Shown piece by piece: positions 1 through 64,000 of a stretch of DNA of 64,000 nucleotides. The notes beneath the pieces were generated by a model that saw only the letters and a list, made by a program, of their open reading frames with translations, searched no databases and was not told the DNA's origin. This DNA comes from Octopus vulgaris (Eukaryota): contig OX597817.1 of the NCBI GenBank assembly GCA_951406725.2, positions 107,570,001 to 107,634,000 of the forward strand. Direction: 5' to 3'. Both the position numbers and the translations under genes were made by a program. Positions within the stretch are counted from its first letter, which is position 1; the number at the start of each line of letters is the position of its first letter.

Positions 1-267
1 CATCAGAGGTGTCTACATTTGACCAATATATCTGTACACATATGTATGTGTATAAGTATGAATATACATGTGTGTGTGTGTGTGTGTGTGTAGATATGTG
101 TGTATGTATGTATGTATAGGAATATAGATATTTATATGTATGTGTGTGTGTGTGTGTGTATATATATATACATATACACACAAAAATATATATCTCTATT
201 TTTACACACACACATAGATACGTGTGTATAGGAATATAGATATTTATTTATATATGTGTGTATATAT

Positions 268-2620
268 CATCATCATCATCATTGTTAAACGTCTGCTTTC
301 CATGCTGGCATGGGTTGGATGGTTTGACTGAGGACTGGTGAGCCAGATGGCTGCACCAAGCTCCAATCTGATCTGGCAGAGTTTCTACAGCTGGATGCCA
401 TTCCTAACACCAACCACTCTGAGAGTGTAGTGGGTGCTTTTGCATACTACTGGCACGAGGGCTAGTCAGATTGTGCTGGCATTGGCCACGCTCAAATGGT
501 ATTTTTTTACATGCCACCTGCACAGGAGCCAGTCCAGCGGCACTGGCAATGACCTCGCTCAAATGTTGTCTTTCATGTGTCTCCGACACAAATGCCAGTA
601 AGGCAACACTGGTAACGATTACGCTTGAATGGTGCTTTTTACGTGCCACCGTCATGGGAGCCAGTCAGTGGCCTTGGTAACGATCACGCTCGGATGGTGC
701 TCTTAGTGCTCCACTAGCACGGATGCCAATCAAGCAGTGGTGTCATCGAGTTTGATTTTGATTTCACTTGCCTCAACAGGTCTTCGCAAGCAGAGTTTAG
801 TGTCCAATGAAGGAAAGGTATGCATAAGTGGGCTGGTTACACCCCTGGCATAGGCCATGGGTTATGGTCTCACTTAGCTTGCTGGGTCTTCTCAAGCACA
901 GCATATTTCCAAAGGTTTTGGTCACTAGTCATTGCCTCGGTGAGGCCTAATGTTCGAAGGTTGTGCTTCACCACCTCATCCCAGGTCTTCCTGGGTCTAT
1001 CTCTTCCAGAGGTTCCCTCAACTGCTAAGGTGTAACACTTTTTCACACTGCTATCCTCATCCATTCTCACCACATGCCTATACCAGCGCAATCGTCTCTC
1101 TTGCACACCACATCTGATGCTTCATAGGTCCAACTTTTCTCTCAAGGCACTTACACTCTATCGAGTATGCACACTCACATTACACTTCCAGCAGAGCATA
1201 TTGGCTTCATTCCTTGCAAGCTTATGCATGTCCTCAGCAGTTACAGCCCATGTTTCACTGCCATGTAGCATGGCTGTTCATACACATGCGTCATACAGTC
1301 TACCTTTTACTCTGAGCGAGAGGCCCTTTGTCACCAGCAGAGGTAAGAGCTCTCTGAACTTTGCCCAGGCTATTCTTATTCTAGCAGCTACACTTTCAGA
1401 GCACCCCCAACCCCCCGCTACTGACTTGGTCACCTAGGTAATGGAAGCTATCAACTACTTCTAGTTTTTCTCCCTGGAATGTGGCAGAAGTTGTTCACTG
1501 CGCATTTTCAGTGTTTATTGCTCTTGAGCATCTGCCACATACAAAAACTATCTTCCCAGTTAGCCTTCCTTTGATATTGCTGCACCTCTTATGTGTCCAT
1601 AGCTTACACTGGGTACATCTTATAGAGTTTCTACCTATGCCTTTTCTACAGATCGAGCAGGGCCATCTACTTGAAGGGATTTGTGGTTTGCCTGCCTTCC
1701 TACTTATTAGGACTTTGGTTTTAGCTAGGTTGGCTGTAAGGCCCTTCGATACTAATCCTTGCTTCTACACCTGAAACTTCTCCTGTAATTCTGATAGTGA
1801 CTCAGCATTTAGAGCAAGCTCATCAGTATAGAGAAGTTCCCAGGGGCATCTTGTCTTGAATTCCTCTGTTATTGCCTGGAGGTCTATGATAAATAGGAGG
1901 GGCTGAGGACTGAACCTTGATAGACCCCTACTTCTACCTGAAATTCTTCAGTGTACTCATTGCCAACCCTCACCTTACTGACAGCATCCCTGTACATGGC
2001 TTGCACTGCTCTCACTAACCATTTCTATCCCTAGCTTCCTCATTGACCACCAGATAAGGGATCGGGGGACCCTGTCAAAGGCTTTCTCCATGTCAATGAA
2101 AGCCAGGTACAGAGGTTTATCTTTGGCTAGGTATTTTTCCTGCAGCTGTCTTACTAGAAATATAGCATCAGTGGTGCTTTTCCCTGGCACAAGCCCAAAC
2201 TGCATCTCATCTAAACTGACTCTCTTCCTAATTAGTTGGGTTATGACCCTCTCCATGACCTTCATTAGCTGATCCAACAACTTGATACCTCTGTAATTAT
2301 TTGTATCTAAACCATCATCTTTACCTTTGTAGCAGTTGACTATGGTGTTGCTACACCAGTCATTGGAGATGACTCCTTCATGTATCACCTGGTTAACTAT
2401 ACAGGTGACTAGGCTATAGCCGACACCGCCAGATATTTTGAGCTTCTCTGCGGTAATTCCTGATGGGCCAGGGGCTTTCCCTGTCTTCATACTCTTAATT
2501 GCTTTATCTACAAAGGTACTGTCAATTCTGATAGCTGGTCCCTCTGTTGGGTCAACATTTGGCAGACTCTCTCCCATTCATTCTCTTTATTGAGCAACCT
2601 TTCATAGTAGCGTCTCCAAT
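268..2620 (-). mobile_element. 5'-truncated RTE-clade LINE (RT domain, C-terminus, 3' UTR and (GAT)n tail), frameshifted
   Basis: ORF 1975-2577 has MKTGKAPGPSGI, YKGK...NYRGIKLL, QFG, FIDMEKAFDRVPR. The catalytic motif is degenerated to ELLYTDEL near 1815-1845. ORF 870-1106 has the RTE C-terminus RRLRWYRHVVRM...GRDRPRKTW. (CAT)n at about 268-281 is the tail. No endonuclease domain. Confidence 0.92.
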
Positions 2621-2657
2621 ACATATGTGTGAAATATATATATATATATATATATAT

Positions 2658-3043
2658 ATTTTAAAATTATAAGTATCTGAAAGAATGGAGTTGAACGACT
2701 AGTTAACAAATATCCTTTATTTCGACATATGTTTCGAAGGCTGCATATTCCTAATTCCGAAAATCAAGGAAACTTATGTCGACATCAAAATGCACAAAAG
2801 ACTTTTAGCTGACCACGATATATTTATCGCCATGGGCTCCTTAAGAGCGGTCAGCTAAAAGTTTTTTGTGCATTTTGATGTCGACATAAGTTTCCTTGAT
2901 TTTCCTGAAGAGAAATCTGCATAATGTACTCCTTATTCCTTTGGAATTAGGAATATGCAGCCTTCGAAACATATGTCGAGAATAAAGGATATTTGTTAAC
3001 TAGTCGTTCAACTCCATTCTTTCAGATACTTATAATTTAAAAA
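2658..3043. repeat. Foldback (inverted repeat) containing a hammerhead ribozyme, probably a PLE pseudo-LTR
   Basis: Arm 2658-2814 is the reverse complement of 2849-3043 except for 38 bp (2905-2942) present only in the right arm. Spacer 34 bp. (TA)n lies directly left and at about 3190, roughly 150 bp past the right arm. Confidence 0.9.
2899..2983 (+). ncRNA. Type I hammerhead ribozyme, core intact
   Basis: Stem I attttc/gagaat; CTGAAGA 2905-2911; stem II gaa..ctgcata/tatgcag..ttc; GAAA 2966-2969; palindromic stem III ACATATGT; predicted GUC cleavage after 2977. Confidence 0.8.
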
Positions 3044-3186
3044 TAAACATACAAATTTCCGCACGAAGACACGTAGTCTATGCCCTAGCGACGTAGCTTC
3101 AACCGTGTTCTTTCTGATGTGAATTTGCTACCCAGGTATCAGTTATCTTTCGAATTATCCTTAATAAGATAATTCATTCAATTATT

Positions 3187-3236
<50 letters not shown>

Positions 3237-3464
3237 GGTTTAGTTCACTAGTGATGTAAATGACTAGGTAAGCTGGGGAAGTGCTGTAACAGATTACTAG
3301 GGCTCCAAGGTTATAGCCAAGACAGTAGTTATGGAGCCATTGCAGATTTCCGATATAACGGATATATAATTGTTAAAGAGGACAATTTTTTCCAATAATA
3401 ATAATAATGTATATGACTTGAGATATTTGCCTTGCCTTAACGTTTGTTGCCCTCTTTAACAATT

Positions 3465-4091
<627 letters not shown>

Positions 4092-4142
4092 GTACTTGTT
4101 TCAGTCATTTGACTGCGGCCATGCTGGAGCACCGCCTTTAGA

Positions 4143-4307
4143 GTGGTGAAAGAGTACAGCAGGGATCACCACCATCCCCTGCCGGAGCCTCGTGGAGCTT
4201 TTAGGTGTTTTCGCTCAATAAACACACACAACGCCCGGTCTGGGAATCGAAACCGCGATCCTCCGACCGCAAGTCCGCTGCCCTAACCACTGGGCCATTG
4301 CGCCTCC
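4143..4307 (-). mobile_element. tRNA-derived SINE, 5' part, CpG-rich
   Basis: Minus strand reads GGAGGCGCAATGGCCCAGTGGTTAGGGCAGCGGAC...GGTTTCGATTCCC (A and B boxes). Similar to 40174-40469. Confidence 0.8.
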
Positions 4308-5305
4308 TATATATATATGTGTATATATATATATATGTGTATATATATATGTGTGTATATATATGTGTGTATATATATATGTGTGTATATATATGTGTGT
4401 ATATATATATGTGTATATATATATGTGTATATATATATGTGTATATATATATGTGTATATATATATATATGTGTATATATATATGTGTATATATATATGT
4501 GTATATATATATATATGTGTATATATATATATATGTGTATATATATATGTGTATATATATATGTGTATATATATATGTATATATATATATGTGTATATAT
4601 ATATGTGTATATATATATGTGTATGTGTATATATATATGTGTATATATATATATGTGTATATATATATGTGTGTATATATATATGTGTGTATATATATAT
4701 ATATATATGTGTGTATATATATATATATGTGTGTATATATGTATATATGTGTGTATATATATATATGTATATATATATATATGTGTGTATATATATATAT
4801 ATGTGTGTGTGTATATATATATATATGTGTATATATATATATGTTTGTATATATATATATGTTTGTATATATATATATATGTGTATATATATATATATAT
4901 TTGTATATATATATATGTTTGTATATGTGTATATATATATATATATGTTTGTATATATATATATGTTTGTATATATATATATGTTTGTATATATATATAT
5001 GTATATATATTTGTATATATATATGTTTGTATATATATATATGTATATATATTTGTATATATATATATATTTGTATATATATATGTTTTTATATATATAT
5101 ATATATATATCTGTGTATATATATATATATCTGTGTGTATATATATATATATATTTGTATATATATATATATTTGTATATATATATGTTTGTATATATAT
5201 ATATATTTGTATATATATATGTTTGTGTATATATATATATATATATCTATATATATATATATATCTGTGTATATATATATATATCTGTGTATATATATAT
5301 ATATA

Positions 5306-5388
<83 letters not shown>

Positions 5389-5421
5389 ATATATATATAT
5401 ATGTGTGTATGTATATATGTG

Positions 5422-5453
<32 letters not shown>

Positions 5454-5543
5454 TGTGTGTGTATATATATGTGTATATATATATATATCTGTGTATATAT
5501 ATATATATCTGTGTATATATATATCTGTGTATATATATATATA

Positions 5544-5604
<61 letters not shown>

Positions 5605-5776
5605 GTGTATATATATATATATATATCTGTGTATATATATATATATATATCTGTGTATATATATATATCTGTGTATATATATATATATATATCTGTGTAT
5701 ATATATATATCTGTGTATATATATATATATCTGTATATATATCTATATATATATATATATCTGTGTGTGTATATAT
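4308..5776. repeat. About 1.47-kb compound (TA)n microsatellite with TGTG/TTTG/TCTGTG interruptions
   Basis: Seen directly; explains the 486-626 aa low-complexity ORFs. Confidence 0.98.
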
Positions 5777-6008
5777 CATCATCATCGTTTAACGTCCGTT
5801 TTCCGCGCTAGCACGGGTTGGACGGTTTCGACTGGGGTCTGGGGAGCTCGGGACTGCCCCAGGCTCCAGTCTAGTCTGGCAGTGTTTCTACAGCTGGATG
5901 CCCTTCCTAACGCCAACCACTCCGCGAGTGTAGTGGGTGTTTTTTACGTGCCACCTGCACAGGTGCCAGAGGGGTCTGGCATCGGCCACGTTCGGATGGT
6001 GCTTTTTA
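5777..6008 (-). mobile_element. RTE 3'-UTR-like repeat with (GAT)n tail
   Basis: Same sequence as 268-500 (catcatcgtttaacgtccg...ggatgcccttcctaacgccaaccac). Further copies near 9470-9830 (-), 29520-29780 (+), 37095-37270 (-), 62420-62840 (-). Confidence 0.8.
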
Positions 6009-6009
6009 T

Positions 6010-7420
6010 GTGGGGGGGTGTGCAGAAATATATAGGGGAGCACCAGTGGGGAGGGGTGGTTCAGAGAAATGATGACAGGTTCTAGGCAAGTAGAACGTAG
6101 GATATCAAGAGAGGGGTAATGCATGGTGAAATAGCATGTTGAAGAGGGGGGTTCGAAGCGTAGACACCTATAATGGTGGTGGGAGAAGCGACATCCGGTA
6201 TAGATGGAACAAAAATATAGAGATATCCGGTATTGGTGGTGGGGGTGGGCAAGGGCGGGTGCACCGGGAATATGCGAATGTTGAACTTTAGAGAAATGGG
6301 CGGGAATGGCGATGTTTTTAGGGTGGCATGTAGAAAGAAAAGGAAAGCAAAAAGCAGATTGGTGGTTATAAGTTCAAAACATTTAAACGGTAGACAAATG
6401 TATGTATGTATGAAAAAAGAAGGGAGAAATCTTAGCCTGCTCATGGACATCGCTGTAAGCCAGGGGAAGAAATGATAGTGAATGGTGGAGATCGAATTAA
6501 AGGGAACATGCGAAGGTTGAACTTTTAGAGAAATATATATATACACACACACACATCTACATATTAAGAAAGCAATAAGCAAAGAATAAAAACAACACGG
6601 AGGGGACAAATTTTATTGTCTCTTAAAGAGAAGGGTGAGAGTCTTGACATTTTGGATGCTATTCCTTCATCAGGAGAAAGAAAGAAAACACAAAATAGAT
6701 GAGAATGAACGAGGATAAGTGTTTGCAGAAAAAGAAAATGGAATAGTTAGGGGTCAGGTAGGAATGTGGTTTGGTGAGGGGAGTTAGGAAGGGAGGTGGG
6801 GGTCGAGTGACGTGAGAATATGTATGAGTGTATCCTTGTATGGAGATGAGCATAGGGGAATTATGTATGTTTGTATGGAGTGTGTGGAAGTCTGCAAGTA
6901 TGGGGGTGTACTAGCATGGAGTTATGGTTTGTAGGAAGAAGTGTTGTAACATTAATATTATTGCATGTGAAAGGAAGGTGAGGAGAGTATCGAGGTAGGT
7001 GGAGAACAGATCAGTGGAGCAGTTACAAGCAAATTCAATAGGGCATCCGAAGCTTTTGGGCTCGTGGATATTTGGAATGAAACAGATGATGGGTGTAGGG
7101 TGTGTGTGTGTGGGGGGTTTGGAGGATATGGTGGATGATAGATGTTTGTAGCAGGGGTAAGATCAAGGGGCATTGGATGATAGAAGGGGAGCTTCTGGAG
7201 CTGGTGCATGGCTTCAGTTCTGGAGAGGTCAGTTCACTGCACTTGTCAGCTGGTTTGATGATGGTGGGAGTGGTGAGTTTGGATTGAATGCTGTTGAAGG
7301 TTAAAGTGGTAGGCATCAGCAAATAATTCCAGAGTACTAAACTGGCTAGGGTTCAATGTGCAGTGTGATAGTTCATAACTTAATTTGCTGGAGCAATTGG
7401 AGGCTGTTGGCACCAGAAGG
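6010..7420 (-). mobile_element. Decayed Penelope-like retroelement (RT region)
   Basis: Minus-strand translations in the expected order: IIKPADK (about 7256; cf. PLE IKPADKG), FIPNIHEP (cf. LPKIHKP), GCPIEFACNCSTDL (cf. GRPIVS-C-CPTE), then thumb/linker-like sequence. Many stops and frameshifts. Confidence 0.7.
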
Positions 7421-7642
7421 ATATTATGAAGAAGGTGATGGCTGGTGAGAAGGAAAAGAGGAGTGGGAGAAGTAGGAGAGTGGGGAAGTGTGGGAAGGGC
7501 AGGAGAAGGCGGTGGATGAAGCATGAATGAGTGAACAAGGAGAGAAGTGGGAGGACCTGGGAAGTGAGAAAAGTAGAATGAAAAGAAGAAAGGTGGTTGT
7601 GGGATATGTATATGAATGTGTGTGTGTGTACATATATATAGA

Positions 7643-7676
<34 letters not shown>

Positions 7677-8409
7677 GATGTGTATGTGTGTATATATATA
7701 TATATATGTATGTATGTGTGTGTGTGTGTGTATATATATATATGTGTGTGTGTGTGTATATATATATATATGTGTATGTATGTGTGTGTGTGTATATATA
7801 TATATATATGTATATAGATGTGTGTTTGTGTGCATATATATAGATGTGCATGTATGTGTGTGCGTGTGCGCATATGTGTATATATGAGTGTATGTGTACT
7901 TGTGTTGATATATATGTATATGCATATATACGTGTGTGTGTATATATATATATATATGTCTTGTATATATGTGTGTATCTGTGAGTGAATACATACATAT
8001 ATGTATCTGTGTATGTGTGTGAATATATAAGGATAAAAGCAATCAATTTTCATAATTAGAAAAAAGCAAGTCATCATAATCTTATCACAAAACTAAATTT
8101 TAGATACAAAAACAATTGTTTTCAACTATTTCTGATTTCTTTTTTTTTCATCATTTTCATTCCCATAATCAAGCATAAACTTAATACTGAATGAATAGCT
8201 TAAGAATTAATTAAGAGTGGAATGATTAAAATGGGAAATGTTTTACTGAATATTAATTGAACATGTAAAAATAAAGTTTTAAAAAAAATGTGTTGGTAAT
8301 ATATTATTTTTGTTTTGATGCTGAAAAATAATTTTTTCCCTGTGGAAATGTGCTGATCATCACTAAAATTTGATAATTGTTTAGTGAATTTATTTATTTA
8401 TTTTTTTGT

Positions 8410-8651
8410 TTGTTTTTACTTGTTTCAGTCATTGGACTGTGGCTGTGCTGGAGCACTGCTTTGAAAGTTTTTTGTTTAACAAATTGACTCCAGTGCTTAT
8501 TTTCAAAAGCCTGGTACTTATTCTAATGTTTTTTTTTTTTTTTACTGAACTGCTATGTTACAGGGAAGTAAACGAACCAACATTGGTTGCCAAGCGATTG
8601 TGAGAGACAAAGACACATACACACACTTATATTCATACATATATACATATG

Positions 8652-8689
<38 letters not shown>

Positions 8690-8756
8690 ACCCATGACAA
8701 TATGGAAGGTGGATGTTAAACAATGATGATGATGATGATACACACATGCACACACA

Positions 8757-8793
<37 letters not shown>

Positions 8794-8930
8794 GGAAAAT
8801 AGATGTTAAATGATGATGATGATATATATAATACATGATGGGCTTTCTTCAATTTCTGTTGGCCAAGTCCACTCTCAAGGCTTTGGTTAATCCAGGATAT
8901 AGCAAAGGACACTTGCCTAAAGTACCCTGC
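8410..8930 (-). mobile_element. Abundant SINE family with internal (CA)/(TA) microsatellite
   Basis: Recurring motif tacttgtttcagtcatt(t/g)gactg(c/t)ggcc atgctggagca. Related pieces near 17230-17440, 27060-27215, 28075-28305, 31285-31480, 39185-39330, 43975-44120, 47520-47650, 48660-49290, 49340-49530 (+), 54420-54650 (+). Confidence 0.75.
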
Positions 8931-10768
8931 AACTATGTTCTTAACTTTTCTGACCAATTCCACTTGTTGTTTGTTTATAGGATTGACTCTCATCTCTGAT
9001 TTTCTGTAGCTAAAATCCTAATATGTTTACTGTAGAATATGCTCAAATACCATGTTGGTAAATAACAAACTTTAATTATTTTTAATTAGTACTTTGTCAG
9101 TATTCTTTAGTTGATAATTCTAAAGTAATAAATATTACCATGGCAGCAATAACTCCTTATTGTTATATCAATTATTGATTTCTGTATGTGGTAGCTTGTG
9201 AGATGATCTCATTGAATCCTTTTGGTCAATGGGGTATAGAAAAACAGGGTATATTTTCAGGAAATGTTACTTTTGCATTTGTATAGTATTTTTATTTGCT
9301 TTATATTTTCTACATTATTTATAAACATAGCACATTATTATTTAAAAATTTATCATTATAAAATGATTTTCACTCAAATTTGCTTTATAAAGTTCAGTGT
9401 ATTCTACCCATATGCCAGGGGTAGAATCATTATCTTTATGTTTGTTTTCTATGCTGGCATTAGTTTTATGGTTCAACAGGAGCTGGCAAACCAGAGGACT
9501 TTGCCATGCCCCAATATCTGCTTTGGCATGATTTTAACAGATGGATGCCCTTCCTAATGCCAACCACTTTACAGAGTGTACTGAGTGCTTTTTACGTGGC
9601 ACCAGCATGAGTGAAGTCACTAAGTAACTCATAAATCAAGACCCCTTGACTGAAGGGTGTATTATTGAGACAAGTGGCTTTATGCCAGGTGATGAGGGGT
9701 TAAAGTATAATAGAAGGATTGGAATAAGTGTCTTGCTGTAGAAGAGATACTTGGCTAGCCCAGTTAGAAAAGAGAGAAGATGGTGGTGAAGATGTGTCTG
9801 GGCATACAGTCAAGTTGTAGGAAGGTGGAATATAAGAGAAGTGGTACAGAGAGGTAAACAGAGTAGAAAAAAACTATTTTTTTATCTTGAATGGAAGTTT
9901 GTTATACAAAGTTATTACCATTTAGAACCAATCATACTAAGTATCAAGGTAAATTTCTTGAAAGGTTAATTCTGTTTTTAAATAAACATCTTGTATCTTG
10001 TATCATAACTGTTTAAAACAATAGTTTTTAATTTTTTATACATATTTTATGTTCAGTTTTCAGTCATCAGGTTGTTTTAATTGTATGTTTTAAATATGAA
10101 TTGTGTTGATCTCACTAATCTTGGATGACCTGCACAGAGAGCTTGAGAGAGTGCTTCCCAGCTTTCAGCTTATTGGCACTGATAGTGCAGTAGATCATTG
10201 TTTAACATCTCATCTGGCATCTCTGATTCTTCTATGTCCGTTATATTTAGTGCTTCAAACAGTGTTTGAATCAGCACAAAAATAGAATGGGATTTAATTT
10301 GTTTTAAATGGATTTAAGAACTGACTTTATACCTAAGTATAAAAAGTTAAATGAAACTTTAAATTATGCGGGAAACCTGCTGATTTTACTTCTCTCTCTC
10401 TCTTTTTTTCTCCATTTAGTGTCAGCAATACCATCTCTGTTACAACTACTTCCATAACTACCAACTGTCCTTTTTTTTTATTATTAATGTTACTTACAAT
10501 GTCTCAAATGGTAGAAATGAACATGCAATTGTACAAGATGTTGATATGAAGAATATTTATGATAGTCAGGACATCCTCTTATCCTAATTATGTTAAACTG
10601 TGATTTCAGGCTTAAAACATTGTTTTTATTAAGGGGATGAGACTTACGATTATGGTATACATTAGTGAATTCTTTCACTATTACTAATTTTTGTCTGACT
10701 TTCATTATTGTATGCTGATATAAGGCAGCAAGTGGGCAGAGTTGTTAGTATGCTGGACAGAATACTTA

Positions 10769-11392
10769 ATATAAGGTATTGGTGTATCTCGGGCGACATA
10801 GTTGTGATCTAGTAATAACCATTGGAAAATCTGATGAAGGATTATAGATCTGAAAGCACTTACTTAACCAATCAACCCAAGAACTAGCGACAAGGACATA
10901 CACAGACCACATGCTACCAGTAGGTTCCCTTTATGTATGTATGTATGTGTGTGTGTCTGTCTGTCTGTCTGTTTCTCTATCCATCCATCCATCTACCTCC
11001 CTAGCTCTCAAAAGAACTGTTAGACCTTTTGAACTTTTGAAAATTTAAAGAAAAAACTTTCTGGGATTTTTAAATGAGGATTTCCCAGAGCTTCCTCACT
11101 GTTCATATAATTTATCAAAACCTTTCACACTACCTCAGCTTCTTGTCATCTTTTCATTTTTAATTTAAAAAATTTTTCATTTTGTGATTTTTCTACATTT
11201 TCTATTGTTTTTTCTTTGTTGTTCAATTCTGTCATCTTTCATTCTTAGCTTTTGGTTTCCCCATTGCTAATTGCTACTTCTCAAGTGTCACTTCCTTCTA
11301 CCTGTTCCTCCTAACTTAGCTTTACTTCTCTTAGCCTAGCACCCCTTCTCACCAACCTACTACAGTGTTATCCTGTTATCTCTCTGTACTAA
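10769..11392 (+). mobile_element. HHR-motif-bearing insertion that splits a SINE
   Basis: SINE head 10723-10768 resumes at 11393. Candidate TSD aatactta/aatgctta. Inside: CTGATGA-A-GGAT(tatag)ATCT-GAAA at 10831-10855. Confidence 0.5.
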
Positions 11393-14300
11393 AATGCTTA
11401 GTAGCATTTTTCTGACTATGTTCTGAGGTTGACATTGCCTGGGTCAATAAACTAGATACCAGTCAAGCACTGGAGTTGATGTAATCGACCAGCCTCCTTC
11501 CTTCCTTCAAGGTTGCTGGCCTTGCGCCAAAATTAGAAAGAATTATATACTGATATATTTAGTTGTTATACTCACAGTATTGCTATCATTCTAACCTCTG
11601 CTTTTCTTCAGGTATCTTCAGGTATCTTTCTTAATGTACCCATAGGGTTATACCCATGGGGTTAAATATACTCATGGGATTATTATATTATCTGCATCAG
11701 GGTTATTTTTTACACAATGGAATATCTTTGATCTGGACAAAGGAAGGAGAACAATCTATCTCTGTATATTTAATAAAAGGTTCAATTTGAAATTCCAAGA
11801 ATGTTACTTAATACAGAAAGCACCTGGAGAATGCTAGAAGGAACAACAGTTGAAATTTGTGACTGAACAACCAAGATGGAGAACCTAGTCTGAATATGTC
11901 TACTTACTTATTAAAATTTATTTGAATTAGAATAACTACTTATTTTTTAAATGTCGGGGTCTCAAAGCGACGAAAATATTTTGACAAATTAAATTTAAAT
12001 GTTGAAGTGAATCTAACGGTTTTTGTGCGTTTCTTAAATGGCTTATAAACACCTTCCACGCTGCAATAGTTTTCGTTCCTGCACATGATCTCAGATCAGG
12101 TCACTTGCTATGCAAGTACATCTCTAATCATTTTTAAAAATCTTCTACTTATTATGTTAAATCTTCTACTTATTAGGACTGTTGTGATATGGTGTGTAGT
12201 AGACTTATTTGGAAAAACCTGGTTAGTTTCATGATAAAACAGTATCTTTTGTTTGCAAAATCTGTTAGATTACTCTATTTGTTAGTGAGATTTTTAGGAA
12301 AATAGTGGTAGCGTTGCTGGAAGGACATCTGAAAAGATTGGATTAAAAATAGAGTAAAACAACATGAAGAATGTATAGTAAGCTGTATTGAGAATTAAAA
12401 GTATTAAGTTTTATTTACATAAGGTAGTGAGGACATGTTGTTTCAATGGATGGTAGTTTGGTGCAGTTGTTAAAGAAGAAAACTTGAAAAGAATGAAATT
12501 AGTTGTGATTTGAAAGCATTTATGTTGACTAACAGGCAATAAGTCAAGACAGGTCAATGAGAAAATTTGCGATTTAGTAGACCACCTTACTTGTGATACT
12601 GTAAGGGAATCAAAGTTTGGTTCATGGCCAACTGTAAGAACATTTTCTTTTAATCATTTTAAGAATTCATATTTGAAACACAGCCAAAAGGCTTCTTTGT
12701 GGCCATTGAAACTATATCAGCATTATCTATTATCATTGTTATCCATACATCAGAGTGAGTTTGGTGGGAGTTCTCAGTGAGCCAGGAACTCTGGTTAACT
12801 AAAAAGAATTTTTATACCAAACACAATATGATAACTGTGCTATCTTATATACTACCACGTATCATGCACTCCATTAGGTCACAATACCTTTTGTTCATAT
12901 AATCCTCATTGTAAATTTGAATAAGAATTTCTCATGAAATCATGCCATTTCTCCTTCAAAATTACAAGATTGTTTACTTTATTAAATGTATTATTTCTTG
13001 ACATAATACATACATTGAGCCTGTTAACTGGTTTTGTTTTTCACTTGAAACAATTTCAATTATGTTGTTAATACCTTTGCATATGGATTCTCAATGTTGC
13101 AATTGTCAGTTCTCTCTCCTAAAAATTACAACTATTCTCCCTAAAGATTGGTGATTACAAAATGCAAAGCAGTAAATGGAGACATCTGATGCTTGATGAC
13201 CAAATTTGTATAAGACATATATAACAATAATAATAAGTAAATTACACGCATGATGGTACTGTCATGCCTGTGTGGTTAAGAAGTTTGCTTTATAACCATA
13301 TGATTCTTCTACCATAGACTCTGGTGCTCTGAGTAGGATTTAAAAGATGGAAACTCTGCAGATGTCTGCTGTGTGTGCACAGGCAAGGTGATGGCCTGTA
13401 AATTATTGAGTTCAGCAGAAAGGACCATGTGATGCTTAAGTATTAAGTTATATGGCGTTAGAAGGATTTAACTAATCAGTAAAAAACACATTGATTGAAT
13501 AAGTATCTGGTAAAATACTGGAATTGTTGTAGCCTAAAGACTGAAGACCAGTAAAAGAATAGAATTATCCTGCTGTGTTTTTGTTACATAATTCTTAATG
13601 AAGTTTGATCTGTTGTAGCTTTGAAAATTGCAGGGCAATATCTCTTCAGAAGATTAACAACTATTATAATTAATCAGTCTCAGCATTGGTTTAATGTACA
13701 GTTTTGTATATAGTTGAACTACAATTCAGTGCATCAGGCTTTCTTGTGTTATTTAATCTGAGAGTTGTAACATTCTGAGTTCACATAAAACATAAAACCT
13801 GATGCTAAGTTTTCTGTGATCACTGTCTCCTTCCAATATTCTATATAACTTTTCCATGCTATGTTTTTGTTAATTTGCATTATATATTAATACCATTAGC
13901 CATGCCAATCACTTTTTCAGTTCATCCTTAAGATCTTTGGTGGAAAATATTCTTAATAATGGTAATAATTCAGCACTGTTTGCCATCACCATTGAAAGAA
14001 AAGAGAAATACTTTGCCACTTTTTGTCTTTATTCTTAATATTCAATACTATCAGACAGGGTGTTAGATGGCAGAATTAGTACAACTTAGACAAAATGCCT
14101 TGCAAAATGTTCTGATGTATTATCAAATCAAACCAAAGTTAACATTATTTTTCATCCTTTGGGGTCCAATAGGATTAATATTATTCAAGTACTTCCATCA
14201 ATCTAATTGACTAAACTTCTCTTACAAAAATCATCATCATTGCCACTTGGTGTTTTTCTTTCCTTTAAAGATAAATTTTTATTAGATTATTTATCTACTA

Positions 14301-15439
14301 TTGATTTACTTGTTTGTGTTGGTTATAATTATGCCATGGAATGTATTCCAAAATTTATCAACTCATTAAAGTTCATTTTCACTTATCCTATAACTTGAGA
14401 TTTGTTATTAAAAGTTAATAGGATTTCAAATATGAAGAAATCTGTAAATGATATTTGATAAAGTTTCTGAAGCCATCTAAGTTCCTCTTACTTTGACTTT
14501 CTCATGGATTTTGTTTATCAACCACATTTCAGAGTGCACTTCATTGTGGCACTCTTGTGATGGTACCATGATAAAATGTACTCTTACATAAAAAAGGGTT
14601 GGTATTAGGAGGGCATTCAGCTACAGAAGCCATGCCAAAAATGAAACATACAAGTGAGGCATTGTCTTTCAACTTATCTTCAAGGGTAGAATGTGAACTG
14701 ATATAAAATGTAGATGGAAAATGAATATAAAATGATGATAATGGTGATGTTTGTATTTGTTTCTTTTAATGTGACTGTAGTTTTTCAGATGTTTTTAAAG
14801 ATCAGTTACTATAATTTCTACATTATGGGACAGTTGTTACTTATAAACTGTTATATCAACTAAGCATTTAAAGCTTCTTCCTTGGTTTGCTCAGCCAATA
14901 TCTTAACTTTCAATAACTGCATGCTGCTCATAACTCCTGGAGACTTCAAAAAATAGTTGAGTGAATAAGGTGTTGGACTGTTAGCATACAAGATTGTGAG
15001 TTTGAATCTGTTTGGCATTCCATTATGAGTCCTGAGAGAAAGTCTTAAATCTTCATTTCCTGAGTTCACTTTGTTAGGGAGAAATGATGCCAAACATTTC
15101 CAATTAAGTTGACAACAGTAGATTTGTACCTTGCCTAAAAGGAGATTTGTTCTTCATTTGTCTCAGTTCAGTAAAATGTTTCCAAAGATAAGTGCTTTTT
15201 CCATGGATATAGTGCACTTATAAAGCTCTGACTATATCCAGTTAAAATTTTAAAAATTAAACTTGGAAAATAATTGACATCTTACAGTATTTCAAGTTGG
15301 TTAAATCATGAGTTATATCATCTCAGATTCATTATTTATATCTCAAAGCAGTGAAAATATTGATTAGGCTTATTTTGATAATAGATTTTCTTTCTTTCAT
15401 CCTCTCACTCTCCACCTCTTAATTCATACACACATGCAT

Positions 15440-15820
15440 GTAGTTGACAGCATCTGTTATTTAAATGACTTGATCAGCAGTGGAAGTGGATGTCTTGAAA
15501 AAGTAGCCAGCGTAAGAATGGCATTGGAAAAATCTAGGGAGATATCGTCTCTGCTGGCAACAAAGGGATTCTATCTGTGAGTGAAAGACAGATTATACAA
15601 TATTTCTATATGAAGTGTTATCTTGTATGATAGTGAGACATGGGTATTAAATCTGGAAGATTATGAAGGATGGGAAGAAATGAGATGAACATTCCCTATT
15701 GAAATGTTAACGTGAATGAGTGACAGTGTAAATTGAGGGGAAAAATATAGGTGTAAGATGAATTGGTTGTAGTGTACAAGAGAGAAAACTGAAAGTAAAG
15801 ACATGTAGAAGAAATTCAGA
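15440..15820 (+). mobile_element. Old, degenerate RTE LINE fragment
   Basis: Similar to the reverse complement of about 1090-1440 (RIAW-KF-E...LL-TKG...VK-RLY region). Confidence 0.6.
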
Positions 15821-17529
15821 TTATGCAATAGAAGCAACTCTGTAATGTGAACATTATCAATAGCACATACTTAATGTACATGTGTTGTTTAAATGCCAGA
15901 AGCTGTGTTTTTCTTTTTTTTTTTATGTCTGGGGGAAAAATCCCTTTAAAGATGTATCGTGTTAAAAGTGCAGTATACTTTAGAACTAGCTGAAATGAAA
16001 TCACCCCAGAAGTGATCATGAGAGCAACAGACATCATATTTCATTGTAGTTGACTTATCAATATTGTGCACTTTATTCATTTTGAAATGAAAACAAAATC
16101 ATAGGGGATGATATTTGGATCACTGCAACCTGTGGAACCTCACGAAGGAGATGACAGATGACTACAACAAGCATTAAGTTGATGTGCAGGAGTAGACCCA
16201 GCCAACCTGTACAAGCAAGGAATAACAGACATAGAATGATGATGTATTCGTATTATATACACATACATACACTGTACTCTTTATTCCTGTTATTACTCAT
16301 CAAAATATCAATCAGAATATTTCTGACATTTACATTGCCATAAGCAATGTAAAACAAAGTATTCTTATTTAAACAAAAAGTGTATTCATGCTAGACTTTA
16401 TTTGTTAAATAATAACCTATAACAATTTGTTTCTTTACTATATACACTCACACTACAACAGTTTACACTAATTACAAATTGTAAGTCAAGAGAAATACTT
16501 CAAGTGGATAAGACTTGAATTTAGATAATCCAGGTAGAGCTTATGTACTGAATGATGCATGCAAAAATTCTAAATGAAATGAAATATGCCTTTTAGTTTC
16601 AGAACGAAACTTAATGGCATTCATTAGGGACACACTTTGTTGGGGTTATAGAACAAAAACTTTTAGGATCTCATGAAATAAATCAAAAGTGAATTTAAGA
16701 AAAATTAGTGTGCTTTTAAATGGCTAGAATGACTATGAATAATTGCTTTATCTTTAATACATATATATCCATAGAACAAGCCACAACCACAGTCTTCTGA
16801 CCCATTGGGTCCTTTTGAACCACCTGATTAAAAAATAGACATTAAATGGTGATGATGATGACTGACAATTTACTATATGTAAATACATACATGCATATAT
16901 ATGTACACACACACACATACATATATACTTTATTTGTAGATTAAGGCTAACATTGGTTTTATGATAAAGAAGCCCTTAACAATTGTCAAGCCAACCACAT
17001 GGAACATCAGTGTTTTTGACCAATGGTAGCCTTAATCCACAAATAAAGAATCCACCAATGCAGTGCTGAGCACTCATTCTCATTATTTGATATATATTTA
17101 TATATATATATATACACACACAAACATAAATTTATAATACACACACACATACATATACACACACGATATTCATGTAGATTTACAGGGTGTCGCCCCCCCA
17201 AAAGGATACACTTATTTAATAATTTTAAAGTCAGTTGTTGAGCAGTGATGGGGGACAAACACAGATATAAACACACACACACACAATTACAACAGGTTTT
17301 TTCGGTTACCATCTCCCAAATCCATTCAGAAGGCTTTGGTCAGCCTGCAGTTATCGTAGAAGACCCAAGGTTCCATGCAGTGGGACTGAACCTAGAACCA
17401 TGTGGTTTGGAAAGCATAGTTCTTAACACACAGCATCACCTGCTTGTTAATTAACATGGTATTGTTCCATAATATGTGGATTCTCAGGTCAGCTATAGGA
17501 TCACTTGTGGCAGTTAATTGAGCTATTTA

Positions 17530-17686
17530 CTGTATTTTAACATGTATAAGGAACCCCATAATTTTTGGGGCTTAAAATTTGGAAAAAAGATTTTGTAGGT
17601 GATTTTAATACTATGTATAAGAAACTTCCATATTTTTTAACCTAATATTTGACAAAAAAGGGCTCCTTATACATGTTAAAATATGG
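17530..17686. mobile_element. MITE with about 27-bp TIRs and TA TSD (Tc1/mariner/pogo type)
   Basis: TA|ctgtattttaacatgtataaggaaccc ... gggctccttatacatgttaaaatatgg|TA. Confidence 0.75.
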
Positions 17687-17934
17687 TAATTTTAATGTAG
17701 CTTCACCACTCCAAACAATCTTTGATGGAAAGTGTCCACCTTCTACACATCTTGCCAAGTTCCACAATTGGAAAACTCCATTTTTCAGTCCAAAATATAT
17801 TAGTATAGCACAGGAAAAATGTCCTGCAGTAGTAATGGGAATGCTAGATGTGCATTTCTGCCTTTTTTGGTAAATATTTACATACATGGCTGTTTCCTGC
17901 ACCAGCTTCACATAGAAGCCCCAGCCCATCCAAA

Positions 17935-18355
17935 GTGTCTTGGATTGCAGGACGGCCTACTGTGCTTGAGGAGACCTATTGAATCGAGTACATCAACATA
18001 AAAAAAAAAATCAAATGGAAATTGTAGTTGTGATACCTGTGCTGGTGGCACGTAAAAAGCGCCATCCGTACATGGCCAATGCCAGCACTGCCTTGACTGG
18101 CTTCCGTGCTGGTGGCACGTAAAAAGTACCAACTGATCGTGGCCATTGCCAGACTCCCCTGGCACCTGTGCTGGTGGCATGTAAAAAGCACCCACTACAC
18201 TCACGGAGTGGTTGGCGTTAGGAAGGGCATCCAGCTGTAGAAACACTGCCAGATCAGACTGGAGCCTGGTGCAGCCTCCTGGCTTCCCAGACCCCGGTCA
18301 AACCGTCCAACCCATGCTAGCATGGAAGTCAGGCATTAAACGATGATGATGATGA
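17935..18355 (+). mobile_element. RTE 3'-UTR-type repeat with internal triplication and (GAT)n tail
   Basis: gtgctggtggca(c/t)gtaaaaag occurs three times, followed by ttggcgttaggaagggcatcc and aaacgatgatgat. Reverse complement of the 268-800 sequence. Confidence 0.8.
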
Positions 18356-18387
18356 TATGTATGTACATATAGATATGTTTGTATGTG

Positions 18388-18680
18388 AGGGCACATAGCC
18401 TAGTGGTTAGGGTGTTGCACTCACAATTGTGAGATTGTGGTTTCAGTTCCTATACTGGATGGTGTGTGGTGTTGATGAGCAAAATACTTAAGCTGATGTT
18501 GCTCTGCAATCACTTCAACATCTGACACATCGTACATTGTGCACCTATTCAGGCAATGTCATTTGAAGGAGGGAGTGAGATAATATACAGCACATTCATT
18601 TGATGAAACGAAATCATTTGTGCATGTTGTTTCACAAAAACTGTACACTCATACATTATCTTCGATGGGAGAGTCCATCT
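18388..18680 (+). mobile_element. Degenerate tRNA-headed SINE
   Basis: gggcacatagcctagtggttaggg (A box) followed by a degenerate B box and a SINE-like body. Confidence 0.55.
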
Positions 18681-19163
18681 TATATTTGTGTATCGATGTA
18701 CCTGAAAGCTTTTCTCTATGTCTTTTAAATATTGTGGATGAAACAAACAAATTTAATTCATAATGTCATTATCTTTCTTTATTTTTGTCTCCATCTTCCA
18801 GTCTTCATTTTTCTCTGAGTGAAACACTAATGTGGAATTATTAACATTTGAATTGCTATATATTTTAACTGTAAAATTTGAATATCTTCAATTAATTTTA
18901 CTTTTGCTTATTTCGCTCTTTGCTGCTTTATTAACTTTGAAAAGGTAAAAAACACTAAGGCCTATACTAATATACATTTTAATATATAATTTTAAAACTG
19001 ATCAATGTAAGTTGTTCTAAGCATATATCTAAGCACATATATACATATAAATATACATACACATATATATATATATATACACATATATACATATATATAT
19101 AAATATATTGACATATATACATTATATATATATATATATACACACACACACATATATATATAG

Positions 19164-19227
<64 letters not shown>

Positions 19228-19239
19228 AAATATATTGAC

Positions 19240-19285
<46 letters not shown>

Positions 19286-20261
19286 TAAATATATTACATA
19301 TATACATATACATATATATAAATATATTGACATATATACAATATGTATATATATATATACATATACATATATATAAATATATTGACATATATACAATATA
19401 TATATGTATATATATATACACATATACATATATATATAAATATATTGACATATATACATTTTATATATATATATATATATGCATATATTTATATATATTT
19501 ATTTATATTGAGGACATTACTATACATAAATTCCACACACTAGGAGGGACTCTTTAAAGTCAGAACTACCAAAATAAATAAACACATGGTATTGAATATG
19601 AGGGAATGCAACTCTTGAAGCGAGCCCTTTAAAAACAGAATTCAGCTGCATATCACATGATTTCATAATTAGTCCACAAATGCACTTTTTAACCTTCAGT
19701 GCAAGCATAATTCAAGATTTGTAAAAAATGAACAAAAATCAACATACCAGACGGACACCCAATGTATCCAGCGTAGCATATAGAATTGTTCATCCTTTGC
19801 ACATCTATGTAATAGGCGGGCTTTTTCGAATTACATCTCAGTACAACGTGTTTTTATATGTACATATACACAAATATATTCATATATATATATATATATA
19901 TATATACATACACAAACATATATATATATGCTTGTATGGATACATATATATACATATATATAAGCTTGTATATATATATATATGCATATTTGTATATGTG
20001 TATATGCATGTATATATGGGTATATATATATATATATATATGTATATGCATGTATATATGTATATATGTGTATATATAAATATATATATGTATAAATGTA
20101 TATGCATGTATATATGTGTATATATAAATATATATATGTATAAATGTATATGCATGTATATATGGGTATATATAAATATATATATGTATATATATATATA
20201 TACATATATATATGTATATATGCATGCATTTATGTATAAATGCATATGTCTATATGTATGC

Positions 20262-21170
20262 ATGGAAATTTTTACCTCAGAGACGCACCGTGTTCTGGCC
20301 ATCCACTTGAGTTTGATGAATAGCGATTAAACCACCTTTTGCATGAAAAGTCTTGTCACATGACAAGGGAACTGGCTGAGAAAATGGAATGCTCCCACAC
20401 TGCTATTGAGAAGCATCTTCACTTGATGGGAAAGGTTCAGAAGTATTGAGCATGGGTTCTGCATGCTTTAAGTGATAACAACAAAAATCAACTTGCCGCA
20501 TTCTCTACTGGTTTGCTTGCTCGTTACCACTCCCCTCATGGACACAAGCAATGATTTCTTTACTGAATTGTTACTGGCGATGTAAAATGGTGCCTGTGCA
20601 TCAGTATGATACAGCGTAAGGAATGGCTTAGCCCTGGTAAACAAGCGACATCGCGTGTGAAACAAGATCTTCATCCACATAAAATGATGTTGTGCATATG
20701 GTGGGACTGGGAAGGGATTATCCATTACAAACTGCTTGAATGGAACCAGACGGTCAATGCGGAACTCTATGTTCAATAGATAGAAACACTCATCATGGCT
20801 ATTCAAAAGAAAAGACCTAGTCAGCAGCATGGAGTTCTTCTGCTGCACAGCAACATCTGCCCTCATATCACCAATTTGCTGCCACACCTGTTGTACTCTC
20901 CTGATTTAGAACCAATGGATTTCTACCTCTTTTGATCTCTTTGAAATGCTATGCACAGAGTTTTGTTCAATACTGATGCAGAATTGAGAGTTTGATTGGG
21001 TCAATTTTTCGAGTTGAAATCGACTGATTTCTACCAACAAAATATTGAAAATCTTGTTGAATGTTGGGTAGAAGTTGTTAACAACAAGGGTGAATACATT
21101 ATTGATTAATTAGTTATTTTTGTATTAAACCTTTTAAAAAACTTAAAATAAAAAAAAAAAAACGGTGGGA
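20262..21170 (+). mobile_element. Decayed mariner transposon
   Basis: Broken reading frames give DAP-SGHPLEFDE, AWVLHAL (WVPH motif), WWDWEGIIHYKLL, NAELY, YSPDLEPMDFYLF and NKGEYIID*. Confidence 0.85.
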
Positions 21171-21449
21171 ACATATATCTACATTATATATAAAATTAAA
21201 TAAGGGTAGAAATTGATATTAATCAATTAAAACCAGTGGCTTAGCATATTTAAAAAATCCGAAGATTAAAAATTGTGTTACATACAAAATTGAGAAGAAT
21301 GACCACTAAAGTGGACACTCTATATGCTAAACGTAGACGTCAAATCATCATTACCATGAAGAATGTGTTCTCAAGAAAAATCTCAGCAAAAAACCAAAAT
21401 GTAAAAATAAGCAAGACAAATGAAAATATGCGAAATATAAGATGATTAC

Positions 21450-21522
21450 CTATGTACCATCGTTTCACTTGTTAATATTTACGTATATGAACATGCAAAT
21501 ATTTGCAAGATTATCAGCATAG
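21450..21522 (-). ncRNA. Degenerate hammerhead motif (G8A)
   Basis: Minus strand: ctatg-CTGATAA-tcttg...caagt-GAA-acgatggt-A-catag, with a perfect 5-bp stem I ctatg/catag. Confidence 0.55.
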
Positions 21523-22398
21523 TCTGTCGTTTACAAAACATAATTTCCAGAACTAGATACAGAATGCTCAACTGAAATAGAGCATGTATAAAGTTCTACA
21601 AATTATATTTGGGTGTATCTTTCAAATGCTTAGCGAAGGCATCTGGGAGATGTATAACTGCTGTCATTCACAGAAAAACTATTGGTTTACTGTGAGAAGA
21701 GCACTATTCATGCTATGCTTGCATGAAGCCACTACAAATACGTTGTGGAATAAAAAATTTATCTACTGTCATGGAAAAAGTGTAACTGTAAGAATGCAGA
21801 ATTATCGGCGTAATGGGCATTCAAAATAATATGTATGTATAGAAATGTATGAATGAAGTTTTTAATGTTTAAGATTCAAATTAAGGAAGTGCAATAATAA
21901 TGTTTAGCAGTTCAAAACTGAGTTGTGAAATACAGAATTAGGTTGGCTGATCATGAGAATCAAATATTGATAGCTTTGCTAAAATCTGCAGGTGGTATGG
22001 GTTATTTCCCTTGGGTTGTTTAAATAAAATATTAGTAATATGTAGATAGAAGAATCCATTGGAAGGACCCTATTATCGATTTTTTTTTCAACAATCTAAG
22101 TATGTCACGGGGTTTCCAGATATGAGTTCTACTCACGTGTCAAATAAAGTATAAAAGTGATATTGTCTGCAAAAATTAGAAGTAGGACACATGAAAAATC
22201 AATATTCAAAGTAATTGGACATAAACAATGAAATGTTTAAATGATATACATTTAACCCTTTTAAACCAAAAAGATTGAATGAGTATTTTCTGCAAATCAC
22301 ACAGTGCCTGAATGAACTTAACATATCTCAATGGTAAATAGTTTCAAACATGACACTCCTCAACAAAAGACTGGTTTGTATATAATACTGCTTTCCAC

Positions 22399-22817
22399 GT
22401 CCATTTAGGTAAATAACATTCTGTGCATAATGAATATGTCCCTCCTTTAAGAAACAGATTGGGTTTATTTACATTTGTGAAGAAAAAAGATACCCTTCCC
22501 CCACCCCTAACCCTAACCCTAAATCTAAAATAGATTGAAATGCAATAGATCGATACTAGGGTTATAATTAGGGGTGATAATTTCATACGACACCGCTATG
22601 GAAAATGGGATTTTTTTCTAGCAGTGTCAAATGAAAATGTCATCCATAATTATGGCCCTAGTATCGATCTAATGCATTTCAATCTATTTTAGATTTAGTG
22701 TTAGGGTTAGGGGTTGGGGAAGGGTATTTTTTTCTTCACAAATGTAAATAAACCCAATCTGTTTCTTAAAGGAGGGACATATTCATTATGCACAGAATGT
22801 TATTTACCTAAATGGAC
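22399..22817. repeat. About 420-bp near-perfect palindrome with (CCCTAA)n/(TTAGGG)n in its arms
   Basis: 22399-22605 is the reverse complement of 22611-22817. cccctaaccctaaccctaa near 22505; ttagggttagggg near 22701. Confidence 0.93.
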
Positions 22818-23506
22818 ATACGCGATTGGTTAAAATTACCGAAATGCTCGAAATTAAAGACGAAATATCTTACAACCTATAGAATTTTCTCAATAAAGCC
22901 AAGAGAAAATGATGTTTTATAAACACATTCTACCAGTATATGAAGTTTAAAACTTTTTAGTTACCTAGAAATTATGTTACAAAGTGCCGTTCAAAAGGAA
23001 AAGATCCAAAAGATTTATAGATTTTATCATTGTTGATTAATTGTATTTCATTTATTGTACCCTTTTCATTTATAAATAAACAACTGCATTTTATATAGTT
23101 GTCATGTTATTTTTTAAAAATTAATATTACATATTGACTGTGTTGACTTACAGATATTTTATGCTTGATGGATTTATATTTTTCAATATTTTACTATTTA
23201 TTTATTAACTTGTTATTTTGCTGTGCTAAATCACAAAAAAAAAAAAAGAAAATGTTTGTAATCAAGAAATTAATCTTTAAAAAAATGAACACTGTTCTTT
23301 CAAATTATAACAAGGCTTTCTTGGAGACATCAACAGAGCTACTACATGGTCAGTCGATCTGCTAGAGATAACAGCTAAATCAACCTCAGCATGTCAACAT
23401 TTTATAGTGTAGCCCGTCATACACTATTTTTGAAAATAAAACTGATTGTTATGGCTTGAATGTCTTAGATCATAGTTCAAGTAGTTGAGAACCCACTTGG
23501 GTTTAA

Positions 23507-23705
23507 CCCTTTTGCATTCAGATTACTCTGTTAAATGTAATGCTTAATTATTCACATTGTTTTGAATTAACCATGTATCATCTTGTAATTCTGAGATTTC
23601 AATGTGATTGTTTATTTTTATAATGTCATTGTAGGGTAGGTGGGAGAAGCTGGATCTGATCAGTTGGAACATACCAGAGGTAGAATATTTTGGGCAGATA
23701 TGGTT
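23507..23705 (+). mobile_element. Partial piggyBac-like MITE
   Basis: TTAA|ccctttt-gcatt-agattactctg start; homologous to 37359-37628. Confidence 0.6.
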
Positions 23706-24084
23706 AACTCTTTAGCATTATATGGAAAATAGGGTTCTAATAGAAGTATTGTATTGGTATGTCTTAAAATCGGTGGAAATTACTATAGAACTACAAAATG
23801 CAAGGAAAAGAAGAAGACCCCCCCCCCCCAAAGAAAAGAAACTATAAAAAACATTGTTTTTTTTTTCTATACCTCGTTATTGGAATTTCATAAAAGCTGT
23901 CTGGAACTACAAATATTCTGTTATGACGGTTTCAATGGCTTTCTCTCAGACAATTGCTGTATCACTCTAAGAAGTAATTTCTTACATAACTATCCAGTAC
24001 AGAACAATGAATAAGGTAGTAAATAAATGTTCATTCAGTTACAAGATTCCTGATACACACACGTACATGTACATGCATGCACAA

Positions 24085-24129
<45 letters not shown>

Positions 24130-25233
24130 TATTTCATCAAAATTACTAACAACTTACAAGATGTTTCATCAAGGAGACAGCTTAACTATTTCTAGAATTG
24201 TCAGGATTCAGGATGTAAGTTGTTATCAGTCTGAAAAATATAGCAAAATGCTCTGTCTTCCAATTCATTGAGCACCTTTTTGATTTGATGACACAAATCT
24301 ATAACCAAGGATACCTGTAGTGCTACAACATATATATTCAGTTCTAACACCTTCATTCTTCTGTTTCCATGGAGATACTTATAATATTCTGAATTTCTTT
24401 GTTACTTGTTCACTTTAAGTACTTGTATGTTTTTTTAAAAAAGGAAAGAATATATTAGATGATGTGGCTCAATATATTTGTAAAGAGACTGGAGAGTTCA
24501 GGCTAGGATGTCGTTGGTCTGCTCAGTCAGAGCAAACCTGGGGATATACAACAACAGCATGTTTTCTTTAGATCCAATAGGGACCTTTTAGCGTTTGCTT
24601 TCTTATTAACACTAGCAGTAATGAAGATATAAATTTTAGAGCTTGAGATTTTAACACTCTTGTTTTTTAGAGGATTTTGCAAAAGAAAATCAATTTGTAT
24701 CAATGAATGTAAAAAATAAAATGAGGAACGGTAAATGTGTTATAATTTGATTTTTTTTGCTCATTATCCAAAATTTCAAGTGGGCTGCAGAGCCTGAAGA
24801 TGTAAATTTAAGAACTTCAGATTTTAACACAGTTGTTTTTAAAGGATTTCACTATAAAAAATATATTCTTGAAAACATATTTCGAAAATCTGTGTAAAAA
24901 GTACCTTTTTTTGCTCCACCCTACTGTCCATTATTAATGATTGTAGCTGACTTTGTGAATCAAATTTCATCAGATAGAGCAATCACTGACTAGCTGGTAC
25001 CACTTGTCAGTCAGGAGAGATAGATCATTTATGTTTTGTTTGACTGTCCTTTAATCTCAGTTTGGGTCTACCAATGTTTTGATAGTCTGCTAGTTGCCAG
25101 AACACACACATATATATATATATATATATCTGCCAGTTGCCAGAATAGGACATTACTTGGGAATCTGTCATCACTTTGACTGACAATGTTGCCTGTCCAA
25201 CAGTGACTAGGTGCAGATATATATATATATATA

Positions 25234-26101
25234 CAGTGTGTGATGAGTAAATTGCCACCATTTTATATTTTGAATTTTGCACATGCACGTTGTTTGTTTT
25301 TGATTTTGTAGACTACAAAGTATAGTAGGGTCAGTTGGGCACCGTCTGTGAGAAAAACAGCACCATGACGCAATTCACTCTGCCATAAATTTGTAAATAA
25401 CATGCTGTACTGCTTGACATTCACACCGGAAGCTCCAATATGAATGTTTCAGAGTGTATGGATGTCAATCTGAGGACAGTGCAATCTGTGGACCTGTATC
25501 ACGAATGATAAAAATCAAACATCCAGTCAACATCATGGTGTTTGGAGTGATCTCTAGTGATGGCAATGTTATGCTTCCATTCATCTTCCCACATAACCTC
25601 AGACTCAACATGGAGGCTACATCAAGTGCCTGGAGGAGATAGTGCTGCCCTGGGTCAAGAGGGTGGCTGCTAGAAGACCCTATGTCTGGCAACAGGACTC
25701 TGCACCATGCTACACAAGCAGGAGAACCCAGTTATGGCTGTCAGTCATTTTCTGTAACCACATCACCCCTAACATCTGGCCACCTAACATCCCAGACTTC
25801 AACCCCCTTGATTATTATGTGTGGGGCACTGTTGAGTGAGTACCAAAGATGAACTGAAGGCAAGAATTATGGCAGCATTCACCAACTTAAACAAGGAGGC
25901 CTTCCAGAAGAGTTGCAGGCAATTCTGAAGTCGTCTGGGGGCTGTGGTTGAAGCCAATGGCAGTTTCATTTTGAATAAAGTTACTGTTAAGTATTTCAAG
26001 ATATTTTTATGTAAATTTGGTAAATATATCTGTTAAAATGAGATGTCAGTGTTATTTTCATTTTTGCGTAATTTAGATGCCAGATTATTTACCACACCCT
26101 G
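25234..26101 (+). mobile_element. Internally deleted D37D (maT-type) Tc1/mariner transposon
   Basis: TA|cagtgtgtgatgagtaa ... ttatttaccacaccctg|TA. Peptides IMVFGVISSDG and WQQDSAP...WPPNIPDFNPLDYYVWG, with 37 residues between the last two catalytic Asp. Confidence 0.9.
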
Positions 26102-26353
26102 TATATACATAATTTTTTGTATATCCATTGTTTTCTATGCTTACATGGGTAGGATGAGAGTTATTCAGGCAGTTTTCTGAATGTACTTCCTGTCACCAAC
26201 TCTTGCTTGTGTTTCAAGAAAAATGTCTCTTATTCCACTGGTTTTCTCATGAATGAACCATGTAGTGACTGGACATTTTGTTTACAACAGACATAAGCAT
26301 TGTCATCATTTTCACTCATGATGACAATGTGGAAACACTCACAAATATACATG

Positions 26354-26403
<50 letters not shown>

Positions 26404-26778
26404 CTTAGAAGAGCAAAATGGAGCAAGTGGAGCAAGAACACACAAAAAAGAAAAGTGTCGCTGAAGAGGTCACAGATGTGTGATGAAAGATTTCTGTTCA
26501 ATGGACATGAGTTAAAATAATAAAATAAGAACAGTAATAAATGAGTGAAGAAAAAATATATTGTACGTGTGTTTATTTGACAAAGAAAAAAAAAAAACTA
26601 TCCCGAAATACAACAATATATATATCAGTTTGTTTTGGGCAAATGCCTCCAAATGCACTTGTAAGAGCTCTTATGCATCCCGTCATCAGTTACTGTCTGT
26701 TATTCCTATCTTTCAGAGTAATCCTATCGGATGGATATATCTGCAGAACTCCTTACAGCTTAAGGCAATCATACTAAT

Positions 26779-27011
26779 AATGAAAATTATTTGTGGACGG
26801 AAATGTTTATATTTTATTAGTGCATTGCAACTTACATTTCTGCATACTGCATGTCTGTTTGTGACCATATTCTCACATCCATAGAATATTAAATATTTAA
26901 TAATTTCCTATGGATGTGAGAATATAGTCACAAACAGACGTAGTGTGTAGAAATGTATGTTACAATGCATTAATAGAATATAAAAATTTCCATCCAGAAA
27001 TAATTTTCATT
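26779..27011. repeat. About 230-bp hairpin centred on ttaaatatttaa
   Basis: aatgaaaattattt...ctcacatccatag pairs with ctatggatgtgag...aaataattttcatt, with scattered mismatches. Confidence 0.9.
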
Positions 27012-30000
27012 TTTATTAAGTGTGTGTGTGTGTGTGTAGCTACAAATGTATAGGATAGGACAAGTTTCCACTTGGGTTCCATCCACTAAATTTTGTCCAC
27101 AAGGCAATGATTGACCCAAGGCCACAGCAGAAGACACTTGTCCAAGGTGCTATGTCGTGGGATGGAACTTGAAATCATGTGGTTGCAAAGCAGCCCAATC
27201 ACACAGTCATGCCTATAAAGTACTATCATAAGGTTGGATGGACTGTTTCACAGATTTTGATGGGCCCAAGGACTGCATTTGTGCTCCAGTGTCTACTTTG
27301 GCTTGGATTCTAAGGCTAGATTCCCTTCCTAGCACCAAATTATTAGTCAGTTTGTTGTACCCTTCTTTGTCCCTCTTCTTCCCTGCCACTTCCAGGTAAA
27401 GGAGTTAAAAGTTTATAGTTTTTCTTTTCTTCTTGTCTCCATTACATAAGTGACATATGAATTCATAATTCTTTAATCAAGATACCAACTCATTATCCAC
27501 TTAGTTATTGTCACATTTTATTAGTTACCAGAGGGGAAAAAGTATCCACCTTTATAAGAATGATTGGAGGACTGACTGAGTCAAGAGCTCATTTTCCTTT
27601 TCCCCCAGAAGTTACAGTAATCATTTTTAGCTAAGAAGTATTTGCTATTAAAATTACTTAAGTGATTTTTTTTTGTATTTTTTTCTGCTTAATTAGTTGG
27701 AAATAAACTTAATGACATTGCTATTTATATTTTAGATTATCTCAATTCAAGTTAGATAGGATTAGACTTTCTTAATGCCATTAACATAGGCTTAACATTT
27801 ACCGTGGCCACTAATCTTTAATTGCTTTGGGTTTATTCATTGTCAGTCTGGTTTACTTTCTTCCAGAGTCCAAAGACTTTAAACTATGGAACAAAAAATA
27901 GGATTATTCCTGTGCAAATTAATTGACAATTGTTGGGCCAAACAATAGCAAAATAGTGTTTTTTAATTTTGGTTTCTGTTCCTGAATTCAGATTCCTGTT
28001 AAGATATAAGATAAACATCATTAATGTGATGGTTTTAATTCAATTTATTTACCATATATTCTCCATGTTAAGTTACATAGACACAAATCAGCACTGGTTG
28101 CCAAGTGGTAGTGGTGGGGATACACACACACGTGTGCATATGAGATGAGCTTCCACAAGTTTTCATGTACAGAATTCAATCACAAGGCATTGGTCAGCAT
28201 AGAGCTACAACAAAATACACTCGCCCCAGGTGCTGTGCAGTGGGATTGAACCCAAAACCTTGTGGTTGCAAAGTGAGCTTCATAACCACATAGCCCTGCC
28301 TGCATATATAATTGCCAATATTATGGCTTTAGTTACCTAATTCAGTAATTTTAAACATTGGGACCTTGTGCTGTTGCAAATTTGTTATGGGTGTCTCAAA
28401 TGTCTAATCCCAATGTGTAGATTTTTGGGTATGTATTAAATAAAGTATACATTCATAAATACTTTTATGAATCACAAGTTAAGAAAAATGACTTTTTGTT
28501 AAGGACAAATAAATAGATTGAAAATATTGATTTAATGTGATAGCTATTGCAATAAGCAGTGTATTTCACTGTTTATTATTGCTTAAAATTGTTAATCTTG
28601 GATTATTCTTTTTTTAAAGTTTTGATCATTAAAATTTTAGTTACTAGAGATTTTGAAGCTACTCAAGAAAAAAATTTTTCTGTTATGTTTTACCCACCTT
28701 ATATGTTGCATTTGTAAGTTTTCCTTTCATTAATGTAAGTCATCCCAATAATCCTATAAAGATATTCAGTCATATTGAATCTTTAGTATCTTAAAAGGAA
28801 TGATCTATTTTAAAGAAACATAGACATTGTATTTTTTGTTGTGATAATTTTTAAAGATATATTTTTAATCTCTTTAACTGGTCTGTGACTCTACTGGAGC
28901 ACCACATTCAAAGACTTCATTTAATCATATTGACTTCAGTACATATTTTAGACTGTTAGTTATATTATCTCTCTATATATCTTCTAAAGCTTTTCTATAT
29001 TACATAACTTGAAGGGATACAATATAAACACTGGTTTTTAGACTGGTGTGAACATAAATGCACACATACTGTGTCACATGTTAATATATATGCAGAAGCA
29101 TACATACACCCCTCTTTACACATGCATATGCTGAATGCTTGCATAGCTTCTCTACTAAATTCCACTCACAAGCTACTGATCAACCCAGGACTACAGTAAC
29201 AGGCACATACTGTGCCCAGTAGGATTGAAGTCTATAGATTTTGTTCAGACTCACTGGTCATTATCCTTAAGCCCTGTCCAACTTTATAAATCTAGGCTGC
29301 CTTCCCATCGCCTTATCTTCTGCTTCCCATACAACCTTGCACCCGCCCCCAAACTTCTACTCACCATATGCCTTCAGGGGGCCACCTGGACACCTCATCT
29401 CCACTATTTATCTCTTTGCAGCTTCTATTAATTTTTCTTTCCCTCTCCTACTAAATGTGAGTAACCATGCCTCTTTTCCACAAGAACCTACTCTGATCCC
29501 CTACTCTCTTGCACTTTAACTTCTCATCCCCTAGTATAAAGCAGACCCTCACTCCCTTTGAGTTCATAGTCTTCCAAGTTGCATGGCGATCTCAATAGTG
29601 CTTGCTGGTGGCATGAAAAAGACACCCAATACACAACGTAAAGTGATTGGTGTGAAGAAGGACATCCAGCCATGAGAAACCATGTTAAAGCAGACACTGG
29701 AGTATGATGCAGTCCTTGGATCCTGTCAAACTGTCCAACCTGTGCAAGCATGGAACATGAACGATAAATGATGATGATGAATTTGGTACTATGTATGAAC
29801 TCTGCTCACTTATCTACATTGTGGGAAAACATTAGTAAATGTATAGTTAGGTGTTAGTTGTGTATAATTTATATATCTAGTCCCTAAAAGCTTGATCGAT
29901 AAAAATAATGTAGCACAACTTCATTTTAAATTGGTTTGATTTGCCTACATTTCATATATAGGACAATGGTCTTGACAGAATTCTATATAAATATCAAAAT

Positions 30001-33000
30001 ATTATTTTTGTCCATTTTCAGGGAAAGAGAAGCAAATATCATTTCAATGAGCTGCATATTTTTAAAAAAATATTTTTTATGTATTTAATCTGAAGAAAGA
30101 GGCTGTGCCTGTTTTTTTTGAAGACTATGCAAGGCTAGCAACATTGATGTTGTTAATTTTCCTCTTCACTAGTTGCAGGAAGACCATGGCACCATGTTTG
30201 GTGACAGTGGCGTCGGCAGCAGTAGCGAATGTGTGTATGTGTGTGTGTGTAGGTGATGTCAGATGTCCAACATTCTGATGAGGAAGGATTAGCTGTGGTA
30301 GTTAATGCAGAAAGTAGTTGGTGGATGGACATAATATTATGTTAAGTGGAAATTGATGTAATACACCATTATAAACTTATTTTAGCTGAAGGACTTTGAC
30401 ATACATTTAATTGGATATGTTCATTTGATATAGTAGTAATGTTTATATTGTATACATTGTACTTGATGTTCTAATCCAAACATTCACTAGCAATATAGTT
30501 TACAATAAAACAGTTTTATAAGTACTTGTTCTCCTAAAAAATAAATTACAATGCTACTGGGTTTAGTCAGTAATATAGGAAATGATGCACTGACTATATT
30601 ACTTGTTGGATTAAATTAAATTTGGAATTATCTTTCTTAACTGTGCAATGGCTTATAATTAAATAATTTAAGCCTAAATCTTTTGGTATAGAATCATATC
30701 AAAGCTGATTACTATATTTGTTTTATCACTATCTTAGTGAAAGATAAATTTATAAGAGATTGCAGCATAAATTGAATGATGAATTATAAGAGAAAGCAGC
30801 GTCAGTATACATAAAAATCTTATAAAATGAAAGAAGCACTAATGAACAATAGTTATGATTACAACAAATTTTTATAAAAATGTTCTTGGAAACTTTATTA
30901 TAACACTAGGTTTGCTTTAGTGAAGCCAATGGATTTGAATGAGAAATATTCATTTTCAAAGAAAATTCAGTGTTAATAGCATCTTTGTTAGACTTAGCTG
31001 TGATTATGTTATTGATCTGTTTATTAAACTTTATTGTTAGTTTATAAAAGAAACCTGTTTTGTATTAACTTTAGTGAAACTTTCCTATCACATTGATTCA
31101 TTTTCTGAATCCTCCTTGTACTTTCACTAACACCATCAAATCATCAGTTTTGCACCCATTTTGGATGGAACTTCAGTATGTTGTTTCTTTAACTCTAGGA
31201 TAACACTAATCAAGCAAGTTTAGGATTAATAGCTGTGACTCTGAGTTTGCATCCAGGGCTAACATTATCCAATAACTTCTTTCTTATCTTTTATCTTGTT
31301 TTCAGGCATTGGACTGTAGCCATGCCGGCGTTCCACCTTGAAGGGTTTTACTCAAAGAAATTGACCCTAGTACTAATTTTAAGTCTGGTACTTATTCCAT
31401 TGGTTTATTTTGCCAGGCCTAAACAAATCAACACCAGTAGTTGAGTTGTGGGCAGGGGACAAACATAGAGACAAAGACACACCCACTAGATATATATACA
31501 TATATATATATATATGGTGATTGCTTCATCTTGATAGAGGATAGCCATCCCATCAACACACACACCACACCCCATCACACTGCACAATCCCTCCATTGAT
31601 GAGCCCTCAGATGATTTTTAAAACCAGCTGCTAACTGACAGGGTTTAAATCACAAGTGGCATATTATTCAAGTTTCTTTTTCACATTTGTAAATGGTGCT
31701 CCAGCATGACCACAGCTTTAAAGTTGAAACAAGTTAGAGTACACACACATAGATGATGGGCTTGCACACAGTTTCTGTCTATCAAATTCACTCACAAAGC
31801 ATTAGTCAGCTCAAGGATGTCATAGAAAACACATGCCCAAGATGCCAAGCTAACCACATGACACTACTTCAGTGGCTCATATTCTTGATCTATATATCCT
31901 GATACTGTTTTCTAAACCACCATGTGCAGCAGTCTCTCCCATGACTCAGCCTGTTCTAAATCTCAGATTTTCCGTTGTTACAGCAACACTGAACACTTTT
32001 TTTTTCACCAAGCATGTATCCAACTTTTGTCTTTTATATGCCTCTAGATGTTTATCACTGCGTATTTCTATCATTGTTTTATTATCACTGTCCAAACCAA
32101 AATACATTTTTTAAATGTCAAATTTTATGAAAAAAATAAACAGGAAATCTAGATTTCTATTATTTTTCTCTGTACTATTTTATTGATTTATTTGAATTGT
32201 CACTTATTATAAGTTAAATACAAATTTACGCCTTTGTAAAAAAAGGTATGTAAACACTAACCAACTAGAAGCAGCAGCCATTTCCCCTTGAATCTTATCT
32301 TACCAAATTAAAAGCAGAACAGTGAGTTTGATGATGTAATCGTTGATAAATTGTTTGAAATTAATATGGAATTTGGAACAGTTTGATCATAAATCTGTTT
32401 GATTGGTACTGACCTGGCAGGTTGAACAACAAGTGAATGTGTATGCATTCTTCTCTCAAAAGATTCAAGATAAACAATAAGTTTGTTTTAATTTATTGCC
32501 TAGCTATGCCTTATTTATTTAGTTTTGACAGATATTGATTTTATTGGAGAGATATTTCATTGCATTGTATACCATTGGGTCTAAGGCTTGTGTGGTTCAT
32601 CTTCATTTTGAACTCTTGGAAATACATTTCAGCTATGGGTTCCTGTGAGAAAACTTTGATATTAATATTCTAATGCTTTTATTCTTATCATCATCCACAT
32701 CATGTTGATGAGGATGATGATAATCACTCTCAGCATGCTGGATGACATAGAGTGCTCTAATGCTATGTATGATTAGCTAAGAATGTGAGCATAGTGGAGT
32801 TCCTATTTCTTGTAGTTAGTAGTCCACAGTGGGGTTTGAACTTTGAATGCAAAGAGCTAGAACTAATGTTGTAAAGCATTCTAACAATTTCACCTGCCAT
32901 ATACTCCAGGCAGGTACTTTATTTATCGACCTTGAAAGGATGAAAGGCAAAGTTGATCATGGCAGGATTTGAAGTTAGAATGCAAAGGACTAGAATAAAT

Positions 33001-34058
33001 ATTGCAAAACATTTTGCCAGACATTCTAATACTTCTTCCAATAAACCACATTATGCTGGCATATGTAACATATTTAGTATGATTACCATTCCGATATTGA
33101 TAATTTTGAAGTTTGATACATTATTACATAATTTTTCCTGATATCTTTCATGTATGTATGTGATTAAAATAATGATTGATTCTTCTCTTCATAAGTGTAA
33201 TTTTTATGAATTAAAATGATGATTTGGCTCACAACATTATGAAGCTAGCACTCCTTTTACTAATTACTTTTCATACAGAAGGTGTTTGTGGGTAATTTTC
33301 CCTACAATCAATTTTTTTTTTAAGTCATTACACTGCTCAGTATTAAAAAAAATCTTTCACACTTCTCTCTCATCATTTAAGATTTGCAGTGACAATTTTG
33401 TTAAGATTTAATAAAACTTAAACATACCCTCAATTGGCATTGTACTGCCAAAGATCAAATTTACTCCTATATTTTATTTTTAATTTAGTTTAATTTGTAT
33501 TTTATGTTTGATTTAAATGGTGGGGTCGTTTTCTCTGGCCATTAAGATAATAATTGGTTCTTTTCACTGATGATGTACTTTTAATGAATCAATATTTCTT
33601 CATTCACTAAATTAAATTTGTTAGCTTTCCACTACTAATTGACTAATTATATAGCTTACTATAATTTTTATATTAAGCATATTATTGCCATTATACATGC
33701 CATTCTACAATATCTCACAGCTGTGGAAGATATCTGATATAAGATGCCTATGTGTAATAAAATCATAAAGGAATCTCTAGGAGTCAGGTGGGTCATTTGA
33801 CCTGCCAAATCTCTCTTAAATCACATCCTACTGTTTTGAAAAAAGGAAGCACATGTTGCACAGTGTGGTTCTACATATGCTATGCCTAGCAGGAACACCT
33901 TTGATTACAGGTCTGATTGATCAGTGATGACTTATGGACAAACAACAACAGCTTATGCATAATGAGTTTAACATTGAATGAGTTTGTTATACACTATCCA
34001 TTACACAAAACTTGTAATTCATCTTAAGCTCTTGAAAGTATTTCAGGACTCCCAATCT

Positions 34059-34594
34059 AAATACAGTTCTATATTTAAGAGATGAGGAAGTATGTACATT
34101 ATTTACATTATTTATATTATTTACATTTGATGGATATCTGTCCTTATCTTGTTTATTGTTAACACAGCTTTTGGCTGGTATGCCCTCCAGCCTTCATCAG
34201 GTGTCTTGGGGAAATTTCGAACCTCAGTTCTCATTCCTAAGGTATTTTTGATGTTATTATTATTATTATTATTATTCAGGTCACTGCCTGGAATCAAACT
34301 TGGAATCTTGGGATTAGTAGCCCATGCTCTTAATCACTATGCCATATGCCCACGGGTATATGGCATATGCATAGTGGTTAAGATCGTGGGCTACTAATCC
34401 CAAGATTCCAAGTTCGATTCCAGGCAGTGACCTGAATAATAATAATAATAATAATAACAGAAAAATGCCTTAGGAACGAGAACCCAGGTTCAAAATTTCC
34501 CCAAGACGCCTGATGAAGGCTGGTGGGTATATCAGCCGAAAGGTTGTGTTAACAACAAACGAGATGAGGACAAATATCCGTCAAATGTAAATAA
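34059..34594. mobile_element. Palindromic element: two head-to-head units of [tRNA-type head + (AAT)n + hammerhead], with 9-bp TSD
   Basis: Arms 34116-34351 and 34354-34594 with a 2-bp spacer. TSD tcccaatct at 34050-34058 and 34595-34603. A box tggcatagtg; B box gttcgattc at about 34412-34420. Confidence 0.85.
34505..34550 (+). ncRNA. Minimal type I hammerhead motif (right arm)
   Basis: gacgc-CTGATGA-a-ggctggt..atcagcc-GAAA-ggt-t-gtgtt. Stems I and II pair; stem III reads AGGT rather than palindromic ACGT. The mirror copy at about 34161-34205 (-) has GAAA>AAAA. Confidence 0.7.
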
Positions 34595-34969
34595 TCCCAA
34601 TCTGAAGTTGAGTACTAGATCTGCTTGTTAAAGCCATAAGGATACTTGAACTCAGAGTTATTTGCTAACGAACCACTTGTCAAATGAATTGTTTCTAACC
34701 AACATGAAAAGATGTTAGCTATGTTAATTGTGCCATTTGAGAGGTTGATGTATTGGCTAGGAATATGATCTAGTGTGAGTGACACGATTCAAACTGCCAA
34801 TACCTTGTTCGTTATTGTTGTTATTTTGTTTTCATTTAATATCACAATTGGTGAGCAATCAGAAAGCCAATCAGAAAGAAGTGTGAAACTCAGTACAGAA
34901 TAAATATCAAAAGGAACTTTGTTCAAAATGCAGTTTTTTTTCACTTCTCAAATTATTGTTTACATCCAT

Positions 34970-36235
34970 GTCATCCCATAAATAATGCGGTTTTTTTCAA
35001 TTGCATGAACTAAATGTTGGAGGGAGACAGGATAAATTACATGCATCAACTTACTATAAAATCAGGTAATAATTGTGCTTATTCTTTGTGCAAGTTTTGA
35101 AGAGTGCAGTTTGATTTTAATTGTTATATTTCCAAAGCTATAAAGGAAGTGACTAAGGAGCATATTCAGCATATTTTGCTTTATAAATTTAATAAAGGCA
35201 ACAATGTAACAGAAAGTATGAGGAATATTAATGCAGTATATGAGGATCAGACAATAAGTGTAAACCAGTGTCAATGGTGGTTCCAGAAATAGTGAGCTGG
35301 AAACTATAGCCTAGAAGATGAGCCTCATGCTGGAAGATCTGTAGAGCTTGATGAGATCCTGCAAACCCTGGTGGAACAAAATCCCTTTGTAACTGTTGAG
35401 GAACTAGCAGAGAAGCTTGGATTTGGTCATTCAATCACTCATCTACACCTGCGTGTCATTGGAAAAGTCAGCAAATTGGGTCAGTGGGTTCCTCACAAAC
35501 TTTCCAAGTTTAATTGTGTACAGAGAGTGAATGTGTACTCTTCTTTGCTGTCATGTCTCACAAATGAACCTTTTTGAGACTGAATAATGACTGGTGATGA
35601 GAAATGGATTCTCTATAAAAAAGTCAAGTGCTGAAGACAGTGGGTAGGGAAAGGAGAAACACCAGTACCCCTGGCCAAAGAAGATCTTCAACCATGTAAG
35701 GTGTTGTAATCTGCTTAGTGGGATATGAAAGGTTTAGTCCACTTTTAAACCCAAACCAACTGATAAGAAGGGAGATATACTGCAAGCAGCTTGAGCAGCT
35801 TAAGTCAGCACTAGAAGAAAAACAACCATCTTTGGTTTCAAGATGAAAGGTGTTCTTCCATTAGGATAATGCTCAGCCACATACAGCAAGGATGACATTC
35901 CAGAGGTTGGAGCAGTTTGAATGTGAAACGATGCCCCACCCACCATATTCGCTAGACATTTTGCCATCTGATTATCATTTATTCTGCAGTCTTCAAAATC
36001 ATTTTGATGGAAAAAATTTGAATTCTGTAGATCAGGTCAGAAGAGTTCTGGAGGGGTATTTTTTGTTACGGACAAGTGAATTTTGGAAGAGAGGCCTTGC
36101 AAGTCTACCAAATAAATGGAAAAGCATTGTAGAAAATGAAGGAAAGTATAGTTTAGATTAAAAAAGAATTTGTTTATCTTAATTTTGAAAAATAAAAGTA
36201 GTAAAAAAGCTCCACATTATTTATGGGATGACCCA

Positions 36236-36236
<1 letters not shown>
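34970..36236 (+). mobile_element. Near full-length mariner (D34D), transposase inactivated
   Basis: TIRs gtcatcccataaataatg / cattatttatgggatgacccaa|TA. Motifs GQWVPHKL, MTGDEKW, DNAQPH and PPYSLDILPSDYHLF with D-34-D spacing. Multiple stops. Confidence 0.95.
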
Positions 36237-36310
<74 letters not shown>

Positions 36311-37358
36311 ATACACACACACACACAACATTGGTAAAGAGTGTAAACACTGGTGTGAGTGCATAAGGTACGCACATGTGTATGTATAGATACACAGACA
36401 TGCATGTACATGCACACATGGGCACAAACACATGTATATTTACACACACTCCATAGGCTTCCACACAAAGCCCTTTTTTTCTCTACCAAATTTCATTCAC
36501 AAAGAATCCAAGGTTATGGATAATAACATTTTCTATGCAGTACTATTGAACTCTGAATCCTATAGCTGCAAAGTGAACTTCTTAGACACATAGTTTCTGA
36601 TTTAGGCAATTTGGAAGAAGAGACCAGATGACTAAATTGACCTCAGTACTTGATTGGTATTTAATTTTATTGACTCTTGAGGGATGAAAGACAAAATTGA
36701 ACTTAAAGAGCCTGAAGAAACACTGCAAGGACTGACTTTGTCAAATTTTCTAATAGTGCTGACAAATCTTTCTTGTAATAATAATTGGGTGTTTTGTTCA
36801 TATAGTGTTTAATGAAAGAAGTAGATAGCCATTAATAGTATGTTGGCTCTTTGGCAACAAACCAGTCATTAACAAATTCCTTAGCCATGGTAAAGCGGCA
36901 TTTTTGTTTGGTAGTCAGAGTTTGGTTGCAAAATGATGGATAGGTAGGCAGATAGGTAGACAGACACATAAAATGACTGTATAATTATATCCACACATGT
37001 ACACATATATGAAGACTATTTACATATGTATATATAAATTCTGTGTGTGGATGTGTAACTCTCTCTTTCATATATATATATATATATATATATCATTACC
37101 ATCATCATGTCTGTTTTCCATGCTAGTATGAGTTGGGAAGTTTAACAAGATTTGGTGATCTGCAGGGCAGCATTGAGCTACAATGACATGGTTTCTATAA
37201 CAGGATGCCCTTCCTAATGTCAACCTCTTTGCAGTGTGTACAGGCGCTTTTTTTCAAGCCTATGGCACTAGCAAACTCATCAAGTATTTTGTATGATAGG
37301 AAAATAACATGTATGTAGATGAATGTATATGTGTGTGCATGTGTGCGTGCTTGTCTAA

Positions 37359-37628
37359 CCCTTTTAGCATTTAGATTACTCTGTCAAGTATAATGTTTAT
37401 TTATTCACATTGATTTGAATTAGTCATGTATTATCTTGTAGCTTTGGAATTTCACTGATGTGAATGTTTATTTTTAGGGTTAGGGGCTGGGTTAGGGTTA
37501 GAGTTAGAGGGTTTGAAGGATTAGGGTTTAATATTGTAGGGTAAGTGCGGCAGGCCAGATGTGGCCAGTCAGAACATAAAACAAGTAGCATATTTTGGCT
37601 GGACATAGCTTGTCTAAATGTTAAAGGG
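37359..37628. mobile_element. piggyBac-like MITE containing a TTAGGG-like tract
   Basis: cTAA|cccttttagcatttaga ... tctaaatgttaaaggg|TTAA. Telomeric-like tract at 37474-37530. Confidence 0.75.
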
Positions 37629-39805
37629 TTAACAACAGCAACAAAATGAACAATAGTACAAAATGATCCAAGCTTTTGGCAAACAAGGTGGTTACAGGCT
37701 AACTTTTAGAAAGAAAAAAAACAAGAGATAACTTCCTTCATCAGCCACCAAACAAAATGATACTAATTGCAGAATGGCAAAAGTAAAATTAATGTTCTAT
37801 ACTCAAGAACTGCCTTTCTTTCTTATTATTTGTAAATTATCTATATTCACAAAACATATCCATCTGGATATATTTTGAACATGTATCAGTACACAAATGG
37901 CTTTCCCTATCAACTTGTTTTCCCACTGCTTTAGCTATTTTTTTACCCACTAAGACTAAATTTAGGGAGTAGTGATGGGCAAAAGACCAGTGTATGTAGC
38001 ATTTGTGTACACACACACACACACACAATGTCAAAAAATGTGTGGACTGTATGATAGCTTTCTGTATTGAGAGGTATGTTAGGCATACATCAAAGACATT
38101 TTCATAAAAATTGTGTCTTAACCAATAACTGCATAACCAAAATTGAAAAGAACATGCCAAAAGCAAACATCATGAACAGATCCACTAACAATAATAATAA
38201 TAATAATAATGAAATTTAACATAGGTACAATATCAGAAAGAGCAGTTGATTATATTGACTCAGTATTTGATTGGCACTATTTTCTGTACACAAGCATAAA
38301 ATATCTATGTGCGTGTGAATATATTTCATATTTGTGGTTGTATTCATTGTTTGTTGCAGCTCAGGAAGTAATGCCAAATGAGATGATTATCTCTTAAACT
38401 GTTTTCTCTCAATATTGCTTATATTTTATAGAGAATTTAAGGATTTTGCATTTTCGTTAAAAATAACAAAGCAAATTGATATGTTTAATGCGCTATTAAA
38501 ATAAAAGGAAGATTAATTAAAAATAAAAAAAAATAATATCCCATTCCTCTTCTGTATTCTCTTCAAAGGTGTTCTAAAAATAAAACATCATTGAATGTTA
38601 GTTAAGAAGCAATGTAACCTGATCAATTGTAATTGATTTGAATGTGTTAAGTTTTATTGATCTTCAAATGGTTGTAATTTTAAAATAAATTTTTGATTTA
38701 CTTTTTCAAAAATTGTGAAATGTAGTTACTTAAACTTAACAAAATTTATCCAACTAATGTTTAGATAAGTGTCGTACCAAAAAATCTCAGATTAAATTTT
38801 GATAATTTTTTGTTACCTTCTTGATCATTGATGTTTTTTTTCTTCTTTTCTTTCCTTGCTTGGCAAATCCTGTTCCAATACATAAATGGTTGAATAACTT
38901 CAGTAATTAGGATAAACTATGAAGAAATGTTTTGGTGAGCAAGTAATGACATTTTTGACCTTTTAGATATAAGTTTAGTGAGAGATAACTTAAGAAGATA
39001 TTCTTCCAAGTAAAATGTCAGTAAAATTATTCTGTATTCATATAGATAACTTGGCAAAGATTTTCAGTATGCTACAACCACTCATTTATCTAAGGATTTT
39101 AATTAGCTTTAATGCAAATAACATAGATTTGCTAATTTAATTACCAGTTAAGAATTTATTATTGTTAATCTTTAACTTTTATCATCTACTTGTTTCAGTC
39201 ATTGGACTGTAACCATGCAGGAATACTGTTTTGAATGGTTTAGTCAAACAAATTGACCCTAGTACTTATTTTTTTTAAAGTCTGGTACTTATTCTGTTAG
39301 TTTCTTTTGCCAAACTGCTAAATTCAGGATTCAAGCAAACCAGGTCCTTAAATAGTAAAGCACCAAGGTCGGGTCAGTGAGATTGCTATCATGTGCAAAA
39401 CAACATTTGACTGAAGTTTGCCTGGAAATCAGGAAAAGGCACATACTTTGATTTGTTGGAATGCTTTTTTAAAATGTTTAATTCATGTATATATTCACCT
39501 GAGGAAAACCCTTTTCTTCTCACATGATGTAATAAATCTGTCTGTCTAATATATATATATTTCATTTATTTCCTCAGTATTCTCTGCTGACAAGGAAAAA
39601 AACTCCTTAGGTTAATCCAGAAACAACTATTTTTATGAATTTCTGTTAGCTTGTTCCCTTGATTTTTGACACGTGTGTAATGATAATAGTGTTGATATTT
39701 AATGTGGTTGGATGATTTAGTGTTTCCTTTCAGCATATAGGCAACAATTTTTTCTATGCCCTTAATTATAATTACATATTTCACCATTGTAGGTCTATGT
39801 ATGTA

Positions 39806-39862
<57 letters not shown>

Positions 39863-40173
39863 ATGTATGTATGTAAATATGCATGTATGTATATATGTGT
39901 ATGTATACATGCACACCTGACAGGCTTCCACACAGTTTCTGTTTACTAAATTCACTTCTAAAGTATAATTACCATCTTAAGGATGATGATGTTCATCATC
40001 ATTATACATCTTGTATAGGTCTTGTAATTTGCTGCTGTCCATTGTCCTCTTCCTTGTGTACTTTAGCCTCCTGTGACCAGCTTTAATCACATTTCTCATG
40101 ATTTCCTCGAAATCCATCTACTTCTGGTTTGTTCTATATGGATTGTTTGGCACTTCTTTACCCAGTTGGCATT

Positions 40174-40469
40174 TTTTGTTTGTTCCTTCTTGAGGCATAC
40201 CTGGCTCATAAGGGCTGTTTTCCTAGTTTCCTTGGCGTATAGGTTCCCCATCTGGATGGGATGCTGGTCCGTCGCAGGTGAGCTGCAAAATGCAGGAGGA
40301 AAGAATGAGAGAAAGAGCCAGCAGAAGTTTGCCATTACCTTCTGTTGGAGCCGCGTGGAGCTTAGGTGTTTCACTCATAAACACACACATCGCCCGGTCT
40401 GAGATTTGAACCCATGCTCCCTCGACTGCAAGTCCACTGCTTTAACCACTAGGCCATGTGCCTCTACAT
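40174..40469 (-). mobile_element. Full-length tRNA-derived SINE with 12-bp TSD, nested in an RTE 3' fragment
   Basis: TSD ccagttggcatt at 40162-40173 and 40470-40481. Head tggcctagtggtt...gggttcaaatc; (AAAC)n tail. The flank translates on the minus strand as WVKKC-TI-IE-TRSR, like the RTE C-terminus. Confidence 0.85.
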
Positions 40470-40734
40470 CCAGTTGGCATTCACTTCATAGAGTACATTT
40501 GATGCTCACTAAAGATTTGATTTTTTTTTTCTTATCAATTTTGTAATGATCAGTTGAGTATGTACTATTCTGTGTGATCTAATTGTGTTTTAACCTTTCA
40601 ATTTACATTGCTTGCTACACTTGGAAAATGATTATATTTTATGAATCCTGTGATGAAATGATAAATTCCTGGAATTAATGTCACATGAAATGATAATATG
40701 AATAATGTTACTCTTCAATATTTCATGAGATGAA

Positions 40735-41180
40735 GGCAACAAGCTGACAGAATCATTAGCAGGCAAAATGCTAGTGGTATTTTGTCTATCTTCACATTCC
40801 GAATTCAAGTTCCACTGAGTTCAATTTCGCTTTTCATCCCTTTTGGGGCTGAAAAAATAAGTACTAGTTGAACAATGGGGATGATGTAATCAACTTATCC
40901 CCTTCCCTGAAATTGCTGGTCTTGTGCCAAAATTTGAAATCAATATTTTTTAGTAATATAAGGTGGTGAGCTGGCAGAATCGTTAGCATGCCAAGCAAAG
41001 TGCTTAGTGGTACTTTTGTCTGTCTTTGTGTTCTGAGTTCAAATTCCGTTGGCGTTACCATTGCTTTTCATCCCTTTCAGGGTCAATAAAATAAGTACCA
41101 GTTTAACACTGGGGTTTTATGGTATTGAATTACATCCTCTCTCGAAATTACTGGCCTTATGTAAACATTTGAAATCAGCA
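40735..41180 (+). mobile_element. Two tandem copies of a SINE family
   Basis: Both copies have (g)agctg-cagaatc-ttagca...gagttcaa...cttttcatccctt--ggg--aaaataagtac. Other copies at 50612-50815 and 51933-52040. Confidence 0.75.
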
Positions 41181-42153
41181 TTTCATGAACTGTTTGAGCT
41201 GCAGAGAAGGCCACTAGGTGGGTGGCTTTGAATAAAGAGGGCAGAACAGTGTTTTACTGCTACTAGGATGCAAGGTAGGACTTGATTAACCTTGGCTGGG
41301 TCAGTTGGGCAAGAGAGTCTGGTGATAAAAGACCTGAAACCCTTTGAGACCCCAGAAGCATCACTGATGATGCATCCCTGGGCATCCATAAGATGTATCT
41401 TAAAAATTGGCAACTGAAACCAACTCATCTAGCAGCTATTATTTCTATAGAAGGATCTTTTCAATAGAATTCTGGTTTAAGTACCCCATATAATCCCTCA
41501 TAACTGTTTTACTTTTTGCAATTTTCAGAAAACGTTTGTGAATTTGTTTTCTATACACAGAATTTCATACAATAATGTAAAAAATAAAAATGAAAAAAAG
41601 AAAATGATTTTTCTTCTGTGTGTGTGATTTACGTGCAAATTTTAGCACAACTCATGACCACTTGATACCTTTATTTCATTGTCACTCTGGCATATATTGA
41701 TGCTTTTCAATAATTTTCTCTCCATAAACACATTTAATGGAATGATGATGCACCCAAGGGTGGCCCAGGGATTTAACCAAAAAATTCAGACTCTCCATAC
41801 TTTAAACTCAAATTTAAAGAAAAGAATTCAAAAAGGAGTGGAAACTTTTAGAATTTATGAGGGCGAGGGGAAGGGGTTCCCAGATATGAGTTCTAGTCAT
41901 GTGTCAAGTTTCATCAAAATCAACAAAATGATGTAGGAGGAGTTAGATAACAATGCTACAAACAAACACACACCGATTTTCCACATATGTAGTAGATATA
42001 TATGCATACGTATCTGTAGATATATATGCATACGTATATATATATATATATATATATAAACACACACACACATATATATACATATACATATATATATATA
42101 TACACATATACACAAAAAAAAAAAAAATATATATACACACATACACAAAACAC

Positions 42154-42339
<186 letters not shown>

Positions 42340-43630
42340 AATAAAATATATGCATATATATAAACATATATGTACGTACCTACCTCTACATGTACATATA
42401 CACGCATATATGTGTACAGGACACCAAAAGGACGTCGAACACATAGAGAGACGAAAAACATAGACACAAACCAAGGAACAAGACAAGCAAAAAAAGGAAA
42501 TACAGGACAATAAGCACAACGAAAAATCCCCTTCTTCAGTCGCTAAAGTTTCATCTACTAAACGTTTCGAAGGATAAAAGCGAGACGTATACTTCGAATG
42601 AAAAATTCCTTCCCGCGAAAAGCAAATCAATTAAATTCTGAGATCTTGTCGCAGAGGGGTAAAAAAAAAAAAGGCAAGACGGTAACGACAGTACAAACAT
42701 ATAAACAGTAAATATATATATATATAAACAGTGGAAAAATAAATATATAACAGTGAGAGACAGGACAAGGAGAACAAGATAAGAAGGGCTGTTAACGCCA
42801 GACGAAAAAAGTATTGCAAACGCTGGATTATAGTGGACGACGAGAGAGGAAGATGTCGACCAGTGGCCTTAGAAGGCAGGCGAAAAAGGACGGGATAGCA
42901 GTTACGACGGAAGTACGTCGCAGATATGGACGACGGGAATGGGGGAGGAGGAGCAAGAGGAAGAGAGAGAAGAAGGGGAATGGTGCGAGGAGACCATGAA
43001 GAACAGTGAGGGGAGAGAGAGAGGAAGAGACAAGTTAAGTGAGGGAAAAAAGACAAAAAAGGGAATGGGAGAGAAAGAAAGAAAGATGCAGAGTCGCGTG
43101 AGAGTTAATATCAAGGCGAACTTGATATACACATATATATATATTCTTCCTGGGGCTAAATATCAGTAGTATTCTTTCTTGGGACTGCCACGTTAAGTTG
43201 GCAACAAACCATCACTTTATTGTGCTGCTAGTGTATAAGTCTCTCTGAGAGATTTAGAAATGCAATATTTTGCTCTCATAAAAAAAGAAATAAAATTTGG
43301 GGTTTGTGGAGGGTTAAAGTTTGTAACTAAAACAAGACAGTGGAGTCATACAAGGAAACCAAATGAAAACTAACATGAGGGGTCATTAGACCAGATGAAG
43401 TAAAGTAGCGGATGCTGGAGAAATATTGTCTTTGACAAGAGAAATGGTAGAAGTGATATGCAGATAGGATACGTGCAGTCTCTATGACAGCACTGAAGGA
43501 AAAGAAAGATGATCACATAAGGAAAAGAAAGATGGACAATGGTCACTTGTGAACAATGAGAGAGAGAGAGAGAGAGAGTAAAGGAGAAAGAGAGAGAGAC
43601 AGATAGAAAATGGTGCCCCGGGTGACGCAT

Positions 43631-43880
43631 TATGTTTTGAACAAGATACTTTATTTCACGTTGCTCCAGTCCACTCAGATAACAAAAATGAGTAGTACCT
43701 GTATTTCAAAGGGTCAGACTTGTGATACTCTGTGTCATGCTGAATCTCCTTGAGAACCAAGTCAAGGGTACATGTGTCTACGAATTCTCAGTTACTTGCA
43801 CATTAATTTCACGAGCAAGCTTTTCCATTGGTTGTATCAGTTGGGACCCTTGTCATAGTAACTGACGGAGTGCTCCTCCT
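43631..43880 (+). mobile_element. SINE body fragment
   Basis: ttgaacaagatactttatttcacgttgctccagtccactcag...aatgagta resembles a CORE-like SINE central domain; no head is visible. Confidence 0.45.
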
Positions 43881-43925
43881 TTTTATATACCGATATATAT
43901 ATACATATAGACATAAATGTACATA

Positions 43926-43978
<53 letters not shown>

Positions 43979-44500
43979 GCTTCTTTCAGTTTCCTTGTAC
44001 CAAATCCACTGAGAAGGCTTTGGTCAGTCTGAGGCTATAGTAGAAGACATTGGCCAGATCCATGTGGTCAGGAAACAAGCTTCTTACCACACAGACATGC
44101 CTATGCCATGCCTGTGCCTATATTTAACTATTTAATCAGCAATCATCACTGTCATTGGTTGATTCAATAACTATTGTTTCATGCTTGCATGGTTCAGGAA
44201 TACTTACCTGGCCATCTCAGTTACTGTTTTAAATAGAAAAGTGTAGTTACAGCAGTATGAATGTCAAGGCATGTTCAATTGAAGTTATGGCTGTTGAAGG
44301 CCTCTCTTCCTGATGGCAGTTGTATTATTGCTTTTAACTTGTTTTTTCCTCTGTTGATATTTATTGAATTAGTAGTGTATTGAATTAACAGGAAATTGTC
44401 TTATAGTTTACATGTTAAAATTAAATTCCTGTTAAGGAAAAATAAACTACTATCTGATCTAACATTTTAAATCTTACTTCACTTTGTTAGCAGCTTTTGT

Positions 44501-44534
<34 letters not shown>

Positions 44535-47500
44535 CTCCTACATTTCATCTATCTGTCATATCAAATCCTTCTTACCATGCTTTCTTAAGATAAGCATTTA
44601 ACTACAAAAGGAAACAACAGCAATTGGTTGGGCCTATCAGAAGAGAGGGTCACATCCTGATAGACTAATAATAGCTGGGCCTATGTCATTAAGAGCTTTG
44701 GAATGGGGAAAAGTGTGAGCATACCAGTCAACAGGATCTGAAAGACTTTTATTGCAGCCAGATCTGTTTCCCCTTCCTTATATTAACAGCTTAATGGCTT
44801 TCCCTGTTATCTGTATTGTTCTAAGATCTACTGAACACTTTTGGGTACATGAACACACTAATTCTATAATGATCCTTTTATAGTGGTAAGAAACTCTCAA
44901 GAGAGCTGAACAGCAGAAAGTCTTCAAAAAAGAACCCCCCTCCTCAACCTCAGTCAAGTATTTTGGCCCTTAACTTGTTACACTCTCGGTGGGGGCAGGG
45001 GTTAGTTGTATCCAGGTCATGACTCCTGGGTGACTATCTGCTGACTGACATTTTTTAGTCACTTGGTTATTGTAGGTTTGTGTATTTAAATTGCCTGGAG
45101 ATTTCATCTACTTGTAACTCCTCTCCTTTGACTCAGCTTTTCAAACCTGTACTTATAGAAGAAATAACATTGGTTATCATGATAGTGAAACGCCAATGCT
45201 ATCACAATGACTCATTCAGTGTTACTTCCATTTGTTATAATAAAAGTGAAATTATGTCTGTTTGGGACCCCTCTATCTCACTCTACATTTGCTCTACTTA
45301 GACATATTATACCTTTTTGGAATCATAATGATCCTGGGATTGAAAATTTGCCGTTCATTTGGTTCTTGATCATCCAGTACTGGGATCTGATTTAAAAACA
45401 TTTGGGTTGCTACTTCTAGCAGGTAAAGCTTGGCTGATTCATGCTATCTTGGTTGGCATTTGTTAGATGATGTCAGAGATCAAGGGGAACATAAATGACA
45501 TTCGCTTCATCAATTTTATATCGAGATAAGAACTATGGGTCAACAGTTGGAATTCAACTTGGGACTGGAACAATAAAATGATTGCATCACAGAATTAATT
45601 CTCATCTGTCCTTAACCTCTAATCAAACACCACCAGGGCATATCGTCATTATAGATGTATTGTAGTCATGCTATATAGCTCTCCTTATTTTTAGGCTGCA
45701 GGTCAAATTAGCCCTCTACAGGACCTAACTTAAGTCCACACAGAGTGCAGATTTTAAGCTAGTTAGCATTAAAACACAAAAATATTCCTTTAAATGGTAT
45801 GGAAGTCATTTTTATTTCTCTTCAACCAGATTCAGCTGGAACGTCTCTTCACTGTCTCTGATATTGCAATTAAGGCTTTGGTTCTGTTCTTCCCAGAGAA
45901 TATTCATTCTGTCAATAATGATGGAAATTATAATTATTAAAAATGATAAAATAAAATTAAAATATAGAAAACTATGTGTATTTTTAAGCACAGATAAATA
46001 TCTTTGCTCTTATGTAATGAATTTGTGTTTTGTATTTCTTATAGCTTCTGCTATAGTTTCTTGTAGAATTCTTCATGATACTTTTTTAGTTTCTCATAAA
46101 TGACTTCTTTAAATTTGTTTCTTCCACATCTAAATTTCAATATCTCAGTGATACTTGTTCCCTCAAATTTACACTCCTCTTGTTGATTGCATTTTTATTG
46201 CATCTGCTCTGTCTTATGAGGCTCTGGAATATCTTTGTCTTTTTGTTTCTCTTGTTCTAACTGTTCTTGATATAATCCTGTCACCACTTTTTTCTATCAT
46301 TCCCTTGTTAATCTTCTTCTTTGAAAAGGCATCTCTATAATGGGAATCAGATGTATTGATACAGAATACATGCATGTGTATGTGTGTTAAGGGAATTAAC
46401 TCCAAGCTTACCAGAGTTATTTCCCTTTGATAATGTGTACTATATAAATAATGCACAACAGCATTTACTATAAGAGCGGTGAATTAAGAATAATCAAATA
46501 ATGAAATGGTTTTTATTAAATTTTCCATTTATTGTTTTTCTGGTGACATCTTGAACTGTGCTTATTTGTCAATATATACATAGTACAGTAATAATTTTCT
46601 TAATATACATCCACTGGTGACAAAGATTCTGCAATGTCACATTTGATTAAGCTAATATGACGTTACAAGTAGGAAGCACTTTTATCCCTTTTTCTTTCTT
46701 TTGTGTATATAGAATTCTATTCAATGAAAGAGGCATACATCAAAGCTGCTTCTCTCTCTCTAGCTTGTTTGCTCATCTCCTCTTTAAATATATTCTTTCA
46801 TTTCTCTCTGACTTATCTCTTCTAACAAATATAATATTCTTTTCATCTCTGCAGCAGTAGTATTAACATATATAGTTAGTTATTACCATTCAGATATAGA
46901 TTATTTTTTAATATTGAGATACATTAGAAATTTCAGCATTCTGTTTGTGATACATGAGAAATTTATTGCAGATCTTACCTCAGACTAGTTAAAAAAATAA
47001 TAATATTGAGGACATATAGATGAAGTTAATTATTTAAAAACACAGGTTATTATTAATTCTAATTTATAATAGAATAGTTAGGGATAGAAATAGAATCAAG
47101 TTTGATTAAAATGGTTCTATAAATAATAGATATACTTGAATTTGAAGAGTTATGTAACTATATTGATATGGAAAAATGGATGCCAGATAGGAATATAATA
47201 GAAAATATCATTGATGTCATGCTCTCACATTCACTGAAATAAAGTCAGTCAGAAATATATTTTCTGATGCAATGCATATTGAAATTATTCTAAACAGTTC
47301 AGTGTGTGAAACTGACTGTATGTGCTTATAACAGATATGCTTACATCATAGCATTCATTCACTTGCTTATTTGATGTTCATATTTTCCTTGCTGACATGG
47401 GTTGTATGGTGGGTGGGTGGGTGGTTATTTGAGGAGAGTCTTAAGGCTGGTTGCTGTTCCTGTCACTAACTCCTACATGTATTTCTAGTAAAGGTCTCCA

Positions 47501-49092
47501 TTTTTTCATAAAGGCCTTATTCTTTTACTTGTTTCAGTCATTTGACTGCAGCCATGCTGGAGCACTGCCTTAAAAGGTTTCTAGCTGAAGAAATCAACCC
47601 CAGGACTTATTCTTTGTTAACCTGGTACCTATTCTATCAGTTGCTTTTGCTGTAAAAGCTCCATACACTTTTAAAATCCAGTTGCACTTGTGAAGCTCAA
47701 CTGATCTTGTATCAGTGCAGTGCACTTACTGTATATACCAGCTGGTGTCATCACAAAAATAGGTTCAATTATAAAAGCTAGCTACACCTGCAAATGTCAT
47801 GTGTATTTGTTACAAGGGCAGTTTCATTTATAGAAAACATCATTGTTCTTATAGATGCTATTTTCTCTTGTTTGTAGTGGTCAGCTGCTCCTTTTTTAGG
47901 CATAAAATATTTTTCCTAACGCTTTTAATGTTAATCTGACTCTACTCTAAAAATCTTTCAAAAACTGTTTTCATTTCTATGAGATTCAGCCTTTTCTGAA
48001 TATTTGTATAGATAATTCTATTCTGGTTATATGACTTCAGTGTCTTTATCCAATTCAATGTACTTGGGTACCTCCTTGAAGAATTTTTAGCTGAATGAAT
48101 TGACACCAGTATTTTTTTTTTTGAAGCCTGGTACTTATTCTATTGCTCTTTTTTGCCAAACTTCTAAATTACAGGGACGTAAATACACCAGCATTGGTTG
48201 TCAAGCAATGGTGGGTAGGTGGTAGGGGGCATAGAAAGGTCATAATGTACACAAGGAATGTCTACTTCAGCATCTTGCCTAAGTGGTGACAGGTGTAGAA
48301 TATCAATATTCATGCACATTTACAAATACATTCACAAACACACATTTTATTTATCAGTAGTAGTTATGTACTGTCTCCAACAAATCATATGGTTGCTACC
48401 CTTCTACCAAAATGCAAGTTAGCTTTGGGGTTAAGCTTCTGTAATTATTTTACAGCAAAATGAAATCTGTTTTAATCGTATTCATGTTACAAATATGACT
48501 GTGTGATTAAGAAGCTTGCTTAAACCAACATGCAGCCTTGGGTTTAATCCCTCTGTGCAACACTTGTGCAAGTATCTTCTGCTGTAGACCAGGGCTGATC
48601 AAAGCTTTCTGAGTGAATTTAGTAGACAAACTGAAAGAAGCCTGTTGTTGTGTGTGTGCATGTATATTCTTTTACCTGTTTCAGTCATTTGACCATGGCC
48701 ATGCTGGAGTACTGCCTTGAAGGGTTTTAGTCAAACAAATTGACCTCAGGACTTATTTTTTTAAAGCCTAGTACATCTTCCATCGGTCTCTTTTGCCGAA
48801 CTGTTAAATTACAGGGAAGTAAACACACCAACACTGGTTGTGAAGCGGTGAGAAGGGGAGGGGAACAGACACAAAGACACACGTAGATACACACACACAT
48901 ATATATGTGTGTATATATACACACACACACATACACGATGGGCTTCTTTCAGTTTCTGTTTACCAAATGCACCCACAAGGCTTTATTCTAACAGTCTTTT
49001 TGCCAAACTGCTAAGTTATGTCACTATAAACACATCAGCATTTGTTGTCAAGCGATGGTGGTGGGGGGCACAAACACAGACACACAAATACA

Positions 49093-49134
<42 letters not shown>

Positions 49135-52100
49135 AGCTTCTTTTAGTTTCTGACTACCAAATCTACTCATAAGGCTTTGGTTAGCCCGAGGCTATCGTAG
49201 AAGACATCTTCCTAAGGTGCCACACAGTGGGACTGACCCCAGAACCATGTAGTTGTGAAGCAAACTCCTTATTACACAGTCATGCCTGCACCTATATATA
49301 TCATATATGTTTATATGTATTTGTTTCTGCCTTCCACCACTACTTGACTCCACTTGTTGGCTTGTTCGTGTCCCTATAATTTAACTGTTCAGCAAAAGAG
49401 AATGATAATGTAAGTACCAAGTTTAAAAACAAATAAGTACTGGGGGTAGTTTGTTTGAATAAACCCTTAAGGGTAATGCTGCGGCATAGTCGCAACTCAT
49501 TGACTGAAACAAATAAAAGATAAAAGATACTTTGTTGCTGCATTGATGACATTGCATTGTATTGGAAAGAATGGCTTATTCTGCACAAATTTTGTTCAGA
49601 TTTGTTCAGTTTGCTGGTTATAGCAAGTAGTAAATAGAATTTACTGGCATTGAAATAAAGGCAAAGTTTCTTGGACTAAAATTTGCTTTACTTTTAATGT
49701 TTATAGGTCAATTTGGCTTTTGTTAAAGTAGCTAATGGCTATTGCTGTTCTGTTAAATGTTTGCTGTAACAATACCATTAGGACATTTTCATTTTGCTTC
49801 ATATGCAAGGAAGCTAATTTAAGTGAAATTTTTTTAGATATAGGGCAAGTTTAACGTTTCAGCTGTTTTAATGAATGAACTTAATTCTCTGGGATGCAAT
49901 TATCTACAGAAGATCACCGAATTCTTTTCTTACTTTTAGAACATCATAGTCTGTACAGGAACTGAGTTGTTGAGAATATTTATAGATATTTCTCTGTTTA
50001 TCCTCTCCTCTCTTCTATTTATTTATTTATTTTTCCTACTAATTATATGCATGCATGGAACCTTACCAGATAGTCTAACTTACCATAGGTTTTCTACAAT
50101 TTGCTGTAGGTTAGATTTAGAAATAGGGATTGTATAAGCCAGCAAAACTTGTTACATATTTCCTAGAATCTGTTAGCACTCCTGCCCCATACACACACAT
50201 ACTCACTCATATCTTCTTTTTTTTTCATTAAACTTTTCAATCTAGGTTCATGGTTTTCAGAGCAAGTGTAATGCTTTCACATGTATAAGCACTAAAATGA
50301 TTAACCCATTCCATACTGACCTATCAGAGACCTTCTCTGGTTCTGTTATACAAATTTTCTGCTTTAAAATTATCTAATTTAAAACCCGCACTCAAAATTT
50401 GAAGTGAATTTTTGTTTTAAACACAAGCTTCATAATGAAGAGGTTATTTTACTTAAATTCTTTCATTATTTTCAAAATTTATTGAAGCAAAGACAACATA
50501 TTTCAACAGAAATATGGCACCAAAACAGTTATGGGGACATTGTTAGTGATTGATTTCATAAAGGATCATCAAATTAATTATTACCCTTTTAATAATTATG
50601 TTATAGCAAGAAGGTGGCAAGCTGGCAGAAAAGTTAGCATGCCAGGCAAAATGCTTAGTGGTATTTCGTCTGTCTTTACGTTCTGAGTTCAAATTCCGCC
50701 AAGGTCAACTTTGCCTTTTGGGGTTGATAAATTAAGCACCAGTTGTGTACTGGGGTCGATCTAATTGACTTCCCCCTCCCCAAATTTCGGGCCTTGTGCC
50801 TAGAGAAGTAAAGAATTATGTTATAGCAAGCATTATATACTTCTAATAAGCTGGAAAGTTCATGGCTGAAATGCTTCAAGCAAAGAGGACTTGGGCCTAA
50901 GCAGCAACAACAATTGAGATTAATTTGAACCGAACTTAATCATTTGTTTGACATAAGCATCAGAATTGTATGCCATTCTAAGACATATGGAATAAAATCT
51001 GTTAAAAATAAAGATTTTGTTGAAGCAGATTTTCTTGCTAGATTGGAGAGTTCAAGCAACTATATCAAAGCCCTTTATAGATTCTTCAGCATTCACTACT
51101 ATATTGTTGTTTAGCATCAGGTCAGTTTTCACTGAGCAAATCTGTGATCAAAACCATTCAAGCTGTGATCTACTCATCTTATATCAAGAACAGTGTAGCT
51201 CAGATTACATTATTTATGTGATTTTTTTTCTTTTTAAAGATGGGAGGTTCTGGTTTGAAGGTGATTTGGTTGATGTTTCTTGCAAGCAGAGAAACTACAT
51301 AGAGACTTACTCTTTTGTTAATCTTTTAGTAATGTATGTTCATAGGGGTGTGTTGACCATTGTTTTCATTCTTGAATGCTTCACTTTTGGTAAATAACAA
51401 ATTAATCAATCGTATACAATTAATACTTTAACTTTTATACCTGGACATCAGTTAACTTTAAAACAATGTATTCACTTGTTTCATACAAAACCATTCATAT
51501 GCCAGTCAGTTATTTTACATTATTGTTGAAAGTTGGAACTCATTCTATGGAACTCTAATGGAATGATAAACATTAAAAAATTTTTCTTCCTGTTTATGAA
51601 GAACAATTGAAAATAATTTTTAATCAAAATACAAAGTTATTCATGTAAGTATACACAATATTTTAATGGTCATTTTCATTTAAGTTATGTATTATGATGT
51701 AACTTCATAGCATTCTATATTGGTGCAAAAAGGATGGGACATTTTTGCTCTTATTGTTTTTATCTAATCTTAATGTCTCCATACCTCCTATATATTTGAG
51801 CTCAATAGATCCCCAGTAAATGGTTGAGTTGATCCGTATCTATATTTTTCTCCTTTACCTTTGAGAAAGAAAGCACAACCTTTTACTATAAGAATAAAGA
51901 ATGTATTTCTAAAATCAATGTTTACTTTCTAAGGTTGTGAGCTGGCAGAAACGTTAGCGCGCCGTGTGAAATGCTTAACTGTATTTCCTCTGTCTTTACG
52001 TTTTTGAGTTCAAATTTCACCGAGGTTGACTTTGACGTACAAATTATTTCATTAATTATTTTTTTTAACTAAACACTTTCAAACTTTCGATACTGGTTTA

Positions 52101-52973
52101 CTCTTAACATTTTTGAAAAAATTTTGTATTTTAGAAGCGGTGTTTCATTTGTCTTTACGTTCTGAGTTCAAATTCTGTTGAGGTCAACTTTGTCTATCAT
52201 CCATTTCGGATCTATTCAAGTAGACGTACAGATTATTTTATTAATTTTTTTAAAAACTAAACACTTTCAAACTTCTGATACCTGTAGAATGTGTCACATA
52301 GAACAGGGTGTACTCTTAACATTTTGGACAAAATTTTGTATTTTAGAAGTTATTTCGTCAGAAGTTACAGAGGGACAATGGACAAATTCGTGTTTGATAA
52401 GTGCCAATACACGAAACTCAGCTTTTTGACTTACTCTCTAACTTCTGCCAATGATATATATATACATATTACATATATGTGTAAAAAATCTCATCATGCA
52501 ATTGAACCAATACCTGGTCGCTCAACACGCTAAAAATAGCAGCCAAAGTATTCCACTACCTAAATCACATGCCTTAGAAATTAAGAATTATTTTTTTGGT
52601 TAATAAAATGGTTTTAATTTATGAAAAACCAAATATTTACATAAAATTGAAGGTACAATAATAGTAAATTTTTATTGCAGAATTAAGTTACTTAAGGTGA
52701 GCCTAGTAACTGATGGTTTTGGGGTCTTGTTTTTAACTTTTGGTGAACCATGATGCAACCAACAACATAGTAAAAATCCCAGCCATTAATTTGGTGTGGA
52801 TGGGTAATATCAAATAATTCAATCACAACATATATTTAAATTAAACTTGAAAAAAATTGAAATATTATTACTTAAATGGAAAATTGAAATATTATCTTTC
52901 AGTATTTTATTAGGTAAAATCTTATATTATTGACACATTATTAATTATCTTATAACAGCAATGCCTGGAAAAA

Positions 52974-53492
52974 TCATGGATTACATGGAAAATGCGAGCA
53001 TGAAGAGTAATATTCTTAAGATCATAAACCTGGAAAAGTACAGGACAAGTTATTACACCTATAACAGTATAAGACAAACTATTCAAGTAAAGTAAAGAAT
53101 AAGAAACTTTTTGCTTAAAATATTGCAGCTAAAATTAAAATTTGAATATTAAAAATTATTTTATTATAGTTTACAAATAACACTACACTTATTTAAGCAG
53201 AATTTGGCTAATTTACTACCTTAAATACGGTAAAAAGTGACTAATTAGACAAACTTACAAATTAGCTGAACAGTTTTCTACAATAAATTTAAAAGATAGG
53301 AACTGTAAATGAGAAGAAATGGCATTCTTTGCTGCAATATTTTAAGTAAAAAGTTTCTTATTCTTTACTGTACTTGAAGTAATAGCTTGTCCTATACTTT
53401 TACTGGTGTAATAACTTGTCTTGTACTTTTCCAGGTTTATAATCTTAAGAATATTACTTTTCATGCTTGCATTTTTCCATGTAATATCATGA
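52974..53492. repeat. Inverted repeat, about 155-bp arms and 200-bp spacer
   Basis: 52974-53129 is the reverse complement of 53331-53492 (e.g. aagaataagaaactttt / aaaagtttcttattctt). Confidence 0.9.
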
Positions 53493-54867
53493 ATGTGTGT
53501 TGAAATGATCAAAATTAATCAAAGCAAACTAAAGAAGATTTTAGGAAAAATAGTTGTTAATAAGTTTACTGCAGGAAGCATTAAGTAGCCAACTTGAGTG
53601 ATAAACAATTTTTGTCAATCACTTATATTACATTTTTCTTTCCAGCAAATAAGGGAGACTATTCTGAACAGGTTTTGATCTTGTTCTGACCTTATCAAAT
53701 GCATAACCTTTATTGTACTTGTTGAAGTAGGTAAATGTATAAGACTACTCATTGGTTGGTGGACAAAAATTCGATTAGAGAATAAATAATTCAGAGTTAC
53801 CATTTGCATGAAAAACGCTACTAAAGTTAGTATTAACATATTTAATACTGTGAACATTAACAAGTCTTTAGAAAGATGAGTCTCATAGGCAAGATAATGC
53901 AGAATTGAACTGCATGTAAAGTAGCTTCAATGGAAACCCTCAAAACCAAAGCAGAATAAAAATGAAACTAATAATGGTTGTACTGTGTACACACATATAT
54001 TGTTATTTAGATAAAGTGTTGGATACATACTTTTACACTAAAATTGATTAATGTATGCGTGTGTGTATTAGTTTCAACAGCAGATGGTTATTATGTTAAT
54101 ACATGTCTTAACCTATGTACCAAATACGCACACCACTTTAATCTTTTATATTTCTTGCTTGGACATGCATGTTAATTTCTCTTGATTTTGCAAATAACCT
54201 TTCTTCAATATGTTTGAATATAATTAGTTTAGCGTTTTTAAACTGAATTTACCATGAGCTAATTCAAGTTGGTAAATTTATGGCTGTGTGTGTGTGAACA
54301 AGAGTTTTTAATTTAAAATCAAATGTCACCATTAATCTAAAGTTTCATAAATTAAAATTATCAGATGTTCTTTATGAGTATACTAAAGGAACTTAAAAAA
54401 AAATTAAATGGAACACACACAGACACGTATGTATGTGTGTATGTTTCTGTTTGTCCCCCACCACCGCTTGACAACTAGTGTTGGTTTGTTTACATCCCTG
54501 TAATGTTCAGCCAAAAAAAAAAAAAACTAATACAGTAAGTACCTGGCTTTAGAAAACTTGTAAGTACTGGGATTGATTTGTTTGACTGAATCCCCTCAAG
54601 GCAGTGCTCCAGCATGGATGCAGTCCGATGGCTGAAAAAGATAAAAGATATCACACCAATTCTATTACACAGTTTGCTATATGAATATATATTTATTGTA
54701 TAATAGACATGAAATAATAATGCTTGAGTTTACACTTTAAATGTTATTACACAGTCATAGCTACTTTTGGGAAGTCAGGTTTATTTATGACTGCTGTTGG
54801 ATGAAGCATGAACCGACAAGCTCATGAAACTTGTTTTTATCATCACTCTATAACTTGCCAGATATTA

Positions 54868-55008
54868 TTAGGTTGTCCCAAAAGTTCGTAAACACTTGCG
54901 AAAATTGAATTTTTACTCGCCAAGTACTAACAAAAACAACAAAAATTATTCCTCAAAATAAAGACCATTATTTTCCAAGACTTTCTACGAACATTTGGGA
55001 CAACCTTA
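54868..55008 (-). mobile_element. 141-bp mariner deletion derivative (MITE)
   Basis: TA|ttaggttgtcccaaaagttcgta ... tacgaacatttgggacaacctta|TA. The interior encodes a mariner C-terminus, KVLENNGLYFEE*, on the minus strand. Confidence 0.85.
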
Positions 55009-55650
55009 TATTTGAGGTGTAATTATATTTTGCAACAACACCAAACACATACCTTAAGATTATTAGCTAGTTACAAAGGTTTAAGTATGCTGAATTAAAT
55101 GAACATGATAAATCTCTGTAAATCTCATTCAGTATCGGAAATATTCTATGTTTTCTAAATATGTTTTACTAGAACAATTTTCTACTATAGACACAAGGCC
55201 TGAAATTCCATGGGGGGGGGCGGGGATATAGTTGATTACAGTAAGCTAGTTCTCAGCTTGTACATATTTTATGGATCTCAAAAAGATGAAAAGCAAAGTG
55301 GACGTTGGAGGCAATGCCATAAAGCATTTTGTCTGGCACATTTAACAATTTTGCCAGCTTACTGCCATTGTGTCTTACTAAAATTAGCAGTTGGTAGTGT
55401 ATCATACTATGATACACTACCATGATAAACTGGTATAAACTCTTATGACGTGCTGAAAGCACCAGCAACAATTTTATAGATGCAATGTTTTGAGGGTGGC
55501 CATGGGTTTTCTCTTGGTGTAATATTTATTAATTTTGCATGTATTACTTAAAATATAAATGTCTTGCCTTATTTATCACTTTAGGGCTGTGAGTGAGTTG
55601 ATGACATTGTCACAAATAGCAGATTAAATAATCAATAACAATAGAAGCAA

Positions 55651-56485
55651 TATTAATATCAAAAGGCAATCTTGACCTCCAACTTAAAATGAAGGTTGTG
55701 TTAGAACAAAAAAATATCACATTATTTACAATCACTCATATGGACACAAGGTGCATACTCATAATTATATTGATAGATGAGAACTGTCTCCTACATCTGC
55801 TGGAACTGCTAGGTGAAGTGATTTCACCTTGCTATGAGTTTTTCAGTGACACATGTCCAGCAGCAACATAACAGCTGAATCTCCCATCATGGTATATAGA
55901 ATATCAGTGTCTATTCATCACTGGTATCAGTAGGCTTATTAGAAAAACATTAATAGGGAGGAGCCCATACCAGGATAAAATCATGTGATCTGGCAATTCT
56001 GGTGGCCATAACAGACAGTTCTCACCTGTGAACAATATAATTACAAGTGCTTTTATGCATCGTGAGTCCGTGTGAGTGATCTTCTCAAGGTAAATAACAC
56101 AGTATTCTGTGTTCTAACACAATTTCCATGTTAAGATGGAGATCAAGATTGCCTTTTGGTATTAATACTACTTCTGTCACTGTTAATTACATTTTAAGAA
56201 GCCCACTGGCTATTTGCGATATTAGTGCCTGAATAGACACGAATATTCTATATATTGTTGATGGGAGATTCAGCTGTTATGTCACTGTTAGACATCTGTC
56301 ACTGAGGAGATCATGGCAGGGTGAAATCACGTGAACTGGAAGTTTCAGCAGCCTTAGCAGACACCTCTTGTCTGTCAATGATATAATTACAAATGCTTTT
56401 ATGCACCATGAAACCATGCTAGTAAATAACATTATATTCTGTGTTCTAACACAACCTCCATGTTAAGTTGGGTATCAAAATTGCC
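55651..56485. repeat. Three diverged copies of a roughly 300-bp unit (one forward, two inverted in tandem)
   Basis: 55651-55716 matches the reverse complement of 56103-56167 and of 56435-56485; 55871-55922 matches the reverse complement of 56223-56280. Confidence 0.8.
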
Positions 56486-59400
56486 AACATAAATATTTTG
56501 AAATATTCGATAATTCTTAAAAACATTTAATTCTAAAACAATAATATAATTAGCTGTCCTAACAAAGTATTCTTGGACATTATGCTCACTAAGAAGATTG
56601 AAGATAACCCCACTTAAGATAACAGTATTGTTTGGCAAGTCATGTAATGACTACTTTTGCTTGAAGAGGAAGCCAACAAGCTAATGTGAAACATTTTGCA
56701 GGGTTGTCATTCGTGCTTTATGGCTTGCCAAATATATTAATTAAATAACCCCACTTCTTAAAATTTTCAGTGCACCATTGCAATCTGGTCTATGATGCAG
56801 TGGACCTGTATTTATGAAAATTTTGACAGTTCAAGAAATAAAGTGAAAATGCGAATATAACAGCACTCTGACATACCTTGATTTATATCAGTAACTGGTT
56901 CTAAGACATGCGATTTAACTTGTAAGACTTGTAATTTAACTTGCTCAAAAAACTGTTACAAAAATTCCTTGAAATACATTTAAAAAAGACTACCAGTCAC
57001 TATAAAATGCTATACTTTAAGCATTTAAGTAAAAATAAACAAGTTTACTTCTGTTTTAATAAATTATTTGTGCGTCTTTTCATAAGTATTTTTAAACTGT
57101 TTTTGATCTTTGACTTCAGTATTGGGGTTTTTTTTTGTGTTCTTCGTTTTTTTTAGTTATGCTTTTAGATATGTTTGCCAAAACTGGTGTAAAGTAGAAG
57201 ATAATATTTAAATGACATAAGTTGAGGTATGCTTGTGTATATTATGATTTTAGAAGGCTAAACTGGCTGTGCTATGATGTAATTGTTTCAGTTTCAATAC
57301 ATAGTCTCAGATCAAGTTCTTTATTATTAAAATAATACTACTTATTATTTTCAGCAAGATTAAATACATTTTTAGTATATGAATATCATAAAAATTTAAA
57401 TATCTGAATTAACATTGAGGTTTGTAGCTTGACTTACTAGAGATAGCAGTTAGATTTCCCTTATTGTTTAATGAGATGGTATATATCTGGATATACTACT
57501 TATGTTTTTTAAAAGAAAGAAAAAAGATGGATAGAATGCTTTTCACACAAGGTTTGCTCTTATATGTATATACATAAATATATGTGTGTGTATACACACA
57601 TAAGCACAAATGCATGCGCACACATACATACTTACATGCATGTACATATATTAAATAATTATGTTTCCTTAATTTTCTATTTTAAAACCAGTTTAAGACT
57701 GCCCTGGTTTCTCCATGATTGCCAATACAAAGAGAATTCTGTCATGACATTGACAGCAGTGAAAACCTTGAAATGTATCTTCCTTATAAATAGCTCAAAT
57801 ACGAACATGTATAGTGGAGATACTGTTGACTGTACTTTCTCCACATCTATAAGCAATGTTCTTTTCAATGTATCTTCACAAATATTATGTTATAACCATG
57901 TCAGATAAGCTTTTGTGAAGTAGTTTGCATATTTAGCTGGTTGTGATGCATCTGTAATTAAAAGATTCATTTTTGTGACTGTCTATAAAAAAATATTACT
58001 TGAGTAATATGCATTTGTATGTGTTACACTACATGTGTGTACATATATATATATTCTTTGTTTTGTGCATCCTACTAATATATTTAATTCTAAAATAATT
58101 TCTTTGCTGATCAGAATATAATTTATTCTTTAACCTCAAAGTATGCAACTAGCCTCTTATCATAATCGCTACTTTTTATGATTTTATATTTTATCAGAAA
58201 CTAAATTCTGTGTTGTTACTTGAAATATCTTTCTGTATCTTAGAGTAGCAGACAGCCTGTATTTTGTACATTGAAGAAATATCATTGGTTGGAAATCTCA
58301 TTAACATGAAATTGGGCAAAAGTTCATTGATCTTATAATTATAGGCCTTAGCTACTGTTCTGCTAAGTTCTTCACAGGAGCTGATTATCTCCTTTTCAAA
58401 GCATTCATATGTTAAACAGTATTAAAGAATGCTATTCTGAACATTTCCAGTGCAATAATACATTCATGTTTCTATGCTTTAGAATTATTCTATTTCTTTC
58501 TGCTTTGCTGAATGCAAGTAGAATTTTGCAGCTGTAAGTTCTGTTAGTTATTTACTATTTCCATTCCAAGTGTCAGACTATCCATTTTTACACCCACTGA
58601 TAGCTATCCATTTGTTTCTCTATCAAGTGTTTGCTGCTTACTACTTTCCACAGATGTGATCAATAAATAATAGAAGAGATTTAATTAGTAATTTATATTA
58701 TTAATGAATTCTTTCAGTTTTTATTAGTATGCATTAAAGTTTATACATTTTTAGCTATTTGAATAGGCAGCAAAGCAACCGTAATATTATTTTTTGCAGT
58801 ACAAAATGAAATTATGAATTTATGCAAGAAGCTGAATTTTTTTTAATATAAATTTTGAATGTCAGTTATTTGGTATGGTAAAAGATATGCATAATTTTAC
58901 TAGATCTTATCCTTCACATCCCGAATGTTTTGTCCATAAAGGTTATGGGTTGTTATGTATTCTAAAGGGCTAAAAAAGGCAACTTCATTATAGTTTCCTA
59001 AAATACTTGGTGCAACAACCAAATTTCCCCGAATAAACTAAATGAAACAACATGTTTGAGGTTATAAATATTGGTATGTTGTGCCACACAATAAGGATGA
59101 GATGGCTACACTAAAAACATATCAAAACATTGAGGGTGCTTTGTTTTTTAGTTACCTCTACCCTGTGTATTCATTTTATTTTATTTAATTATTATTCTTT
59201 TTTGCAGAGCTGTGTTTATGATAATAGTAAAAACTTCTTTAAGAATACAGAATTTTTTAATAATTCATCTAAAATCAGTATGGTAAAATATTCATCAAAT
59301 GGGAGTGTGGAGAAACTAAAACCAAAACAAATAGCAAATACTTTTATAATGCACTAAAAATTGCATTTGCAATTTTCAGTGCATTATAAATTTTATTTGC

Positions 59401-60881
59401 TATTTTGATGTGTTTGACTGTACAATATTCCATTCAAAATTTGGTTTTGAATAAAATGCTAAATTAATAATTTTGAGAAAATCTTTAGATCAATTTTTCA
59501 GCTTATGTAATATTAATCTTTGATAGAATATAAGATTTGAAGTACATTCAATGTGATAAGCAGTATTATAGTATACTGTACTGTTAACAGTTACGACTAG
59601 TATTTGAATTGCTTTTTGTAGTATATATAGTAAGTTTGTTAGCAGCTAGACAGCATAAAACCCCATGAGGCTATCAATACAGTCAGGTGAAATGGAATGA
59701 AATAAACAGAGGAATAAGACATTCTGAAAATTTATTTTTGGTTAAATTTTATTTTGATTATACTGGAATGGAATCACCTGTTTCTTTCAGACTAAAAGAG
59801 TTAAACACTGCTTGAGAAATCTTAGTGCAGAACAGGTGCTGTAAACATTCAATTTCTTGAATTTACTGCTGGTTATATAAAATTTTCATCTACTCTCCAA
59901 TCTTACTTATAACATCTAGGTCTGTTCAATGAGGGGTAACCTGGGGATGAGTGATCACAATTGCTAAATTTAACTGGTGGAATTGAACATTAACTATACT
60001 ATCACTTGATTGTGTAAAAATAAAAAAAAACAATAACAAAATGGCAACAACAATATAAACTATGTCTACTCCTTCTTTATGGGCTTATGCAAAATAAATA
60101 AATAAATGATAAATGCAGACAGATATTTTGCTGGAGGCTTGATAACAGGTAAAGTATTTGATTTCAAAACTGTACTCAAAAAGTTCTTCTTAGAATAAAG
60201 CAAGAACAAATCCTGACATAAAAAAAAATCTAGCAGCAGCAGTAGTAATAGTAGTAGTAGTAGTAGTAATACTAAAAAGGGTGTATTTATTATATAAAAT
60301 TTATACTTAATGGCAGAATCATTGAATAAACATGGTATCATATCACCAGCTTTTAGATAATAAGTTCATGGCTTGTTATAGAGAGATGCATTTTGCCTCT
60401 TAGTTTGTGTTCCATTGACTTGAAAACAGACCTTCTTTCTTGAAAATTTGTAAAGTAAGACACTAAAATTGAAGAGCGTAAGTGGTGGTCTACATTAACA
60501 AGTTTATAATATAAAATAAGTTGGTTTGCCATTAGTCTTTTGTGAGTGTTTCCTCTCATTCTTTGAAGTAGAACGCTGCCATAAATATTTGAATTCTCTT
60601 CTGGAAAATTACCTGCTGTTTCCTTGCCAAATGGAAATTATAGCATTTACTTGACATTACTGAAAACATTGTATTTTTTTTAAAAAGACTAATTTTAGAT
60701 GTTTAATCATGTAGAAAGAGAGAAGAAACAAAGGAATACGTCATGGTACTTAAACATCCAGCCTTTGATAAGTACCTTGTCATATTTGACAAATACATCT
60801 CTAGCTCCTGAGTATTTTCTCATTGAGATATACATAATATATATATATATATATATATAAAGAGAGAGAGAGAGAGACAGA

Positions 60882-61060
60882 TGGGCTGAATCCTGGAAGT
60901 ACTACAATACCAGGCCAACCTGTGGCAAAGGCGGAGCAAGCCCCTAACACTTCGCCTTGTTCTAAAAATCAGTTTAATATCGATGGCCCCAAATAGGGAC
61001 CGTATCAGATATTAAGCTGATAAGAACGGATACTACACTTTGATCTTAGCCAAAAGGCTG
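60882..61060 (-). pseudogene. U2: U2 snRNA copy lacking about the first 9 nt (retro/pseudogene)
   Basis: Minus strand: CAGCCTTTTGGCTAAGATCAAAGTGTAGTATCCGTTCTTATCAGCTTAATATCTGATACG ... Sm-like ATTTTT ... stem-loop IV CCTGGTATTGTAGTACTTCCAGG. The 5' ATCGCTTCT is absent. Confidence 0.93.
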
Positions 61061-61980
61061 GTCTATGTGATATGGAAAGACGGCTCATCTGGAAAAGTAA
61101 CTTAGACCCCGCTACATGTCTGAATTCAAGAACTGAACTTTTCGCTCATGCCCACATGTGGCCAAATATTTGTTACATTTTTGGTCACCCAGAGACTACA
61201 GATAGAACTTGCTTTCTATATTGTGTCCACGCACAAGCTTTTTATCTCTTTATACTTTACTTATGTTTCTTATATATTTTTATTCATATTTTTTTACATA
61301 TATTTCTTACATATTTATAGTGATATTGATTTATAGGTTTATTGCTTATATATTTTTTACACATAATTTTTCTGTATTCTACCTTCCACCCTGCATTTTT
61401 CCCTGTGCATATATAGACGTGTATATGGATTCTTTTGTGCGTGCGTGTGTGTGCGTATATAGTTGTGTGCGTGTGTGGGTGCATGTGTGATATAGATGTG
61501 TTTTACTCAGTGTTTTTACACATTTTCTTGTATTTTTGCCTTTAACCCTGCTTTTTCTTGTGTATAGACGTATGTATGATCTTTTTTGTGCGTGTGTCTG
61601 TGTGTGAGCGTATATAGGCGTGTGTGTGTGTGCATGCATATGGGTATGTGTGAATATAGACATGGTTGACTCTTTGTATACCCCCTTAGATGAATGTATA
61701 CATTTAGGTGCACGCATGTGGGTGTGCGGGCGTGCATGTGTAGGTATGAACATGTGTGCTTACGCGATACTCCCTTCCCTCACTTAGCAGTCATCCAAAT
61801 AGCTCTTTTGTCTTAATAACGGTCAACCACACAGTAATTTCCCTTTGTATAACAGTCATTTTTCATAGCATTTTTCCGATGGCCAGATAACTGAAGAGAT
61901 GGCGGCGTGGATTTCCACCTTGGCATCCAAAACTCGGAGTTTTATCATGGCTACCGAATAATTGTCACATATTACATTTA
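61061..61980 (+). mobile_element. 5'-truncated PLE 3' end (GIY-YIG C-terminus, 3' region and pseudo-LTR hammerhead)
   Basis: LCDMERRLIW...CLNSRTELF, then after a frameshift SCPHVAKYLL*, resembles the PLE endonuclease tail LCxxEKxxI...LNxRxEL...CxH..KxLL. HHR motif at 61882-61951. Ends in (TA)n. Confidence 0.65.
61882..61951 (+). ncRNA. Hammerhead motif, GAAA mutated to AAAA
   Basis: gccagataa-CTGAAGA-gatg..catcc-AAA-actcggagt-t-ttatcatggc; stems I (gataa/ttatc, gcca/tggc), II and III all pair. Confidence 0.65.
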
Positions 61981-61981
61981 C

Positions 61982-62023
<42 letters not shown>

Positions 62024-62773
62024 CTTTATAAATAATTAGATCATTTAGTTTTTCAATCAAACACGTTCTTTTACTTATACTAATGATTAAAGTTTCTGAA
62101 TTCATATTGAGGGAGAAGCCATCCCAAATGCAATAAGTAGTGCCAATAATCAAAATAATTTAATGAGTCATTCAGTTTTAAAAGAAATTTACCAAAGTTT
62201 GCAAAAGTTTCATATCATCTCCACACTTTAGTTTTTGCATCTAATTACTTTTGCAATTGATACTATTTAAAATGAAGATGCTTATTTTATCATTGTACAA
62301 TATGTGATATGAATGTTTAAAATTTTCCAAGAAACCAACTGAATATTTTGAAATGTTTTACATAATCTTACAGTGGAGAACTTGAAGGAGAAAGATTAAG
62401 AGAAAATGCACCAGGAGTATCATCATTGTCATCAACATCATTATCTTCCACCTTTGATGCTGGCATGGGTTGGTTGGTTTGACAGGACTTGACAAACCTG
62501 AAGACACTGCTTAGCTCTACTGTCTGCTTTGGCATGGTATCAATAACTGAATACCTTTGCTAACACCAACCACTTTACAGCATGTACTGAGTGCTTTTTA
62601 CATGGCACCAGTGCCAGTGAGGTCACCAAGTAACTTGTAAGACAAGAGCCCCTTAACTGAGTGGGGAGTAATATTGAGGGAAGTGGCTTTCTAATTAGAG
62701 GCTAGAGTATGATTAGAGAGACAGGAGCAAGTCTCTTTCAGTAAAGGATTTACATTGGTGTCCCAGTTGGAGA

Positions 62774-62815
<42 letters not shown>

Positions 62816-63497
62816 TAACTGGGCATACTCTCAAGTTACAGGGAGTTGTATGTAAGTGATATAGAGGATTGAATAAAGTCAATGAGCAGGGAAAAGAATC
62901 CAGTGAGTGAATATAGGTGGAAGGAGCAGGTGTTAGGAAGATATGTTGTGAGGGAGAATATAGTGGTTTCAATTCTTATTAAATTATTTGTCAACTCCAC
63001 TGTTGTTGTTTAGCCCCAGGTCATCCCTAATTGAGCACATGTATATAATGTAAGGTGTACCAGTCATGACCATCCCGCTTTGATTTTCTGCAGATATAAT
63101 ATATCCAGGACTATATTATTCAGTGTATTCTTCATTTAAGACATTAGGGTATGATTTGAGAAAGAGATTTTTGTGTTATTTCTAACAGATTTAGCAATCA
63201 TGTAGAGGTTGCCTTGTTGACTAGTCAGCACCAATATGATTTCCTGTTGGCCTGAACAGTCTTTAATTAGTTCATATGATGTGTAGGTGTTCCTTAAATT
63301 GTTTTCCTTCACTTATTGTCAGACTAAGATTGCCATTTGTACTTTACAAAATTGTTATAAGGGATCTCCGCCAAAATAACATCTCAAATGTTTTACATGT
63401 ATAAGAGCTGAGAAAAATCTTAACAAGTGGCAAAATGGTAATTCTGAAGTTGTTGATAACATCTCCTATTTTTAGTATATATATATATATAGATGTA

Positions 63498-63561
<64 letters not shown>

Positions 63562-63815
63562 TGTATGCATATATGTATGTATATATATGTGTATATAGAT
63601 GTATGCATATATGTATGTATATATATGTGTATATAGATGTATGCATATATGTATGTATATATATATATGTGTATATATATGTATGTATATGTATTTTATT
63701 ATCTCCCCTTTTTCCTAGCCCTCCTGTGTGACCCCTCTGTCTGGCATTTGCCATGATAGATCGTTAGCCACTAAACCTTTTTCTATTTTCTCTCCTTGTT
63801 TATTTTTGCATTCCT

Positions 63816-63851
63816 GTCTTTCGAAGAGCATAGGCCTGAAACGTAAAAGAC
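63816..63851 (+). ncRNA. Degenerate minimal hammerhead motif
   Basis: gtcttt-C(T missing)GAAGA-gcataggcct-GAA-acgt-A-aaagac; perfect 6-bp stem I and palindromic stem III. Confidence 0.5.
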
Positions 63852-63939
63852 TTTCTCACTTCCCGAACTTTAAACTAATACATCTGTTTGTTGTTTACAC
63901 ACCTGTCTTCATCCTTTGCTTTTTTGTAAATTCTCACTA

Positions 63940-64000
<61 letters not shown>

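What the first reader, a model, noticed from the sequence alone, without database searches (positions are those of the whole stretch)
60882..61980. U2 snRNA fused head-to-head to a truncated Penelope-like element
Seen: a U2 copy (minus strand, first ~9 nt missing, branch-point pairing GTGTAGTA intact) directly abuts at 61060/61061 a plus-strand sequence resembling a GIY-YIG C-terminus. That sequence ends in a hammerhead motif, and the composite is bounded by (TA)n on both sides. Known: snRNA-LINE chimeras are usually co-oriented, and U2-targeting elements (Utopia, Keno) insert within U2 genes further from the 5' end. Inference: U2 occupies the place of the inverted 5' arm typical of PLE insertions, suggesting the PLE RT copied a cellular snRNA as a second template.
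Basis: partly seen in the sequence, partly recalled or inferred. Interest (0 to 1): 0.75.

Follow-up and report, generated by a model that had tools for sequence, protein, structure and literature searches.

The report
U2 RNA caught by Penelope retrotransposon
A promoterless DNA copy of the U2 splicing RNA is joined head-to-head to the broken-off tail of a Penelope-type jumping gene, likely because both ends of one DNA cut were used to copy two different RNAs, which would help explain how this class of jumping genes makes its typical inverted ends.

Summary
A processed U2 copy (nt 10-191, mature 3' end, no gene flanks) is fused head-to-head, through a 2-nt overlap, to the last 927 nt of a 5'-truncated Hydra-clade Penelope-like element (PLE) ending in a type I hammerhead at (AT)n. 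In 15 of 29 sister copies an inverted piece of the element itself occupies this place. Both parts are of similar age, and ACAGAT lies at both outer borders. A second, older case (U2 against a hammerhead mini-element) exists elsewhere in the genome: 2 of 80 non-gene U2 loci; none among the U1, U4, U5, U6 loci examined. Best reading (0.6): twin priming, with U2 as second template. Rival (0.3): a U2 retrocopy later joined to a PLE by deletion; 10 of 29 sister copies abut unrelated DNA, and no empty site could be read. Inverted snRNA chimeras are published for mammalian L1; I found none for PLEs. The scan noted a similar Penelope/U2-derived fusion in a shark genome (unchecked). The locus is a dead single copy; its value is as a marker of PLE mechanism.

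The parts
60828..60878 (.). Left flank: (TA)n (60828-60859), AA, (GA)8, C; compound microsatellite, inferred left half of the target
60877..60882 (+). ACAGAT, left copy of a 6-nt direct repeat; AGAT is also the complement of the last four U2 bases (nt 188-191)
60879..61060 (-). Processed U2 snRNA copy, nt 10-191; ends at the commonest retrocopy 3' end; no promoter, no gene 3' flank; 6 differences in 180 nt from the nearest genes, 4 private, plus one at the junction
61042..61053 (+). 12-nt stretch (complement of U2 nt 17-28) identical to a site in the PLE family 33 nt upstream of the point where this copy is truncated
61059..61060 (.). Junction: 2-nt overlap shared by U2 (nt 10-11) and the PLE (CG in both parents, TG here, a CpG-type change); 6 of the last 8 bases match between the two parents
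61059..61205 (+). Last 48 codons of the PLE ORF (C-terminal end of the endonuclease domain, CxxC..E..N..CxH), frameshifted near 61145, stop at 61203-61205
61206..61985 (+). PLE 3' untranslated region / pseudo-LTR, ending at the family's inner (short, tail-less) terminus
61880..61953 (+). Type I hammerhead motif; predicted cut after 61941 (GUU); core G at 61929 mutated to A in this copy
61980..61985 (+). ACAGAT, right copy of the direct repeat; it is also the family's normal short terminus
61984..62021 (.). Right flank (AT)19

Best explanation
A processed U2 copy and a 5'-truncated Hydra-clade Penelope-like element are joined head-to-head here, likely as the product of one insertion in which both ends of a cut were used as primers on two different RNAs (twin priming). 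Inferred steps: (1) the element's GIY-YIG endonuclease cut both strands at a (GA)n-ACAGAT-(AT)n border; (2) the bottom-strand 3' end primed on the PLE RNA at its inner start site and was copied 927 nt leftwards; (3) the top-strand 3' end, ending in AGAT, paired with the last four bases of mature U2 instead of a second PLE start site and was copied rightwards to about nt 10, where U2 retrocopies commonly stop; (4) the two cDNA ends annealed through a short overlap, perhaps first held by the nearby 12-nt match, and repair closed the gap. U2 thus takes the place of the inverted arm that sister copies build from PLE RNA. The product is a dead, single-copy pseudogene chimera. Shown: anatomy, RNA origin of U2, family context, similar ages. 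Inferred: single event, the enzyme that copied U2, the order of steps.
For: U2 has neither the upstream nor the downstream flanks seen in the U2 genes and ends at nt 191, the modal 3' end of retrocopies (11 of 38); 25 of 31 3'-intact retrocopies start within nt 1-17. 15 of 29 sister PLE copies have an inverted 5' segment, 7 of them the element's own 3' terminus facing outward; in L003 and L028 the arm holds tail sequence that the direct copy lacks, so it was primed separately on RNA. Arm/body junctions in L011, L028, L029 show 6, 3 and 3 nt of overlap, like the 2 nt here. Divergence: PLE 16 of 394 sites (4.1%), U2 6 of 180 (3.3%; 4 private), Fisher p 0.8 and 0.33. ACAGAT at both outer borders. 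Second case L117: U2 nt 14-189 head-to-head, 1-nt overlap, with the last 70 nt of a hammerhead-bearing (TA)n mini-element; 2 of 71 loci against 0.02-0.03 expected from local element density. A purified PLE protein cleaves and extends both strands in vitro (PMC11167929). The same geometry is published for U1, U2, U5, U6 with L1 (PMC4476161).
Against: No empty site was read. 10 of 29 sister copies abut unrelated, non-microsatellite DNA at their 5' end, so deletion-type joins may be common, and 12 of 71 U2 retrocopies have a microsatellite at their 5' side where a PLE could land later. The right ACAGAT is the family's own terminus and AGAT on the left is U2's own end, so only two bases of the repeat are independent. 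The age test has little power. The chance estimate is rough: the element library included the L117 family, element density is probably undercounted, and without the window case it is 1 of 70. No head-to-head PLE partner among 51 U6 loci, 41 U1 loci, 30 U4 loci or 3 dispersed U5 loci. U2 is copied very often here without any PLE.
Confidence: 0.6

Rival explanations
1. Two steps: a U2 retrocopy was first written into the microsatellite (by a LINE enzyme or break repair); later a PLE cut the (TA)n on its 5' side, and the PLE cDNA end invaded the U2 5' end by microhomology, deleting the DNA between them.
For: U2 retrocopies are abundant and 12 of 71 have a microsatellite at their 5' side; 10 of 29 sister PLE copies have 5' joins to unrelated DNA, two of them (L012, L026) to a cut-off SINE-like sequence; microhomology joins without TSD are described for PLEs (PMC3846280); the 12-nt match would help this invasion just as well.
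Against: The deletion would have to remove all of the intervening tract and stop in the first ten bases of U2, inside the usual run-off zone; ages are alike; ACAGAT at both borders; a second case with the same geometry.
Confidence: 0.3
2. One event, but U2 was copied by another enzyme (a LINE RT or a repair polymerase) patching the free end of a PLE-made break, so the PLE RT did not act in trans.
For: LINE-type enzymes here use U2 and U6 freely: 26 of 41 long U2 retrocopies carry a SINE-like tail; short U2 pieces primed at (TA)n are common (14 of 29); a U1/U1 palindrome in (TA)n exists without PLE sequence (L250).
Against: The PLE protein extends both strands in vitro and sister copies show that the left end is normally copied from PLE RNA. 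Sequence alone cannot tell the enzymes apart.
Confidence: 0.07
3. A U2-targeting element inserted at the 5' end of a real U2 gene and destroyed its promoter.
For: U2-targeting elements exist (Utopia, Keno; PMC4640811); the family has a 12-nt match to U2.
Against: The gene 3' flank is also absent; the PLE's 3' (primed) end is at (AT)n, not in U2; none of the 29 other U2 loci had this PLE within 1.5 kb; no Rfam match beside 28 sister copies scanned; no recombinant at the 12-nt site among 52 matches; Utopia and Keno join U2 at nt 39.
Confidence: 0.02

Closest known systems
Inverted snRNA/L1 chimeras made by twin priming (Doucet et al. 2015, PMC4476161; passages read)
   Same: snRNA in opposite orientation at the 5' end of a 5'-truncated retrotransposon; complementarity between snRNA and the top-strand primer; includes one U2/L1 case.
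   Different: Partner there is L1 or SVA, with clear TSDs, and the snRNAs are 3'-truncated; here the partner is a Hydra-clade PLE, U2 keeps its mature 3' end, and the target is a microsatellite with only a weak 6-nt repeat.
Antisense 5S rRNA/L1 and tRNA-half/L1 chimeras (Law and Burns 2026, PMC13174262; passages read)
   Same: Host RNA copied from the opposite end of the break, giving opposite orientations; explained by twin priming.
   Different: Mammalian L1, hundreds of cases dated by orthologous sites; here two cases and no orthologous site.
Inverted 5' pLTR arms and optional tail of canonical PLEs (PMC8557442 passages and section 11; PMC3846280 passages and Discussion; PMC11167929 parts 1-2 of 4)
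   Same: Same position and orientation of the arm, short overlap at the join, two alternative 3' start sites, (TA)n target.
   Different: The arm is a host RNA. PMC3846280 explains head-to-head arms by self-priming on an antisense PLE template, which cannot yield a sense copy of mature U2.
Co-oriented snRNA chimeras and SINEU (PMC4494074, passages)
   Same: snRNA sequence fused to a retroelement 3' end; such U2-SINE and U6-SINE chimeras are abundant in this genome.
   Different: Those are co-oriented and arise by template switch or ligation; SINEU is a multicopy family, this fusion is single copy.
TERC-ITS loci of rodents (PMC2246262, passages)
   Same: A telomerase-related RT leaves two oppositely oriented RNA-derived pieces in one break, with primer microhomology.
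   Different: Both pieces come from telomerase RNA; no endonuclease.

Membership tests
Hydra clade of EN+ Penelope-like elements (PMC8557442) | Single ORF with RT followed by C-terminal GIY-YIG endonuclease | tested here: met
   Sister copies read through RT motifs into the EN region; Pfam GIY-YIG only weak, E 0.13, 1 of 4 peptides; atlas neighbours at 0.96-0.97, one cluster named GIY-YIG, one set with 18% PF01541.
Hydra clade of EN+ Penelope-like elements (PMC8557442) | CxCX5C linker before the endonuclease | tested here: met
   CSCRDKNLC in sister copies L007, L014, L002, L028; outside the part kept in the window.
Hydra clade of EN+ Penelope-like elements (PMC8557442) | CxxC and CxH motifs on either side of conserved E and N; no CCHH motif | tested here: met
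   CGLC..E..N..CP(Y/H) in sister copies, CPH in the window copy; absence of CCHH judged by eye only.
Hydra clade of EN+ Penelope-like elements (PMC8557442) | Canonical hammerhead motif and insertion in (TA)n | tested here: met
   Core in 18 and 14 of 20 copies; 3' ends run into (TA)n or (CA)n(TA)n. Cleavage not tested.
Hydra clade of EN+ Penelope-like elements (PMC8557442) | RWK and DKT N-terminal motifs; placement in the RT tree | not tested
   No N-terminal region fetched; no reference PLE proteins available to the tools.
Twin-priming snRNA chimeras (PMC4476161) | snRNA in opposite orientation directly at the 5' end of a truncated retroelement | tested here: met
Twin-priming snRNA chimeras (PMC4476161) | Complementarity between snRNA end and top-strand primer | tested here: inconclusive
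   AGAT fits U2 nt 188-191 if the target held ACAGAT, but the empty site is unknown.
Twin-priming snRNA chimeras (PMC4476161) | One target-site duplication around both parts / both absent together in orthologues | tested here: inconclusive
   6-nt repeat, only 2 nt independent; contigs of other samples break at the microsatellites.
Functional U2 snRNA gene | Intact 5' end with conserved upstream and downstream gene flanks | tested here: not met
   nt 1-9 and both flanks missing.
U2-targeting elements Utopia / Keno | 3' end of the element joined to U2 nt 39; RLE or APE endonuclease | tested here: not met
   The 5' truncation, not the 3' end, touches U2, at nt 10; GIY-YIG-type element.
SINEU-like snRNA-headed SINE | Co-oriented snRNA head, many copies with one shared junction | tested here: not met
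   Opposite orientation; junction seen once among 52 matches.

The most novel reading that the evidence does not exclude
Penelope-like elements insert by priming both ends of a double-strand cut independently and in trans, so that their hallmark inverted arm is a second cDNA from any RNA whose end fits the primer; in this family U2 is actively brought in by a 12-base pairing between U2 nt 17-28 and the element's own RNA just upstream of the join. PLEs would then be a general, orientation-marked source of host-RNA retrocopies in microsatellites.
Probability: 0.15. Interest if true: 0.75.

Novelty: new variant of a known kind. Interest (0 to 1): 0.45.

Why it matters
How PLEs form their inverted 5' arms is open: PMC8557442 lists it as needing an in vitro system, PMC3846280 proposes self-priming on an antisense transcript, and PMC11167929 shows extension of both strands but leaves later steps unvalidated. 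A host RNA in the arm position is a natural label: a sense copy of mature U2 cannot come from an antisense PLE transcript or from fold-back of the PLE cDNA, so, if the single-event reading holds, it shows two-ended priming on separate RNA molecules. This is directly testable with the existing two-strand assay. The locus itself is unlikely to have a function.

Tried and rejected
Empty site: contigs from four public runs (organisms A, B, D, E) cover both flanks but break at the microsatellites and are swamped by repeat copies, so no joint could be read. The window's U2 variant at 61028 leaves a residue near single-copy depth in all four runs, but one other retrocopy (L121) carries the same variant, so this is not counted as evidence; whether the junction is present in other individuals stays open. 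Targeting through the 12-nt match: shuffled U2 reaches a 12-nt match in 16 of 1000 trials (noticed after the fact), and no product joined at that site was found. Other snRNAs as arms: none among 48+3 U6 loci, 41 U1 loci (most are genes), 30 U4 loci (24 truncated), 3 dispersed U5 loci of 26 listed; only the best-scoring copies were scored and 12 of 42 U4 matches were not fetched. Host RNA arms on sister PLE copies: no Rfam match in 20+17 loci; eight extended 5' flanks did not show whether the ten non-PLE joins are captured RNAs or deletions. Count of compound (GA)n-(AT)n borders returned 0 and gave no background for ACAGAT. Pfam found nothing for the 28-aa window peptide or a 130-aa RT piece. 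tRNA, 5S and rRNA were not surveyed. Literature searches for a PLE case: 0 papers; 3 papers, none on this by listing; PMC2246262 read in passages; subscription journals and all supplements were not seen.

Full report
Observation. Rfam finds one RNA in the window, U2 on the minus strand at 149 bits. Compared with the 29 next-best U2 copies, the window copy covers nt 10-191 (61060-60879). Most of those copies are genes with an intact 5' end, shared upstream sequence and a shared 3' flank; the window copy has neither flank. It ends at nt 191, the commonest end among retrocopies (11 of 38 ending at nt 185 or later), and 25 of 31 3'-intact retrocopies start within nt 1-17. It is therefore a cDNA of mature U2, not a damaged gene.

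The right-hand element. 61061-61260 has 919 first-look candidates, of which 40 were scored and 30 fetched. Sister copies continue upstream through an endonuclease-like domain into RT motifs. The window keeps the last 48 codons, with one frameshift, and the stop at 61203-61205. The CxCX5C linker, the CxxC..E..N..CxH end, the hammerhead and the (TA)n target match the description of the Hydra clade (PMC8557442 section 11); no tree was built, and Pfam support for GIY-YIG is weak (E 0.13; atlas neighbours). The hammerhead (61880-61953, type I, predicted cut after 61941) has CTGANGA in 18 of 20 copies and (C/T)GAAAC in 14 of 20; the window copy has lost one core G. Copies end either at a short site, as here, or about 65 nt further on, like the two start sites and optional tail shown for PAc (PMC11167929, parts 1-2 of 4 read).

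Junctions. U2 and PLE share two bases at 61059-61060 (CG in both parents, TG here), and 6 of the last 8 bases agree. A 12-nt identity between the complement of U2 nt 17-28 and the PLE lies 5 nt from the join on the U2 side and 33 nt upstream of it in the family; shuffles reach such a match in 16 of 1000 trials, and no copy joined at that site was found among 52 matches. ACAGAT stands at both outer borders (60877-60882, 61980-61985). Only AC is independent evidence, because AGAT is U2's own end on the left and the whole hexamer is the family's terminus on the right. It does suggest why U2 fitted here: a top-strand end in AGAT pairs with the last four bases of U2 (inference).

What normally sits in this place. 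Of 29 sister copies, 15 have an inverted segment at the 5' end (7 the element's own terminus facing outward, 2 a 3'-UTR piece with unresolved outer end, 6 internal), 3 run into TA, 10 abut unrelated DNA, and 1 extends beyond the fetched stretch. These are the best matches to my query, not a random sample. In L003 and L028 the arm contains tail sequence that the direct copy lacks, so it was primed separately on RNA rather than folded back from the direct cDNA. Overlaps at arm/body joins were 6, 3 and 3 nt in three of five copies examined; two were unclear.

Age. The PLE part differs from the family majority at 16 of 394 sites; U2 differs from the nearest genes at 6 of 180 (4 private); Fisher p 0.8 and 0.33. 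This is compatible with one event but would not detect a modest gap in time.

Recurrence. Three pattern searches (43, 52 and 25 matches; all new places fetched) gave 80 distinct non-gene U2 loci: 71, one more wrongly merged there (L150), and 8; segmental duplicates L122-124 count once. Two are head-to-head with a truncated hammerhead element: the window and L117, where an older U2 copy (nt 14-189, 85% identical) meets the last 70 nt of a (TA)n-targeting mini-element with a 1-nt overlap; the flank at its U2 3' end is AT-rich but not a clean (TA)n. Expected from local element density: 0.02-0.03 among 71, a rough figure that is probably too low; leaving out the discovery case it is 1 of 70. No such partner was found for U6 (51 loci), U1 (41, mostly genes), U4 (30) or U5 (3 dispersed of 26), nor any Rfam match beside 28 sister PLE copies. 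The arrangement is real, rare and single-copy.

Against the single-event reading. U2 is reverse transcribed often here without PLEs: 26 of 41 long retrocopies carry a co-oriented SINE-like tail, 14 of 29 short ones run into (TA)n, and 12 of 71 have a microsatellite at their 5' side. With 10 of 29 PLE copies joined to unrelated DNA, a later PLE insertion with deletion up to the U2 5' end is possible. Public contigs of four runs cover both flanks but break at the microsatellites, so neither the empty site nor the junction could be read in other samples.

Mechanism. I favour twin priming in one insertion (0.6): both strands cut, PLE RNA copied from the right end, U2 from the left end, cDNA ends joined by a short overlap. 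A PLE protein cleaves and extends both strands in vitro. Two-step origin 0.3; one event with a different enzyme for U2 0.07; insertion into a U2 gene 0.02.

Comparison with what is known. Inverted U1, U2, U5 and U6 chimeras with L1, explained by twin priming, are described in PMC4476161 (passages), and antisense 5S and tRNA chimeras in PMC13174262 (passages). So the kind is known. I found no PLE case in searches; subscription journals and supplements were not seen. For PLEs, PMC3846280 (passages and Discussion) explains head-to-head arms by self-priming on an antisense template and reports host genes moved between pLTRs; a sense copy of mature U2 as the arm is not explained by that model. Utopia and Keno join U2 at nt 39 (PMC4640811, passages); SINEU is co-oriented and multicopy (PMC4494074, passages); TERC-ITS loci are a looser parallel (PMC2246262, passages). 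An unchecked note of this scan reports a Penelope insertion with a head-to-head U2-derived repeat inside one TSD in a shark genome (e1-9935232); I formed my reading before seeing it and did not test it.

Verdict. Observation confirmed; interpretation partly supported; new variant of a known kind; interest 0.45. The locus is a dead chimera, useful as a marker of how PLEs build inverted ends.

Noticed in passing
L250:1234-1525 (G000:C2:69362480-69362771): Two 5'-truncated U1 copies head-to-head (nt 13-164 inverted, nt 28-164 direct; 2-nt overlap), both 3' ends running into (TA)n, with no PLE sequence. Both arms share a variant and a few flank bases, which suggests fold-back of one cDNA.
   Followed up: partly
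L061-L098, L109-L149; L185-L232: Co-oriented U2-SINE and U6-SINE chimeras are very common: 26 of 41 long U2 retrocopies and most dispersed U6 copies carry the 3' part of one of several SINE-like repeats after a few unmatched bases. U2 chimeras this frequent seem unusual compared with mammals (from passages of PMC4476161, PMC4494074).
   Followed up: partly
L112-L152, L265-L289: Short U2 pieces (about nt 9-17 to 37-44) end at the branch-point pairing sequence and 14 of 29 run straight into (TA)n, as if the microsatellite end primed there.
   Followed up: partly
L143 (G000:C12:74516732-74519766): U2 nt 15-52 joined co-oriented, with no gap, to the 3' part of another (TA)n-targeting repeat family: a likely template jump onto U2.
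   Followed up: no
L238, L240, L249, L254-L257, L263, L264; L332-L353: U1 retrocopies that keep about 18 nt of gene 3' flank and run into (ATT)n, and U4 pieces (nt 1-9 to about 73) that also run into (ATT)n: snRNAs copied at (ATT)n sites by another element.
   Followed up: no
window 63696-63942: A short (TA)n-flanked repeat related to the hammerhead-bearing mini-elements; similar copies in many loci.
   Followed up: partly
L316:3895-6551 (G000:C17): A LINE fragment forms a long palindrome (about 1.5 kb arms, 94% alike) that abuts the 5' end of sister PLE copy L030.
   Followed up: no
L230 (G000:C2:23366674): Two U6 copies directly in tandem.
   Followed up: no
window 1975-2577 (minus): 200-aa open frame that looks like a LINE reverse-transcriptase fragment (label from recall).
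   Followed up: no
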